The position numbers and the translations under genes are program-made. The notes beneath the pieces are model-generated. The model searched no databases and was not told where the DNA came from. It saw only the letters and a list, made by a program, of their open reading frames with translations. A stretch of 64,000 bases of DNA from Nitrospinaceae bacterium. GTDB lineage: Bacteria > Nitrospinota > Nitrospinia > Nitrospinales > Nitrospinaceae. The first letter of the stretch is position 1. Each line of letters begins with the position of its first letter. Shown here one piece after another: positions 1 to 64,000 of the stretch. The DNA is taken from NCBI GenBank assembly GCA_965237905.1, contig OZ250172.1:2272001-2336000 (forward strand), in the 5' to 3' direction.

Positions 1-5
1 GTGCG

Positions 6-458
6 ATGAGCTGGCAGGATGCGCGCCAACGCTATGATGGCTTGGTGAAAGAGATTGCCCGCGTCCATCATCCGCAGGCGGAGCGGCCTCTGTATGAGGC
101 GCGGTTATATGATTTGCTGATCGGTTTCTCGCGGTTTGCGGAGCAGGTCGTGAACCTCAACACTAAACCGGTCGTCAACAAAATGCTCAAACTCCGCCTA
201 TCCCATCTGCTGAAGGTGAAGGACGCCACGAACTGGGCGCTGGAAAACCAGTTGGTTGATCTGGCGCGTAAATACAAGGTTGGAACAGCAGTTAAATATT
301 CCGCCCTCATTTACAAAGCATTTAAAAAGGGACATCCGGGTATTTTGTTTAAGGATGCGGCGCTGATCCTTACGCGGGAAGCCGGAAAGCGGTGGGTGCT
401 GGTTTACCTCCACGATAAGATCGCCGTGGAGGCCAACTGGGTCTACAAACCGAAATAG
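6..458 (+). CDS. hypothetical protein (probably 5'-truncated by the window edge)
   Basis: Frame is open to the window start; the 150 aa look protein-like; no family recognised. Confidence 0.6.
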   Translation: MSWQDARQRYDGLVKEIARVHHPQAERPLYEARLYDLLIGFSRFAEQVVNLNTKPVVNKMLKLRLSHLLKVKDATNWALENQLVDLARKYKVGTAVKYSALIYKAFKKGHPGILFKDAALILTREAGKRWVLVYLHDKIAVEANWVYKPK

Positions 459-481
459 ACGGTCCTTGGAAAATGCCGGGT

Positions 482-1537
482 CTATTGTTTGGAGGAGGTC
501 ATGGATTTACCCAGATTGGATATCTCCGCCACCAATTGAATCCTGTCCGACTGCAAGCTCATACGCTTGTCGATCAGGGTGTCGATCTGCACGTTGACCT
601 GATCAAAACTTTCATCGCCGGGATATTCTCTCAGTAACGTCTGGAAAGAATCGTTGATTTTCAGTTCCGTGTGGAAACTGTTTTCAAACGACAGGACCAG
701 GGACTGGAAGATATCCTTGAAACCCTGCGAAATGGAAAATTTGTGCTTGTTGGTCTGCGCCCAGTTTTTTAAAGTGTCGGCTCCTTGTTCAACCGCCTTT
801 TTGGAAGCGCCCAGCTCAATATTGGCGATTTTAACGAAAGAGGTTCCGTTCTCCGGAACGTAATTGGAAACCCCGGTCACTTCCGGTCCCTCCATCTCGG
901 AGACACGGGCTTTGATGAGGTAGACCAGGCTCTGGTTGGAATGGACAATGGATTTGAACAGGTAATATGACGGATTGTCCTGTTCCAACTGGCCCATCCG
1001 CAGTTTTAACAACTGATTCTCGCCTTCCAAGGCACGGATGATGGTTCTCCGTGACTGCAGGTCAAACTGGTTGACCACCGACAGGTCCCGGGTCAAACTT
1101 GCCTCAAACAGATTATAAGTGTCGTCGAGCGATTGACGGATGATCTGGGTATATTCTTTGAGGTACCCGTTGAATTCTTTCACTTGGGGACGGAACCGCT
1201 CAGTTTTAAAGTCGGGTTGGTAGAGGGTGTCCAGTTTTTTGTTGGCGGTTTTGAACTTTTCCTCAATGATGACCGACATCTGGCGTTTTTTCTGAAGCGC
1301 GTTCTCTTCTCCAATGGTTTCCATCAATACCGCTTGGCTCAAATCGTCGATGGCCGAGGTTTGGGTGAAAATTTCTGTCAATTCGTTGTACAGACTTGTA
1401 GAACTTTCCAGATACCGTGTGTATTCCTTAAGATCGTGAAACAGATCCGTATTTCCACTTGGAGCGGCGGCAAGGTTGTTACTCAATGAAAGAACACAAA
1501 TCAAAAGGATGACAGTAGCGCGGTATCGAAATTTCAT
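482..1537 (-). CDS. hypothetical exported helical protein
   Basis: 351-aa ORF; N-terminal signal peptide (MKFRYRATVILLICVLSLSNNLAA); AGAGGG SD-like sequence upstream. Confidence 0.75.
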   Translation of the reverse strand: MKFRYRATVILLICVLSLSNNLAAAPSGNTDLFHDLKEYTRYLESSTSLYNELTEIFTQTSAIDDLSQAVLMETIGEENALQKKRQMSVIIEEKFKTANKKLDTLYQPDFKTERFRPQVKEFNGYLKEYTQIIRQSLDDTYNLFEASLTRDLSVVNQFDLQSRRTIIRALEGENQLLKLRMGQLEQDNPSYYLFKSIVHSNQSLVYLIKARVSEMEGPEVTGVSNYVPENGTSFVKIANIELGASKKAVEQGADTLKNWAQTNKHKFSISQGFKDIFQSLVLSFENSFHTELKINDSFQTLLREYPGDESFDQVNVQIDTLIDKRMSLQSDRIQLVAEISNLGKSMTSSKQ

Positions 1538-1738
1538 AACCCTCTTTCCTTAGATGGGGAAAACATCGGGCATGGCCACTCGTTTCCCAAATTTCCGTTT
1601 TTATTGACCTAATCTCAGGATAAGTAAGGAAAGGGCGCTTGGCAAACATTATTTTGGAATGTAATTGTAAATTTAATTGGGATGGTATTTAACTACTTGA
1701 ATTAGCTGGAGTCTCTGTAGAAGCGGAGATTTTAAAGT

Positions 1739-2590
1739 TCACCCAATTGGGTCACTTGGAGGGGTCAGCCGATAGGAAACGCGCACCTCGCTGGCATAAA
1801 CGTCCGCCCAGTGGGAGGCTTGTTTTTGCTCCGGGGTCCACAGGTCCCGCCAATGGCAGGGTTTCTGGATGTAGTCGTCCCACTTCAGAAACCGAAACTC
1901 CAGGCCCAGAACCTGGAACCAGATTTCCAGCAGGGCGCGGCTGGGGAAGGTGGTCAAGACGAGCTCCTTTCCTTTATAGGGGAAGGCATTGGGAAGCCGG
2001 TAATCTTTTTTCTCCGACTGCGTCAACGAGGTCAGCAGGAGGGGGCTCTCGAACGTTTCATCCTTCAAATGAGAATAATACTGGAGCGCGTCCTTACCCT
2101 GCAGGGCGGCATACCGGGCGGTGAAGGTATCGAGTAGAATACACTTACGCGTCACCCGCTCCATCAGTTGGAGCAGGCGAAAGGGTTCCATAACATAATA
2201 CAGCAGTCCGAAACAGAGGACCGTATCGAAGCTATCAGGTTCGCAGGCTTCCAGAAATTCGAAAACGTCTTTCACTTCAAACCGGTAAGAATCGGGAGAT
2301 ATCTGCATTCGGCGGAACAAATCCTCCCCTTTCCGGACCATGGCTTCCTCGGTGTCCACGCCGTGAACATGCTGCGCACCCAACTGTAAAGCGGCGTAGG
2401 AGAGGGTTCCCATATGCGAGGCCAAATCCAGCACCTGGCAATCCCGGATCACGTCCGCATGGCGGGCCAGCAGGGTGTCCACGCGGCCGTTCAAACATTC
2501 GTAATGATAAGGAATAGCCCAGCGCTTGCTCCGGCTGTCCTCCTTCAAAAAGGGCGAATCTTCTGGGAAATAAGGCTTGACCTTTTTCAA
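1739..2590 (-). CDS. class I SAM-dependent methyltransferase
   Basis: Motif I variant VLDLASHMG, then GVDTE and FDTVLCFGLLYY. Confidence 0.85.
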   Translation of the reverse strand: MKKVKPYFPEDSPFLKEDSRSKRWAIPYHYECLNGRVDTLLARHADVIRDCQVLDLASHMGTLSYAALQLGAQHVHGVDTEEAMVRKGEDLFRRMQISPDSYRFEVKDVFEFLEACEPDSFDTVLCFGLLYYVMEPFRLLQLMERVTRKCILLDTFTARYAALQGKDALQYYSHLKDETFESPLLLTSLTQSEKKDYRLPNAFPYKGKELVLTTFPSRALLEIWFQVLGLEFRFLKWDDYIQKPCHWRDLWTPEQKQASHWADVYASEVRVSYRLTPPSDPIG

Positions 2591-2804
2591 TCGTAACCTA
2601 TTGACTTATTAAATATTATTTGTTTTCTCACGCTGAAGCGGGAGAAGTTCTGCAGGCGGTTATTATAGCCTAAATGACTGAAAAAGCAGGAGCGGATTGG
2701 CTGTAAGGTCTGTTGTATCCTCACGACCAATAAAACTAGTTGCATTGATATATGTAGATAGGTGAATATGTTCTGATTGAGGGTTAATTTTAAAGGTATT
2801 TTCA

Positions 2805-3728
2805 ATGCCAAGACGCTTTTCGATGAAATTAATTCTGGGTACGGCTCTGATCCTGTTGGGAGCCGGGATTTCTGCACAAATGTGGCCGGGAGGCTGGACC
2901 CACGTTCTGGCTCAGGATTCTGCGGTGATCCGGGTCGCCGGGTCCACCACAGTATTGCCCATTGTATCCCGCGCGGCGGAGCGGTTCCAGACCCGCCACA
3001 CCTCGGTCAAGATCACCGTCAATGCTGGCGGCTCCGGTGTCGGCATTCATGGAGCGGGTACCCGACGGTTGGATATCGGCTTCGCGTCCCGTGAAATCAC
3101 TCCCAAAGAAAATAATCGTTACGCTGCCTCCCAACTCAACACGACCGTCATCGGACGCGACGCCGTGGCCTGCGTGGTGTCTTCCGAAATATTTCACGGC
3201 GGGGTGCATTCGCTTTCCAAACAACAGATCGGCGACATTTATCTCGGACAAATCACTAACTGGCAACAGGTCGGCGGACCGGATCGTCCGATCATCGTTA
3301 TCGACAAGGAAACGCACCGCGGCACCCGCCATGTGTTCATGCAATACCTGTTCGGAAAATCAAACGCACGGGCACCGGGCGCGCGGCTGGTCACCGGCTC
3401 CAACAACGAGGAGCAGGCCAAAATCGCGCAAAGCGATTCCGCCATCGGCATGCTCTCCATTGCCTGGATCAATGACGATGTGGTCGGCATCGGTATCCGC
3501 GAAGGCCGTCAGGTCATAGAACCCACCTTGGACAACGTGCGCACCGGACATTTTCCTATCGCCCGTAATCTGAATCTTATAACCGCCGGTAAACCCAAAG
3601 GCGTGGTCAAACAATTTGTCGATTACCTGCTGAGTCAGGAAGGCCAGGCCATCGTTGAGGCCAGCGGGTATATTCCCATTCACTCCCCGCAAGCCGTCTC
3701 CAAGGTAGCGGGCCAACTGACTCAATGA
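2805..3728 (+). CDS. pstS: phosphate ABC transporter substrate-binding protein
   Basis: Signal peptide; AGSTTV, GGSGVG, DIGFASRE and YPIAR-like motifs; first gene of the pst operon. Confidence 0.9.
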   Translation: MPRRFSMKLILGTALILLGAGISAQMWPGGWTHVLAQDSAVIRVAGSTTVLPIVSRAAERFQTRHTSVKITVNAGGSGVGIHGAGTRRLDIGFASREITPKENNRYAASQLNTTVIGRDAVACVVSSEIFHGGVHSLSKQQIGDIYLGQITNWQQVGGPDRPIIVIDKETHRGTRHVFMQYLFGKSNARAPGARLVTGSNNEEQAKIAQSDSAIGMLSIAWINDDVVGIGIREGRQVIEPTLDNVRTGHFPIARNLNLITAGKPKGVVKQFVDYLLSQEGQAIVEASGYIPIHSPQAVSKVAGQLTQ

Positions 3729-4603
3729 CAGATAAATTCTCAAAACTGTTTGCCGAAAGGGGACCGGCGTTTTGGTGGACCGGTTTCACGGCACTCATAG
3801 CCTCCGGAACCATTTTCATTCTGTTTGTCAGTCTGGTGATCGAAAGCATTCCCGTTTTTAAAAAGCAGGGAGTCTCGTTTCTGTGGGGAACGGACTGGTT
3901 CGCGGGCGAGGCGTACGGTGCCTTGCCGATGATTTTCGGTTCGTTGATGGTCACCGGTCTCGCAGTGGTGATGGTGCTCCCCTTCGCGCTGGGGAGCGCA
4001 GTCCTGACCTCTGAATTTCTCAACGGCCGTTTACGCCTGATAGTCAAAGCCGCGATGGAGTTGCTGGCGGGCGTGCCCGGCATTATTTACGGATTAATGG
4101 GCATCGCGCTGTTGACCGTGTGGGTGCGCGATGTGTTCGGCCTCATCGACGGCAACACCTTATTTACGGCGGGACTGTTGTTGGCGGTGATGATTCTACC
4201 GACGGTCATGACCCTTTCAGAAGATGCCCTGCGTGCGGTGCCCGGTGAATTCCGCGACACGGCATTGAGCCTGGGGTTGACCCGGATGGAGATGGTTCTG
4301 AAAGTGGTGGTGCCGCAGGCGTTACCCGGATTGGCCGGGGCGGTGTTTCTGGGACTGGGACGCGCCATGGGCGAGACCATCGCCGTGATGCTGGTGATCG
4401 GTGGCATCGACCGCATTCCGCAACCCTGGTTTAACCTGTTCGCACCCGGGCAAAGTATTCCCTCCAAGATTGGACGCGAGGCCGCCGAAGCGCTCGGCTT
4501 CGACGTGCAATGGAGCGCCCTCATCGCGCTGGGACTGGTGTTGTTCGTGATGGTGATGACGTTGACCTCGGCCGGAAATCTTTTGTTGAGGAGAGCCCGA
4601 TGA
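3725..4603 (+). CDS. pstC: phosphate ABC transporter permease
   Basis: ELLAGVPGIIYG, EDALRAVP, GRAMGETIAV; ATGA overlap with pstS. Confidence 0.93.
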   Translation: MTDKFSKLFAERGPAFWWTGFTALIASGTIFILFVSLVIESIPVFKKQGVSFLWGTDWFAGEAYGALPMIFGSLMVTGLAVVMVLPFALGSAVLTSEFLNGRLRLIVKAAMELLAGVPGIIYGLMGIALLTVWVRDVFGLIDGNTLFTAGLLLAVMILPTVMTLSEDALRAVPGEFRDTALSLGLTRMEMVLKVVVPQALPGLAGAVFLGLGRAMGETIAVMLVIGGIDRIPQPWFNLFAPGQSIPSKIGREAAEALGFDVQWSALIALGLVLFVMVMTLTSAGNLLLRRAR

Positions 4604-5451
4604 ACCAACGCCTCTTCAAAGAGCGGACGATCCTGTTTACGCTGTACGGTTTTACCGGTTGTGGCTGTCTGGTGCTGGCCGTCATTCTGGCGACGGTTTT
4701 TACCAAGGGAGCCCCCGCCATCGGCAGCTCCTTTCTCTTCGAAGAGTCGCGCAATTTCGGGTTGGAGGGTGGTATCCTTTATCAGATTGCAGGCACCTTG
4801 ATTTTGATGACGGGCGCGGCCCTCGTATGCCTGCCGGTGGCTTTAGGATCGGTCCTGTTTCAAACCGAGTTTTTGCATTCCCCGCAACTCAAAAAAAACT
4901 TTCGTCTGCTCATCTATTCGCTCAACGCCGTGCCCACCATTATTTTCGGATTGATCGGTTATCTGTTCTTCGGCATATTTCTCGAAGCTGGGGTGTCGTG
5001 GGTGACGGGTATCTTGATTCTGGCGGTAATGATTCTACCGACTCTGCACGTCAGCATTCACGAGGCGGTGGAGTCGATTCCAAAACATTACCGGGAAGCG
5101 GGCCTGGCGTTGGGGTTGTCACCGGGGCAACAGATGCGCGCCGTCATTCTACCGCAAAGCCTGCACGGCATCGTGACGGGAACCCTGTTGGGACTGGCGC
5201 GGGCGGCGGGGGAGACGGCGGCCATCATGTTTACCGCCACCGCGTTTTCCGGCGTGCGCCTGCCGCAGTCGTGGACCGAACCGGTGACTACTCTGCAAAC
5301 GCATATTCTGGTGCTGGCGCAGGAAGCGGCCAATCCGGTGGCGCTTACGAATGCCTGGGGAGCGGGGCTCGTGCTTTTGACGTTGGTGTTTATTTTGATC
5401 ACAGCGACGCTCTGGATTCGATCTGGTTTGGAAATGGAGGCGGAACGATGA
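4600..5451 (+). CDS. pstA: phosphate ABC transporter permease
   Basis: LNAVPTIIFG, REAGLALG, ARAAGETA; start placed at ATG 4600 (ATGA overlap), not 4510. Confidence 0.92.
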   Translation: MNQRLFKERTILFTLYGFTGCGCLVLAVILATVFTKGAPAIGSSFLFEESRNFGLEGGILYQIAGTLILMTGAALVCLPVALGSVLFQTEFLHSPQLKKNFRLLIYSLNAVPTIIFGLIGYLFFGIFLEAGVSWVTGILILAVMILPTLHVSIHEAVESIPKHYREAGLALGLSPGQQMRAVILPQSLHGIVTGTLLGLARAAGETAAIMFTATAFSGVRLPQSWTEPVTTLQTHILVLAQEAANPVALTNAWGAGLVLLTLVFILITATLWIRSGLEMEAER

Positions 5452-6152
5452 CCGAAAATGCCATTCAACTGGAACAAGTCAAACTCAGTTATTCCGGCAA
5501 GGCGGTGATCGAGGCCGCCTCCTGCACCGTTCGCAAAAATGCGGTGACGGCGGTGGTGGGTCCGTCGGGAAGCGGCAAGTCCACCTTGCTGAGAACCTTG
5601 TGCCGGATGAACGACCGCATCCCGGGATTTCAGGTAGAGGGAAACGTGACGGTGCTGGGACGGGATATTTATGATCCGGGGATCAACGTGTATGAACTGC
5701 GCAAGCGGGTGGGGATGGTGTTCCAAAAACCCTGCGTGTTTCCCAAATCGATTGTCGAGAACGTCATCTTCGGTCTCAGGTTTCACGCTTCCCCAAATGG
5801 TGCGAGTTTTGCCGAACGGTCGGAGCAGGCCCTGCGCGATGTGTTTTTGTGGGACGAAGTGAAGGACCGCCTGCACGATCCGGCGCACACCTTGTCGCAG
5901 GGCCAGCAACAGCGGTTGGCTATGGCGCGCACCTTGGCAGTCGATCCCGAAATCCTGCTGATGGACGAACCCACTTCGGCGCTCGATCCCAAATCCTCCC
6001 GCGCTATCGAGGATTTGATTCTATCCCTGAAGGATCGGCACACCCTCGTGCTGGTGACGCACAACGTCGATCAGGCCGAGCGCGTGGCGGAAGATGTGAT
6101 CTGCGTCGACGAAAAAACCGTCTGCCACAAACCCTGCCAACGCCCGGGGTAG
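5448..6152 (+). CDS. pstB: phosphate ABC transporter ATP-binding protein
   Basis: Walker A GPSGSGKST, RMND, LSQGQQQRL, LLMDEPTSALDP; start at ATG 5448 with GGAGG SD and ATGA overlap. Confidence 0.93.
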   Translation: MTENAIQLEQVKLSYSGKAVIEAASCTVRKNAVTAVVGPSGSGKSTLLRTLCRMNDRIPGFQVEGNVTVLGRDIYDPGINVYELRKRVGMVFQKPCVFPKSIVENVIFGLRFHASPNGASFAERSEQALRDVFLWDEVKDRLHDPAHTLSQGQQQRLAMARTLAVDPEILLMDEPTSALDPKSSRAIEDLILSLKDRHTLVLVTHNVDQAERVAEDVICVDEKTVCHKPCQRPG

Positions 6153-6323
6153 CCCCGGAGCTAATTTAGCTGAGGCGTTACAGCGCGGCCTAAAAGTTAT
6201 TTTCGCCATTGAGCGCAGACTCCCTGCCAACGACCCCTACCGGGGGAGGGGACTGGCTGATGGTTTACGGCATTCGATGATCTCTGTCCGCAACTCAGAG
6301 TTTTTAAATTACCCGCGGCAATT

Positions 6324-6347
6324 TGTCACCTTGAGTCTATCGAAGGG
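6324..6347 (+). repeat. degenerate REP-like element, inverted copy of 26761-26784
   Basis: TGTCACCTTGAGTCTATCGAAGGG matches the reverse complement of 26761-26784 at 21/24 positions. Confidence 0.65.
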
Positions 6348-6378
6348 AATACAGATAAACACGGATGAAAACTAAATA

Positions 6379-6455
6379 CTCCTCCCCTTTTCAAGGGGAG
6401 GCTGGGAGGGGTTGATATTAACCACCCCTAGCCCCTCCTTTTCAAGGAGGGGGAC
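6379..6455. repeat. inverted doublet of palindromic REP-like units
   Basis: CTCCCCTTTTCAAGGGGAG-GCTGGGAGGGGTT facing AACCACCCCTAG-CCCCTCCTTTTCAAGGAGGGG. Confidence 0.75.
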
Positions 6456-6533
6456 TGGAGTTAAAGATGCTGGGATTATCCCCTTTAAAAGGGTGGGCGA
6501 AGGGCCTATAATTTCGGTGATATCCATCAAACG

Positions 6534-8123
6534 GTGAATCAAGGTTCAGAGATGAAGCGACAGAAAAACCGCAAAGACGAATTTGTGTTTTCGACCGGCG
6601 ACGAGGCGTTGTCGACCTTGGGAGAGGAGCTCCGCCTGAAATATCCGGAGATGGCGGAGAAGTTCGCGCGCCTGCAGGGTTCTGACCCGGTGGTCCGGCG
6701 GCTGGTGGATACGGTACACGACCTCATGCCTTACGACTGGCAGGACTCCGAACAGTTTTATCAGGGAGCGATGTATTGCGTGCGGGGCCATTACCTGGGG
6801 GCGCTGGGGGAGTTTTCCGAGATTCTAGAAGTGGAACCGGAAGCCTACCCGGTGTATCACCTGCTCGGTTACGTGTGCGGGAGCATGGGCAAATACAAGA
6901 TGGAGGTGGATTATTACCGCAAGGCCATCAAGATCAAGCCGGACTACCCGCAGGTGTATTATGATCTGGCGCTCGCTTACTGGATGATGGGCAAAGAGAA
7001 CAAAGCCTACGCCGCCATGAAACAAGGGGTGGCGGTCCATCAGGATTTCGCGGTGGCCGATCATTGGCTGACCTTCGCCTCGGATCACCTGGGGCGTTAT
7101 CAGGATCCGGATGGCTTGGGGGAAAAGGAAGAAGGCGAAAAAGTGCGATGCCTGACTCAAGCTTATTACCTTTTGGGCATGGCTTATCTTGATTATGGAC
7201 TGAATGCCAATGCGCGTTCGGCGTTCAAGAACGCAGTAAAATTGAAAGAAGATTTTGCGGACGCGTATTATCAACTGGGAGAACTGCACCTCAAAAAACT
7301 GCGCAATCCCAAGCGGGCCCGTAGTTACCTGGAGACCGCCGAATCGCTATACACTCAGGCAAACGACCTGACGCGGGCTGGCCTGGCCCATCAACTGTAT
7401 ACGCCGTTGGCAGAAATCTCTGACAAGGAGCAGGCCGCTGATGACTGGTTGAAAGAGGGTCTGCGGTTACAGCAATTGGGGTTGTATCAGAGTGCGGTCG
7501 ATGCCTATAAGAAAGCCATCACGTTTCACCCGGATTTTGTCGACGCGTATTACAATATGGGCATCGCGTACGGCAGTCTGGAGGATGTCGGGCAACCTAA
7601 AATAGATCAGGCCATCGGTGCGTTGAAACATGCGGTGCGATTGAAACCCGATTTTGTTCACGCCCATATCGCTTTGGGGGCTTCGTATATCCGGCGTGGA
7701 GATTTTCAGGATGCAGTGGATTTGCTGGAGGATTCGGCGCGTCTGGCTCCCGACGATTACAATATTTTTTATTATCTGGGAACGGCGATGCGCATGATGG
7801 GGAAGGTCCAGGAATCGCTTTCCATTCTCGAAAAGGCCGTTTCACTGGCGCCGGATTCGGTGCATGCCCGGTTTTCGCTGGGGTTGGCGTATTATGATTC
7901 GAAGCGGCTGGAGCTGGCCCGGGATGAATTTCTGGAGACCGTTCGCCTTCGCCCGGATTTTGCGGATGCGCATTACCTGTTGGGCAGTTTATATCACTCC
8001 GCGCTGGAGGATTCAGAGCGGTCCCTGTTTCATTTGAGAAAAGCGGAGAAGTTGTTTTCAAAACTCAAGGATTACCCGAAGGTATCGCGTGTCCGAGAAT
8101 TGATGACGACACAACTGGTTTGA
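6534..8123 (+). CDS. tetratricopeptide repeat protein
   Basis: Many TPR units (e.g. YRKAIKIKPDY, AYYNMGIAY, HAVRLKPDF); start may be ATG 6552. Confidence 0.9.
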   Translation: MNQGSEMKRQKNRKDEFVFSTGDEALSTLGEELRLKYPEMAEKFARLQGSDPVVRRLVDTVHDLMPYDWQDSEQFYQGAMYCVRGHYLGALGEFSEILEVEPEAYPVYHLLGYVCGSMGKYKMEVDYYRKAIKIKPDYPQVYYDLALAYWMMGKENKAYAAMKQGVAVHQDFAVADHWLTFASDHLGRYQDPDGLGEKEEGEKVRCLTQAYYLLGMAYLDYGLNANARSAFKNAVKLKEDFADAYYQLGELHLKKLRNPKRARSYLETAESLYTQANDLTRAGLAHQLYTPLAEISDKEQAADDWLKEGLRLQQLGLYQSAVDAYKKAITFHPDFVDAYYNMGIAYGSLEDVGQPKIDQAIGALKHAVRLKPDFVHAHIALGASYIRRGDFQDAVDLLEDSARLAPDDYNIFYYLGTAMRMMGKVQESLSILEKAVSLAPDSVHARFSLGLAYYDSKRLELARDEFLETVRLRPDFADAHYLLGSLYHSALEDSERSLFHLRKAEKLFSKLKDYPKVSRVRELMTTQLV

Positions 8124-9403
8124 TGAATCGTATTTCCACTATAAATAAATTCTTTGCGGGATGGATCTGGGTTGCTGTGCTCCTGATGTTTTTGTGTATG
8201 GGGACCGCCGGGGCGGCAGAGACTCCAACGGATATTGAGAAAGAGATCGATTCGTTACCCGCCTTGGAAATGGCGGAGCGGGCGTTGATCGATACCTTGT
8301 ACTATAATTTCGATCCATGGATGCATCGATTCAAACGCCGTATCAAGCAACTGGAGGCTGGTCCTCAAACCCTCGCCAACCAATTGGAACTCATGCGGTT
8401 TTATTTTTACATGGCCGGCCTGAACGGCGAGTTGACCCATGTCCTGTCCTTTACCAGCAAGTTCAAGATCGAAAAAGTCAAAAAGGATTTTCTGTATTAC
8501 AGCGGTAAGGCCAAAGCCCTGGCGGAAACCCTTCTGGAGAACCCGGAGCTTTCCAAGGAGGATTACGCCGATGCTTATTTTTTCCTGGGCGCGTCGGAAG
8601 GCTATATGGCTCTGTTGGAATATGGTGAAGGGAATCTATTTTCGGCCTTGATCGACGGCCTGAGCGCTGACAATCATCTTGAGGACGCTTTGAAATTGGA
8701 CCCCGGTCATGCCGACGCGCATGTAGGGCTGGGGATCTACCGGTACGGCAACACCCGTCTGGGCGGGCTGGGCAATTTTATCATGCAGGGCGGGAGCGAC
8801 CTGCGCCTGGTGGGTCTGCGTCATATTGAGACTGCGCTTGAGAAAGAAATTCTGTCGGAACCTTTGGCGCTCAAAACCCTGATTTGGTTTTATATTTCCG
8901 AACAGATCAACCCGGATAATGCTGATCTCCCCGACAACGATCCGCTCTCATCCTATATCGCCCGGTCGCGCGCGATGTATTTGCTGGACAAATACGAGCG
9001 TCTTTATTTTGTCGACGTCCCGGAAGGCTTTGTCGGCAACAAGGGTCTGGCTATGATGAAAGCCATTCAGTTCGTCCTGAATGACGACTATGGCAAGGCG
9101 CTCGAACAGTTTGAGAAGAATCTAAAAATATGCGATTACCTGATACGCGTTAGAAAGTTCAAACTCAACCCGCAATATGTGGATACCATAAAAGCTGCGG
9201 CTAAGTTTTGCCGATTGATGATTGCCGCCGGGGCGAATACGGGTGTACCCAATCCCAAGTCATGCGTGAAAGTCAACGAGCAGATTGATTTCATCGAAGA
9301 TGGGGGCAGTATGATCGAATACGAATCCTCCAAAATACGGGCAGAAATCCAGGACGTATTCCACCACCGCCTTAGAGACCTTTCCTCCCGCCTGGACTGT
9401 TGA
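8120..9403 (+). CDS. exported TPR-like protein
   Basis: Signal peptide ending AGA-A; ALKLDPGHADAHVGLGIY TPR-like unit; overlaps the upstream stop. Confidence 0.8.
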   Translation: MMNRISTINKFFAGWIWVAVLLMFLCMGTAGAAETPTDIEKEIDSLPALEMAERALIDTLYYNFDPWMHRFKRRIKQLEAGPQTLANQLELMRFYFYMAGLNGELTHVLSFTSKFKIEKVKKDFLYYSGKAKALAETLLENPELSKEDYADAYFFLGASEGYMALLEYGEGNLFSALIDGLSADNHLEDALKLDPGHADAHVGLGIYRYGNTRLGGLGNFIMQGGSDLRLVGLRHIETALEKEILSEPLALKTLIWFYISEQINPDNADLPDNDPLSSYIARSRAMYLLDKYERLYFVDVPEGFVGNKGLAMMKAIQFVLNDDYGKALEQFEKNLKICDYLIRVRKFKLNPQYVDTIKAAAKFCRLMIAAGANTGVPNPKSCVKVNEQIDFIEDGGSMIEYESSKIRAEIQDVFHHRLRDLSSRLDC

Positions 9404-9515
9404 CATTTCAGCGGTTACCCGCCGTTGCGTTGGCCTTTTCAGGTTTCTTTGAATTGTAAGGACCCTTCCTCTAACACGACTAAACTCCAAGCGTGAACAA
9501 AGTTATTGGAGTCCT

Positions 9516-10451
9516 GTGAAAATTTGTTTTAAATCCGTGGGTATCAAGACGCTCGGTTTGATCCTGTTGTGGATCGGGTTGTCTGCTTGGGATTTTTCCA
9601 AGCACAGCATCCCGCTGGGTGAAATCCTGAGCGGGGGACCGGGTAAGGACGGCATCCCCGCCATCGACCGGCCCCAGTTTGTGCCGGCCTCCAAAGCCAG
9701 TCGGACTTTTCTGGAGGACGGAGACCGGATCATCGCGTTGGTGATGAACGGCAAGAAGAAAGCTTATCCTATCAAAATTCTCAACTGGCATGAAATCGTG
9801 AACGACAGCATTGGCGGCCGCCGTGTGGTGGTGACGTTTTGTCCCTTGTGCGGCACCGGCATGGTGTTCGACGCGAACGCGGTGGGCAGGCGATTGAATT
9901 TCGGCGTGTCCGGTTTGTTGTACCAAAGCGACGTGCTGTTGTACGACCGCCAGACTGAGAGCCTGTGGTCGCAAATCAAGCAGGAAGCGGTGACCGGCAA
10001 GCTGACCGGAACCCGTCTGCAATTACTGTCTTCGACCCAAACCACTTGGGGTGCGTGGAAAAAGCAGCATCCGGATACTTTCGTGCTGTCCACTCAGACC
10101 GGGTATTTTCGGGATTACGATCGTGATCCTTACGAAGATTACTACACCAGCCGGGATGTCATGTTTCCAGCCGGCAAATTGAACCTTCGCTACCACCCCA
10201 AGGAACAAATCATTGGCGTAGAGTTGGATGGGTTGGCCAAAGCATATCCATTCACCGAACTGGCGCGGGTGAAATCGCCCTTCAAAGACAAGGTGGGAAA
10301 GAAAACCGTGTGGGTCGTGTACGACTCCAAGTCACGGACGGCGACGATCAAGGATGTTTCGGGAAAAGAACTGCCTTCCGTGGTCGGGTTCTGGTTCGCC
10401 TGGTATGCGTTCCACAAGGACACGCAGGTCTATACCGCACAAAAGAATTGA
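9516..10451 (+). CDS. DUF3179 family protein
   Basis: GGPGKDGIPAID, AYPIKILNWHEIVND, TFCPLCG, FGVSGLLY, YDRQTESLWSQ, FWFAW. Confidence 0.9.
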   Translation: MKICFKSVGIKTLGLILLWIGLSAWDFSKHSIPLGEILSGGPGKDGIPAIDRPQFVPASKASRTFLEDGDRIIALVMNGKKKAYPIKILNWHEIVNDSIGGRRVVVTFCPLCGTGMVFDANAVGRRLNFGVSGLLYQSDVLLYDRQTESLWSQIKQEAVTGKLTGTRLQLLSSTQTTWGAWKKQHPDTFVLSTQTGYFRDYDRDPYEDYYTSRDVMFPAGKLNLRYHPKEQIIGVELDGLAKAYPFTELARVKSPFKDKVGKKTVWVVYDSKSRTATIKDVSGKELPSVVGFWFAWYAFHKDTQVYTAQKN

Positions 10452-10604
10452 GCGGGAGCGCTATACTGTTAATCGAAACATTCCGGCCAGCGTAATGCTG
10501 AACCCAAAATATTCCTTCGCCAGTCAAGGTTTTAAAGTTACCAGCGGAGGTACTCCGCGTGCGTTTAAGATTTTCCCCAATCACATCGAAATCGGTTTCT
10601 GAAA

Positions 10605-11546
10605 TTATTCCGCCTGGGGTTGGGGGGAGGGATGGAGGTTGGATTTGAAGGTGGCGAAGATGTCCTGGATCGGGGGGATGAGTTTGGCCTGTAATTCCTC
10701 CGGTACCCAGTTGATTTTTTCGACCGGCCAGTCCTGAACTTGTGCCACGTCCAATCCGTACTTGGAGTAATGGTCCGCCAGGGTTTGTTCGTAACCGTAC
10801 ACCAGCGCGTTCTCCAGAATTTTGTGGTACAGGTCGCGTATCTGCAGAGGATCGAACAAGCCTTCGAGAAACGTCTGGGTCATTTCCGCGATGAGGGGTT
10901 CGGCGTGTTCCAGAAACTCCCGCGAGTGTGCTTTCTCCAGCGTGCGGTAGGTAATGATCACATCCTGTAACAGGTATTTGATCGTTTTGGGATCGGTCAG
11001 TACCGGGCCCCGCTCGATGTCCAGACTGTTTTTGAGTTCCTTCACCAGCCGCACTGAATCGTAAAGGATGGACTGCTCCCACCCGGCCTGGTTCCAGACG
11101 ATGATCGGCCTCAGCCAGTTGATCTTGCGGTTGGCGTCTTCCAAGTGCATGGTGATGGTAGGGCGGGTTTTGTTGCTGTGCGGCAGGCGGCCGCCCCACA
11201 TTTTGAGATCGAGTGCCAGCCCGTAGGGCAGGAACACTTCCGCGAGCGTCTTGAAGTAGATGCTCACCAGTTTTTCCATGTTTTCATGTTTGTCGAGCGG
11301 GCTGTTCTGCGGCAGGTTGACGATGCAGTAGAACCGCCATATTCGCCGGAGCGATTTGCCGAAGGGGTCGGCGATCAGGTACGTGCCGCCCCAGATGCCG
11401 GAGGTGATGGGCACGACGATGTTGTGTATCTGGCGCATTCGAGAAGCGACGCAAACAGCGACCTTACCGTACAACTCGTTCAGGTAGTAGAGGTTGATGC
11501 AGTCGTCTTCAGTAAATACCGGTCCAGAGGCTTTGGGCGCTTCCAT
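10605..11546 (-). CDS. conserved-looking hypothetical protein
   Basis: 313-aa ORF with strong coding-like composition; no family recognised. Confidence 0.75.
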   Translation of the reverse strand: MEAPKASGPVFTEDDCINLYYLNELYGKVAVCVASRMRQIHNIVVPITSGIWGGTYLIADPFGKSLRRIWRFYCIVNLPQNSPLDKHENMEKLVSIYFKTLAEVFLPYGLALDLKMWGGRLPHSNKTRPTITMHLEDANRKINWLRPIIVWNQAGWEQSILYDSVRLVKELKNSLDIERGPVLTDPKTIKYLLQDVIITYRTLEKAHSREFLEHAEPLIAEMTQTFLEGLFDPLQIRDLYHKILENALVYGYEQTLADHYSKYGLDVAQVQDWPVEKINWVPEELQAKLIPPIQDIFATFKSNLHPSPQPQAE

Positions 11547-11722
11547 GGGAAAATCGTCTCGTCATCCAGCGGTTCGTGTTGGTGTCGCGAGTACAAGGCC
11601 CTTTTCTTATCATATTCAGGTCAAAAAATCTTGGATTTATTTCGTTCTAAAGGATGAAGCAGGACGGGTTTTCAGGATAATTTTTCTAGCGAGAGGGCGG
11701 GGAGCGGTGATTTTGAGCGGGG

Positions 11723-11995
11723 TTAGAGCCCCTCTTCCACGGATGCGTTGGTTTCGCTGATGACGATGATATGGTTTTTGTTCACCGCCATAAAGGGAAC
11801 CTGATAAAGGAGTTTGCCGGATTCCTCGTCATAGACAGCCGCGTTGGACACCGCGACAAATTTGTCAACATCACTGTTCATTAAATCCAGGAGGCGCATG
11901 TTGGGCAAGCAATGGACGGCGCCTTCGATTTTTTCTCCAGCGGTCCGGATAATGGTTTTAATCTTAACCTTTTTGACCATGCTTTTATAAGCCAT
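11723..11995 (-). CDS. small hypothetical protein (DUF6812-like)
   Basis: GGAGG SD before ATG 11995; IEGAVH..RLLDLMN..FVAVSNA..FMAVNKNHII pattern. Confidence 0.7.
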   Translation of the reverse strand: MAYKSMVKKVKIKTIIRTAGEKIEGAVHCLPNMRLLDLMNSDVDKFVAVSNAAVYDEESGKLLYQVPFMAVNKNHIIVISETNASVEEGL

Positions 11996-12143
11996 GCGAT
12001 CAAGCCTCCATGAATTATCATATTCTGCATAAGATACTGTAAACCTTATAATTAAAAGTGTAACGCCCTCCCTCTCCAAAATCCAGTAAAACCTTTGATT
12101 TTTGGAAACTTGGAACATGCGAAAGAAATTGAAGAAGGGGAGG

Positions 12144-13190
12144 TTAACCGTGCAGAGCGTTGAACTGAATGCGGTGAATTCCGGACGTTCCGGAGGGAAA
12201 CGGGTCGCGCTGGCCATCGCGCTGGATCCCGCTGTATTGATCGGCGGCGCGGACGGCAACGGAATAGCGGCCACGTCGGGGCAATGCCATGGGAAAGGAC
12301 CAGAATACCCAACTGTACGGGGACAACGGTTTTTCCAGTTTGGCGAGGGACCAGCTCCGTTCGCCGTCGGTGCTTACCTGGACATATTGAATGCCCCGGT
12401 CCCCGGCGAAGGCAATCCCTCGCAGGATGGTTTTCGAGCCCCGCACCCGGGACCCGTTTTTGGGGAAGTCGATGCGTGAGATGATTTTCACTTTACCGTC
12501 GCGGGACCAGTTTCTTTTCTCCCAGTAGCCGGTATGGGTTTCATTGGACACTTCTATTTCACGGATCCATTTGACCTGCTTGATGCCGTACAGGCCGGGG
12601 ACCAGCAACCTCAGGGGGAAACCGTGTTCGCGCGGCAGGGGTTCGCCGTTCATGGTATGGGCCAGCAAAGCAGAACGGTGACGGCCCCGGCTCAGAGGGA
12701 TGCTGTCGTGGTAGCCGTCGGCCCCTTTAAAGATGAGCGTCTTGGTAAAAAAGTCCGGGTCGGCCTCGTCCAGTAACTCTCTCAGGGAAACCCCTTCCCA
12801 TTCGGCATTACCCAGGGCGTAACCGCCGACCGGGTTGCCGATACAGCTCAAGGTAATAATTCGCCGGACAGTGGGCCGTTTCCGGATTTGATCGAGGGAC
12901 AGGGTCAGAGGTTGGTCGACTTTCCCGGTAATTTTCAGACGCCAGGTTTCGGTATTCAGGGGTTTCGGAGGGCCGTGGATGTCTTCAACATAAAATTCAG
13001 AATTGGGAGTGATGGGCGTCACAGCACCTGCCGGCACGGTTGTCTTGAGTTGCATATCCGCGACAGGAGTAATCGAATAGGACTCCAGGGATTCTCCAAA
13101 AGAAAAACGGGCCGCCAGGGCCCGTAAAGGATAAAACACCAGGGATAAAACGCTAAACAACAGGCAACGCAGAAACTGGTAACGCGTCAT
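12144..13190 (-). CDS. molybdopterin-dependent oxidoreductase, sulfite oxidase family
   Basis: TPNSEFYV, Mo-ligand LSCIGN, GNAEWEGV, MNGEPLPREHGFPLRL, PGLYGIKQVKWI, C-terminal dimerisation domain. Confidence 0.92.
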   Translation of the reverse strand: MTRYQFLRCLLFSVLSLVFYPLRALAARFSFGESLESYSITPVADMQLKTTVPAGAVTPITPNSEFYVEDIHGPPKPLNTETWRLKITGKVDQPLTLSLDQIRKRPTVRRIITLSCIGNPVGGYALGNAEWEGVSLRELLDEADPDFFTKTLIFKGADGYHDSIPLSRGRHRSALLAHTMNGEPLPREHGFPLRLLVPGLYGIKQVKWIREIEVSNETHTGYWEKRNWSRDGKVKIISRIDFPKNGSRVRGSKTILRGIAFAGDRGIQYVQVSTDGERSWSLAKLEKPLSPYSWVFWSFPMALPRRGRYSVAVRAADQYSGIQRDGQRDPFPSGTSGIHRIQFNALHG

Positions 13191-13211
13191 TGCTGTTCAC
13201 CCAAGACCGGG

Positions 13212-14183
13212 TTAGTCGCAACAGGAATCATCGTTCGAGGGTGTTTCATCGGGATCGATGATATTGAACATCTCCCGATAGGGATGAGATTCGAGCAAGC
13301 TTGCGAAATCCTCATCCACTTCCACGGGAACGCCCATGGGAAACTGGATGTTCTGAAAAGTGGCCGCATGCAAGGGGCCGGCATAAATCGCCTGCACCTT
13401 TCCGGGACAACAGGATTGTTCAACGGGTACGGGTTTGTAGGCGGTCAGGATATAGGAATAGAACCGGATGCCCTCGACGGTTTTCCACAAGTAATCCTTT
13501 TTCAGGGTGAAGCCGTGGAAATCGGTCTGTTTCGAATAGTTAATGAACTCATCGAGAGTCAGCGCGCCGGAGACGCATTCGCCCCACAATTCGCGGTTGT
13601 TGCGCATTTCCTGCGGAACCGGTTTGTCCGAAATGATATCGGCGATGACGAATCGGCCGCCGGGTTTCAGGATTCGGTGAATTTCGCGGAAGACTTCTTC
13701 CTTGTCGGTGGACAGATTGATAACGCAGTTGGAAGTGACCACATCCACGGACTGATCGTCCATGGGAATGGCTTCCAGAAAACCGTGTTTGAATTCGATA
13801 TTGTTGTACCCCAGGTTTTTGGAAACCTGTTCGGCGTTTTTGCGGGCATTGGCGAGCATATTCTCCGTCATATCCACGCCGGTGACCTTGCCCTTCGGTC
13901 CCACAATTTTTGCGGCGATGAAACAGTCGATGCCGCCGCCGGAGCCGAGGTCTATCATGGATTCGCCGGGAGCGATGTTGGCCCGGTTCACGGGACTGCC
14001 GCATCCGTAGGAAATGTCCATCACCTCGGAAGGAATATGCGAAAGGTCACCGGGATCGTAATTGACCGGGCAACACAAACTTTCCTGGGTAGCGACCGCC
14101 GCCTTGGAATAATAATCGCGGACGTCGTTGCGGGTGACTTCAGAACACGTTTCGGTTTCAGTACCGGCTCTCCTGTCATTCAT
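13212..14183 (-). CDS. arsM: arsenite S-adenosylmethionine methyltransferase-like protein
   Basis: LCC, YGCGSP, DLGSGGGIDCF, GVDMT, SNCVINL, WGECVSGA; GAAAGGA SD before ATG 14183. Confidence 0.8.
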   Translation of the reverse strand: MNDRRAGTETETCSEVTRNDVRDYYSKAAVATQESLCCPVNYDPGDLSHIPSEVMDISYGCGSPVNRANIAPGESMIDLGSGGGIDCFIAAKIVGPKGKVTGVDMTENMLANARKNAEQVSKNLGYNNIEFKHGFLEAIPMDDQSVDVVTSNCVINLSTDKEEVFREIHRILKPGGRFVIADIISDKPVPQEMRNNRELWGECVSGALTLDEFINYSKQTDFHGFTLKKDYLWKTVEGIRFYSYILTAYKPVPVEQSCCPGKVQAIYAGPLHAATFQNIQFPMGVPVEVDEDFASLLESHPYREMFNIIDPDETPSNDDSCCD

Positions 14184-14214
14184 CTGAACATTCCTTTCCA
14201 ATTATATAAATTCA

Positions 14215-14520
14215 TCAACTTGATTGTTTAAGGGAATCTTTGATTTTGGTTTTAGCTTGCTCGCTGAGGACCTCCTGCTGTTGCGTCGGTGCTTCCTCCC
14301 TTCCCAGTTTCCGGGCGAGTGCGCGGATGGTTTCCAGTTGTTTTTTATAAAAGCAACAAACGTCGCAAATGGCAAGATGAAATTTGAGCCGCAGGCGTTT
14401 GCCTAAAGGTAGGGAGCGATCCATCGTCTCCGAAATGAGGGGCGTGGTGTCCCTACACGTCATTTGGAACCATTGGAGCAGCCGCCCCATGAATTTTACC
14501 ATTATAGAGTTTGATTTCAT
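14215..14520 (-). CDS. zinc-binding anti-sigma factor (zf-HC2)
   Basis: MTC...HLAICDVC (HxxxCxxC); TAATG overlap with the sigma gene. Confidence 0.85.
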   Translation of the reverse strand: MKSNSIMVKFMGRLLQWFQMTCRDTTPLISETMDRSLPLGKRLRLKFHLAICDVCCFYKKQLETIRALARKLGREEAPTQQQEVLSEQAKTKIKDSLKQSS

Positions 14521-15095
14521 TACTGCTTCGTATCCCAATGACTCGTTTCCAGGCATTTACGGAGTTGGTTCCGGGCCCGGTGTAAAATCACCCACAAATT
14601 GGTCGGGTTGATATCCATTTCCTTACAAATTTCCTCGGAGGCCAACCCTTCTATCTCCTTTAAAACAAATATGTTACGGAATTTATCTGACAATTTGTCC
14701 AGGCATTGAGCCATGGCTTCCACAAGTTGCTTGTTTTCAGCCGCTTTGTGGGGATCAGTATCCCAGTTTTTGGGAGCGTTTTCCCAATGTCCGTCTTGGT
14801 GGTAAGCGTTTTCCAAGGGATCGGATCCGTCGTCCGGTGTCAGCTCAAACGTTCTCCGGGTTTTCAATTCCCTGAAATGGTCCAGGATTTTATGTTTCAA
14901 AATGCCGAACAACCAGCTTTTTTCCGTAGATCTTCCCTGGAAAGAGCCTTTGGCCTGCAGAGCAGCGAGCAGGGTCACTTGTACGATCTCCTCGGCGGCA
15001 TCAGGATTTTTCACCCGGACCAGAGTGTATCGATACAGCATATCACCGTATCGGTCCACCCACAAATCGCTATTCAGAGTTTCCGGCATTTTCAC
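14520..15095 (-). CDS. ECF RNA polymerase sigma factor
   Basis: AAEEIVQVTL, FQGRSTEKSWLFGILKHK (region 2); EGLASEEIC..LWVILHRAR (region 4). Confidence 0.92.
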   Translation of the reverse strand: MKMPETLNSDLWVDRYGDMLYRYTLVRVKNPDAAEEIVQVTLLAALQAKGSFQGRSTEKSWLFGILKHKILDHFRELKTRRTFELTPDDGSDPLENAYHQDGHWENAPKNWDTDPHKAAENKQLVEAMAQCLDKLSDKFRNIFVLKEIEGLASEEICKEMDINPTNLWVILHRARNQLRKCLETSHWDTKQ

Positions 15096-15122
15096 GATAA
15101 TCCCACTCTAAGATTGCTGTTG

Positions 15123-15152
15123 TTGACTTCCACCTCTCGAAGCTCATATACT
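15123..15152 (+). promoter_or_regulatory. sigma70-type promoter, probably giving a leaderless arsR transcript
   Basis: TTGACT-18-TATACT; ATG follows 7 nt after the -10 box. Confidence 0.55.
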
Positions 15153-15159
15153 GGCTTCC

Positions 15160-15558
15160 ATGAACCAGACACCCGATGCAGGGCAATGCGCCAAAATACT
15201 AAAATCACTGGCCGATGAGTCGCGCTTGAAAATCGTCCGCCTTTTGCTGAACGGAGAAAAAAGCGTTTCCGAAGTGGTCCGCTCCCTCCGCATGGCTCAG
15301 CCACAGGTCTCGCATCACCTTTCGATTTTGAGGGGTTCCGGGTTGGTGGATACCCGAAGAGAGGGTAAAAAAATCATCAACTTCATTGATCCGGAAGTTA
15401 AATATATTCTAAAAAAGAAAGAAATCGGTCTGGATCTGGGATGTTGTTCCATCCAATTTGACGAAACTCCGAACCCCCCCCACTTCCTGAAGTTGTCAAG
15501 CACCACCCCTCCTCAAGATATAGCTTCGGCATTATACCTATTTCGACGATCCAATTAA
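15160..15558 (+). CDS. ArsR/SmtB family transcriptional regulator
   Basis: LKSLADESRLKIV, VSHHLSILR, GLVDTRREG; C-terminal GCC. Confidence 0.9.
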   Translation: MNQTPDAGQCAKILKSLADESRLKIVRLLLNGEKSVSEVVRSLRMAQPQVSHHLSILRGSGLVDTRREGKKIINFIDPEVKYILKKKEIGLDLGCCSIQFDETPNPPHFLKLSSTTPPQDIASALYLFRRSN

Positions 15559-18500
15559 AAGGACTTATTTGAAGGGGTTTGTGCCAAGTGGGAGGGGTAC
15601 AGATTTTTATAAATTCCGTGGTTTCGAAACACGTGTTTGACGTAGCCCCGGGTTTCGGGATAGGGGATGGATTCGACAAAGACGTCCATATCCTTGATAC
15701 TGCGGAATCGTTTGAGCCAGGCCTGCAACACTTTTGGCCCGGCGTTGTAGGTGATCAGAATGTAAACGCCATTGCCTTTGTGTTTTCGGGTGAGATTGCT
15801 CAGATACCGGACGCCCAGGCGGATGTTGATATCCGGCTCGAACAGGAAATCCGTGTCAAAGGTTTGGTTCGGATGGGTCCATGCGAACAGGCGTTTGCCA
15901 GTCTTGGGCATGATCTGCATCAGACCCCGCGCTCCGGCGGGTGACAGGGACCTCGTGTTGTACATGCTTTCCTGTCGAATCAGGCTTTTCACCAACCAGG
16001 GGTCCAGATCGTACTTCCCAGCTTCAATTTTTACATACTCCGAGTAGACCGAAGGATAAAAGTTGATCCAAAATTGCCGGGGCAGTTCCTTCTCGCCATG
16101 TTTGGTTTTGAAATCCTTGAACAATTGAAGGACTTGCAGTGAGTCGGCATAGGCTTGCGCGCGATTGTACCAATGAGATAACCACATGACACCGGAAAGA
16201 TTTTTTCGAATGGATCTCCCCAATCTCAACAACTCGATCCGGGCCTGGGTGAATTCTCTCAGCTCGATCAGCTCGGATGCGCGTTTGAAATGAAATCTTT
16301 CTCTTGCAGACAAGCGACGCCCCGGTTGAGTAAAGGAGTGTTTCTTCTTATAGGAGGCTTTTCGGAAAGGCGAGAAGCCTTGCAAGGGTGTGGGGAATAC
16401 CTCATCCAAATGATTGATGGCCTCCAAGCCGTAATAGGTGTAGGGAAATCGATGGGCCAAATCCTTAAACAGGATCTGAGCTGCCGATGTTTTGTCCAGT
16501 TTTTCGGCCGCCTTGGCCATCCAGAATAAGTTTTTATCCGTGAGGTTGCCTTTAGGAGATTGGTCGAGGTTGTCTTTGAATTGATCGAAAGCTTTCTGCC
16601 ACTGTCCGGCTTTAAAATGAATCCACCCGCTTCTCCATGCCGCCATTTCCCCCTGCATTTCACGACCGAATTTCCGCGCCAGGATTCGGTACGTTCCGAG
16701 AGCTTTTGCGTGCTTTTGGATATCCTCATAAATGCGCCCCTGATAAAACAGGGGCTGTGGAACCCATCTGGAATTCGGGGATGTTTTTATAAGGGTGTTG
16801 ATGTGGCTCAAGGCTCCGGAGGGATTGCCCAGATTCCACAGGTTCCCCGCTATGAGAAAATGCGCTTCGCTGGTTCGGCGGTGTTTGGGATACTTTCTTA
16901 AAAACTGCCGCAGAACAATATTGGCTTTGGACCGTTTGCGAAGGCCTTTGTGAGCTTCCGCCAAATAAAAGTAAAGGTCAGCGGGGAGAGGTTTGCCCCT
17001 CAATTTTTTTTGGATCGCCTTGATCTCCTGGATCACCGGGGTGTAGTCGACACTATTCAACAACGCGCGCATGCGTCGTCGGGTTTCTCTTAGAGTAAGA
17101 GGGCGGGGAGTCAGGGAAAGTTCTTTGACCATTCGATCCATTTGAACTTTGGCCTGAAAGCGTGCCGCAACTTTGGGGTGACGAATATAAAGCTTACGGT
17201 ACAGATTGTATACTTGGTCATGATCCCTCAAAAGTTTGGACAGCTTGACTTGGTGGTTGATGATATCAGGAACCAGCACTTTCCATTTCCGGGTGGAGAA
17301 CTTCCGGGAGATCAGTTTTTCCGTCTGTCTCAATTCTTTAATAGCCTCTTGAAAATTTCCCAGTTTCTCATGCGCATCGGCGCGAAGCAGGCGGACCTCA
17401 GGAATCAAGAGGGTGAGCGGGTGCTTTTTTAAAAGACGGGTAGTTTGTTTCAACACCGCTTGCCATTCTTCTTCGGCCTGGTAGATGCGGGCCAGCTCAA
17501 GCCGGATGTAATCCCCCATTTCGGGATATTCCCAGAGAACATTTTTCAGTTGGGTTTTTGCCTGGTCATAATTCTCTTGATGGGCGTAAATTTTCCCGAG
17601 CATAAAGCGCGTGCGTTTTTGTGTTTTCGGGTCCACCCCGGTGAGAAGGAGTTTTTCAAACAGGCCCTGGGCCTCATCCCACCGGCCGGAATGATATTCG
17701 TGAACTCCGGATTGAAACCATCCTTCGTTGGAGGCAGAAGCAGGCGCGGGACCCCACAGGAAAAGCCAGCCGCACAACAGGAGTGTCGCTCCGAGCGGTA
17801 CCTGTGCCAGAACTTTTTCCTTGATCTGTTGCGCTGTTTCGCCGGGATCGAGGAGCAGAGTGATCCGGGCGGCCATTTTTCTGAACCAAGTCAATTGACG
17901 TTTGGCGAAATGGCGGGTGTCCCGTTTGATCTCATAGACCGCACGGTCCAGCGGCAGGTCGCTTTCCAGATGTCGCGCCATTTGGGAATAGCCGATGCTT
18001 TGAAACGGTTTCAATCGAGAGCCGTAACCCTTGTTCAATAAGGATTCGACTTCCTCTTTCAATCCTGCGTCCATCATGATATCCACCCGGCGCTCGATTT
18101 GGTCGTAGAGATGTTGACGATCGGTTTCCAGTACGAACAGGTACGATTCAAATTCGTAATCGGCTGAGGCCTCCTCGGCATGAAATTCGGAGAACTTCCG
18201 GCCCGTTTCACGGTGGACCGATAACGCGCGTTCGATTCGCGATGGATCGGTCGGCTGAATTTTCCCGGCATAGTCCGGATCGACACCTGCCAACTCTGCG
18301 TGCATCTTCTGCGTTCCTTTCTGCTGGATTTCATCCTGGACCTGGCGACGGATCTCTGGAGATACGGAAATGGCGCAATCTCGGTCTTCCAGCAGGGTTT
18401 TCAAATAGAGACCGGTGCCTCCGACCATGATCGGAATCTTGTTCCGGTTTCGGATCTCCCGGATTTGCGCCAATGCCCGTTCCTTAAACTCAAACGCTGT

Positions 18501-18713
18501 GAACTCCTCATCGGGTTCGAGAATATCAATCAGGTGATGGGTGACGCGCTCCCGCTCAGCCTGGGAGGGCTTGGCTGTCCCGATATCGAAATGCTTGTAG
18601 ACCTGCATGGAGTCGGCGCTGATAATTTCAGTGCCGAGATGCTCCGCCAGGGCTAGCGCAGTTTTACTTTTACCTGAGGCGGTGGGACCGCTCAGGATAA
18701 TTAAAGGAAGCAT
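15555..18713 (-). CDS. miaA: tRNA dimethylallyltransferase fused to TPR and lytic transglycosylase (SLT) domains
   Basis: GPTASGKS, DSMQVY, IGTAKP, VGGTGLY, FAKRQLTWFR; then a hydrophobic segment, TPRs, and SLT motifs IRQES, GLMQIMP, YNAGP, ETRGYV in one frame. Confidence 0.9.
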   Translation of the reverse strand: MLPLIILSGPTASGKSKTALALAEHLGTEIISADSMQVYKHFDIGTAKPSQAERERVTHHLIDILEPDEEFTAFEFKERALAQIREIRNRNKIPIMVGGTGLYLKTLLEDRDCAISVSPEIRRQVQDEIQQKGTQKMHAELAGVDPDYAGKIQPTDPSRIERALSVHRETGRKFSEFHAEEASADYEFESYLFVLETDRQHLYDQIERRVDIMMDAGLKEEVESLLNKGYGSRLKPFQSIGYSQMARHLESDLPLDRAVYEIKRDTRHFAKRQLTWFRKMAARITLLLDPGETAQQIKEKVLAQVPLGATLLLCGWLFLWGPAPASASNEGWFQSGVHEYHSGRWDEAQGLFEKLLLTGVDPKTQKRTRFMLGKIYAHQENYDQAKTQLKNVLWEYPEMGDYIRLELARIYQAEEEWQAVLKQTTRLLKKHPLTLLIPEVRLLRADAHEKLGNFQEAIKELRQTEKLISRKFSTRKWKVLVPDIINHQVKLSKLLRDHDQVYNLYRKLYIRHPKVAARFQAKVQMDRMVKELSLTPRPLTLRETRRRMRALLNSVDYTPVIQEIKAIQKKLRGKPLPADLYFYLAEAHKGLRKRSKANIVLRQFLRKYPKHRRTSEAHFLIAGNLWNLGNPSGALSHINTLIKTSPNSRWVPQPLFYQGRIYEDIQKHAKALGTYRILARKFGREMQGEMAAWRSGWIHFKAGQWQKAFDQFKDNLDQSPKGNLTDKNLFWMAKAAEKLDKTSAAQILFKDLAHRFPYTYYGLEAINHLDEVFPTPLQGFSPFRKASYKKKHSFTQPGRRLSARERFHFKRASELIELREFTQARIELLRLGRSIRKNLSGVMWLSHWYNRAQAYADSLQVLQLFKDFKTKHGEKELPRQFWINFYPSVYSEYVKIEAGKYDLDPWLVKSLIRQESMYNTRSLSPAGARGLMQIMPKTGKRLFAWTHPNQTFDTDFLFEPDINIRLGVRYLSNLTRKHKGNGVYILITYNAGPKVLQAWLKRFRSIKDMDVFVESIPYPETRGYVKHVFRNHGIYKNLYPSHLAQTPSNKSF

Positions 18714-19410
18714 AAATTTCCTGCATGGTTTGTGTGTAACTGCCATCGGGATGATAGATGGTCAATGTTTGCTCTAAAGGTGTTTGAGGAGCCTCCCCCT
18801 TGACCGCCTCCACGAGGCAGATTTTCGGAGCGACCTCTTCATGACCGAACACCCGGACAAACCGGGTCGGGTTCAACTGAACCTTCCGGAGTTGTTTCAT
18901 TACCTCTTCCAGCCGGTAGAAAGGATAGGCCAGTGCGATTTTGCCTCCCGGTTTTAACAGGGGGGCACCTACCGCGGTTACAGTCTCCAGCGTCAGGGCC
19001 AGCTCGTGCCGCGCCAGGGCTTTTTCCCGGCAGGGATTTATTTTACCGCTGTTCACTTTCCGGTAAGGCGGATTGCTCAGAATCCAATCGAACGATTCAG
19101 GTTCCAAATCGCTGGCGACGGCCTGGAAATCTCCTTCCACCACCCGGATGCGATGGGACCAACCGTTGGTTGCTACATTATCCATCGCGCTTTGGTACAG
19201 GGATTTTTGAATTTCGACGGCGGTGATTTCCAGATCCGCCTGGCGGCTCATCAGGAGCAGGGGAATGACGCCGCACCCGGTTCCGATATCCAGAATTCTG
19301 GACCCTCCGGCCGGTCGGACCCAGTGGGCGAGCAGAAACGGCTCCACCGAATACCGGTAGCCCTCTGGATTTTGACTGATAGTGATTTGCTCGGCGATCT
19401 GGTTTTCCAT
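18670..19410 (-). CDS. tRNA1(Val) (adenine37-N6)-methyltransferase family (YfiC/TrmN6-like)
   Basis: GYRYS, ILDIGTGCG, SNPPY, ARHE. Confidence 0.85.
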   Translation of the reverse strand: MENQIAEQITISQNPEGYRYSVEPFLLAHWVRPAGGSRILDIGTGCGVIPLLLMSRQADLEITAVEIQKSLYQSAMDNVATNGWSHRIRVVEGDFQAVASDLEPESFDWILSNPPYRKVNSGKINPCREKALARHELALTLETVTAVGAPLLKPGGKIALAYPFYRLEEVMKQLRKVQLNPTRFVRVFGHEEVAPKICLVEAVKGEAPQTPLEQTLTIYHPDGSYTQTMQEIYASFNYPERSHRLR

Positions 19411-19604
19411 TTAGGTCCCTTATCAGGGCTCTCCCCGTCCTAAGTGGTTAAAAATATTATAATTAAAGTCTAACGCATTCCTTGGAACCGGGCAACCCGC
19501 CGAAAACGGCTAAAAAGGGGTATCTCTTTGATTTTATTGTGCTATAATTTTTTAATAGGATGTATAGCTGAAATACACCGAAACCTTTAACGCCAGGTGA
19601 TCAC

Positions 19605-19880
19605 TTGGGCGAATTCTTGGGCCAGTTTTTTAATGAAGATCAGGTTTTTGGCGCCATCCTGTTTTTTGCCGGGACGGCTCTGTTGACTTGGTGCGCCAAG
19701 GTGGAACGCGTGGAATTGGCCAAGATGCGGGACCCCAAGTTGAAATGGGCGTATATCGATGCCGATGGGAAGAAGCGTGACGAAGTCAGAAAAAGGAACA
19801 GGCGCAGTATTATTGTCAACATTATTGGGGGTGGCATGGCTGCGTACGGTCTTTGGGATTTTCTGACGAACATTAAATAA
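19605..19880 (+). CDS. small two-TM membrane protein
   Basis: 91 aa with two hydrophobic segments; AGGTGA SD before TTG; TGnTATAAT upstream. Confidence 0.65.
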   Translation: MGEFLGQFFNEDQVFGAILFFAGTALLTWCAKVERVELAKMRDPKLKWAYIDADGKKRDEVRKRNRRSIIVNIIGGGMAAYGLWDFLTNIK

Positions 19881-19892
19881 GAAACGGTGTTG

Positions 19893-20861
19893 TCAGCCGA
19901 ACGGCCAGAACCAGCGCTGATTTCTCTCCCTCAACAGAACGGCCACCAATTCCTTTTCGTGTACCATCGGGTGATCCCTTAACGTCACCACAGTCCCCTC
20001 CTCGGGAGCATGCACTTCTTCCAATATAACTCCCTCATACAGATCACGGACTTCTCCTAATTTATCTCCTTTTTCCACCGTCGTCCCGATGACCGATTCA
20101 GGATAAAATAGTCCTGCTTCCTCAGTCAGCACAGGGCATTCGTCAGGGGCATCAAAAAATGCCATTTCCCGCTGGCTCGCCTTTTCACGGTTAAGACTCA
20201 ACAATCCCTCGGTCTTCATGAAATTTATAATCCCATCCAGCAGTAAATCACAATATTGAGGATGATAGGTTTGGGGTTTTCCTGCAGACAGGATAAAGGG
20301 ATGCAGGCCCATCAGGTCCCACTGCTTCGCCAGATTCAGAACCAGCGACGGGGACTCTGCGACCTCCCGACCGATGTGAAGTCCCAGACTGCGGGCCAGA
20401 GTGCGTCGTTTGCGATTGGGGTCGATCAGTTTGACGTGCGGTGCGTCCTCGTAATGTTTTTCTCCGGTTTGCAGGATGATGCCGTAGTCGGATTCGGCAG
20501 TATGCCGGATCACTGTATTGCAGATAGTTTCCGTCAACTCCCCGACTTCCATTCCAGGGAAGGTCAAATCCACATCCTGACTGTCGAAATTCCAGATCGG
20601 ATTCCCGGTTTCCCAGGCCTTGTAATTGACGACCGGGAAGATTTGAATGGTCCCCCGAATTTGATACCCGGTTTCTTTTCCGGCCTCGACATTATTGAGA
20701 AACCGGGATAGACGAGACGCCACCATCAGTCCGTTCAGCCGGTCGCCCTGCAGTCCGCTAACGATGGACAGGGTGTCTCCACTTTCCGGACCCCACCGGT
20801 TTTTGTAAAGAATCAGCGGTTCTCCGAAAGGAGTGGGGATATTGAGTATTTCTTCTTTCAC
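19893..20861 (-). CDS. M14 / succinylglutamate desuccinylase-aspartoacylase family protein with degenerate active site
   Basis: Same layout as the upstream paralog but GLQGDR, DVDL and ILQT replace HGDE, DMNR and DIH. Confidence 0.85.
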   Translation of the reverse strand: MKEEILNIPTPFGEPLILYKNRWGPESGDTLSIVSGLQGDRLNGLMVASRLSRFLNNVEAGKETGYQIRGTIQIFPVVNYKAWETGNPIWNFDSQDVDLTFPGMEVGELTETICNTVIRHTAESDYGIILQTGEKHYEDAPHVKLIDPNRKRRTLARSLGLHIGREVAESPSLVLNLAKQWDLMGLHPFILSAGKPQTYHPQYCDLLLDGIINFMKTEGLLSLNREKASQREMAFFDAPDECPVLTEEAGLFYPESVIGTTVEKGDKLGEVRDLYEGVILEEVHAPEEGTVVTLRDHPMVHEKELVAVLLRERNQRWFWPFG

Positions 20862-21826
20862 GGTTTGGGTTCCCGGTCCAACGCCACCCGGGCGAGCAAA
20901 GTTCCTGAATGGACCACAGGTTGTTCCCGCAGGGTAAACAGCAGACCGTTGCCCGGTGCCGTCACTTCTTCCAGAACAACACCTTCCACCGGGTCCAGAA
21001 CCTGGCCGATGATTTCGTCTTCTCCCACCCGTTGTCCCAATGCCACCCGGCTGACAAACAGGCCGGAGTGCTTTGCGCTGGCTTGGGCCACCCCTCTCGG
21101 GTAGACCACCTGCGGGGCGGGCGCCGATGGAATGTCGGAAGGTAAGGACGCCAACACTCCCTGGTGATGAAGCAGGTGCATCATTCCATGGAACAAGCGG
21201 TCCACAAAATCCGGTTCAATACGCAGGCAGATTCCGGTTTCGATCACGAGAGTGGGGATATCCAACTTGTTCAGGTTGTAGCCGAGAGTGGATTCGAACA
21301 CTCCTGCCATGGGATGAATCCAGATGATATCGGTGTGGGTTTGCAAGGCCAAAGGAAGCAGTTCTTCAGAAAACTCCTCAATGATCCTTATCTGCGGCAA
21401 TTCTTTAAGGTGAAGGTTGGAGGCATGGATGTCCACCACCAGGTCGGAGCTTTCCTTTAAATCCTTAAATATTTCCTGAGACATTTGAACGGGGAGGGAC
21501 GCTCCGGGATGTGGACCCATCATCCGGTTCATATCGGACCCATAAAACGGCCACAAGCGGGTGCCGTGGTTGAGTGCCGGTGGGTTGGCCGCTGGATAAA
21601 TATGAACCTCACCCTGAAAGGTCTCCGGTTGTGTCTCCTGGATTTGGCGCAGAGCGTGAATCAGTCGGTGGCACAGGTACAGGCCTTCCAACTCGTCCCC
21701 GTGCAGGCCGGAAACAAACGAGACGCGCTGCACCGGTTTCTTTCGATGAGCAGAGAACGTTTGTTTGACTATATTCAGGGATGAGCCCAATGGACTGGCA
21801 CGGGAGAGAAGGGTCTGGGTTTTCAA
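20858..21826 (-). CDS. M14 / succinylglutamate desuccinylase-aspartoacylase family hydrolase
   Basis: GLHGDELEG, DMNR, VVDIH, VIETG; C-terminal biotinyl-like domain. Confidence 0.9.
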   Translation of the reverse strand: MKTQTLLSRASPLGSSLNIVKQTFSAHRKKPVQRVSFVSGLHGDELEGLYLCHRLIHALRQIQETQPETFQGEVHIYPAANPPALNHGTRLWPFYGSDMNRMMGPHPGASLPVQMSQEIFKDLKESSDLVVDIHASNLHLKELPQIRIIEEFSEELLPLALQTHTDIIWIHPMAGVFESTLGYNLNKLDIPTLVIETGICLRIEPDFVDRLFHGMMHLLHHQGVLASLPSDIPSAPAPQVVYPRGVAQASAKHSGLFVSRVALGQRVGEDEIIGQVLDPVEGVVLEEVTAPGNGLLFTLREQPVVHSGTLLARVALDREPKP

Positions 21827-21856
21827 GATCGGCTCCGACTGAATCGATTCAGATAA

Positions 21857-23311
21857 TCAATAAGAAGGCTTTTCTTTCTTTTTTTTCGGTTCGATGTTCA
21901 TGGCATCGATTTTCCGCTTGAGAGTGTTTCGATTAATTCCGAGATCCTTGGCGGTGGCAACCTGGTTCCCCCGATTTTTTTCGAGTAACTGCTCGAACAA
22001 ATGCTTTTCTACCGTTTCGATCAATAGGTCGTGTAGTTGACCTTTCCCGCTATCAAAATGGTCCTTCAGAAAATTTTTCACCAACGGATTCATTTCCGCA
22101 TCCCACGTGATGTCTGCCGGTTCTGGTGCGGGCGGGTCGACCTGCAAGTTGAGCGGCAGGTGTTCCAAAAGCAGGGGACCGCTCGACGCCAACACCATTC
22201 CGCGTTTGATCACGTTTTCCAATTCGCGGATGTTGCCAGGCCAGTGATAATTTTTGAATACCTGTTCTACCTGAGGGGACAGAAATACCTGGCTCCGTGT
22301 CAGTTCTCCAGAAAACTTTTTCAGAAAAAAGTTGGCCAGCAGGGGAACGTCTTCCGCCCGTTCCCGAAGCGGAGGTAAATGAATATTGATGACATTGAGC
22401 CGGTGATACAGATCTTCACGAAACCGTTTCTCATCCATGAGTTCCGGAAGGTTCTGGTTGGTGGCGGCGATCACCCGTACGTTGACCCGGAGAGGCTCTT
22501 TGCCCCCCACCCGGTAAAATTCATTGTTCTGTAGCACTCGCAGAATCTTGGCTTGCAGGGCGATTTCCATATCGCCGATTTCATCGAGCAGGATGGTTCC
22601 GCTGTCAGCCAGTTCGAATTTTCCTTTTTTGGCTTCCACCGCTCCGGTGAAGGCGCCTTTCTCGTGGCCGAACAGTTCGGACTCCAACAGTTCGCGTGAA
22701 ATAGCGGCACAGTTGATGAAGATGAAAGGACGCTTGACGCGGTCAGAATAAAAATGAAGCGCCCGCGCCACCATTTCCTTGCCGGTTCCGCTTTCACCGG
22801 TGATCAAAACGGGAAGCTGGGTCACGGCGGCCTTGCCGATGGTTTTGAATATGTCCTGCATGGTTTTGCTTTTGCCGACGATGTCATCCACCGAAAAATC
22901 GCTACCGCTGACGGACACCGCCTCCTGAGGGGGAGTCACCTGGGAGCTTGCCGTTACCTTGTCGATCAATCCATAAATTTCGTTAAAATCGAACGGCTTG
23001 CTGATGTAGTCGTACGCGCCCTTGCGCATGGCCAGAATGGTGTTGTTCATGGTGTCCTGGGCGGTCATGACGATGACGTGAGTTTGCGGCTGCTGGCTTT
23101 TAATGTGATCCAACAGGTCCATGCCGCCCATCCCCGGCATGAAGATGTCGGTAAAAATGAGCAGGTAATTGTGGTTCGTCATTTTTTCCAGCGCTTCCTC
23201 GGCGCTGTCGGCGGTATGGACGGTCAGGGGTCTTTCCTCCAGTGCCTGCGCGAAGACCCAGCGGATGTTTTCTTCGTCATCGACGATCAGAATTTTATTT
23301 TCAGTGGTCAT
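21857..23311 (-). CDS. ntrC: sigma54-dependent response regulator, NtrC type
   Basis: Receiver domain, GESGTGKE, ESELFGHEKGAFTGA, WPGNIRELEN, Fis HTH (GNQ..A..LGINRNTL). Confidence 0.85.
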   Translation of the reverse strand: MTTENKILIVDDEENIRWVFAQALEERPLTVHTADSAEEALEKMTNHNYLLIFTDIFMPGMGGMDLLDHIKSQQPQTHVIVMTAQDTMNNTILAMRKGAYDYISKPFDFNEIYGLIDKVTASSQVTPPQEAVSVSGSDFSVDDIVGKSKTMQDIFKTIGKAAVTQLPVLITGESGTGKEMVARALHFYSDRVKRPFIFINCAAISRELLESELFGHEKGAFTGAVEAKKGKFELADSGTILLDEIGDMEIALQAKILRVLQNNEFYRVGGKEPLRVNVRVIAATNQNLPELMDEKRFREDLYHRLNVINIHLPPLRERAEDVPLLANFFLKKFSGELTRSQVFLSPQVEQVFKNYHWPGNIRELENVIKRGMVLASSGPLLLEHLPLNLQVDPPAPEPADITWDAEMNPLVKNFLKDHFDSGKGQLHDLLIETVEKHLFEQLLEKNRGNQVATAKDLGINRNTLKRKIDAMNIEPKKKKEKPSY

Positions 23312-23313
23312 GG

Positions 23314-24402
23314 TTATCCTTGCTCCACGGGTAGGAACACCTGAACCCGCGTGCCTTTCCCTGTTTCCGATTGCACGTTCATTTTGCCTTTATGGTTCTC
23401 GACAATTTTCAAGGACAGCGGCAGGCCCAGTCCGCTTCCCTTGCTCTTAGTAGTGTGAAACGGGGTGAATATGTTGTTCAAATCCTCGGCTCCGATGCCG
23501 GGGCCTGAATCCCTGATTTCCACCAGAATGGCCTGCCGGGAATTGGGGCGGGTCTCTGTTTTAACCGTGTAATTCGAATGAATCCGGGTCATGAGTTCCA
23601 GCGTTCCGTCTTCGGGCATGGCCTCCAGGGCGTTGCGCACCAGATTGAGGAACACCTGCTTCAATTGATCTTCATCGCCCTCCACCTGCGGCAGGCTGGG
23701 GTCGTAATTCTGAACAAACCGGATATCCGCATGCCCGTTCTTTTTTTCCAACAGCAGGATTTCCTCCAGGATCTGATGGATATTGAGTAGTTTGAGTTCC
23801 AGTTGCATCGGACGAGCAAAATCCAGCATGCGCTCCATCATGCGGTTGATGCGATCCGATTCCTTGATGACCACGTCGAGGAACTTGTGATGCTGGTCCG
23901 GCAAACGCTTGCGCAACAGTTGGGCCGACCCGCTGATCGCCACCAGGGGATTTTTAATTTCGTGCGCCATGCCCAGGGACAACACACCGAGGTGCGACAA
24001 TTCGTCCATCCGCTTCGAACTCTCCTCCAACTCCTTGAACAGGCTCATATCGCGCACGTGCAACACTGCGCCCTGGGCGGGCACTCCGTTATTCATGTAA
24101 GGCGACACGGTGACGCTGACCGGGAAGGACGAGTGGCTGGTTTTACGGAAACCCTGCCCCCGGACATCGCGAAACGAAAACCCGCGCGTCAACGTTTCCT
24201 GGATTTTCGCGTTGATTTCCGATTGCTCAGAAAAAAGCTCTGTCAATGGTTTGTCCTTTAACGACTCGATCGACGAACGAAACATCTCCTCAATGGCCGG
24301 ATTGGCTTTTTCGATCGTGTTGTTTGAAGACACTAGAACCACCCCGTCAACAAAAGAGGAAAAGATGTGTTCAAAAAAATGATGGTCGCCATTTATCGTC
24401 AT
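23314..24402 (-). CDS. ntrB: PAS sensor histidine kinase, NtrB type
   Basis: PAS domain; MAHEIKNPL, YDPSLP, QVFLNLVRNA, GSGLGL. Confidence 0.85.
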   Translation of the reverse strand: MTINGDHHFFEHIFSSFVDGVVLVSSNNTIEKANPAIEEMFRSSIESLKDKPLTELFSEQSEINAKIQETLTRGFSFRDVRGQGFRKTSHSSFPVSVTVSPYMNNGVPAQGAVLHVRDMSLFKELEESSKRMDELSHLGVLSLGMAHEIKNPLVAISGSAQLLRKRLPDQHHKFLDVVIKESDRINRMMERMLDFARPMQLELKLLNIHQILEEILLLEKKNGHADIRFVQNYDPSLPQVEGDEDQLKQVFLNLVRNALEAMPEDGTLELMTRIHSNYTVKTETRPNSRQAILVEIRDSGPGIGAEDLNNIFTPFHTTKSKGSGLGLPLSLKIVENHKGKMNVQSETGKGTRVQVFLPVEQG

Positions 24403-24414
24403 GCCGGTTACCGT

Positions 24415-24807
24415 TTATTTGGACGCCTTGTTCTTTTTGGAAGTTTTCGATTTACCGCCCGTGTATGGATTTTTACTGTTCGCCTTGGGCGCGGGTTTGG
24501 GTTCGGGTTTGGCGGCGGGAGCCGGAGCCTTGTCCGGTGCCGGATTGCCTTCCGATTTCGACTCGGCGGGAGCCGCCGGTTTGCCCTGCGAGCTTTCAAC
24601 TTCCCAACCTTTTTTGCGGGACTCCGAGGGATAATCGTTGGCGTACCAGCCGTCGCCTTTCAGGATAAATCCGCCGGCGGACACCATCCGCCGCGGCTTG
24701 CCCTTGCATCCCTTGGTCTCGCATTTCTTTGGAAGGGGCGCGCTGACCGCATGGATCAGCTCGAAGACACCCCCGCATTTCTCACATTCGTATTCATAAA
24801 TAGGCAT
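24415..24807 (-). CDS. FmdB family zinc-ribbon protein
   Basis: MPIYEYECEKCG...CxxxxC...GFILKGDGWY..DY; low-complexity tail. Confidence 0.9.
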   Translation of the reverse strand: MPIYEYECEKCGGVFELIHAVSAPLPKKCETKGCKGKPRRMVSAGGFILKGDGWYANDYPSESRKKGWEVESSQGKPAAPAESKSEGNPAPDKAPAPAAKPEPKPAPKANSKNPYTGGKSKTSKKNKASK

Positions 24808-25156
24808 TGCGCAGAACTCCAGAAATATGAAATCCCCAAAAAAAGGGGAACATTGAACCTAAAAGCGCTTAAATTTTTGGCAGATTTAGCCGCCTTTACA
24901 AAAACTATCATTTCGACATCGAAAAGGCAAGTTTTCAAGATAAATTTTGACGCATTTTAAGGCAAAAGTTGAGTCTCTACTAGATTTATAACAGGAAGAT
25001 GTTGACACCCAGGAGGGGGAAATTGATGGCGGGTGTACTTGTGAGTTCCCCAATGTATGGGGAGAAGTTCAACTATCGTCTATATTACCGACTACTTCAC
25101 GGCCGACGTTTCATTACTTTTCCTCAGCTCGATTTCGTAGATTCCGCCATTGGCGC

Positions 25157-26635
25157 TCAAAAACAAGGCATCATTGATATTAACCATAGTCTCAACTGGG
25201 CTATGGAAGAAACTGAATCGGTGGACAGAGACGGATCATTAACCATCACAGTACCGATCGCCGTACCATTGCTTACAAAAAGATCCCTTCCGGGGGAGCC
25301 GTCCTCGGCCGCGAAAAACAGCGTGCCGTTTAGGTTAATTAAAGATTTGGGATTAGAAGATCTCCCGCACGCAGCAACATTTTTCACCATCTTTGTGCCG
25401 GATGACGTGCCGTTGCTTTTCCAAAGTTCCCTTCCGTTGATACCATCGTCAGCTGAGAAAAACAATGTACCATTGACATTAGTTAAATAGTAAGGATTGG
25501 AAGAGCCGTCCTTCCAAATATCCTTCACCAATACGGTGCCGGCTGTCATACCGTCGCTTTTCCACAGTTCGATTCCGTGGGTGCCGTTGTCGGCTGTGAA
25601 AAAAAGTGTGCCGTTGACATTGGTAAGATCTTGAGGCTTCGATGATTTGCTCCCAGTATTGATATCCTTCACCAATACGGTACCGGCGGGTGTGCCGTCG
25701 GTTTTCCACAGCTCTTCTCCGTGAGTGCCATCATTGGCTCTGAAAAACAATGTGCCGTTAACGTGGGTCGTGTTGCCGCTTATGATGATATCTGCAATCA
25801 TCATAGTACCGTCCTCGGTACCGTCGCTTTTCCAAAGTTCCCTTCCGTTGATACCGTCGTCAGCCATGAAAAGCAGTGTGCCGTTGGCATTGTTATACCC
25901 GATAGGAATGGAAGTGTCAGGACCAACCCGAATATCCTTCACTATTACCGTGCCCGCCGCGGTGCCGTCACTTTTCCACAGCTCGATTCCGTGGTCAAAG
26001 TCATAGGCGGCAAAAAACAAGGTGCCGTTTATGTTGATAAGAGGTCCAGGATTTGAATAGCCGTCCGTCAGAATATCCTTCACCAATACAGTACCGGCTG
26101 ATGTGCCATCGCTTTTCCAGAGTTCCCTTCCGTTGACACCGTCGTCAGCTGTAAAAAACAGTGTGCCGTTGACGTTGGTAAGATCTTTAGGTTTCGAGGA
26201 TTTGCTCCCAGTATTGATATCCTTCACCATCACCGTACCAGCCGCAGTGCCATCGCTTTTCCAGAGTTCTTTTCCGTGGATACCGTCGTCAGCTATGAAA
26301 AACAGAGTGCCGCTGACGTCAGTCAAATATTGAGGACTGGAAGAATTAACACCCGCACCGATATCCTTCACCATCACGGTACCGGCCGCGGTGCCATCGC
26401 TTTTCCAGAGTTCCCTTCCGTAGAGCTCGTGGTTGGCGCGGAAGTAAGCCACCGGGCCAATGGTCATTATTTCAGCTGGCTTGGAATGAGGTATAGCGGC
26501 GGTAATCTGCTGATTGATGGCCTTGATGAGTTGGGGTTGGGCGGCTAATACGGGCAGATGGATAAAAGTAATCAGGATAACGATCCAAAGGACCGCCCAG
26601 GAGGGTTTTGTCTGATTCCGTTTAAGTTGATTCAT
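25157..26635 (-). CDS. exported ELWxxDGT repeat protein with frameshifted 3' end
   Basis: Signal peptide; nine ELWKSDGT-type repeats of ~48 aa; a tenth lies out of frame. Confidence 0.9.
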   Translation of the reverse strand: MNQLKRNQTKPSWAVLWIVILITFIHLPVLAAQPQLIKAINQQITAAIPHSKPAEIMTIGPVAYFRANHELYGRELWKSDGTAAGTVMVKDIGAGVNSSSPQYLTDVSGTLFFIADDGIHGKELWKSDGTAAGTVMVKDINTGSKSSKPKDLTNVNGTLFFTADDGVNGRELWKSDGTSAGTVLVKDILTDGYSNPGPLININGTLFFAAYDFDHGIELWKSDGTAAGTVIVKDIRVGPDTSIPIGYNNANGTLLFMADDGINGRELWKSDGTEDGTMMIADIIISGNTTHVNGTLFFRANDGTHGEELWKTDGTPAGTVLVKDINTGSKSSKPQDLTNVNGTLFFTADNGTHGIELWKSDGMTAGTVLVKDIWKDGSSNPYYLTNVNGTLFFSADDGINGRELWKSNGTSSGTKMVKNVAACGRSSNPKSLINLNGTLFFAAEDGSPGRDLFVSNGTAIGTVMVNDPSLSTDSVSSIAQLRLWLISMMPCF

Positions 26636-26760
26636 CTTAAATGTGTGTTGGGTTCACTTAATAGTGTAGGACTGGGGTACAATTAAGTCAAGACCAAACA
26701 GACTAACTTAATGGGGCCGGAGGAATAATGGGATTGCAGGATGCACAGGAAAACCTGCCG

Positions 26761-26784
26761 CCCTTCGACAGGCTCAGGGTGACA
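26761..26784 (+). repeat. REP-like element CCCTTCGACAGGCTCAGGGTGACA
   Basis: Intergenic; a second, degenerate copy lies at 6324-6347. Confidence 0.65.
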
Positions 26785-26954
26785 GGTTTTTCATTCCGAA
26801 GACGGCAATAAAAGTTTTCGGGGGTATTTGAAAAGTTGGGTCCAGTGTCACTCCAGGCGGAGAGCCTCCGCTGGTTACAAAAAAATCGATTGGCGAAAGC
26901 AACCCTTGATTCACGCCAAACGTTCCGGCAAAATTTGCCCCGGGCCTTGCCCGG

Positions 26955-27872
26955 TTAAACTTCGGTCAGCCAGTGTTTGAACTTGGGGGATTTGCCGGCG
27001 ACGATGTCGAAGAAGGATTTCTGGATGCGGTCGGTGGTGTCGCCTTTCGATCCGTTGCCGATACTGCGGTTGTCGATCTCGCGGATCGGGGTGATCTCGG
27101 CGGCGGTGCCGGTCAGGAAAATTTCGTCGGCCAGGTACAGCTCATCCCGCGTCAGCGTTTCTTCCTTCAACGGGATGTTCAGTTCTTCACAGATGCCGAA
27201 CACCGCGTCGCGGGTGATGCCGTCCAGGCAACTGCTCGACAGCGGCGGGGTCATTAGTGTGTTTTTATATAAGATGAATATATTCTCACCCGACCCTTCG
27301 GAAACGTAACCATTGGGATCGAGCAGAATCGCTTCGTCGTAGCCGTCACGCACCGCTTCCGCCTTGGCGAAGATGGAGTTGATGTAATAGCCGCAGGCCT
27401 TGGCCTTGGTCATGCTGATGTTGACATGGTGCCGGGTAAACGAGGAGGTGCGGACGCGGATGCCCTTGTTGAGTCCGTCGTCGCCCAGGTACGTGCCCCA
27501 CGGCCAGGCGGCGATGGCAACGCGGACGTTGACGCCCTCCGGGTTCAGGCCCATTTTGTTGTCGCCCAGGAAAACGATCGGGCGGATGTAGCACTCCTCC
27601 AGCTTGTTGACCGAAACAACATTAATGATGGCCTTGGTGATGTCCTCCGGCGAAAAGGGGATGTCGATCCCCAGTATTTTGGCGGAGTTGAACAGGCGCT
27701 GGACGTGCTCCGGCAGGCGGAAAATGGCCGATTTGCCGTTCTCCGTGCGGTAACAGCGGATGCCCTCGAACACACCGTAGCCGTAATGCAGGGTGTGGGT
27801 GAGGACGTGGACATTCGCTTCGTGCCAGGGGACCAGTGCCCCGTCCATCCAGATTTTTTCCGATTTTTCCAC
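26955..27872 (-). CDS. ilvE: branched-chain amino acid aminotransferase
   Basis: LHYGYGVFEGIR, AKACGYY, EGSGENIF, LDGITR, TGTAAEITP. Confidence 0.95.
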   Translation of the reverse strand: MEKSEKIWMDGALVPWHEANVHVLTHTLHYGYGVFEGIRCYRTENGKSAIFRLPEHVQRLFNSAKILGIDIPFSPEDITKAIINVVSVNKLEECYIRPIVFLGDNKMGLNPEGVNVRVAIAAWPWGTYLGDDGLNKGIRVRTSSFTRHHVNISMTKAKACGYYINSIFAKAEAVRDGYDEAILLDPNGYVSEGSGENIFILYKNTLMTPPLSSSCLDGITRDAVFGICEELNIPLKEETLTRDELYLADEIFLTGTAAEITPIREIDNRSIGNGSKGDTTDRIQKSFFDIVAGKSPKFKHWLTEV

Positions 27873-27954
27873 GTTGAGCCTTGATGAAGGTGAATTTACG
27901 CTAAAGGGCCATTTTATGAGGGGGTTGGGGTAAAATCAAGCCAAATAAAACCCA

Positions 27955-27983
27955 TTGACATGATAAGGTGGGTCTGATAATTT
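27955..27983 (+). promoter_or_regulatory. sigma70 promoter of the tRNA pair
   Basis: TTGACA-17-TAATTT upstream of tRNA-Lys. Confidence 0.6.
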
Positions 27984-28017
27984 CTTACGCTTCACGTGTG
28001 TCACGCAAGTGCATCAC

Positions 28018-28093
28018 GGGCCGCTAGCTCAGTTGGTAGAGCAACGCCCTTTTAAGGCGTGGGTCGAAGGTTCGAATCCTTCGCGGCTCACCA
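28018..28093 (+). tRNA. tRNA-Lys(UUU)
   Basis: Cloverleaf; anticodon arm ACGCC-CTTTTAA-GGCGT; GGTTCGAATCC T arm; encoded CCA. Confidence 0.97.
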
Positions 28094-28122
28094 ATTTCTT
28101 TCTGCATCAAATACCACACACA

Positions 28123-28200
28123 GTCCCCATCGTCTAGCCTGGTCCAGGACACCGGCCTTTCACGCCGGCGACGCGGGTTCGAATCCCGCTGGGGACGCCA
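28123..28200 (+). tRNA. tRNA-Glu(UUC)
   Basis: Anticodon arm CCGGC-CTTTCAC-GCCGG; GGTTCGAATCC T arm; encoded CCA. Confidence 0.97.
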
Positions 28201-28348
28201 GGTTTTTCCCTCTATTTCATTGATTCTCCTGAGGCCATGGCCTCATCCTCTCCTTAACTTTTATTCTCCCCGCTTCCATTGATCCGGTCGGGGAAATGGG
28301 TTATTTTCAATAGAGCAAAATTTCCTTCATTCATCCAGGAGCTTCGTT

Positions 28349-29158
28349 ATGAGAATTCTTCTTGCCTTTTTCTTTATATTCAGTTTTATCGCTTGTGCCA
28401 ATTCCGATGTTCAGACGAATGGGGGTATTCAAACGAAAGAGATCGAATACTCTTCCGGCGGCACCACCCTGAAAGGTTTTTTGGCCTGGGACGATTCCGT
28501 GAAAGGCAAACGCCCTGGTGTACTGGTTGTCCACGAATGGTGGGGCCACAACCAACACGCTCGCGATCGCGCCCGCATGCTGGCAGAGCTCGGTTATACC
28601 GCGTTCGCGGTTGATATGTATGGAGACGGCAAATTTGCCGACCATCCGAAAAAGGCCGGCGAGTTCATGAGCGCGGCGTTTGAGGATTGGGAGGGAAGCC
28701 AGGCGAAATTCAACGCGGCGAAAAAGTTATTGCAAAATCATGCGACGGTCGACCCGGAACGCATTGGGGCGATCGGGTTTTGTTTCGGCGGTGCCGTCTC
28801 CCTGCGCATGGCGCGCGGCGGTGCCGATCTGGATGCGGTGGTCGCCTTTCATAGTGCGCTTCCCCTCGCTCCTCCGGTGAGTCCGGGCCAAGTGAAGGCC
28901 GCAGTGCTGGTCATCAACGGTGCGGACGATGGTTTTCTGGACCCCAAGACGGTGGCAACCTTTAAAGAGGAGATGGCGGGTGCGACGAAGGATTTCAGAT
29001 ACGTCAGCTTAAAAGGAGTCAAGCACAGCTACACCAACAAGCAGGCCGACGAGTTCAGCAAAAAGTTCGATATTTCCGCGCTGGAATACAATGAAAAAGC
29101 CGACCAGAACGCCTGGTCCGCCATGCAGGTTTTCTTCAAGCGGGTCTTTTCCAAGTAA
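28349..29158 (+). CDS. dienelactone hydrolase family protein (exported)
   Basis: VVHEWWG, GFCFGG nucleophile elbow, KHSYTN; signal or lipoprotein peptide. Confidence 0.92.
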   Translation: MRILLAFFFIFSFIACANSDVQTNGGIQTKEIEYSSGGTTLKGFLAWDDSVKGKRPGVLVVHEWWGHNQHARDRARMLAELGYTAFAVDMYGDGKFADHPKKAGEFMSAAFEDWEGSQAKFNAAKKLLQNHATVDPERIGAIGFCFGGAVSLRMARGGADLDAVVAFHSALPLAPPVSPGQVKAAVLVINGADDGFLDPKTVATFKEEMAGATKDFRYVSLKGVKHSYTNKQADEFSKKFDISALEYNEKADQNAWSAMQVFFKRVFSK

Positions 29159-29323
29159 GGACGGATTTCAGGTTTCCCCCTTCTTTCAGGTCGAGTTTGA
29201 GAGCGAGGAAGGAAAGCAGGTCTTTCATGGAGGGCACTCCGACGGAGCCGGTCATTATTAGATAATTTTAATCTTGGCCCAGAGCCTTGATTGCAGAGCA
29301 TTAATAGGTTAAGGAAAATAAAT

Positions 29324-29554
29324 TTAGTCACCAAGAAAGCCGCATTGAGGAAGGTCTTCGCCATTTTTTTGATCTTTGCACCATTTCTCAAGCTGTTTCC
29401 TCGTCAGGCACGTGGGGTCTCCTGGCTCAGCGTGCCTACAGGCACACTCTGGAGATGTTTGACAAATTGAGGAGTAGGAGACGTAGCCAATCACAGTAAG
29501 AAAAACCGCTCCGAGAACCCAAACTACAATTTTATTTCTTCCACTGTATTTCAT
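29324..29554 (-). CDS. small Cys-rich membrane-anchored protein
   Basis: 76 aa; one N-terminal TM segment followed by six Cys. Confidence 0.5.
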   Translation of the reverse strand: MKYSGRNKIVVWVLGAVFLTVIGYVSYSSICQTSPECACRHAEPGDPTCLTRKQLEKWCKDQKNGEDLPQCGFLGD

Positions 29555-29762
29555 CTGCCAATTTCACTCTCAGTATAACTACATATTAGATTTGGACTTT
29601 TGGTTGTCATGGTTGCTTTCCTTCAATATAAACCATGTTGCGGTTAATACTAAAAGGTCGGTTTTCCGTCCTTTTCCTAGAGGTAATGCCTGATAGATTA
29701 CGGTTAAAGCCAGTTCTTATATCCCTATTTGCAAATGGTTGCCGATGAATGGAGATTAAGAT

Positions 29763-29791
29763 TTGACGAGGTGCCGGACTTTGGTTAAAAT
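29763..29791 (+). promoter_or_regulatory. sigma70 promoter
   Basis: TTGACG-17-TAAAAT. Confidence 0.55.
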
Positions 29792-29873
29792 GTGCCCAAT
29801 CCATTTTGACTCAAGAGATCCTTGTGCGTTCGGAAATCCTTTGCCTCCGGGTGCCAGGCCATTGCAGGGAGCT

Positions 29874-30515
29874 ATGACTAAATTAAAGCGGGGTTTCTAT
29901 TTTGTGCGATACGGTGTGGGGAAATTATTTTTTCCTGCTCTGGAGCCGTTGTTTATTTTGCGGGAAAACCTGAGCACAGCCGTCCGTCGGCATTTCGACC
30001 AGGCGATCAAACATATTGAAAACAAAAACTTTGCAGTGGCCCAGCTGAATTTGAATATGGTGCTGAGCCTTTACCCCAAGCATTTTCTGGCCCGTGTGTA
30101 CCGTGGCCGGATCTACCTCCAGCAAAAGCAGTACCGGCTGGCTTCTGAGGATTTATTGCAGGCCAACCGGATCAGCCCGTTCCGGTTTACGCATTACCGG
30201 CTGTATCGCGAATATCTGGAATCGATTGGTGAGGGCACCCAGCTTGGAGAAGGCCGACCTCCGGCACATTGGATGGGTCGGCTTAAAGGGCTGAGCCAGA
30301 CCTCTGATATCACTGGATACGACGGCATAGAGGCTTCCGATCTACAATCGATTTTTGAGGATTCCACAGATCTGGAAGAGGAACAGTTGATGCTCATACA
30401 GGACCCGGATTTAACCCAGAGTGACCAGGAAAAATTCGGGGATATGGGTCCGATCACACCTCGTGAAGCGGAAAACGCCGACTGGGACCACATCCTTAAA
30501 AAACTTACCTCTTAA
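29874..30515 (+). CDS. TPR-containing protein with acidic tail
   Basis: GGGAG SD before ATG 29874; VLSLYPKHFLARVYRGRIY TPR unit. Confidence 0.75.
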   Translation: MTKLKRGFYFVRYGVGKLFFPALEPLFILRENLSTAVRRHFDQAIKHIENKNFAVAQLNLNMVLSLYPKHFLARVYRGRIYLQQKQYRLASEDLLQANRISPFRFTHYRLYREYLESIGEGTQLGEGRPPAHWMGRLKGLSQTSDITGYDGIEASDLQSIFEDSTDLEEEQLMLIQDPDLTQSDQEKFGDMGPITPREAENADWDHILKKLTS

Positions 30516-30521
30516 ACTTTC

Positions 30522-32669
30522 CTAGAATTTCCCCCCGGTTCGCAATAGTTCACCCATCTCGTTTTTGGAGATGGGTTTGCTGAACAGATAACCCTGCGCC
30601 TCATCGCAATTCAATTCCGTTAAAAATTTTCTTTGTTCTTCGGTTTCCACGCCTTCGGCGATGGTTTTCATATTCAGACTTTGCGCGAGGGTGACGATGG
30701 CTTTGGTGATGGCCATGTTGGTCTGCAGGGTAAGATCCTTTATAAAGGTTTGATCGATCTTCAGGTAATCCATTGGAAGATTTTTAAGATAATTGAGAGA
30801 GGAAAAACCGGTTCCGAAGTCGTCGATCGAAATCTTGATTCCCAGTTCACTGAGTTTGTTCAAAATGGAAACCGCCAGGGTGGTGTCCTGCATCAAAACG
30901 CTTTCGGTAATTTCCAGCTCCAGATGGTGCGGCGAGATTTTCGTTTGCTTAAGAACTTTGCTGATTTCGGACACCAGATTGGGATGGGTGAATTGAACCA
31001 CCGACAGGTTGACTGATATGGGAATTTGCGGCAACCCGGCTTCCTGCCATATTTTGGTCTGTCGGCAGGCGGTGAGCAAAACCCAATGTCCCAGTTGAAT
31101 AATGAGCCGGGTTTCTTCGGCAATGGGGATGAACTGTTGAGGCATGACCAGCCCCAACTCCGGGCTGTCCCAGCGTATGAGAGCTTCCATGCCGGCAATT
31201 TGGCCTGATTTTAAATTAATTTTGGGTTGGTAATACAATTCAAACTCTTCACGATCCAACGCCTTTCGTAGATTTTTCTCCACCGCCAGCCGTTCCATCG
31301 CTTTGAAATTCATCGCCGGGGTATACAACTGGAACGTATTCCGTCCCTTTTCCTTGGCCCGGTACATGGCCAGATCGGAATTTTTCAGGAGTGTTTTGAT
31401 TTCCGTACCGTCGTCGGGGAAGATGGAGATACCGATGCTACAGCCGACATACAATTCGTTATCTCCAATTTTAAACACCGGCATTACCGCGTCGAGAATC
31501 TTCTCGGCCAGTCGGGCCGTGTGATCTGTATCCGTCAAACCCGGGATGAGGATAATGAACTCATCTCCCCCCATTCGTGCGATGGTGTCCTGTTTGCGCA
31601 GGACTTCCTTGATTCTCAAGGAAACCTGCTGAAGCAACTGGTCGCCGGCTTCATGTCCCAAAGAATCGTTGATGGTCTTGAAATGGTCCAGGTCCAGGAA
31701 GAGAATGGCCACTTTCTGGTTGTTGCGGGAAGCGTTGGCCAAAGCCACCGCGAGCCGGTCGTTGAGCAGGTTCCGGTTGGGCAGACCCGTCAGGGAATCG
31801 TAATAGGCCATTTGCCGGATGGTATTTTCCATCTGCTTGCGTTCGGTCAAATCCTGAACCCAAACCAGAATTTCCAAATGGGAATCTTTGGGTTCCACCA
31901 GTTGGAGTTTGCATTCGGCAGGGTAGGAGGACCCATCTTTCCTTTTAAAAGCGGTTTCAAATGAAACCATAGGCCGGATTTTGTTTATGAGGGAATCGCA
32001 CATCTGGCTCAATTTTTTCGGGTCCAGATTGGGCGCCAGCTCAATGAATGTTTTTTCCTTTATTTCTTCAGGTGTGAATCCCGTATCCACGCATGCCAGG
32101 GAATTGGCTTTGATAAACTGAAACGTCTGTGGTTGAAAGACCAGAACCTCCCGGTAATATTCGTCCAGAGAAGGGATGACATTCTGTAAAGGGTCGTCTG
32201 CATTGGATTTGGTTTTAGGATCAGTGGAGGCTGCTAGCCCAGTTGAAATTTTTCGGGAACGTGCTGACAGAGTTTTCATAATGGCCATAAGGGCCTGGGG
32301 CTGTGTGGCAAAATATTCCTGAAACTGGGTTTCACTGATTTCTAACAGCACCGATGGAACAAGAGCCCGTGCCCCGGCCGTTCTCGGGCGGGACTCAATC
32401 AGAGACATCTCACCAAAAAACGTTCCCGGCAACATATTGGTAAGGGACTTATCGCCCTGGTAGATCAATATTTCCCCTTCCAGAACGATGTACATCGCGC
32501 TTCCCGGGTCCCCTTCATTGAATACGACCGTTTCGGATTTTAGGGAGACTTCCTTGCTTTCCTGAGCCAGCCGTTCCAGGGTAGATTCGTGGAAAAAGCT
32601 AAGAACGTCGATGGTCTTCAGGATTTCCTTTTTTTTGTCGGAAGAAATAGATGACGTGGAATTAGGCAT
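30522..32669 (-). CDS. cNMP-binding + PAS + GGDEF + EAL protein
   Basis: FFGEMSL..PRTA (cNMP); RKDGSSYPAE (PAS); RMGGDEF with RxxD; MEALIRW; DDFGTGFSS. Confidence 0.95.
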   Translation of the reverse strand: MPNSTSSISSDKKKEILKTIDVLSFFHESTLERLAQESKEVSLKSETVVFNEGDPGSAMYIVLEGEILIYQGDKSLTNMLPGTFFGEMSLIESRPRTAGARALVPSVLLEISETQFQEYFATQPQALMAIMKTLSARSRKISTGLAASTDPKTKSNADDPLQNVIPSLDEYYREVLVFQPQTFQFIKANSLACVDTGFTPEEIKEKTFIELAPNLDPKKLSQMCDSLINKIRPMVSFETAFKRKDGSSYPAECKLQLVEPKDSHLEILVWVQDLTERKQMENTIRQMAYYDSLTGLPNRNLLNDRLAVALANASRNNQKVAILFLDLDHFKTINDSLGHEAGDQLLQQVSLRIKEVLRKQDTIARMGGDEFIILIPGLTDTDHTARLAEKILDAVMPVFKIGDNELYVGCSIGISIFPDDGTEIKTLLKNSDLAMYRAKEKGRNTFQLYTPAMNFKAMERLAVEKNLRKALDREEFELYYQPKINLKSGQIAGMEALIRWDSPELGLVMPQQFIPIAEETRLIIQLGHWVLLTACRQTKIWQEAGLPQIPISVNLSVVQFTHPNLVSEISKVLKQTKISPHHLELEITESVLMQDTTLAVSILNKLSELGIKISIDDFGTGFSSLNYLKNLPMDYLKIDQTFIKDLTLQTNMAITKAIVTLAQSLNMKTIAEGVETEEQRKFLTELNCDEAQGYLFSKPISKNEMGELLRTGGKF

Positions 32670-32966
32670 TTTGATATTAGGATTGAATGTGGCTGAAGTA
32701 GGAATACACCACTAATTCATTCATTTTAGCAGATAAAATCCAATGCGCCAGTTGTTATACCCCTTGAGAGTATCAGGGATGAAAAATAGTATCCTTATAT
32801 CAAAGAATGAACAGTCTCGTGGGTATCGACATTAATTTTTAAAATTTTGCCGGAAATAATTCTGGAGGGGTGTCGATGCGATTATTTGAAAGGGGCCTTT
32901 TGGAGAGGTGAGCGGAAGGAGATATGAGCCCGATCCGGGCCGGGTAATATCTTCAAGAATATAACT

Positions 32967-33047
32967 AAAACAAAGGGTACCCGCCAGGGTCAATGGAAGC
33001 AACATTGGCAATGGCTTCTCTAGGGAGGTTCAACCCTGACGGGCCCC
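32967..33047 (-). ncRNA. candidate small structured RNA or long terminator
   Basis: Long outer stem with G-U pairs on the minus strand, inner GAAGC/GCUUC stem, CCUCCC in the internal loop, 3' UUUGUUUU. Confidence 0.4.
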
Positions 33048-33077
33048 ATTTTAAAATAGTCCTAAAATAGAAAAGCT

Positions 33078-33093
33078 CACCCTATATAGGGAC
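33078..33093. promoter_or_regulatory. palindromic regulator box CACCCTATATAGGGAC
   Basis: Perfect 12-bp core palindrome; lies upstream of TATTTT/TAAAAT -10 candidates for the 33047 element. Confidence 0.45.
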
Positions 33094-33189
33094 CCTTTAA
33101 GCCGGAAAATATTCCCGGAATTTTGTTTTATGGAAGTTTTGAAAAGGGGAGTCAGATAATTCGAAGAGAGGGTGCGGGTCCTGAAGGTC

Positions 33190-34173
33190 TCAGGCAAAAC
33201 CGCCATCATGGGCTTCATCTGCATGCTGGTTGAGATACGCAACCAATTGCGTGCGTGAATTGACTTGCAGTTTCTTATGAATTTTTTTCAGGTGGGTTTT
33301 AACCGTGTGAGCACTGATAAAAAGCCGTTCGGCAATTTCGTTTCGTCCCAAACCATCGTGGATCAAACAGCAGATTTCCATTTCGCGCCAGGTGAGGCCC
33401 GCCTTTTCAATCAACCGGTTGGACTTTGTGAACGGATCGGCGGCAGGATGGATGCGAAGAAGCCATAGGTCGGTATCGTTTAGGTCCCGGACCTCCAGAG
33501 GAATCAGGTTCAACTTGTAGGTTCCTTGGGGAAGGGTGAAAAAGGAAACTTCCCGGCCCCGCTCTTCTGCTTCTTCCTCCGGATCGGATGTATCCAGATT
33601 GGCTTGCTCCCTTTCAAGAACCTTAACCAGGTTCTGGGGAAGCTCTGTCCCGGAAGTCATATTAAAAATTTGGCGAAAGGCCTGATTCGCAGTAATCACT
33701 TTTTTAGTATCATTAATTACGGATACTATGGCAATTCCTGAAAGCGATTTTAACAGGCCCTGCACCATGGCCTGCGATTTAACCAACGTCTCTTCCAGTG
33801 ACACGGATTTAATTTTGTGGGCGAGAAACGAAAAGAGAGTCTGAGCCTCATTTTCATCTCTTAAATAAATTTGTTCGCTGACCTCGTTTTGGAGCAATAA
33901 GAGTTGAGCAAGGGGATCTTCTTTAAGATAGGACCGAATCACTTCCTGATCCTGAATACTTAATGTGGAGCACCCTATTAGGGGCGGAGGTTCGGTTTCG
34001 GATACCTGAATTACGAAATGGCGAAAATCGTCCTCGAAAGCGGGATAGATATGGTCTTTGATCGCTTTACGGAGTTCCTCCCGGTTTCTGCAATCCAGCA
34101 GAACTTTAAACGCTTCCTGTAAAGAAAAATTTCCAGATTGTGCCATAGGTGGAGGCGCGGCTTTTGTATTCAT
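33190..34173 (-). CDS. LuxR-family transcriptional regulator
   Basis: C-terminal LTWREMEI..G..RNEIAERLFISAHTVKTHLKKIHKKL; N-terminal sensor region with YLKEDPL. Confidence 0.9.
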   Translation of the reverse strand: MNTKAAPPPMAQSGNFSLQEAFKVLLDCRNREELRKAIKDHIYPAFEDDFRHFVIQVSETEPPPLIGCSTLSIQDQEVIRSYLKEDPLAQLLLLQNEVSEQIYLRDENEAQTLFSFLAHKIKSVSLEETLVKSQAMVQGLLKSLSGIAIVSVINDTKKVITANQAFRQIFNMTSGTELPQNLVKVLEREQANLDTSDPEEEAEERGREVSFFTLPQGTYKLNLIPLEVRDLNDTDLWLLRIHPAADPFTKSNRLIEKAGLTWREMEICCLIHDGLGRNEIAERLFISAHTVKTHLKKIHKKLQVNSRTQLVAYLNQHADEAHDGGFA

Positions 34174-34223
34174 AATCGCATTCAGGATTACAGGAAAATT
34201 TTATTAAGCCATTGGTTTCCATG

Positions 34224-34252
34224 ATCATAATTTAATTTTGAGAAGATGTCAA
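34224..34252 (-). promoter_or_regulatory. sigma70 promoter of the LuxR gene
   Basis: TTGACA-17-TATGAT on the minus strand. Confidence 0.65.
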
Positions 34253-34298
34253 AGCAAACCCCCTCCCCGTCCAGTTGAGGTTGACTGGCGGGGGAGGG
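34251..34298 (-). terminator. GC-rich hairpin with U-rich tail
   Basis: CCCUCCCC..CCAGU / ACUGG..GGGGAGGG followed by UUUGCUUU. Confidence 0.55.
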
Positions 34299-34388
34299 AG
34301 TGGAGAAAAGCCCAATAGAAATTCAACTTCTCCGGGAATCCCCAATCGGAAGGAAGGATTTGCAAGAAAGTCAAACAAGGCATAAAAA

Positions 34389-34433
34389 TACCCTTAATGG
34401 GGTATTGTATGGGGTCGATTTCATCGATAGTCT
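34389..34433 (+). promoter_or_regulatory. palindromic box abutting a sigma70 promoter
   Basis: TACCCTTAATGGGGTA directly followed by TTGTAT-17-TAGTCT. Confidence 0.5.
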
Positions 34434-34579
34434 TACATCTACTCTAAGATTGAAAAAGATCACTGTAAATTAAAACCTCCTTTTAAAAGTCTTTTAAATT
34501 GGGGATTTAGAATCAATCCATGGAAAGGGCCTGAATGGGAATGGCGCTTGGTGCCATTATTCGGAGCGTTTTACGGTTT

Positions 34580-34849
34580 ATGAAGAAAAAGCTCAATTTC
34601 TGGACCATTAATTTTTTCCTGACGGCGGTAGCCTCATTCCTGTTCAACGGCGGAGTATTTGCCGAGCATACGGGGGCCATCCCCCTGAGTAAAGGGGGAA
34701 TGGGTACCATCAAGCTTTCGGGTAAAAACCCCTCCACCCATGTTAGGGGCAGGAGTTCGATTGCCTCACATCCGTTCCGCGAACATTTGGGGCAGGGTAA
34801 TAATCGGATCAGGATCCAGCAGAAAGGGGAGAGATGGTCAAACAATTAA
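34580..34849 (+). CDS. small exported protein or fragment of a frameshifted gene
   Basis: Signal peptide MKKKLNFW...GVFA; an overlapping open frame continues to 35087. Confidence 0.4.
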   Translation: MKKKLNFWTINFFLTAVASFLFNGGVFAEHTGAIPLSKGGMGTIKLSGKNPSTHVRGRSSIASHPFREHLGQGNNRIRIQQKGERWSNN

Positions 34850-35067
34850 GAAGAAAGATCACCCGTCCGGGTCTGATGTTCCTGATTCTCTGGTGGGTTC
34901 TTTTAACGTAAAGCCTGAGTGTTGCAGAAGCCATCGCATTCCATGGGTGGATGCATCTTCCTATCAGAGACTAAAATTCACGTCGCCGGAAACTTTCTTT
35001 ATCCTTGCTCCCCTAAGGACTCCGCAGAAGAAAGTTTACGAGCCCGGCGGCGTGTTACAATCTTTCA

Positions 35068-35463
35068 ATGGTCCCATTGAAATTTAGACGCCTTTGGACT
35101 GCCATCGGGTACGGCCTGGTTGTTTTGGTGGTGGTGCTATCACTTTACCCTTCATCACTTTCACCGGTAGACTTTCTCTGGGCGGACAAGGTTTATCACG
35201 CTTTGGCCTACGGAGTTCTGATGCTCTGGTTTGCCCAGCTTCATCCAAAATCCCGGTATGGATGGTTGGCAGGCGGCTTTATTGCGTTGGGGATTCTTAT
35301 GGAGGTTTTGCAATCCCAGTCGGCTACCCGGAGCGGGGAGGTATGGGATGTCGCCGCCAATAGTCTCGGAACGGTTTTGAGTTGGCGGCTGGCGCTCATG
35401 GGGATGAGCACCTTGTTTCATCAATTTGAGGCTTGGTGTCTGACACCCGGCAATGAAAATTAA
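35068..35463 (+). CDS. VanZ family membrane protein
   Basis: DKVYHALAY, MEVLQ, R..EVWDVAANSLG. Confidence 0.85.
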   Translation: MVPLKFRRLWTAIGYGLVVLVVVLSLYPSSLSPVDFLWADKVYHALAYGVLMLWFAQLHPKSRYGWLAGGFIALGILMEVLQSQSATRSGEVWDVAANSLGTVLSWRLALMGMSTLFHQFEAWCLTPGNEN

Positions 35464-35481
35464 TGTTCGTGGCTAACTCAG

Positions 35482-36546
35482 CTAGGTTGACCGCTTCAAT
35501 ACATCCTTACGGTTCAGTCCTGCCAGCTTCAGGTCGTGCTCGATCATCATTTCCACCAGTTCTTTGAAGGATGTTTTGGGAGCCCAGCCCAGTTGGGTCT
35601 TCGCCTTGGTGGGGTCTCCCAGCAACGTTTCCACCTCTGACGGCCGGAAATATTTGGGGTTCACTTCCACCAGAACCTTACCGGTGGCTTTGTCGACTCC
35701 CTTTTCATTCACCCCCGAACCCTGCCAGTCCAACTCAATTCCGCAAAAACCGAAAGCAAGGTTAACGAATTCGCGGACCGTGTGTTGCTCTCCTGTAGCC
35801 AGCACATAATCTTCAGGCTTGTCTTGTTGAAGCATCATCCACATGCCTTCGACGTAATCCTTGGCATAGCCCCAGTCGCGTTTGGCATCCATATTGCCCA
35901 AAGACAAATTTTCCGCTTTTCCCTGAAGGATTTGCGCCAGGGTCATGGTGATTTTGCGAGTCACAAAATTTTCTCCACGGCGCGGGGATTCGTGGTTGAA
36001 CAGGATACCGCTACACGCGAACAGGTCATACGCCTCCCGATAATTGATAGTGATCCAATGGGCGTACAGTTTGGCGACGCCGTAAGGACTGCGCGGATAA
36101 AACGGAGTCGTCTCCTTTTGCGGGGTTTCTACCACCTGACCGTACAATTCGCTGGTGGAGGCCTGGTAAAAACGTGTTTTATTTTTGAGCCCCATATTGT
36201 TGATCGCATCCAGAACGCGGAGAGTTCCCATCGCATCCACTTGCGCAGTGTAATCGGGTGTGGCAAAACTGACTGCGACATGACTTTGCGCCGCCAGATT
36301 GTACACTTCGTCGGGTTGAATCGTGGCGATCAATTTATTGAGACTGGAGGAATCGGTCATGTCTCCGTAGTGCAGTTGAAATTGGCCGGATGTTTTAGTT
36401 TCCTGGCGAATGTCCTCGATCCTCCCCCGATTGAAAAAAGACGAGCGGCGTACCAGTCCATGCACCTCGTAACCCTTCTCAAGAAGTAATTCAGAGAGGT
36501 AGGAACCGTCCTGCCCTGTGACCCCGGTAATAAAAGCCTTCTTCAT
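35482..36546 (-). CDS. gmd: GDP-mannose 4,6-dehydratase
   Basis: [52 protein letters not shown]. Confidence 0.96.
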
Positions 36547-36612
36547 AAACGCATTTCCCTATAGGATTTTTAAGAGTTCGTTCACAAACAGCGAAATCAG
36601 TATGTTTACCTA

Positions 36613-37593
36613 TTATTGCAACAACGATTGAAAATATTCAAGGTCCGACTGAACCATTTTCCGCACCATATCCTCGAATGAAACTTTCGGCTCCCATTGC
36701 AATTGGGAACGAATCCTGCCCGCATCGCCGACCAGCGGGACATCCTCTTTCGGACGGTAAAATTCCGGATCGATCACCAGATATTCCTCGTAATCCAAAT
36801 CCAGTTCCTCGAAAGTCTGTTCCAGAAAATCTTGGATGGTGTGCGTCGTTCCGGTAGCGATGACATAATGATCCGGTTGGTCGGCGTTCAACATGGCATG
36901 CATGGCGGTCACAGTGTCTCCGGCGTAACCCCAGTCCCGTTCGGATTCGATATTGCCCAGCCGCAGTTCGGTTTCCATGCCCAGTTTGATTTTCGCCGCA
37001 GTCGAAGTGATTTTACGGGTGACAAACCGGGTGCCCCGGCGGGGCGACTCGTGGTTGTATAAAACCCCGGTACAGGCGAACAGGCCCAGGTGATCCCGGT
37101 AATAACGGATCAGGTCATGTCCGATCACCTTGGATACCCCATAAATCGACCGGGGGTTGAACGGAGTATTTTCATCTTGGGGTGCTTCCGAGGCCGCCCC
37201 GAACATTTCGGACGACCCTGCGAAAAAGAAACGGCAATCCGGTACAAGGTTCTTTAAACCCAACAGCAGGTGATGGGTGCTTTGAGTGTTGGCTTTCAAA
37301 ATAGCCGATTCATCCTCCAGTGAATTAAACACGAACGTCTCGGCCGCGAGGTGGTAGCATTCATCGGGTTGAACCGTTTGGATGATGGCTTCCAGATTGC
37401 TGTAATCCTCCAGATTGCCTGCATGCAGGAACAATTTATCCCGAATCGATTGGATTCGCCAAAAGGAACGGTCCTCTTCGGTGCCGGCGTTCGGGCGTAT
37501 CAGACCGTGAACCTCATATCCCTGGGCGAGAAGATATTCGGCAAGATAGCTTCCATCTTGTCCTGTGATTCCTGTGATCAACGCTTTTTTCAT
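36613..37593 (-). CDS. second GDP-mannose 4,6-dehydratase-like protein
   Basis: [39 protein letters not shown]. Confidence 0.88.
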   Translation of the reverse strand: MKKALITGITGQDGSYLAEYLLAQGYEVHGLIRPNAGTEEDRSFWRIQSIRDKLFLHAGNLEDYSNLEAIIQTVQPDECYHLAAETFVFNSLEDESAILKANTQSTHHLLLGLKNLVPDCRFFFAGSSEMFGAASEAPQDENTPFNPRSIYGVSKVIGHDLIRYYRDHLGLFACTGVLYNHESPRRGTRFVTRKITSTAAKIKLGMETELRLGNIESERDWGYAGDTVTAMHAMLNADQPDHYVIATGTTHTIQDFLEQTFEELDLDYEEYLVIDPEFYRPKEDVPLVGDAGRIRSQLQWEPKVSFEDMVRKMVQSDLEYFQSLLQ

Positions 37594-37632
37594 ATCGGTC
37601 AGGAGGATGGTGAGAGGTGGTTTTCCCGGGAG

Positions 37633-39291
37633 TCAAGCTCCAGGTTGTTTATCCTCTATCCGTTTGCAAATGAATAGTTGAATATCGCCAAAACTGAACG
37701 GAATCATAATATTCTTGAGGCGCGTATCACCGATCTTTTCTCCCAGAAACTTGGCTCCGAAAACGCCCAGTGCATCCAGTTTGACGAAGAAGTATTCCAG
37801 AGTAATGATGTGAGTGTATTTTTGAACGTGCACAAGTTCCAGGCCGGCCTTGTTCAATAATTGTTTCATGGAATCCAGCGTAAAATAGAACAGGTGCATA
37901 TCCATATACCAGGGCCATCTTTCTTGCATGATTTTCGGATACCAGTTGTCGATGGAAAGGGTGGAAAATGCGAAGAATCCGCCCGGTTTCAAACGGGAAT
38001 GGATCAGCTTCATCTCCTCAATGGGATGCGGCAGGTGTTCCATGACATCCCACATGGTAACGACGTCGAAGGGTCCTTCCTCCATCGGCAGGTCGTTGAG
38101 GGTGCCCTGAAATACGCGCTCCCCCATCACTTCTTCTGAATAGTGCGCCGCCCACTTGGAAGGCTCGACCCCGAGGGTTTCAAATCCGTTTTCATGCGCA
38201 ACTTTAAGAGAGACACCGCAATAAGACCCGACATCAAGCAACTTTCCGGAAGCGGGAATATAGGGTTTGATTTTTTCAAAATTATACCGAAATGTTTTGA
38301 AGCGCGAGTCAATGTTTTTTAAATAACCCTGGTCTTCCACATCCGAGTAAAAACTGAGAAGTTTTTCTGCATCATGCCGGGTTTCGTTGAACACCAGGCC
38401 GCAATGCAGGCATTTCAGAATCCTTCCATGGGTTCGATGGCCGCTACTGGTGCACTGGTAAACGGAGGCATCTTCATTTTCCGCATACTTTGCCGGAAAC
38501 ATCTCCATATGAAATATGGATCTGCAATTTTCGCAGGGCTGAGGCTTTGTGTTTTTTTTATCCGGTTGATAAACGGTAAACGGGATGACAAACAATCTCC
38601 GGTAAAACAGTCGGCCGATATTGTAGATCGCCTTGAAGATTTCGCGTTTGGAGATTTTGGACGTCCCGGCACGGCGGTCCTCAAAATGAATGGGGAATTC
38701 GGCCAATTTACGCGTGGCCAGCCGAACGATGAAAATGGATTCCATGAAGAATGAATATCCGTCCGACCAAATAGAGTCCAAATCCATCTGTTTGAGCAGG
38801 TCAAGAGAAAAACCGCGGTAGGAAGTTGTGGCTTCGTGGGTTGGGACACCCAGCAGATACCGCGCCAGGGTATTGGCGGTTTTGCTTATCAGGGTGCGGG
38901 CGAATCCGTAGTCGCACCGGCCGCCCTTGGCGTAGCGCGATCCGATGACAAAATCATTATCCTCCAAAAGTTGTTTTATGATCGGAAGGTATTTGGGGTT
39001 ATGGGAAAAGTCGGCGTCCATGGTGATGAGCTGATCGTACTTATGGTGGATGGCATATTTCATCGCCAACAGATGGGCCGTCCCCAAGCCCAACTTGGAA
39101 GGGCGGTGGATCACATGGATGGCCGGGTTGGCAGTCGAGAGCCGGTCTAAAAGGGCACCCGTTCCGTCCGGAGAGTTGTCGTCGACTACGAGAATTTCCG
39201 CATCCGGCAGATGTTGGAAAATTTCGTTGAGAATACTTTCGACGTTGTCCGATTCGTTGTAGGTAGCGGTAAAAACCAAAGTTTTTGGCAT
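37633..39291 (-). CDS. polyprenol-phosphate mannosyltransferase-like GT2 fused to a class I methyltransferase
   Basis: TYNE, VVDDNSPDGT, MDADFSH, GSRY; then CxxC..CxxC, LLDVGSYCG, WDVMEH. Confidence 0.88.
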   Translation of the reverse strand: MPKTLVFTATYNESDNVESILNEIFQHLPDAEILVVDDNSPDGTGALLDRLSTANPAIHVIHRPSKLGLGTAHLLAMKYAIHHKYDQLITMDADFSHNPKYLPIIKQLLEDNDFVIGSRYAKGGRCDYGFARTLISKTANTLARYLLGVPTHEATTSYRGFSLDLLKQMDLDSIWSDGYSFFMESIFIVRLATRKLAEFPIHFEDRRAGTSKISKREIFKAIYNIGRLFYRRLFVIPFTVYQPDKKNTKPQPCENCRSIFHMEMFPAKYAENEDASVYQCTSSGHRTHGRILKCLHCGLVFNETRHDAEKLLSFYSDVEDQGYLKNIDSRFKTFRYNFEKIKPYIPASGKLLDVGSYCGVSLKVAHENGFETLGVEPSKWAAHYSEEVMGERVFQGTLNDLPMEEGPFDVVTMWDVMEHLPHPIEEMKLIHSRLKPGGFFAFSTLSIDNWYPKIMQERWPWYMDMHLFYFTLDSMKQLLNKAGLELVHVQKYTHIITLEYFFVKLDALGVFGAKFLGEKIGDTRLKNIMIPFSFGDIQLFICKRIEDKQPGA

Positions 39292-39466
39292 GGAATCACG
39301 ACTGTCTGGAGACAGGAAACAGTTTAAATGGATGTCTGGGAGCAGGCTGATCCTCAAATTACCTGAGATGCCTATCTTTTTATTATAGGGGCAACTTTTA
39401 AGGAAAGCAGTTTTTATTTTCTGCTTGTTGGGAGTGCCGTTTAAGAATTTAGAAAAAGTCCGGGAG

Positions 39467-40372
39467 TCATCGGCGCAGACAATATTTGAGCGTTACATCC
39501 CAGGCAGGAGGAGCGATGCCGAATGCCGACTTCAACTTTTCTGTGGAAAGGGTAGAGTTTTGGGGGCGTTTTGCGGGAGTGGGATACTCAGACGTAGGAA
39601 TGGGGATCAGTTTTGTATCTTGCGATGATGAAGACGCCTCCAGAATCGCCTGAGCGAACCCGAACCAGCTGGTTTGTCCGCCACACACCAGGTTGTACAG
39701 ACCGGAAGCCTGTTCAAAATGGGACAGATCTCCCGGCGAACTCTGCGGCAGGATTTGCGTCAGGACGTTAGTGGTCGCTTGGGCAATGGTCCGGCACCAG
39801 GTGGGAGATCCGATTTGGTCATCGACAATTTTCAGTTCATCCCGCTCTTTCGCTAATCGTTGTATGGTGAGAAGAAAATTGTTCCCCTTCAGTCCGTACA
39901 CCCAGGCAGTCCGGAAAATGAGGTGCGGCAGGCCCGTGGATTGAATGGCTTCGTCACCGGCCAGCTTGGTTTGTCCGTAAACGCCCAGCGGGTTCGGCGA
40001 ATCCTCTTCTGTATAGGGCTCTTGCTTTTCTCCGTCGAATACATAATCGGTGGAATAATGAACCAACGCCGCGCCCAATTTTTTGGCTTCTTCAGCGAGG
40101 ATGGCCGGAGCGGTTCCGTTGACGGCCAGGGCGAGATCCGGCTTCTCCTCGGCTTTGTCCACTGCTGTATAAGCGGCGGCATTGACAATGACATGCGGCT
40201 GAACGTCGCGCAGTTTTTCACGAATGCGGTCCACTTGAGTCAAATCCAAATCCTCTTCTCCGAAGATGATGAGCTCTCCAAGAGGTTGCAGGAGAGAAGA
40301 CAGTTCTCCGCCGACCTGACCCTCTTTGCCGATCAAAAGAATTTTCCATGTGTTTGCAGAAGATGGGGTCAT
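39467..40372 (-). CDS. rfbD: dTDP-4-dehydrorhamnose reductase
   Basis: GKEGQVG, NAAAYTAVD, YSTDYVFDG, YGQTK, DQIGSPT. Confidence 0.95.
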   Translation of the reverse strand: MTPSSANTWKILLIGKEGQVGGELSSLLQPLGELIIFGEEDLDLTQVDRIREKLRDVQPHVIVNAAAYTAVDKAEEKPDLALAVNGTAPAILAEEAKKLGAALVHYSTDYVFDGEKQEPYTEEDSPNPLGVYGQTKLAGDEAIQSTGLPHLIFRTAWVYGLKGNNFLLTIQRLAKERDELKIVDDQIGSPTWCRTIAQATTNVLTQILPQSSPGDLSHFEQASGLYNLVCGGQTSWFGFAQAILEASSSSQDTKLIPIPTSEYPTPAKRPQNSTLSTEKLKSAFGIAPPAWDVTLKYCLRR

Positions 40373-40396
40373 TGCTGTAAAGAGGAAACGAGTGTG

Positions 40397-41284
40397 TTAA
40401 TGGAAAGGACGGTCCTGTTTGAGCAGTTCCAGCAGGTATTGGCCGTAGCCATTTTTTTTGAGAGGAGCGGCCAGCTTCTCCAGCTGGACAGCATCGATGA
40501 GTCCCCTGTTGAAAGCGATTTCCTCCGGACAGGAAATCTTGAGGCCTTGCCGTCTTTCAATGGTCTCGATAAAATTGGTAGCCTCCGTTAATGCATAATG
40601 TGAGCCGGTATCGAGCCAGGCGAAGCCGCGTCCCAAGATCTCAACGGTGAGGTTTTCCTGCTCCAGATATTTTTTATTGACGTCAGTGATTTCCAGCTCG
40701 CCCCGCGCCGAAGGTTTAAGATTGCAGGCAATGTCCACCACATGGTTGTCGTAAAAATAGAGACCGGTCACCGCGTAATGTGATTTGGGTTTCTCCGGTT
40801 TTTCCTCCAGACGGGTCGCTTTACCCTGGGCATCGAATTCCACCACGCCGTATTCCTCCGGATTTTTGACCCAGTAACCGAACACCGTTGCGCCGTTGTT
40901 CCGTTCACGGGCTTTTTTGACGAGATCGGCCAACCCATGCCCATAAAAAACGTTATCGCCCAGGATGAGGCAGCATCCATCGTTCCCGATAAAATCTTTT
41001 CCGATAATAAATGCCTGGGCCAACCCTTCCGGTTTGGGTTGGGGAGCGTAACGGATGTTGATACCCCACTGGCTCCCGTCCTGGAGCAGTTCCTGAAACA
41101 TAGATTGATCGTGCGGAGTGGTGATGATCAGAATATCGGTGATGCCCGACAGCATCAAGGTGGACAGGGGGTAATAGATCATCGGTTTGTCGTAAAGCGG
41201 GAGCAATTGCTTGCTGACCACCGTAGTCAGCGGGTACAGCCGGGTGCCCGATCCACCCGCCAGTATAATACCTTTAGTGATCAT
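40397..41284 (-). CDS. rfbA: glucose-1-phosphate thymidylyltransferase
   Basis: [40 protein letters not shown]. Confidence 0.97.
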
Positions 41285-41296
41285 GGTTGGTTTGCC

Positions 41297-42361
41297 TCAC
41301 TCGTTGCCCAATCCCAGACGCTCACCCCGGTATTCCCCGGAACTGATGCGTTGCGACCATTCCCGGTGGTCGAGATACCACTGGATGGTTTTGCGAATTC
41401 CTGTTTCAAAGGTTTCCTCCGGTTGCCATCCCAATTCGCGTTGCAGTTTACTTGCGTCGATAGCATAACGGCGGTCATGCCCCGGACGATCTTTCACGAA
41501 ACTGATCAGCGCGGCATGCGGTTTGTGCGGAGAATCCGGAACCATTTCGTCGAGCAGGCCACAAATGATTTTCACCACATCCAGATTAGCCATTTCATTA
41601 TGCCCGCCGATGTTGTAGACCTCGCCCACCTGACCGGCTTCCAGAACTTTCAGGATAGCGCGGCAATGATCCTCCACATACAACCAGTCGCGCACTTGGA
41701 GTCCGTCTCCGTAAACCGGGAGCTTTTCGCCTGCCAGAGCCTTTTGAATAATCAGGGGAATCAGCTTTTCCGGAAATTGAAAGGGGCCGTAGTTGTTGGA
41801 GCAGTTCGTCGTTAACATCGGCAATCCATAAGTATGATGATACGCCCGTACCAGATGGTCCGCCCCCGCTTTCGAGGCCGAATAGGGAGAGTTGGGGGCG
41901 TATGAGGTCTCTTCCGTAAAGAAACCTTCCGCGCCGAGACTGCCGTACACTTCATCGGTGGAAACGTGGAGAAAGCGGAGTACTGCGCGGTCTTTCTCCG
42001 GAACCGAGGCATGGTAATTTCGAAACGCTTCCAGTAACTCAAATGTGCCAACCACGTTGGTCTGAATGAACTCGCCGGGGGAATCGATGGAACGATCGAC
42101 ATGAGACTCCGCCGCAAAATTAATGATTGCAGAAGGTTGATGTTGGCCAAGAAGGCTGTTCACCAGTTCCCGGTCCAGAATGGTTCCCTGCACAAAAATA
42201 TGATTGGGGTTGTCCATGACCGGGGCCAGGGTGTCCATATTCCCGGCATAGGTCAACGCGTCCAGATTGATGACCTTGACATCTCCCCGGTCCATGAGAC
42301 CCAGAACGAAATTTCCTCCGATAAAACCAGCGCCACCGGTTACTAAATAGACTTGAGTCAT
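41297..42361 (-). CDS. rfbB: dTDP-glucose 4,6-dehydratase
   Basis: [44 protein letters not shown]. Confidence 0.97.
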
Positions 42362-42532
42362 TGCGGGTCCGTTAAATTATGAGGATGGATTGACCTTTTA
42401 AGAGTTTGATAAAGCTATCGAAAAGTTGGGCAAACTCCAGTAAAGTATTTTAAACTAAATTACCGGCACTGTAAAAACTATATTAAAATTAAATAGTCAT
42501 TCCTTTTAACCTTGTTTATGGAGCGCACCGGA

Positions 42533-44173
42533 TTGAAAATTGCCCTGGCCCAGTTGAATCCCACCATCGGAGATTTTGAGGGGAACTCCCGGAAAATTAT
42601 ACAGGCCTGCCAGGATTCCGAGAAGGCGGGGGCCGGCCTCGTGGTTTTTCCCGAACTGGTTCTCACGGGTTATCCTCCCCGGGACCTTCTCTACAAGCCG
42701 GATTTGGTTTGCGAAGGACAAAAATCGTTGGAGTCCCTGGTGGCCCGTATTCAGGGTCCCGCCGTCCTGATGGGTCATGTCGGGAAACGCGAGAACGGAG
42801 CAGGCAAAGGTTTGACCAACTCCGCCGTGCTTTTCCAGAACGGTCAGGTATTGACTCAGGCCGATAAGGTGCTTCTACCTGCTTACGATGTTTTTGATGA
42901 AACCCGCTATTTTCAAGCGGCGCAGCACCCGGTGATTTACGAATTATCGGGGATTAAACTGGGCATCACTGTTTGCGAGGATATCTGGAACTTTCCCGGT
43001 TTTTACGATCAGGATATCTATCTTTCCAATCCGGTGGAGGAATTGGCTCAGGCCGGAGCGGATATCATCCTGAATGTCTCCGCTTCGCCTTACCGCGTGG
43101 GCCGCTGGCAAACCCGATTGAAACTGGGACAGCATATTGTGGACCGGTTCAAACTTCCTTTCGTGTTGGTCAACCAGGTCGGCGGCAATGACGACCTGCT
43201 GTTCGACGGCCACAGTTTCGCGTTGTCGGCCACGGGTGAGGTCATCGCGCAAGCCAAAGGATTCGAGGAGGATTGTGTTGTCGTGGACCTGGATCAGGGG
43301 CAGGGCGATGTTCGCCCCACGCCGGAATGCGACGAAGATGAAATGTTTCGCGGCCTGGTGATGGGCGTCCGCGATTATCTGAATAAATGCGGTTACAGCA
43401 AAGCGGTGGTGGGTCTTTCCGGAGGCATCGATTCCGCCGTGGTCGCGGCGATCGCCGCGGAAGCATTGGGGGCGGAGCAGGTGATGGGTATCAGCATGCC
43501 CTCCCAGTACACAGCCTCCCAGAGCATTTCCGATGCGGAACGCTTGGCCGGTAATCTGGGTATTACGTTTTCTGTCGTTCCCATCGAAAAGTTGTTTGAA
43601 GAATACAAAAAATCGCTGAGCCCGTTGTTTCCGGGTATGGCGGAAGACGTGACCGAGGAAAACATCCAGGCGCGCATTCGCGGCAACATTTTAATGGCCG
43701 TGTCGAACAAGTTGGGAAGCATGGTGCTTTCCACCGGCAACAAAAGTGAGATGTCGGTGGGCTATTGCACCTTATATGGAGATATGGCCGGGGGATTATC
43801 GGTGATTTCCGACGTGCCCAAGATGAAGGTGTACGCGTTGGCCAATTGGATCAACCGCAAAAGGGAAATTATTCCACGCGCTATTATCGAGCGGCCGCCG
43901 ACGGCAGAGCTAAAGCCCAATCAAACCGATCAGGACAGCCTGCCGCCTTACGAAGTACTCGATTCCATTCTGGAAGGATACGTGGAGAAGCACTGGTCGG
44001 TCGAACGGTTGATCAAAGAGGGGTACGAAGCCGAAATGGTCCGGCAGGTAGTGCGCCAAGTGGACCAAAATGAATACAAACGCAACCAGGCCGCCCCCGG
44101 CCTCAAGGTAACCGCCAAAGCTTTCGGGTCCGGCCGACGCAATCCCATCGCACAAAAATTTCGGTGGTACTAA
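42533..44173 (+). CDS. nadE: glutamine-dependent NAD+ synthetase
   Basis: Nitrilase-fold domain (FPEL, K, CED) plus GLSGGIDS, ENIQARIR, STGNKSE, YGDM; start may be 42512-42533. Confidence 0.95.
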   Translation: MKIALAQLNPTIGDFEGNSRKIIQACQDSEKAGAGLVVFPELVLTGYPPRDLLYKPDLVCEGQKSLESLVARIQGPAVLMGHVGKRENGAGKGLTNSAVLFQNGQVLTQADKVLLPAYDVFDETRYFQAAQHPVIYELSGIKLGITVCEDIWNFPGFYDQDIYLSNPVEELAQAGADIILNVSASPYRVGRWQTRLKLGQHIVDRFKLPFVLVNQVGGNDDLLFDGHSFALSATGEVIAQAKGFEEDCVVVDLDQGQGDVRPTPECDEDEMFRGLVMGVRDYLNKCGYSKAVVGLSGGIDSAVVAAIAAEALGAEQVMGISMPSQYTASQSISDAERLAGNLGITFSVVPIEKLFEEYKKSLSPLFPGMAEDVTEENIQARIRGNILMAVSNKLGSMVLSTGNKSEMSVGYCTLYGDMAGGLSVISDVPKMKVYALANWINRKREIIPRAIIERPPTAELKPNQTDQDSLPPYEVLDSILEGYVEKHWSVERLIKEGYEAEMVRQVVRQVDQNEYKRNQAAPGLKVTAKAFGSGRRNPIAQKFRWY

Positions 44174-44223
44174 TCAGGGAGAGGTTCCGGTCGTGTGCTT
44201 GCTTGATGAGAAAAGGCGGGGTC

Positions 44224-45747
44224 TCAGGAAAAAAACGACTTGGCTTTTCCGACCGCATATTCCTGTTGTTCGGCTGTGACCTCGTTGGCGACCGGCAGGG
44301 CCAGGGTTTCCGCCGCCGCTTTTTCAGCTTCCGGAAAATCCCCTTGTTTGTGGCCGAGGTCCTTGAAACATTCCTGCAGGTGCAGGGGAACCGGATAGTA
44401 AATCTCACAAGCTACATTTTGACCGTTCAGGTATTCCCGCAACGCATCCCGTTTTCCATCGGCGACTCGAACGATGTACTGATTGTAAACATGCCTGGGG
44501 AAAATTTCCTTGGGCAGGGTCAGCTGGTCGGTGAGTCCAGACTTCTGGAAGAGTTTTTGGTAGCGTTGGGCGTTTGTGCGGCGGTCATCCACCCATCCCT
44601 CCAGATGGGGAAGCTTGGCGAGAATGACGGCCGACTGCAGGGCATCGATGCGGAAATTGCCGCCGACCATTTTGTGATAATACTTTGGTTCCATGCCGTG
44701 TACCCGAAGCACTTTCATTTTTTCGTAAAGTTCTTTGGAGCGGGTGGTGACCATTCCAGCATCCCCGAAACCCCCCAGGTTCTTGGTCGGAAAAAAAGAG
44801 AAACAGCCGAAGTCTCCCAAACCGCCGGCGCGTTGGCCTTTGAACTCCGAGCCGATCGCCTGACAAGCATCTTCGATGACCCACAGCTTATGTTTTTTCG
44901 CCAAATCCTGCAGAGGCGTCATGTCTACGCATTGTCCGTACAGGTGGACCGGCATGATGGCTTTGGTTTGGGTCGTGATAGCCGCCTTCGTTTGTTCTAT
45001 ATCCATGTTGAAGGTGACCGGATCGATATCCACAAACACCGGTTTGGCGCCCGTTCGCACGATCGAACCCGCCGTCGCGAAAAAAGTATATGTTGAGGTG
45101 ATCACTTCATCTCCGGGTCCGATGTCCGCCGCCATCAACGCCAACAGCAGGGCATCGGTGCCGGAGGAGACGCCGACCGCATACGGGACCTGGCAATAGG
45201 CCGCAGCTTGCTTTTCCAGTTCGGCCACCTTGGGACCCAGGATGAAATAGCCCGACCGCACCACGTCGAACATTTCCTGTTCCACAGCGTTCCATATTTG
45301 TGGGAATGTGGCGGGAATATTCAGTAAAGGAACCTTGTCTACTTTTGCGAGATCGTCTTTCAGGACTTGCGGTAATTCGTCCGGTTGCAGTGCGCGAATT
45401 CCTGATTGGGCGAAGACTTCCGGCTTCAGAGTGATGATCCCGTCCAGCTTGAACAATTCCACTGTGCGCACTGCCAGGGAATCCAGATAATCCATTTTCG
45501 AAGCGGGCGGCGTTTCCAGCATCTCGGACCCGGTGAGTGAGGCTACCGCAATTCCCTGAAGGACTTTATTGATAGAGGAATGAGCCGCATCTATTTTCAG
45601 GGTTTTGCTCAACTCCGAATGAATGGCTGCCAGAGAGTTCGACAGAACCCATCCCGCGGAATTTTTGTCCCGGCATTGTTCTAAAGTTTTGTGGTCGTTG
45701 CTGGTAATCGCTTGGGTGATAACAGTATGGTGTAGTAAAAATTGCAT
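44224..45747 (-). CDS. DegT/DnrJ/EryC1 aminotransferase with N-terminal degenerate PIN-like domain
   Basis: SGTDAL, PVHLYGQ, EDACQA, SFFPTKNLG; ~140-aa N-terminal extension; AAGGA SD before ATG 45747. Confidence 0.9.
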   Translation of the reverse strand: MQFLLHHTVITQAITSNDHKTLEQCRDKNSAGWVLSNSLAAIHSELSKTLKIDAAHSSINKVLQGIAVASLTGSEMLETPPASKMDYLDSLAVRTVELFKLDGIITLKPEVFAQSGIRALQPDELPQVLKDDLAKVDKVPLLNIPATFPQIWNAVEQEMFDVVRSGYFILGPKVAELEKQAAAYCQVPYAVGVSSGTDALLLALMAADIGPGDEVITSTYTFFATAGSIVRTGAKPVFVDIDPVTFNMDIEQTKAAITTQTKAIMPVHLYGQCVDMTPLQDLAKKHKLWVIEDACQAIGSEFKGQRAGGLGDFGCFSFFPTKNLGGFGDAGMVTTRSKELYEKMKVLRVHGMEPKYYHKMVGGNFRIDALQSAVILAKLPHLEGWVDDRRTNAQRYQKLFQKSGLTDQLTLPKEIFPRHVYNQYIVRVADGKRDALREYLNGQNVACEIYYPVPLHLQECFKDLGHKQGDFPEAEKAAAETLALPVANEVTAEQQEYAVGKAKSFFS

Positions 45748-45799
45748 AGAGTCCTTAATGGGAATGCCCGGCAAGAGCCGGAGGTTGGTTTGTCAATGT

Positions 45800-47104
45800 T
45801 CAGGCTTTGATGATTTTATCCGACTTGATTTTGGAGCAGGCGTTGCGGGTATCCACGACAAGACGGGATTGTTTGACGATGGCTTCGTAATCGTAATCCG
45901 AATGATCGGTTAGGATGACGGTGATGTCAAATTGGCCGATGCTTTCCAGAGAAACCCGTTTTTTGCCGGTGAACTGGGGGTACTCCCGTTTGATGCCGAT
46001 CGATTCAATATAAGGATCATGAAATTCCACTTCGGCTCCGTATTGTAGCAGGAGCTCCATGATTTTGTAACTGGGAGATTCGCGGTCGTCATCAATATTT
46101 TTTTTGTAGGCAAACCCGAGAATCAGAATGCGGCTGCCTTTCACACTGATTCCTTTTTCATTCAACGCCAGCAATATTTTATTGACGACGTATTCCGGCA
46201 TGGCCACGTTGATTTCACCGGCCAACTCGATAAATCGGGTAGTGATTCCGAATTCCCGCGCCTTCCACGTCAGATAGAATGGATCGATGGGAATGCAATG
46301 TCCGCCCAGGCCGGGGCCGGGATAAAAAGGCATGTAGCCGAACGGTTTCGTGCTGGCCGCCTGGATCACTTCCCAGATGTCGATTCCCATCTTGTCAAAA
46401 ATGACTTTCAATTCATTGACCAACGCAATGTTGACGGACCGGAAGATGTTTTCCATCAGTTTGGTGGCTTCCGCCGCCTGCGTGCTGGAAACGGGTACCG
46501 TCTTGTTGATGAACGAAAGGTAAAGTGTGTTGGCGCATTCCATGGCATATTCGGAATCGGCGCCGATGACCTTGGGGATGGTGCTGGTGGAGAAATCTTT
46601 ATTGTTGGGATCTTCCCGCTCTGGAGAGTACGCCACGTAAAAGTCCTGATTGGCCTTCAAGCCGGAACCCGATTCCAGTTCCGGAATCAGCACGTCACGG
46701 GTGGTGCCGGGATAAGTGGTGGACTCCAGGATTACCATCTGGTCTTTTTTAAGGTGAGGAGCGATCTCCCGGGCCGTTGCTACAATAAAACTCATGTCCG
46801 GTTCCCGGTTGGAATTCAAGGGGGTCGGGACACAGATCAAAATACACTCCAAGCTGGAGACGGAGGAAAAATCTGTGGTGGATTTGAATTGCTTCTGCTC
46901 CACCAGTTCCCGGAGGGTTTTCGATGGGATATGTTTGATATAGCTTTCTCCCCGGTTCAATTGGTCCACCTTGGCGGGGTCGATATCCAGTCCCACCACC
47001 TGGAATCCGGCCCGGCCGAATTCGATCACCAGCGGCAGGCCCACATAGCCCAATCCGATAATTCCTATCCGAGCCTGTTTCTGTTTGATTTGTTCCAGAA
47101 GCAT
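45800..47104 (-). CDS. nucleotide-sugar dehydrogenase (WbpA/WecC type)
   Basis: GLGYVGLP, ICVPTP, ESTTYPGTT, SPEREDP, GGHCIPIDP. Confidence 0.93.
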   Translation of the reverse strand: MLLEQIKQKQARIGIIGLGYVGLPLVIEFGRAGFQVVGLDIDPAKVDQLNRGESYIKHIPSKTLRELVEQKQFKSTTDFSSVSSLECILICVPTPLNSNREPDMSFIVATAREIAPHLKKDQMVILESTTYPGTTRDVLIPELESGSGLKANQDFYVAYSPEREDPNNKDFSTSTIPKVIGADSEYAMECANTLYLSFINKTVPVSSTQAAEATKLMENIFRSVNIALVNELKVIFDKMGIDIWEVIQAASTKPFGYMPFYPGPGLGGHCIPIDPFYLTWKAREFGITTRFIELAGEINVAMPEYVVNKILLALNEKGISVKGSRILILGFAYKKNIDDDRESPSYKIMELLLQYGAEVEFHDPYIESIGIKREYPQFTGKKRVSLESIGQFDITVILTDHSDYDYEAIVKQSRLVVDTRNACSKIKSDKIIKA

Positions 47105-47383
47105 TCTATATACCGCCCCGACAAAGAGGCCGGGCCTGAGTTGAGGTGAAACCTTGATATTGAAATGATTGTACTATTGTTGTTCGATCCGGAAACCTGA
47201 TTTCCCCATGTCTTCAACGGAGATGGAGTCGGTACACCCGTCGGGCAGGGGGACCGATGATGCATTTGTTCCTTTATTAGTATAAAAGCAATTTCCATGA
47301 ATCAGGGTAGGGAAAAAGCAGTCCGGGCGGTAATTTTTACATTTTGAGGAATTTCCACCCCCAAACCGGGAAAATCTGGCAAA

Positions 47384-47605
47384 ATGGTCTTGGATAATAG
47401 CCATCCCCGAATCAGAAACCAAGCCGAGGTGGGTTTGATGATCGACGAAATCAATTATTTCCCTGAACGGGAAAACTACCAGAAAAAGAAAAAAGTCGAT
47501 GAGGACTGGAAGGAATTGAAAAAGCAGAAGATTTTTCACGATTCCAAAAAAACGAATAAGCCGGACGCTACCCGCAAACCCAAGCCGCCTCCGAAAAAAA
47601 AATAA
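47384..47605 (+). CDS. small basic hypothetical protein
   Basis: 73-aa Lys-rich ORF in an intergenic gap; start uncertain. Confidence 0.35.
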   Translation: MVLDNSHPRIRNQAEVGLMIDEINYFPERENYQKKKKVDEDWKELKKQKIFHDSKKTNKPDATRKPKPPPKKK

Positions 47606-47763
47606 TCCATTCCGAAATTCATTCTCTTTCTGAGGAATCACCTTCAAAAAACAGTTTTTTAAGTTTGGTTTATTCTGCTCTCCTATTATATAATTTCCGG
47701 GAAAATCCTACTATTTAAACCATTCACTTCATCCTTGGAGCCGTGTCAAACGGTTGATTTATA

Positions 47764-49035
47764 ATGAAATTACATATGCTATCCCTATTTAGAGTTTCCT
47801 CTTTTTTAATGATTGTCTGTTTGTTTTTACCTCAATCCCTTTGGGCTGATGAGAGGCCGTGGCTGGCCAAGGGCGATCAGGCGGTCATGGACCAAAAGTA
47901 TGGCCAGGCGGAGAGTCATTATTCCAAAGCCCTGAAGGCCGACCCCGAAAGCCCCAGAACTTTGCGCGCCCTGGCGGAGGTGAAAGTCGCCCTAAAAAAA
48001 TACAAAGAGGCAAAAGTCTTGATCGATAAGATACTGGCCATGCCCGTGGCCAATGGACGGGATGTCCTGGTGTTTTATAAAGGAGAATCTCAGGGACAGG
48101 AAGCCGAGTTGGTGGATGAATTGGTGATCTCCCCCCAGCGCATCAATAGCAACATGAGGAACTATCTCGATACCCAAAGCGACAAGCCGATTCCCCACTA
48201 CCGATTGTTTTTCAAAAAGAAGGGCAAGATGGAATTGGTGCCGCAAAGTGTGGTGCGCCTCAAGTATAAAGGTGTCCTGCGCCGGGTGTATGAACATGTT
48301 GAGGAACTGAACCGGGAGGTCAACCGGCACCTCATCGCGGCTAAGGGAAGCCGGGGCGCCGCCGAGATGGTAGTGCTCAAGGGCGGATGTTTCAAGATGG
48401 GAAATGACAAGGGGTTGCCCGACGAGCAACCGGCCCATGAAGTCTGCTTGTCTCCGTTCAAAATGGACAAGTACGAAGTGACGCAGGCTGAATTTCAATC
48501 CGTGATGGGGCTGGACAATCCCTCGCATTATTCCGGAGCGGAGTTCCCGGTCGACAGCGCCACCTGGTTCGAGGCGGATCGATATTGTAAAAAATTGAGC
48601 AAGCGTTTGCCTACGGAAGCCGAATGGGAATATGCCGCCCGCGGCGGAACCACCACCCGTTTCTATTGGGGGGATACCGTGAAAGGCAAGGAAGCCAATT
48701 TCTGCGACAAGAGCTGTGTGTTGAACACGCGGGTCGCATCCATCAGCGATGGTTATTCGGGACCCGCGCCGCCGGGAAAATTTCCCGCTAACCCCTACGG
48801 CTTGTACGATATGGCTGGTAACCTGGCGGAGTGGACCAACGATTGGATGAATGAAAATTATTACCGGAACAGCCCCAAAGACAATCCGCCGGGATCGCAT
48901 CCCACCACTGCCAAAGTGGTTCGGGGCGGCAGTTGGGAAAGCACCGCCGGGTTTTTGAGAAGTTCCAACCGGGCCGCTTACTGGGTCAAAATGCGCAACT
49001 ACGCCATCGGCTTCCGCTGCGTTTCCAGTTCGTGA
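47764..49035 (+). CDS. exported TPR + SUMF1/FGE-sulfatase domain protein
   Basis: Signal peptide, TPR, MDKYEVT, RLPTEAEWEYAARGG, NPYGLYDMAGN, RGGSW, GFRC; lacks the FGE catalytic Cys pair. Confidence 0.9.
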   Translation: MKLHMLSLFRVSSFLMIVCLFLPQSLWADERPWLAKGDQAVMDQKYGQAESHYSKALKADPESPRTLRALAEVKVALKKYKEAKVLIDKILAMPVANGRDVLVFYKGESQGQEAELVDELVISPQRINSNMRNYLDTQSDKPIPHYRLFFKKKGKMELVPQSVVRLKYKGVLRRVYEHVEELNREVNRHLIAAKGSRGAAEMVVLKGGCFKMGNDKGLPDEQPAHEVCLSPFKMDKYEVTQAEFQSVMGLDNPSHYSGAEFPVDSATWFEADRYCKKLSKRLPTEAEWEYAARGGTTTRFYWGDTVKGKEANFCDKSCVLNTRVASISDGYSGPAPPGKFPANPYGLYDMAGNLAEWTNDWMNENYYRNSPKDNPPGSHPTTAKVVRGGSWESTAGFLRSSNRAAYWVKMRNYAIGFRCVSSS

Positions 49036-49070
49036 TTTTTAGGGACGGGTCAGGAGCTGGGTTTGCCCTC

Positions 49071-50624
49071 TCATGCCGGGTTCAGGGCGGCCCGAACTTC
49101 TTCCCGGAGCTGGGTCTTTAGAATTTTCCCAACCGTGTTTTTGGGCAGGGTTTCATAGAATTGGAAATGGTCGGGAACGCTGAAGGGGGGCAGTTTCTCG
49201 CGGCAGTATTGTTTTAATTCCGACTCCGTTGCTTGCTGGCCTTCTTTCAAAACGACACAGGCCACGACCTGTTCCCCCAACCGTTGATGAGGAATTCCCA
49301 CCGCTGCGGCTTCCATGAGGGCCGGGTGATTGATCAGAACATTTTCGATGGCCAGGGGCGCGACGTTTTCTCCAGCGCGAATGATCAAATCCTTTTTTCT
49401 GCCTGCGGAGATATACAAACGGCCCTGTTCGTCGAGATGCCCCAAGTCTCCAGTTTTAAACCAACCGTCTGCGGTTAACGCCTCGCGGCTTTCTTCCGGG
49501 AGTTTCCAGTAACCCGACATCACCGTTGTCCCCTTGACAAAAATTTCTCCTACGTCGCCCGGCGGGACGGCTTGTCCCTGTTCGTCAACGATTTTCACCT
49601 GTACGTTGGGCAGTACCGGGCCGACGGAGCTCACCACGCTTCCCTCCTTTATCGTATTGACGGAAATCACAGGTGAGGTTTCCGTCAGGCCGTAACCTTC
49701 GAGGACGGTGACCTTCATCACATCTTCGACCTTATGGAGCAAGGCGTGGGGAAGTGCCGCTCCACCCGAAATGCAATAACGCAACGAGGAAAGGTTGTAT
49801 TCCCCGCGCGCCACCAGTTGCACCAGGAACGAATAGATCGTTGGGACAAGGGGAAGCACTGTAGCCTGATGCCGGTCGATGATGGACAAAATGGCTTTCG
49901 GTTGAAACTGAGGCAATAGGATCAATGTGCCCCCGACGCGGAGAATCAACAGCGCGATCATGTTGCCGAACGAATGGAACAGGGGGAGAGCCATGATTGC
50001 CCGATCTTCGCGTTGAAGCGGCAAATGAACCTCAACCCCTTTCGAGTTGGCGTCAAACATGCTTTCGTTCAATATCACACCCTTGGGTTTTGCGGTGGTG
50101 CCGGAAGTGTACATGATGACGTCTGGAATCCCTTCAGTGCGTGAATGGCGGGACTGCGCCTTATCCGGTTGGGCCGACTGGAGAAAGTCATCGAACGGGA
50201 TCGTGCCTTCAACGGGCAACCCTAAATCCGGAGCCGGAGAAGTGGTGATGCGCACTTTAAATTTCGAAAAAAAAGGTGCAGTCTCCGGTTTGATGAAAGC
50301 CGGGTTGACCACCAGATGATCCACCCCTGCGTCCTGGGTGATATAGATCAGATCCTCGGGTGTCAGCATAAAATTGTAGGGAACCACCGGCAGGCCCTTG
50401 AGCAGAGCGCCGAGAAGAGCGATCAGGTATTCTTTCTGATTGAGGCACAACAGACCCAATTTGCTGTCAGGTTTGAGCGCAAGAGAATCGAGCCCTCCGG
50501 CAAAGCGCTCCACCTGATCCAACAATTGGGCATACATGACCGTGGTTTCGCCATCGATAATAGCGGGATGGTCCGGTTGGGCTTCGGCGTGAGTTTTAAT
50601 GAATTGGTAAAATTCGAGAGCCAT
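49071..50624 (-). CDS. acyl-CoA synthetase / long-chain fatty acid-CoA ligase family
   Basis: YTSGTTAKPKG, EGYGLTE, FKTGDLG, GRKKD, LPKNTVGK. Confidence 0.92.
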   Translation of the reverse strand: MALEFYQFIKTHAEAQPDHPAIIDGETTVMYAQLLDQVERFAGGLDSLALKPDSKLGLLCLNQKEYLIALLGALLKGLPVVPYNFMLTPEDLIYITQDAGVDHLVVNPAFIKPETAPFFSKFKVRITTSPAPDLGLPVEGTIPFDDFLQSAQPDKAQSRHSRTEGIPDVIMYTSGTTAKPKGVILNESMFDANSKGVEVHLPLQREDRAIMALPLFHSFGNMIALLILRVGGTLILLPQFQPKAILSIIDRHQATVLPLVPTIYSFLVQLVARGEYNLSSLRYCISGGAALPHALLHKVEDVMKVTVLEGYGLTETSPVISVNTIKEGSVVSSVGPVLPNVQVKIVDEQGQAVPPGDVGEIFVKGTTVMSGYWKLPEESREALTADGWFKTGDLGHLDEQGRLYISAGRKKDLIIRAGENVAPLAIENVLINHPALMEAAAVGIPHQRLGEQVVACVVLKEGQQATESELKQYCREKLPPFSVPDHFQFYETLPKNTVGKILKTQLREEVRAALNPA

Positions 50625-50908
50625 ATTGCTTACAGAAAAGAGGGTTCCGAAGGCCGATCGAGCAGGCGGTTTACTAATAACACGGATTTACCGATAAGGA
50701 CAACATGCAAAAAGGTGTTATAAATATTTTACCCATCCTCTGCCCTGAAATTATCATCTAACAGGATGAAACATTTAATGGATCAAACATACTCAAAAAA
50801 AGGGGGCTCAGAAGTACCTACGTTTTTATTGTTATTTTTATTTATATTATTGTTTGTAATCGAATTACCGATATAAGATAATGTAATACAATCACTTTTA
50901 GGAAGACT

Positions 50909-52288
50909 ATGGCTCATTGGACACGACATACGGGATTCTGGAAAACCCTTGTGGGAAAACGGCTTTCCCTGGGGGCCGTCGCCGTGGTGCTGGCTTTTGT
51001 GTTGGCTTGCTCCCAGACGAAAACGGAGGAGTCCGCAAAAAAGAAAAACCGGGAGCTGGTCCTCCCGGTCCAAATCGGCAAGGTGGTCTTCAAGGATATC
51101 GTCGATGAAATCAATTCGGTGGGCAATGTCGTGGCGGAACAACGGGTGGTCATTACTTCCGAAGTGGAAGGGCGCCTTAAATCGTTACTTGTTGACGAGG
51201 GATCGAAAGTCAAGGAAGGGCAGGTGCTGGCACTCATCGATATCCGGGATTACCGCCTTCAGGTAGAACAGTTGCGAGCCGAGCAGATCAGCGTCCGGAA
51301 GGAATACGAAAAAACTTTAAGCGGCCTCCGCCCTGAAGACAAGGAAAAACTCCGGGCCCAGGTCCAGGCGGATCAGAGCTCCCTCGATCTCGCGGTTAAA
51401 GAACACAGGAGAATGGAACAACTGGTGCTGGATGGTGTGGTATCCCAATCGTTGTTGGATGAAGCCAACGACAAGGTGGCCCGCGCTCAGGAAACCCTGC
51501 GTTCCAGCAAGGCGGCGTCGATGGCGGGGGGGAAGTCCCGGCAAGAAGATATTTCGAAAAGTAAATCCAACTTGGACTCAGTCACCAAAAAACTGGAAAT
51601 GGCACAGTTGGATCTGTCCAAGGCCATCATTAAAGCGCCCTTTGATGGTGTGATCATCTCCAAAAAAATCGAGGTGGGTGCCTATGCCGGTTCTGGTACG
51701 GCTATTCTGGAGATGGTTGGATCTTCAAAACTGAAAGCGGTGTTGGAAATTCCCCAGAGTTATCGCGGCAAACTGGAGAAAATCAGCCGGATTGATTTCA
51801 AGGTGAACGAGTTGGGTCTTGGTTTCATTATGGATGAAAATCTGAAACAACAGGTGCGCGTGATTCCCGATGCCAACATTTTTTCGGGCAATATCAAAGT
51901 GCAGATAGAGTTGCCCGGCCATCTTAGGACCTTGTTCCCCGGATTGACCGTCGAAGCTCGCCTGCAGTTTGATACCCGCCGCCAAGTTAAGCATGTACCG
52001 TCCATTTCACTGGTGATCGGTGAAAAAGGAACGGTGGTTTATATTGTAGAAAATGAACATGCCAAGCTGGTTCCGGTGCGGGCATTCAAGGAACGAGACG
52101 GACTGGTGGAGATCGATGACTTCACCCATCAGTTGAATCGGGACATCCAATTGATCCAGCGTGGGTCCGGTGCGGTTTTCCCCGGGGTCAAAGTGTTGCT
52201 GACCAATCCCGAACCGAAGGCCGATCCTCCTTTCAATGCCGTCGAAAAAGGAAAACCCCGGCCCAAAGGCGGCCCACGGGGCACCTGA
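50909..52288 (+). CDS. RND efflux periplasmic adaptor subunit
   Basis: Lipoprotein-like LAC; SEVEG..VDEG..VKEGQVL; coiled coil; IKAPFDG. Confidence 0.92.
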   Translation: MAHWTRHTGFWKTLVGKRLSLGAVAVVLAFVLACSQTKTEESAKKKNRELVLPVQIGKVVFKDIVDEINSVGNVVAEQRVVITSEVEGRLKSLLVDEGSKVKEGQVLALIDIRDYRLQVEQLRAEQISVRKEYEKTLSGLRPEDKEKLRAQVQADQSSLDLAVKEHRRMEQLVLDGVVSQSLLDEANDKVARAQETLRSSKAASMAGGKSRQEDISKSKSNLDSVTKKLEMAQLDLSKAIIKAPFDGVIISKKIEVGAYAGSGTAILEMVGSSKLKAVLEIPQSYRGKLEKISRIDFKVNELGLGFIMDENLKQQVRVIPDANIFSGNIKVQIELPGHLRTLFPGLTVEARLQFDTRRQVKHVPSISLVIGEKGTVVYIVENEHAKLVPVRAFKERDGLVEIDDFTHQLNRDIQLIQRGSGAVFPGVKVLLTNPEPKADPPFNAVEKGKPRPKGGPRGT

Positions 52289-55200
52289 TGAAACTTGTCG
52301 ATAGCTCCATCCGCAACTACCACACGGTGACAGTGGCCATTGTGATGACCACTGTCCTCGGTATCATTTGTTACAACACCCTGCCGCGACAACTCACCCC
52401 TACCGTAGACAAACCGCTGATCGAAGTGCGGACCGAATACCGTGGGCTTTCGCCCAACGAGGTCGAGCGCAATATCACGCGCCGATTGGAAGAGCAACTG
52501 GAGACGGTGGAGGGTCTCAAGAAAATGACTTCGCGGAGCCAGCATGGTGAAAGCTCCATTACCCTGGAGTTTGAATGGGGCACCGACAAGAAAATCGCCA
52601 CCATCGACGTCAATAACAAACTCCAGCAGGTGAAGGACCTTCCGGTTCTTGCGGACAAGCCCGTACTGAAATCTATCTCCACCGACAACTCCAATCCCAT
52701 CATGTGGGTGATCGTGGAGAAGCCCAACCCGAAGATGCCGGACATCAGCCAAAACTACATGTTCAAAGCAGGGGAGGACTTGATCGTCCCGCTCCTGCAA
52801 CGGGTGGAAGGGGTTTCGGAGGTTTGGCATTTCGGCGGCGAAGACCGGGAGATGCGGGTCGAGTTCGATCCTTACAGCATGGCCCGGCTTCACATCACCT
52901 ACAAGGATGTGATCAAGAAACTTTCCAGTGAAAACCAGAATACCCGCGCCGGGTTTCATGATGAAACGAACCGCGAGTATACCGTTCGTACCCTGGGGGA
53001 GTTCAAGAATCCTGAGGATATTTTAAAAACAGTCATCAAGCGCGACGGTGATAAAACCATCCGGGTGCGCGATTTCTCCAAAGTGGTCGACGGTTACCAG
53101 CGAACCTCGTCACTGGTCCGGATCAACGGCCGGATATCCAACGCGTTCGGCATTATCCGGGAGCAGGGCGCCAATGTGGTCAGCACCTGCAACCTGGCTA
53201 CCGAAGCCATCGAAAAATTAAACCGCGAACTCCTCAGCCGTGGTATTCCGATGCGGCTTAAAATCGTCTACAAGGATGTGGATTACATTGACGAGGCGAT
53301 GTCTCTGGTTAAAACCAATCTGGCCTTGGGCGCGGCCCTGGCGGTTATTGTCCTTCTATTATTTTTGGGATCCGTGCGGTCGGTGTTGATCATCGCAATC
53401 AGCATACCTGTCAGCCTGGTGGCTGTTTTCATTGTTTTGAAATTGCTCGGGCGAAGCATCAACATCATTTCGCTTGCCGGAATGGCTTTTGCCGTAGGCA
53501 TGGTGCTGGAGAATATCTACCGTCATCTCACCCTGAAGAAGGGCGTGTTCAAAGCCGCCTACGATGGCACGGTGGAGGTATGGGGGGCGGTTCTGTCGTC
53601 AACCTTGACCACGCTGGCCGTATTTCTACCGATCGTGTTTATCCAGGAGGAAGCCGGGCAGTTGTTTCAGGATATCGCCATCACCATCAGCGCCAGTATC
53701 GCGCTGTCCCTGCTGGTGTCCATCACCGTGATCCCAACGCTGACCACATTGTTGATCCATCTGCGGCCGGGCGAGACCTACGAGCCGGGTTTTCTGCACC
53801 GCGGACCATTGAGACCTCTAGTTGTTTTTGGAGAGGCGCTGTCCGCAGGTTATTCACGGACCATGAAATATGTTCTGGGGACAGGAGCCGGCCACATGTT
53901 AGTGAAGGTTGGAGTGATAATCGGTATCGCGGGATTGTTGGTGTGGAGCACTTTGATCCTTCCGGAACGGGATTACCTGCCCACTGGCAACAGCAATATG
54001 GTGTTCATGTTCATAGACCCGGTAGCGGGTGTGCCGGTGAGGCAAAACATGAAATACTTCGCCGATTACGAAAAGAAAATGACCCAGATGGAAGATGTGA
54101 GCAACAACTTTCTGGTGTTTTCCAACCGCTTCAACGGCGGCGGGGCGATCATCAAACCCGAACTGGCCCGGGGCCAGGCCGGCGAAGTGAAAATGGCAGT
54201 GAAATCCAAGGAAATGGGAGGACGCATTTTCCAGATACCCGGATACCGGTTCGCTTTTGCTTCGCAACGCCCCATCTTTCGATCTGCCTCCAAAACGTTT
54301 GATATTGAAATTGTCGGGCCGGACATTTCCGAATTGAAACGGATTGCCATGGGCTTAATCAAAGATATCACAGGCAGTGAGGGCGTTCATTCCGTTCGGC
54401 CGGAGTTCAAGTCGGGCAATCCCGAACTGCGTTTCATTCCCCGGCGGTTGAACAACGCTCGCCTCGAAATGGGAGTGCCGGAAATCGGCGACATCATCGA
54501 ATCGTTGAATGCCGGAAAATATCTGGGGGAATTCAATGACCGCGGCGAACCCATCGATTTCGTTCTGGTGCGGGCAGATGCGGAAAAACTGGGCCTGAAC
54601 GATTATAAAAACCTCCCTGTCTGGACCGATGAAAACATGATGACCAACCTGGGTTATCTGGTGGATACCGAAATCGCGTCGGGCCCGGCACGTATTGATC
54701 ATATCGAAAAAGAACGCGCGGCCAAACTGCTGGTCCAGGTGCATAAGTCCTACCCCATGCAGAAGGTGATCCAGCGCGTGGAAGAAGAGTACCTCGTTTC
54801 CGTAAGGCGGAACCTGTCGGAGGAATACGGATTGAGCATCGGTGGCACCGCGGATGACCTGGCATCGACCGAGAAGTCTTTGCTGAATAGTTTTATCTAC
54901 GCGGTCGGATTCATTTATTTATTGCTCGTTGCGTTGTTCAAATCGTTCATGCGACCTTTCATTGTCATGTTGACCGTGGCCCTGGCGGTCTCGGGTTCTT
55001 TCTTCGGTATTGCCGGGAACAATGTTCTGCAAAGAATGAATATCAGAGGCATTCTCGAAGATCTTGAGGTGCCTAATCCCGAAGCCATGCTTCAGGGGTG
55101 GGACTGGATCACATTCGACATTTTGACGCAGTTGGGAATCATCATTCTCGCGGGGATCGTGGTGAACAACGCGATTCTGATCGTGCATCAGATGCTGAAT

Positions 55201-55524
55201 AACATTCGTTCCGGTATGGACGAACGCGAAGCCCTGTTGAAATCCTGCGAAACGCGCCTGCGGCCTATCATGATGACCGTTATTTCCTCAGTGAGCGGTA
55301 TGCTCCCTCTCGCTTTTGGCGAAGGCGCGGGCACGGAATTGTACCGCGGCATGGGCACCGCCCTGATTGGCGGATTGATGTTCTCCACGATCTTTACCTT
55401 ATTCCTCGTGCCCGTTTTAATTTCGCTGATGACCGACCTCGGCCTGCACACCCGCAAAGACGACCTGGTGAAGGAATCTCTAAGCCGGGACGATTTTAAA
55501 ACGGTACCAGGAGCTGGGCAGTGA
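52288..55524 (+). CDS. RND efflux permease (AcrB family) with apparent 7-aa TM4 deletion
   Basis: PNEVERNIT, INIISLAG, STLTTLAVFLP, GIVVNNAIL, RLRPIMMT; TM4 reads GMVLENI. Confidence 0.92.
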   Translation: MKLVDSSIRNYHTVTVAIVMTTVLGIICYNTLPRQLTPTVDKPLIEVRTEYRGLSPNEVERNITRRLEEQLETVEGLKKMTSRSQHGESSITLEFEWGTDKKIATIDVNNKLQQVKDLPVLADKPVLKSISTDNSNPIMWVIVEKPNPKMPDISQNYMFKAGEDLIVPLLQRVEGVSEVWHFGGEDREMRVEFDPYSMARLHITYKDVIKKLSSENQNTRAGFHDETNREYTVRTLGEFKNPEDILKTVIKRDGDKTIRVRDFSKVVDGYQRTSSLVRINGRISNAFGIIREQGANVVSTCNLATEAIEKLNRELLSRGIPMRLKIVYKDVDYIDEAMSLVKTNLALGAALAVIVLLLFLGSVRSVLIIAISIPVSLVAVFIVLKLLGRSINIISLAGMAFAVGMVLENIYRHLTLKKGVFKAAYDGTVEVWGAVLSSTLTTLAVFLPIVFIQEEAGQLFQDIAITISASIALSLLVSITVIPTLTTLLIHLRPGETYEPGFLHRGPLRPLVVFGEALSAGYSRTMKYVLGTGAGHMLVKVGVIIGIAGLLVWSTLILPERDYLPTGNSNMVFMFIDPVAGVPVRQNMKYFADYEKKMTQMEDVSNNFLVFSNRFNGGGAIIKPELARGQAGEVKMAVKSKEMGGRIFQIPGYRFAFASQRPIFRSASKTFDIEIVGPDISELKRIAMGLIKDITGSEGVHSVRPEFKSGNPELRFIPRRLNNARLEMGVPEIGDIIESLNAGKYLGEFNDRGEPIDFVLVRADAEKLGLNDYKNLPVWTDENMMTNLGYLVDTEIASGPARIDHIEKERAAKLLVQVHKSYPMQKVIQRVEEEYLVSVRRNLSEEYGLSIGGTADDLASTEKSLLNSFIYAVGFIYLLLVALFKSFMRPFIVMLTVALAVSGSFFGIAGNNVLQRMNIRGILEDLEVPNPEAMLQGWDWITFDILTQLGIIILAGIVVNNAILIVHQMLNNIRSGMDEREALLKSCETRLRPIMMTVISSVSGMLPLAFGEGAGTELYRGMGTALIGGLMFSTIFTLFLVPVLISLMTDLGLHTRKDDLVKESLSRDDFKTVPGAGQ

Positions 55525-55528
55525 AAGA

Positions 55529-58300
55529 TTATTTTTCAATGTGGAAGGGCACCTGCCAGGTATCCTGCCGGGGTGCGTACACGATTTTCATGTAACGAGT
55601 CTGCGGCGGCACGCGGACTTCGGCTTGCCACACCACTTTCTTTTCGGAATCGGTCCTTTTGATACGCACATTCCTTTGCTTCAAAGGTTTCCGGGAACCG
55701 TCGAGTGGTAGAAACTGGACCAGCGTTTCGCGTGGTCCTTCGATTTCCATCAGGATCCGGTCCTGGTCGATACCCGTGAACTTGGCTTTCAGTCCGTTGG
55801 CCGCTTCTCCGGCGTTGCCGAGTTCGTTAAGGTCCAGGCGAAACGAATCCAGTTTGCGCGGCAGGCGGATAGTCAGATAACCTTCAAAACCCACCGGAGT
55901 CAAATGTTCGGCATCCGATGCCACCGGACCCGCCTCGATCTGGAATTGCGCTCCCTTCAGGGGCGGCGCATAATTGGAGTCGATCACTAAAAATTTTTCA
56001 CCCTTCGCTGGCAGGGTTTTCTTTTTTGAGGGGGAACCGTCTTGGACGATCACTTTCTCAACCGTCATCTCGGCGGCGGAAAGATTGTGGGTGATGACCC
56101 CTGTATCCTGGGAATGCACCAGAAAAGAACCCGAAACATATTTTCCGGTTTGTTTCCATTTATCCCGCATATAAAGATTTTCACTCATGCAGAAGTAAAA
56201 AGCGCCGGATTTGAATTTGGCATAGCTTCTGGAACACACTTCCCGCTTGGGACTGGAACGCCGCTTTTGCAGAAACGCCCGGCGGGACTGGGTATCAACC
56301 CGGACGTGTTCAAAAAATTGATCCGCCGGGTAAGCGGGGCGTTGGAATGTGAATTGGAAAGGATAAGTTTCCTGGGTAGATTTTCTGGCCAATACGAATT
56401 CCACGGTTTTGGGTTGTCCGCGAAACCGCTTATTCTTACTCATCCCCTGCCCGAGGAAAAGGGAGGATGACGAGGAGCCTGCATTTTGAAGATATTTTCC
56501 CGAGCCGTTCAGGGCGCGGGTCTCGAGCAGGCGGCCCACTTCGCCGCTGGCGGTGAAGTTGACTGCGTTGTCCTTTGTTTCTTTCAATTTGATTCGAACG
56601 CCGCCGGTTTGTACGACTTTATTCTTGAAGGGCATCCGAACGCGTTTCTTGACGATATCCGAAGGCAGTTGAAGCTGTATTTCGCCTTCGATGGATGTAA
56701 TGTCCGACAGCATGATTCCCCGGCGCAGGTGAACGGTTTTGGTTCCCTGAAGAACGTTGAGCGTCAGGTTGGACCACCGGGGTTTGTCCTGAATCAGCTT
56801 TTGAATGACTCGGGTCTTCTTAACGCGCTTCACATCCACATTCCGGAATCCCTTGCGCAGAGCAGCATATTTTGAGTTACGGTCCTTGCCGCAGGGTTCG
56901 TCCAACAACAACTCGCGGCCTCTTGCATCGCGCACGTGGGTGACCCGTAACCAGGCACCGGCTCCTTCGCCCACCTCCGCAAAGGAATTGATTTCTATTT
57001 TTGGAACCGAACTACTTACGACTTCCAGATGCAGATCGATGTTTCCGGTTTGATCCGGGTTGATGGAAATCCCTTTGACCCGGATACCAAAAGGACCGGT
57101 AGTGGCGATGAAACTTTCGCTCGGATTGGCCGTAGCGTCGAATGGATCGAGGTCTTTGGGCTGAAACGAATTTTTATATTGATTGACTTCTTTGAACGGA
57201 ATGGTCTGTTCGCCCGCTTTTTTCCCACCGCTCGAAATGGATATGGACGATGAAATGGAGGAGGCGAGTAAATCCAATCCTTCCTGAAAAACATTTGCGA
57301 TATTTTTGACCAGGGCGTCGTTGATTTTCGCCTTCAAAACCAGTTGCCGATCCGTGGCCTGTAAATCCAGATAGTTCATCAGACTTTTAGCGGTTTTGAA
57401 CTCCGGGGCGATTTCCTTGATGGTTTTCTTTTTCCAGTCCAGAAACTTCCGGCGCTGTTCCTGATTCCATTCCGCGTTTGCGGTTTCTAAAAGCAATTCC
57501 AGGTCGATGCCCTTGGGTTTCCATGTGATCGTGCCGCCGCCGTAAATGCTTGTGACCGGAGCTATTTGCTTTTTCGCGCTGTGAGCAAACATGCGGGCCA
57601 TCCCATTTTGTGAAACATTTTCCAGGTTTTTGGGAACCAGTACCGCGAAGGCGCCAAGTTTCCCTTTTCGGTAATCACGCCATTTGCCAAGATCCTTTTC
57701 CGCCTTTGGCCGGTCCAGGCGTGGCAGGAGCCAGGCGACGGCCTCGGGATCGCCAACAATCAGACGATGATTTTCGACAATCATGAGTTCCGGTGGAGAG
57801 GGTTTGCAGGTTTCTTTATCGACGCGGGACCACAACCAGGCGGTTCGGCCGTTCACTTGTGTTTGTTTGATGTTTTTGTCTTTTTGCCATTCTTGTTCAA
57901 TGGACTCCACTGGAAAGTTTCCAAGTGCTACCTGCACCTGGCCGCCACCCTTGAGGCCGTCGAGGAAACCGCCGAGGATGTAATCTACCGATTCGCCCGG
58001 ATTCGGGGTGGACCGGCGCAGGAAATTGAGAAAAGAATCATCCTCTTTATTTTCCTTACCCGCGGAGGTGGGCAGGGCCAGAGCGTCTCCCTCTCCTATA
58101 AAAACCTTCTCAAGGCGCAGGGCGTAGTCCACGTCGAGATAAAATAATCCTATCAGGTTGGGTCCAGCCAGGGCGTCTTCCAATGCGATCAACTCGGGAG
58201 GAGCGGGTTGGGGATCAACTTTTTTTGCGGGGTTCGCGTATGCCGGAAAGGCAACAGCCAAAGAAAGTGCAAGTACAAAAATTTTAAAAATCCGAAGCAT
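55529..58300 (-). CDS. large exported hypothetical protein
   Basis: 923 aa; signal peptide ending AYA; duplicated C-terminal module. Confidence 0.85.
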   Translation of the reverse strand: MLRIFKIFVLALSLAVAFPAYANPAKKVDPQPAPPELIALEDALAGPNLIGLFYLDVDYALRLEKVFIGEGDALALPTSAGKENKEDDSFLNFLRRSTPNPGESVDYILGGFLDGLKGGGQVQVALGNFPVESIEQEWQKDKNIKQTQVNGRTAWLWSRVDKETCKPSPPELMIVENHRLIVGDPEAVAWLLPRLDRPKAEKDLGKWRDYRKGKLGAFAVLVPKNLENVSQNGMARMFAHSAKKQIAPVTSIYGGGTITWKPKGIDLELLLETANAEWNQEQRRKFLDWKKKTIKEIAPEFKTAKSLMNYLDLQATDRQLVLKAKINDALVKNIANVFQEGLDLLASSISSSISISSGGKKAGEQTIPFKEVNQYKNSFQPKDLDPFDATANPSESFIATTGPFGIRVKGISINPDQTGNIDLHLEVVSSSVPKIEINSFAEVGEGAGAWLRVTHVRDARGRELLLDEPCGKDRNSKYAALRKGFRNVDVKRVKKTRVIQKLIQDKPRWSNLTLNVLQGTKTVHLRRGIMLSDITSIEGEIQLQLPSDIVKKRVRMPFKNKVVQTGGVRIKLKETKDNAVNFTASGEVGRLLETRALNGSGKYLQNAGSSSSSLFLGQGMSKNKRFRGQPKTVEFVLARKSTQETYPFQFTFQRPAYPADQFFEHVRVDTQSRRAFLQKRRSSPKREVCSRSYAKFKSGAFYFCMSENLYMRDKWKQTGKYVSGSFLVHSQDTGVITHNLSAAEMTVEKVIVQDGSPSKKKTLPAKGEKFLVIDSNYAPPLKGAQFQIEAGPVASDAEHLTPVGFEGYLTIRLPRKLDSFRLDLNELGNAGEAANGLKAKFTGIDQDRILMEIEGPRETLVQFLPLDGSRKPLKQRNVRIKRTDSEKKVVWQAEVRVPPQTRYMKIVYAPRQDTWQVPFHIEK

Positions 58301-58433
58301 GAGTCCGCCTTGAATAGTGGTTGAGTGTATGTTCTCAGTGTAAAGGCAAAGTTTTAGACAGACAAATACTTTGAGAAATTTTATCGGTCAAAAAGATTGG
58401 GAAATGTAAATCTGGTGGGATAAGGAAAGAAGC

Positions 58434-59102
58434 TTATGCCTGATAACCTTTTTTAAGCTCAAGAACTTTTTTCTGATTGTATTCCGGCGTCACGATTCCC
58501 ACTGAAATGATGAACTTAATGCCTTCCTCCACCGACATCGTGAGCTCGATGATTTCCTCGTTGGCCACGAATACCAGGAATCCGGAAGTGGGATTGGGGG
58601 TGGTCGGCACAAATACGTTGACCAGTTTGGCGTCGGTCAACTCCTGCACTTCGCCTTCGGTGTAGCCGGTGATAAATCCTACGGAGTAGATTCCTTTGCG
58701 CGGAAACTCCACCAGAACGACTTTGCGGAAGGCTTTGGTGTCGGCGTGGGCGATGGTGGTCACCACCTGCTTGGCGCCGGTGTAGATGCTTCGCACCACG
58801 GGGATGCGGTCGACGATCATTTCACCGAGTTGGATCAGCTTGGCGCCAAAAATGTTTCGGGTCAATACTCCCACCACGAAGATGAGCAGAATGATCAGAA
58901 GCAAACCCAGGCCAGGCAGGTGGAAGTCTTCCGGAATGGGAGTGCCGATTTTGATCAACCATTTTATGAACCAGGGAACGACCAGATCGTCCAGAATTTT
59001 AAACAGGAAATTGAGGATGAACAGGGTGAAGGCCACCGGAATGGTGATCAGGATTCCCGTGATGAAAATGTTGCGGAGGCGGCGTTTGAGGTTGCTGAAC
59101 AT
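58434..59102 (-). CDS. DUF502 family membrane protein
   Basis: FITGILITIP, IPVVRSIY, VVLVEFPR, VFVPTTPNPTSG. Confidence 0.92.
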   Translation of the reverse strand: MFSNLKRRLRNIFITGILITIPVAFTLFILNFLFKILDDLVVPWFIKWLIKIGTPIPEDFHLPGLGLLLIILLIFVVGVLTRNIFGAKLIQLGEMIVDRIPVVRSIYTGAKQVVTTIAHADTKAFRKVVLVEFPRKGIYSVGFITGYTEGEVQELTDAKLVNVFVPTTPNPTSGFLVFVANEEIIELTMSVEEGIKFIISVGIVTPEYNQKKVLELKKGYQA

Positions 59103-59334
59103 AGTCAATTGAGTGGGTGAATTGGATTTAAGGTTTAAGTGTGGCGCGCTATCAGCCGAGCCTCAGGGCCGGGTGAACCGTTGCGGTGGTATCGGCGTAT
59201 CCAATTATTATATAGCGATTTATGGGGAAGGCAAGCTGGAAGGGAAGGGGTGCCGGAGCCTGAAAATTCAATATGAAACGGTAGGGAAATCTGCTAATAT
59301 CGGTAATCTTAGGACGCAAAACGACTGAAAAATT

Positions 59335-59407
<73 letters not shown>

Positions 59408-59483
59408 CTCCTAGCCGGAGGGGCGGCGTATTTAGGCGGCATTAATAGGTCAGCCGAAATGCTCCGCCTCTTTTTTCTTATTT

Positions 59484-59691
59484 TTCCTCCCTTGTAAAGG
59501 GTGCGGCTGGACGCAACGTTGAAAGGCGTTATGTTCAGCCGCTTTTTTTTGCCTAAGGAGGACTTCTGCTCCCCCCTGCAAAGGGGCGTGGCCGCTGGAC
59601 CCAACGCTTAATAGCGTTGCGATCAGGCGGCATTTTTTTGTTTTTTATTTCCTGACTCGGTTTGCCGACCGCTTTTAATTACAGGCTCTAT
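59484..59691 (+). repeat. tandem hairpin + U-tract units, left copy of the islet-flanking repeat
   Basis: Two related units (59503-59550, 59591-59638); 3' part homologous to 62449-62521. Confidence 0.75.
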
Positions 59692-61696
59692 TTAAAAAAA
59701 TTTCTTCGTATAATTTTTTGTATTTTTCAGGAGCCTCTTTAATCTTTGGTTGGTAAACAGAATCAATAATCTTTTTGACATCTTGATCTTCTACTAAGTA
59801 CAAGGCTCGTTGAAAAAAAGAGATCCAATGGGGACTTTCTGTGTCAATGCATTCGAGAAATTCATTTTCATTTTCAACGGTCCATAGAATTTTCTTTATG
59901 GAGTTGTAGGACTTAAATTTTTTGATATAGCGGTTAATTCGGTAATAATCATAAAAACGCTTATCTTTTGTGCGAAGACATTCTTTGATTTCATCCCAGT
60001 AGTTGGGAATGTAACTGTCTGGCAGAGAAAGCTTGTATCCGTAAAGATTGTCGCTATTATCAAAGGGACCTGTTAGGAGTTCCTGATCGATAGCTATCTT
60101 AGCTTTCCTGGCAAATTTTATTTTAAAATCTTCTGGAGCTTTATCCTCATAATAATCAAAAATTTCTTCGAGAAGAGGAAGCAAAAATGTAATATCAAAA
60201 TTCAGCAAGTCGTTGTGGTTTAAATTAAACACTTCAAAATACTTTATGTAGCTTGAAAAGTTACTGAAAGGCCGGTTAGTAATGTAATCTTCAGATACAC
60301 GAAGTTGTTCTTTGGTTGTATTGGTAATATTTAGAATAAGTTTTGTTTCGTTTTGATAAGTGTTATTTGCATATGCTGCTAACATGGATCGATCAAAAAC
60401 TTCAAGATTCTCGGTTTTTTGTAGGTCATATGGGATGGTTAAAGTTTCGGTAGTTTTTAATGGCTCAATATAAACCGAGGATTTATTTTTAACTTGCAAG
60501 GCAATTTGTAAATTTTCTGTGGAGTAGTAGTTGGAGTAATCTGAGTATCCGTCTCTATTCAGTTCAGTAAAAAGAGAAACTGTTTCCCACCCGTTGGGCA
60601 TATCTACTGAAACGGAATCACCGCCAAAAGTATTGAACGCTTCATAAATTTGCTGTGAGTTTACGAGATTAGGCCTGATGGTATCTCCCGCAAGAAGGTA
60701 CTCTTCAGTTTCATACATGGATACTACGAATTTGATAGTGGCATGAGCTATATTTGTGGTGATGCCAACCCCATTAATAGTGAGAATGTATGGGATTGTC
60801 TTTCCATCCAGATTAATTTCAGTAAAAAAAATATAACCAATTGGTGGAGATTTCGTATTTTGATCTTTATAAATCCAGTAGGTGCGAGAGCTGTTTAAAA
60901 TCGGGTAAAAGGGAATGCTCATCAAAGAGCAATCTCCTCCAAGTACCCCTCTAAATATAGCGATGGAATTTGGCACTTCTGTAAAATAGATTTCTCGGGT
61001 CTTTATGCTTTTTTTACTAGTATTGAATATTTTGAAGGTTTCGGCAGCATCTCTTTTAATAAAATTATTTAGAATAGATAAAGTAATATCATTCAGTTGG
61101 CCGAAACCTTTATTGTCTGCCAAAGAAATAAATATAGGTGCTAAGGATTCAGGAAAAAAGTCTCTATAATAATTGTCTAGCTCTTCGATTTCAATATTAT
61201 CAAATTTCGTGGCCAGTTCATCAAGTTTAGAAATATGAGCTGAACCATCAGAATTATAAGTCAATGGTGACAGCTTGATAAGAGCTAAAAATGCCTTTTT
61301 TGTGGCCTTAGTAAGATCAGTCGTGGAACGAGAAAAGATGGTTTTTTTTAACCAAAAAATATCATTTTTGATGCTAGTAAAAGTATCAAGTTCATACTTT
61401 TTTAACAAATCTATTTGGTTTGTGAGTTCACGTTTAAATGTATTTACTAAGTTGTCGTCATAAGAGTAATTAGTATCACTGATGTACTTGATGCCTTTAA
61501 ACTTACTTTCGCTAATGCTTAAGTGAAGGTTCACGGGATCAAGTTCTTCAATGAGCTTTGGTGCAGCCTTTAGAATCGAAAAAAAGTTTCTATTGTACTT
61601 TAGATTTTTTTTAAGCAGGTAAGGATGGAATTTTATAATAGTGGAAATGAGGTCGAAGTGACCTGAGAGGCATTGTAGTGTATTGCGATCATTCAT
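59675..61696 (-). CDS. AT-rich hypothetical protein (foreign cargo)
   Basis: 673-aa ORF, composition unlike the flanks; contains FRGVLGGDCS. Confidence 0.85.
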   Translation of the reverse strand: MNDRNTLQCLSGHFDLISTIIKFHPYLLKKNLKYNRNFFSILKAAPKLIEELDPVNLHLSISESKFKGIKYISDTNYSYDDNLVNTFKRELTNQIDLLKKYELDTFTSIKNDIFWLKKTIFSRSTTDLTKATKKAFLALIKLSPLTYNSDGSAHISKLDELATKFDNIEIEELDNYYRDFFPESLAPIFISLADNKGFGQLNDITLSILNNFIKRDAAETFKIFNTSKKSIKTREIYFTEVPNSIAIFRGVLGGDCSLMSIPFYPILNSSRTYWIYKDQNTKSPPIGYIFFTEINLDGKTIPYILTINGVGITTNIAHATIKFVVSMYETEEYLLAGDTIRPNLVNSQQIYEAFNTFGGDSVSVDMPNGWETVSLFTELNRDGYSDYSNYYSTENLQIALQVKNKSSVYIEPLKTTETLTIPYDLQKTENLEVFDRSMLAAYANNTYQNETKLILNITNTTKEQLRVSEDYITNRPFSNFSSYIKYFEVFNLNHNDLLNFDITFLLPLLEEIFDYYEDKAPEDFKIKFARKAKIAIDQELLTGPFDNSDNLYGYKLSLPDSYIPNYWDEIKECLRTKDKRFYDYYRINRYIKKFKSYNSIKKILWTVENENEFLECIDTESPHWISFFQRALYLVEDQDVKKIIDSVYQPKIKEAPEKYKKLYEEIFLNRACN

Positions 61697-61933
61697 TTAA
61701 ATCCTTATAAATAGACTTTGCAATAATAAAGCTAAAGTTCAACCCTAAAAGGGTATCATTTGTTTAAATCTTAATCGATTTTTTATACAGTTTCTAACCA
61801 GTTGGCACATATTTAATATGGAAGCAAGAAGAGCGTCAATCTAGTGTAAAGGAAGGGCCATGTGTTGAACGCAAAACCCAATAAGAGCAGATTCGGAAAA
61901 TGAGTATGAAGGCTTCTGTGAGTAAGTAGAGAA

Positions 61934-62269
61934 TCATTGAAATGGCCATAAATGTTCTCTAAGTTGTTCCCCATTATTTTTTAAAATCATTGTATTTAAA
62001 AGCCCTGTTAAGGCAGTTGGGTGAATATCCTGCTCATATAGTTCTTTAACAGTTTGAATGGTTCCCAGCTCACCTTTGTGATCTATCGAATTGCCATTGG
62101 CTTTACGCTTCCCATAAGTCCTATGGTGATCTTTATGGAACTTTCCAGGCGTTCTTGCGGCTATTCCATACTTGAGCAAAAGACTTCTGATATGGGTTTT
62201 TGAGCACGAAAACTCCTTGGCAATTTCCCTCATCGAGAGGCGATTTTCGAGGTATTTTTGCTTGAGCAC
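61934..62269 (-). pseudogene. HTH / recombinase-domain-like fragment
   Basis: LKQKYLENRLSMREIAKEF HTH; IQTVKELY..TALTGLLNT resembles the serine-recombinase DNA-binding segment; appears truncated. Confidence 0.45.
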
Positions 62270-62371
62270 GCCTTCAGATATAGATACAGAAGCTATGTAA
62301 ATATATGATTTTATTGAAAACTTTGGATTAAGCAGGCATTCTGCGCTCTGGTCGGCTCAGCCCACCAACCT

Positions 62372-62521
62372 GCGGCTGGACGCAACGTTCACGGCGTCGG
62401 CTACCGCTACGACCCCTAACTAGCGGGCCTCTAGGCCCAATGTCTGACAGCGTTGCGGTCAGGCGGCATTTTTTCATTTTTCGACTTGGTTTGCCGCCCA
62501 CTTTTTAATACAAGGCTCTAT
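62372..62521 (+). repeat. right copy of the structured repeat, with branched insert
   Basis: TGCGGCTGGACGCAACGTT identical to 59502-59520; pairs with AGCGTTGCGGTCAGGCGGC. Confidence 0.75.
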
Positions 62522-62553
62522 GGGGGATGCCCCGTAGGGCCTTGTTTTTTTTT
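62510..62553 (+). terminator. intrinsic terminator
   Basis: ACAAGGCTCTATGGGG/CCCCGTAGGGCCTTGT stem followed by a T run. Confidence 0.75.
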
Positions 62554-62695
62554 GGATTTTGCCTTTGGTTCTTAAGGTTTTGTTATTATATTAGTTAAGG
62601 GGCCAGTAAAGCTCGCCGGGACCAGAAATGAAACGTTCTGGAAAGCTGTTTGCGTCTATTTCGTGAGGAAAGGTAACAAATCGGAGTTCCATATT

Positions 62696-64000
62696 TTGAA
62701 AAATAATGGAGAGATCATAGCTGAGAATAGGGTAGGTTTCCCGGGTTGGGTGATTCACCTGACCCTTTTTACTTGTGCCGTACCATTCTTGCTGAACCTG
62801 CTCGGGGTTGATTTTGGAGCTCCTTCTGATTCTATTGACATCTCACCCAAGGGGAGTCCCCTTCACACCAAAATTACGAAAGAAATTTCAATAGAATGGA
62901 CCACTCATGCTCTGCTGGAGTGGAGTTCTTTTGGCCTGGCTGCTTTTGCCGCTATGCTGGCTTTTATCCATTATTCCATGAAGGGGGACAGGGTCTCACC
63001 CGTCATTGGAATAACATTGTTGTTGATGGGGTGTTCGGACGCGTTTCAAGCATTGGCGGTGGATCACCTCGCCGAGTGGATCACCGATGTCCATACCTAT
63101 ATTCCCTTTACCTGGGTGGTTTCCAGAACCTTGAGCGCGTTGATTTTAGTTGCGGGGGTGGGGTTTTTAGTGTCAACCCGTGATCAAAATTACAACAAGG
63201 CCCTTCCAGCGGTGGTCATCATGTCTGTAGTGCTGGCTTTTCTGGCCTACGGCACCATTTATATCACTACGATCACCCATTCGATCCCCCAAACCCTTTT
63301 CCCGGAATCGTTCATGACACGGCCCTGGGAATTGGGACCTCTGGTTGTCTATCTGTTTGCCGGGGTATTGCTGTTTCCACGATTTCATAAGGAGAAACGG
63401 AACTATGTATCGCACTCTCTTATGATCAGTATCATTCCTCACGTGGCCGCTCAGTTGTATATGGGCTTCGGCTCTCAAATTTTATTCGACCCTTATTTCA
63501 AAGCCGCGCATTTCACAAAGATCCTCGCATATCTTCTTCCTTTGTCAGGCTTGGCGATGGAAATTTTGAAAACGTACCAGCACGAGAGACTGATCGTCGA
63601 GAGTTTCGGGATGGTCCAAAAAGAGCTGAGGAAGCTGGACGGCCACAACAAGCTGGTTTTGGACACTGTGGGAGACGGTGTTGTTGGCCTCGATTCCGAA
63701 GGAACCATCACTTCCATCAACCCTTCAGCGCAATTGATTCTCGGGTATACCGAGGAGGAGTGTGTTGGCAAGCCCGCCCAGAAATTGATATTTCCTTCCA
63801 ATCCTGAAAGAGAAGACCTTATCAGTGCGTCTATTCAATATGGAAAGGTTTACAGGGAAACCGACGATGTGTTCCAGCGCAAGAACGGCTCCACGTTCAG
63901 TGTGGAATATATGGTCACCCCGATTCTGGAGGATGAACAGGCCATAGGGGCCGTCATCACCTTCAAGGAAAGCACGGAACAGGCGCTGATCGAAGGTTAT
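62696..64000 (+). CDS. membrane sensor (MASE3-like) + PAS signalling protein, runs off the window
   Basis: Open frame absent from the ORF track: VPFLLNLLGVDFG..HALLEWSSF..GCSDAFQAL..TRPWE; then PAS (VLDTVGDGVVGLD..INPSA..RKNGSTF); start uncertain. Confidence 0.8.
   Translation, partial: MKNNGEIIAENRVGFPGWVIHLTLFTCAVPFLLNLLGVDFGAPSDSIDISPKGSPLHTKITKEISIEWTTHALLEWSSFGLAAFAAMLAFIHYSMKGDRVSPVIGITLLLMGCSDAFQALAVDHLAEWITDVHTYIPFTWVVSRTLSALILVAGVGFLVSTRDQNYNKALPAVVIMSVVLAFLAYGTIYITTITHSIPQTLFPESFMTRPWELGPLVVYLFAGVLLFPRFHKEKRNYVSHSLMISIIPHVAAQLYMGFGSQILFDPYFKAAHFTKILAYLLPLSGLAMEILKTYQHERLIVESFGMVQKELRKLDGHNKLVLDTVGDGVVGLDSEGTITSINPSAQLILGYTEEECVGKPAQKLIFPSNPEREDLISASIQYGKVYRETDDVFQRKNGSTFSVEYMVTPILEDEQAIGAVITFKESTEQALIEGY

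Follow-up and report, generated by a model that had tools for sequence, protein, structure and literature searches.

A miaA gene fused through a signal-like linker to a lytic transglycosylase gene in the Nitrospinales

A single gene of a Nitrospinaceae bacterium was found to encode the tRNA-modifying enzyme MiaA and, in the same reading frame, a TPR-SLT lytic transglycosylase. The window (i.e. the whole analysed stretch of 64,000 nucleotides from contig OZ250172.1) carries this gene as one uninterrupted frame that translates without a stop into 1052 aa, and the fused gene is confirmed to be real rather than an artefact. Judging from the sequence between both halves, its product is probably a precursor whose MiaA part stays inside while the hydrolase part comes to lie outside, the two being joined via an old signal peptide and likely split at a predicted signal peptidase I cut, so that a single gene would provide proteins on either side of the inner membrane.

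Layout of the fused frame and its two halves

The first-pass annotation of this DNA had proposed one unbroken MiaA-TPR-SLT frame, which Pfam and TIGR00174 matches to the translation bear out. Pfam placed IPPT at residues 37–279 (E 1.8e-85) and SLT at residues 893–1005 (E 1.7e-22), with TPR families in between (Table 1), and an alignment showed ATG at the start column of the ORF in each of the 55 loci that reach back to the 5′ end. The TrmN-like gene upstream of miaA (best NCBIfam match TrmN, with E 1.3e-25 and 90.6 bits, under the cut-off of 350) is a conserved neighbour, present at this position in the ingroup and in several outgroup loci.

Table 1. Features of the fused gene and its surroundings, in positions of the window
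Feature	Position	Strand	Basis or remark
MiaA, predicted internal signal peptide and TPR-SLT lytic transglycosylase in a single ORF (1052 aa)	15555..18713	(-)	
MiaA domain, residues 1-305	17799..18713	(-)	profile matches, E. coli alignment
P-loop of MiaA domain	18666-18689	(-)	
Last MiaA stretch, residues 292-306, predicted basic helix ending at conserved Pro306	17796..17840	(-)	putative n-region stand-in; helix assigned by homology only
Met280, candidate secondary start	17874..17876	(-)	no other common start codon in frame within the linker here
Predicted h- and c-regions, residues 307-327	17733-17795	(-)	within linker, residues ~299-330
Predicted h-region, residues 307-320	17754..17795	(-)	short hydrophobic core
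Predicted c-region, residues 321-327	17733..17753	(-)	contains Pro and A-S-A, with the predicted signal peptidase I site behind A327
TPR superhelix region, residues 328-880, of predicted periplasmic product	16074..17732	(-)	Pfam TPR families
SLT catalytic domain, residues 881-1040	15594..16073	(-)	catalytic Glu915 at 15969-15971
TrmN-like methyltransferase gene	18670..19410	(-)	upstream; 44-nt overlap with miaA start

The MiaA half matched TIGR00174 (miaA) over residues 4–287 with 303.3 bits (cut-off 148.65). Since residues 12–308 of the 316 of E. coli MiaA align with residues 4–302 of the query, this half is essentially whole, in agreement with the complete MiaA of the first-pass annotation. 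Compared with known MiaA, a tRNA (adenosine(37)-N6)-dimethylallyltransferase (TIGR00174; E. coli MiaA, PDB 2ZM5/3FOZ), nearly the whole E. coli protein is covered and the P-loop and catalytic residues are invariant, with G9, T11, K15 and D34 kept in 55/55 alignment rows and R209 in 57/57. We take the P-loop and the catalytic Thr, Asp and Arg roles to fall on these invariant residues. The fused gene is the only miaA of the genome, which also encodes MiaB. Unlike standalone MiaA, a soluble protein of ~310 aa that was found only in other orders, the fused MiaA has no stop codon; an export signal follows it in frame and, behind this, a wall enzyme of 725 aa. Database records nevertheless call the whole protein of 1056–1059 aa simply MiaA (once with the addition "modular protein"), so that a conserved peptidoglycan enzyme is hidden by a systematic annotation miss.

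The transglycosylase half matched PF01464 (SLT) with 79.6 bits against a cut-off of 21.3, and its residues 886–1036 align to residues 449–599 of Slt70. The offset places E915, the Glu of the IRQES motif (residues 912–916) that had been singled out as catalytic, on E478, the catalytic residue of E. coli Slt70. The Glu-Ser, GLMQ and YNAG motifs of SLT-domain lytic transglycosylases are all present, as E915, S916, G930, M932, Q933, Y989-N-A-G992, E1020 and T1021 are found in 55/55 rows and L931 in 54/55. Helical repeats precede the catalytic domain as in family 1A enzymes (E. coli Slt70, PDB 1QSA; P. aeruginosa Slt) and BB0259 (NF047373), but differ from Slt70 in being of the TPR type, and the signal is internal. 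Neither the Slt70 equivalog model (PRK11619; 95.5 bits, cut-off 536) nor that of the flagellar assembly lytic transglycosylase BB0259 (135.8 against 234) was reached. No fliF match was detected in 13 of 61 genomes, including three single-contig genomes (G024, G039 and G045) that all carry the fusion; a flagellum-specific role was therefore rejected, the fused transglycosylase not being only flagellar.

A second TPR-SLT paralogue with its own N-terminal signal-like segment lies at G000:C1:164943-166433. Against the slt products encoded next to miaA in sister orders, the fused C-terminal half scored 268–323 bits (9 full-length products) and this second paralogue 162–200 bits, indicating that the fused half is the closer relative of the two. 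Its TPR region is 27–31% identical to these separate products.

Conservation and origin of the fusion

A miaA match was obtained in 96 Nitrospinales genomes. In a hand tally over several searches, the frame stays open across the junction in 94 of them, none had a stop there and the other two matches were cut before reaching it. All 56 junction-spanning loci, from 61 genomes (this one included), form one open frame with 38–86% identity to this protein; across all genomes of the tally the open junctions span four families, and since the genomes are related these counts are not independent. Records of the cultured strains Nitrospina gracilis 3/211 (CCQ89187.1) and N. watsonii (WP_282010411.1) carry the fusion as well. 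Four apparent internal stops in the first locus survey turned out to be ordinary C-terminal stops.

A stop after MiaA in close relatives, or an indel or stop at the junction in reads, had been named beforehand as evidence that would speak against the fusion. The former occurs in 0/96 genomes of the order. As for the latter, contigs of two public runs contain the same stretch with no differing letter or indel, but both runs come from one sample, possibly the source of this very DNA, and hence provide no independent confirmation. It is the open junction in relatives, cultured strains among them, that makes an error of sequencing or assembly, or a stop codon lost recently by chance, vanishingly improbable.

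In other orders the miaA gene ends with a stop in 15/15 matches. A separate slt gene follows downstream in 10 of these 15 sister-order loci, each time with an N-terminal signal-like segment, and in 7 of the 10 its candidate ATG overlaps the miaA stop (–17, –8, –1). In a quick tree, 25 sampled fused MiaAs formed one clade (SH-aLRT 99); the fusion thus arose once, from such an overlapping gene pair. Both the state before fusion (overlapping separate genes, normal signal peptide) and that after it (94/96 fused) are thereby known, and the fusion can serve as a clade marker for the Nitrospinales, an order of marine nitrite-oxidising bacteria.

No convergent MiaA-SLT fusion was seen among the best 150 representatives or the best 120 of 292 homologues, nor in a set of 24 loci, 17 of which lacked a full-length match and were standalone MiaAs in frames of 309–349 aa; with the lists covering only the best matches and most of their rows carrying no taxon, this is no proof of absence elsewhere. 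Six homologues of odd length were checked individually. Among them, P0189 turned out to be a diverged piece of this very fusion, P0255 to carry two SLT domains but no IPPT, P0263 to be MiaA-aminotransferase and P0206 MiaA-GNAT. A literature search, with subscription journals mostly outside its coverage, returned no description of a MiaA-SLT fusion, and the main texts of two Nitrospinota papers (PMC13768755, PMC10203281) mention neither miaA nor transglycosylase.

The linker as a putative export signal

Only one 19-mer of the whole protein is strongly hydrophobic (KD 1.92 versus 0.82 for the next best), and it lies in the linker, which has the basic residues, hydrophobic core, Pro and A-x-A site ascribed to it earlier, the latter as A-S-A before the predicted cut. 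On its basic n-side (columns 297–307), 52/56 loci have 2–3 Lys/Arg and 54/56 a net charge of at least +1, with K300 kept in 49/56 and P306 in 52/56. P306 lies 36 residues past the K271 column, and standalone MiaAs end a median of 40 residues past it. Column identity is 0.40 in the linker versus 0.70 and 0.67 elsewhere, meaning that the linker is least conserved in its letters while keeping its pattern.

In 72 fusions, the hydrophobic core had a median length of 13 residues and was followed by a c-region with Pro in 51. We compared these linkers with TolB and BamA signals and with MltG and PBP2 anchors (30 each). Small-x-Ala occurred after the core in 63/72 fusions, 19/30 TolB, 15/30 BamA, 7/30 MltG and 0/30 PBP2 (9/72 linkers had none in the segment examined), and A-x-A in 27/72, 11/30, 7/30, 1/30 and 0/30, respectively. 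The medians of an approximate insertion-energy proxy were +0.25 for the fusions, +0.10 for TolB, –0.59 for BamA, –0.81 for MltG and –1.66 for PBP2, the h-region hydrophobicity thus resembling that of TolB signals. Trp/Tyr were few at the end of the segment (0.29 in fusions versus 1.6–2.5 in anchors). A home-made classifier called 71/72 fusions "signal", but it is crude, some of its control segments were mis-anchored, and with MltG held out it miscalled 16–20 of 30 MltG anchors.

By these sequence traits the linker resembles TolB and BamA signals rather than MltG and PBP2 anchors. It shows the short h-region, polar or Pro-containing c-region and small residues at –3 and –1 of a Sec/SPI signal, although not the N-terminal position behind a start codon. 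A lipoprotein (SPII) signal was rejected because a lipobox-like word was present in 14/56 linkers only and always at the start of the core, never its end, and a Tat signal because the twin-arginine motif was present in 0/56. Two LepB proteins and RseP are encoded in the genome.

The linker might alternatively be a permanent signal-anchor of an uncleaved bitopic protein, with MiaA tethered inside and the transglycosylase outside the inner membrane. Proteins with a cytoplasmic domain of ~300 residues ahead of a single membrane segment are known (StkP/PknB kinases, MltG topology). These genomes also encode MltG, a lytic transglycosylase that is itself anchored and that the classifier separates poorly, and the KD value of the linker would also suit an anchor. 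However, the short core, the Pro/Gly/Ser-rich c-region, the frequency of small-x-Ala, the scarcity of terminal Trp/Tyr and a hydrophobicity below that of MltG and PBP2 anchors all argue against it. Moreover, a harmful cleavage site should have decayed over four families. A permanent anchor is rather unlikely. The first-pass annotation had left tether and split side by side: its internal export signal stands, and the split fits better than a permanent anchor, although both are not exclusive, as MiaA would stay on the leftover signal after the cut until a second protease acts.

Most of the transglycosylase could also be made from an internal start at Met280 (Met296 in one genus) with an ordinary N-terminal signal, the full chain then serving for MiaA. 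ATG is present at column 280 in 39/56 fusions, against Met in 4/81 standalone MiaAs, and AAA precedes it in 36/39 (72% gene-wide), while in genus g9 AGGA or GAGG stands ~10 nt ahead of ATG296 in all five genomes. Yet the other 17/56 loci have Val, Ser, Ile or Gln instead, mostly Val encoded by GTT/GTC as in outgroup MiaAs, and 3/56 lack any ATG/GTG/TTG across columns 276–312. In this genome M280 is the only such codon in that interval and has no SD-like word, in line with the earlier failure to see a convincing SD and start for a separate SLT gene, and no row has an SD-like word ahead of ATG280. Since such words precede only 143/462 (~31%) of the likely starts in this genome and 19/55 miaA starts, their absence says little against an internal start. 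Across the 56 loci an SD-like word with a start occurred in the linker of only eight, at scattered sites, and neither an internal start nor a hidden signal was conserved at the junction. Synonymous variation showed no dip there (0.37–0.42 versus 0.44 ± 0.06; 0.29–0.32 at the true start region). We therefore regard a nested start as quite unlikely, and because MiaA would have no stop even then, the fused chain must still be made and handled. A promoter scan, which favours neither reading, gave 9 weak sites where 3.8 ± 2.0 were expected; on the coding strand, none of them lay directly before the junction.

It is very improbable that nothing is exported, with the signal a relic, the transglycosylase half cytoplasmic or dead and the second paralogue, which has its own signal-like segment, working the wall, or that a frameshift yields free MiaA. 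The catalytic motifs of the SLT domain do not vary and almost every locus keeps the h/c pattern. A programmed frameshift was rejected because an XXXYYYZ slippery word was present in only 13/54 linkers and because, relative to control sites, the other frames had no conserved stop close by.

A proposed route and its known parallels

For the cleaved precursor that we favour, an indel or short deletion where the miaA stop overlapped the slt start may have removed stop, start and n-region, leaving the basic last helix of MiaA as the new n-region. The chain would be threaded through Sec with MiaA kept in the cytoplasm (N-in/C-out), LepB would cut after A-x-A to free the transglycosylase into the periplasm, and the site-2 protease RseP might release MiaA from the leftover signal, unless weakly tethered MiaA persists. 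Speaking against this route, Sec would have to accept an unusual substrate, namely a weakly hydrophobic signal placed 300 residues behind the N-terminus. A ratchet could keep the fusion: once slt no longer has a start of its own, any stop newly arising behind miaA would shut slt off, making the fusion hard to revert with no functional link between the halves needed. Two questions become testable with this case, namely whether a weak signal so far into a chain is accepted by Sec and LepB, and whether ratchet or function explains retention.

The coupling of tRNA modification to cell-wall remodelling proposed in the first-pass annotation found no support beyond co-translation, and no sign of cross-regulation was seen; because miaA and slt lie next to each other with overlapping ends in sister orders, their co-expression predates the fusion, which does no more than fix it. 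That MiaA is liberated only by successive cuts of LepB and RseP, such that secretion or envelope state would gate i6A37 modification and hence UNN-codon translation, seems an unlikely extension. If true, it would concern the ocean's main nitrite oxidisers, an entire order of bacteria whose sole MiaA would arise as the leader of an exported wall hydrolase, in the manner of a viral polyprotein.

To our knowledge, bacterial genes giving one cytoplasmic and one periplasmic enzyme via an internal cleaved signal are barely documented. In Bradyrhizobium japonicum, the FbcH cytochrome b/c1 precursor of Thony-Meyer, James and Hennecke (1991) reportedly gives two proteins from one gene via an internal signal. 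The fusion is like FbcH in having one ORF, two predicted proteins and an internal signal; however, the FbcH halves are subunits of one membrane complex, the first being a polytopic membrane protein, whereas the halves joined here, a soluble tRNA enzyme of the cytoplasm and a wall hydrolase, belong to unrelated pathways, with cleavage predicted. As described in PMC9044953, RsiV of B. subtilis and C. difficile is cut by type I signal peptidase at A-x-A/V-x-A, after which RasP/RseP frees its cytoplasmic part, and the fusion would share with it a cytoplasmic N-terminal part, a membrane segment and an A-x-A-type site. RsiV acts as a regulated sensor and is destroyed in the process, whereas the fusion would give two working enzymes and shows no sign of regulation.

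The fused gene and its conservation

The first-pass annotation had claimed one unbroken frame running from MiaA through a linker and TPRs into an SLT domain, and this frame was confirmed, with both domains matched (see the table below). The IPPT domain occupies residues 37–279 and the SLT domain residues 893–1005, TPR families were also matched, and the miaA cut-off was passed (303 vs 148.65 bits). Residues 4–302 align with residues 12–308 of E. coli MiaA (316 aa), and residues 886–1036 with residues 449–599 of Slt70; by sequence, both halves are members of known families. The linker (approximately residues 299–330) is the single strongly hydrophobic segment of the protein. The active-site columns that are invariant are G9, T11, K15, D34 (55/55) and R209 (57/57) in the MiaA half, and E915, S916, G930, M932, Q933, Y989–G992, E1020 and T1021 (55/55) in the SLT half. 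The fusion is the sole MiaA match of the source genome (3.09 Mb, single contig, 96% complete), and by its named homologues the source organism falls within the Nitrospinaceae. Records of cultured species show the same architecture: in Nitrospina gracilis 3/211 it is a 1059-aa product named 'modular protein' (CCQ89187.1), in N. watsonii a 1056-aa one (WP_282010411.1).

Coordinates of the fused gene and its neighbours
Feature	Window position	Strand	Remarks
MiaA-TPR-SLT fusion	15555–18713	–	Single frame, 1052 aa
TrmN-like methyltransferase gene	18670–19410	–	Overlaps miaA start by 44 nt; match below TrmN cut-off
ArsR-family regulator	15160–15558	+	Pfam; part of downstream cluster 13212–15558

The gene order trmN-miaA-slt is recurrent in this order, the Nitrospinales, and at several loci of other orders, and both tRNA enzymes would presumably act at A37. 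Within the downstream cluster, the ArsR-family gene is divergent from genes resembling, by eye, an ECF sigma factor, a small anti-sigma factor and a SAM-dependent methyltransferase.

When the fusion protein was searched against 61 genomes, the source genome included, a junction-spanning locus with 38–86% identity to the window's protein was found in 56, each time as one open frame (56/56). The fused gene of one further genome (G052) was broken between contigs, and the other four had neither a fused gene nor any miaA match. A phylum-wide miaA search of 120 genomes, 102 from this order and 18 from other orders of the class, gave a match in 96 of the 102. By a hand tally in which some frames were judged by length alone, 77 of these 96 lie in frames of at least 1030 aa; 17 more read through the junction in frames truncated at a contig end or, for G096, shifted inside MiaA, and two end before the junction. 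The stop codon after MiaA that the annotation had held would speak against its reading, if seen in close relatives, occurred at the junction in none of the 96. The fusion is real and old. The G096 frameshift (C6:12995–13836, around residues 123–136) leaves the junction intact in a 59%-complete genome and may be an assembly error. Genome G071, with 5% contamination, holds two miaA matches (C12:71445–72278 and C39:34963–35802), each with a 1046-aa frame.

Linker character and internal start codons

The linker was calibrated against 30 loci each, from the same genomes, of TolB and BamA, which carry cleaved signals, and of MltG and PBP2, which carry anchors. A small-x-Ala motif past the hydrophobic core was found in 63/72 fusions, 19/30 TolB, 15/30 BamA and 5/10 outgroup slt products (the separate TPR-SLT transglycosylases of other orders), against 7/30 MltG and 0/30 PBP2. 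A-x-A itself occurred in 27/72, 11/30, 7/30, 2/10, 1/30 and 0/30, respectively. Trp/Tyr at the core end averaged 0.29 in the fusions vs 1.6 and 2.5 in the anchors. An insertion-energy proxy gave +0.25 for the fusions, +0.10 for TolB, –0.81 for MltG and –1.66 for PBP2, with BamA (–0.59) and outgroup slt (–0.78) intermediate. A logistic classifier called 71/72 fusions signal-like, but we gave it little weight: holding out MltG led it to miscall 16–20 of 30 MltG anchors, and several control segments had been mis-anchored. In letters the linker varies more than any other part of the protein (column identity 0.40, vs 0.70 for MiaA and 0.67 for SLT), yet its pattern is kept, as in signal peptides. 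Lipobox and twin-arginine readings of the linker both failed.

The SLT half might possibly also be translated from a secondary start inside the linker in some lineages. ATG280 is present in 39/56 fusions, far more commonly than Met at this column in standalone MiaAs (4/81), and is not preceded by an SD-like word; only 143/462 likely starts of the source genome are so preceded. In all five genomes of one genus (g9, loci L039–L043), AGGA or GAGG lies about 10 nt upstream of an in-frame ATG296. Translation from this codon would let the SLT half begin with an ordinary N-terminal signal peptide, and the codon is possibly a re-evolved internal start. However, column 280 is Val, Ser, Ile or Gln in 17/56 fusions, three of the 56 lack any ATG, GTG or TTG within 276–312, and no drop in synonymous variation marks the junction (0.37–0.42 vs a mean of 0.44, sd 0.06), while the true start, which also overlaps the upstream gene, does have one (0.29–0.32). 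No linker column holds a start codon conserved order-wide and an SD-like word precedes any linker start in only 8/56 fusions, in agreement with the earlier remark that no convincing SD and start codon serve a separate SLT gene. Even with a secondary start, the fused chain must still be made and processed, because MiaA lacks a stop.

Origin of the fusion

In the other orders, miaA was matched in 15/18 genomes and is followed by a stop in 15/15. A separate TPR-SLT gene lies behind it at ten of these loci (families f7–f9), each product with an N-terminal signal-like segment; no slt homologue was found within the stretch fetched at the other five (f5, f6). The candidate slt ATG overlaps the miaA end (–17, –8 or –1) in seven of the ten pairs, lies some 13–130 nt past it in two, and follows a 773-nt insert in one. 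The source genome's second TPR-SLT paralogue is standalone (G000:C1:164943–166433, 827-aa frame) with its own N-terminal signal-like segment, and similar matches were found in many relatives. Because the fused C-half outscores this paralogue against nine full-length adjacent slt products (268–323 vs 162–200 bits), it likely derives, as judged by these scores, from the neighbouring slt gene. Among 56 MiaA domains placed in a quick maximum-likelihood tree, with one partial outgroup row excluded, the 25 fused MiaAs formed one clade (SH-aLRT 99) and nine 'adjacent' MiaAs another (97).

Counted from the K271 column, standalone MiaAs terminate after a median of 40 residues and the conserved Pro306 is reached after 36, so the joint sits where MiaA normally ends. 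The MiaA tail is basic (net +1 or more in 54/56 fusions). Fusion would have removed the stop, the start and the slt n-region, so that this tail now abuts the old h-region. At five f9 loci (L068, L069, L070, L074 and L076), tandem repeats of about 7 nt, variable in number, directly follow the miaA stop and fill the slt n-region; they could be a source of fusion-type indels.

Predicted processing and precedents

We consider it fairly probable that the internal signal leads the chain into Sec while MiaA stays inside, and that LepB cuts after A327 and thereby frees a TPR-SLT enzyme of about 725 aa in the periplasm. MiaA would keep a hydrophobic tail of about 20 residues until its removal by RseP, or be active while weakly tethered. 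The source genome encodes MiaB, one RseP and two LepB (G000:C1:2241728–2242270 and 1969209–1969688, both above cut-off). A two-step route, signal peptidase followed by site-2 protease, is described for RsiV, as is the clearing of remnant signal peptides by site-2 proteases (PMC9044953).

For the suggested coupling of tRNA modification to cell-wall remodelling nothing was found, and the genes were adjacent before fusing. That a new stop would silence slt, now without its own start, can by itself account for the lack of reversion. The transglycosylase is not purely flagellar, since some single-contig genomes that gave no match for fliF still carry the fusion.

No published account of a MiaA-SLT fusion was found in the literature searched (main texts, incomplete coverage), nor an independent fusion among the homologue matches listed. 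Those matches include two other MiaA fusions, one with a class I/II aminotransferase (P0263, 677 aa) and one with a GNAT domain (P0206, 452 aa), as well as a TPR protein carrying a pair of SLT domains (P0255, 1137 aa). FbcH is reportedly a precedent in which one gene yields two proteins via an internal signal, and the MiaA-SLT fusion is a real, conserved variant of a rare, already known gene type.
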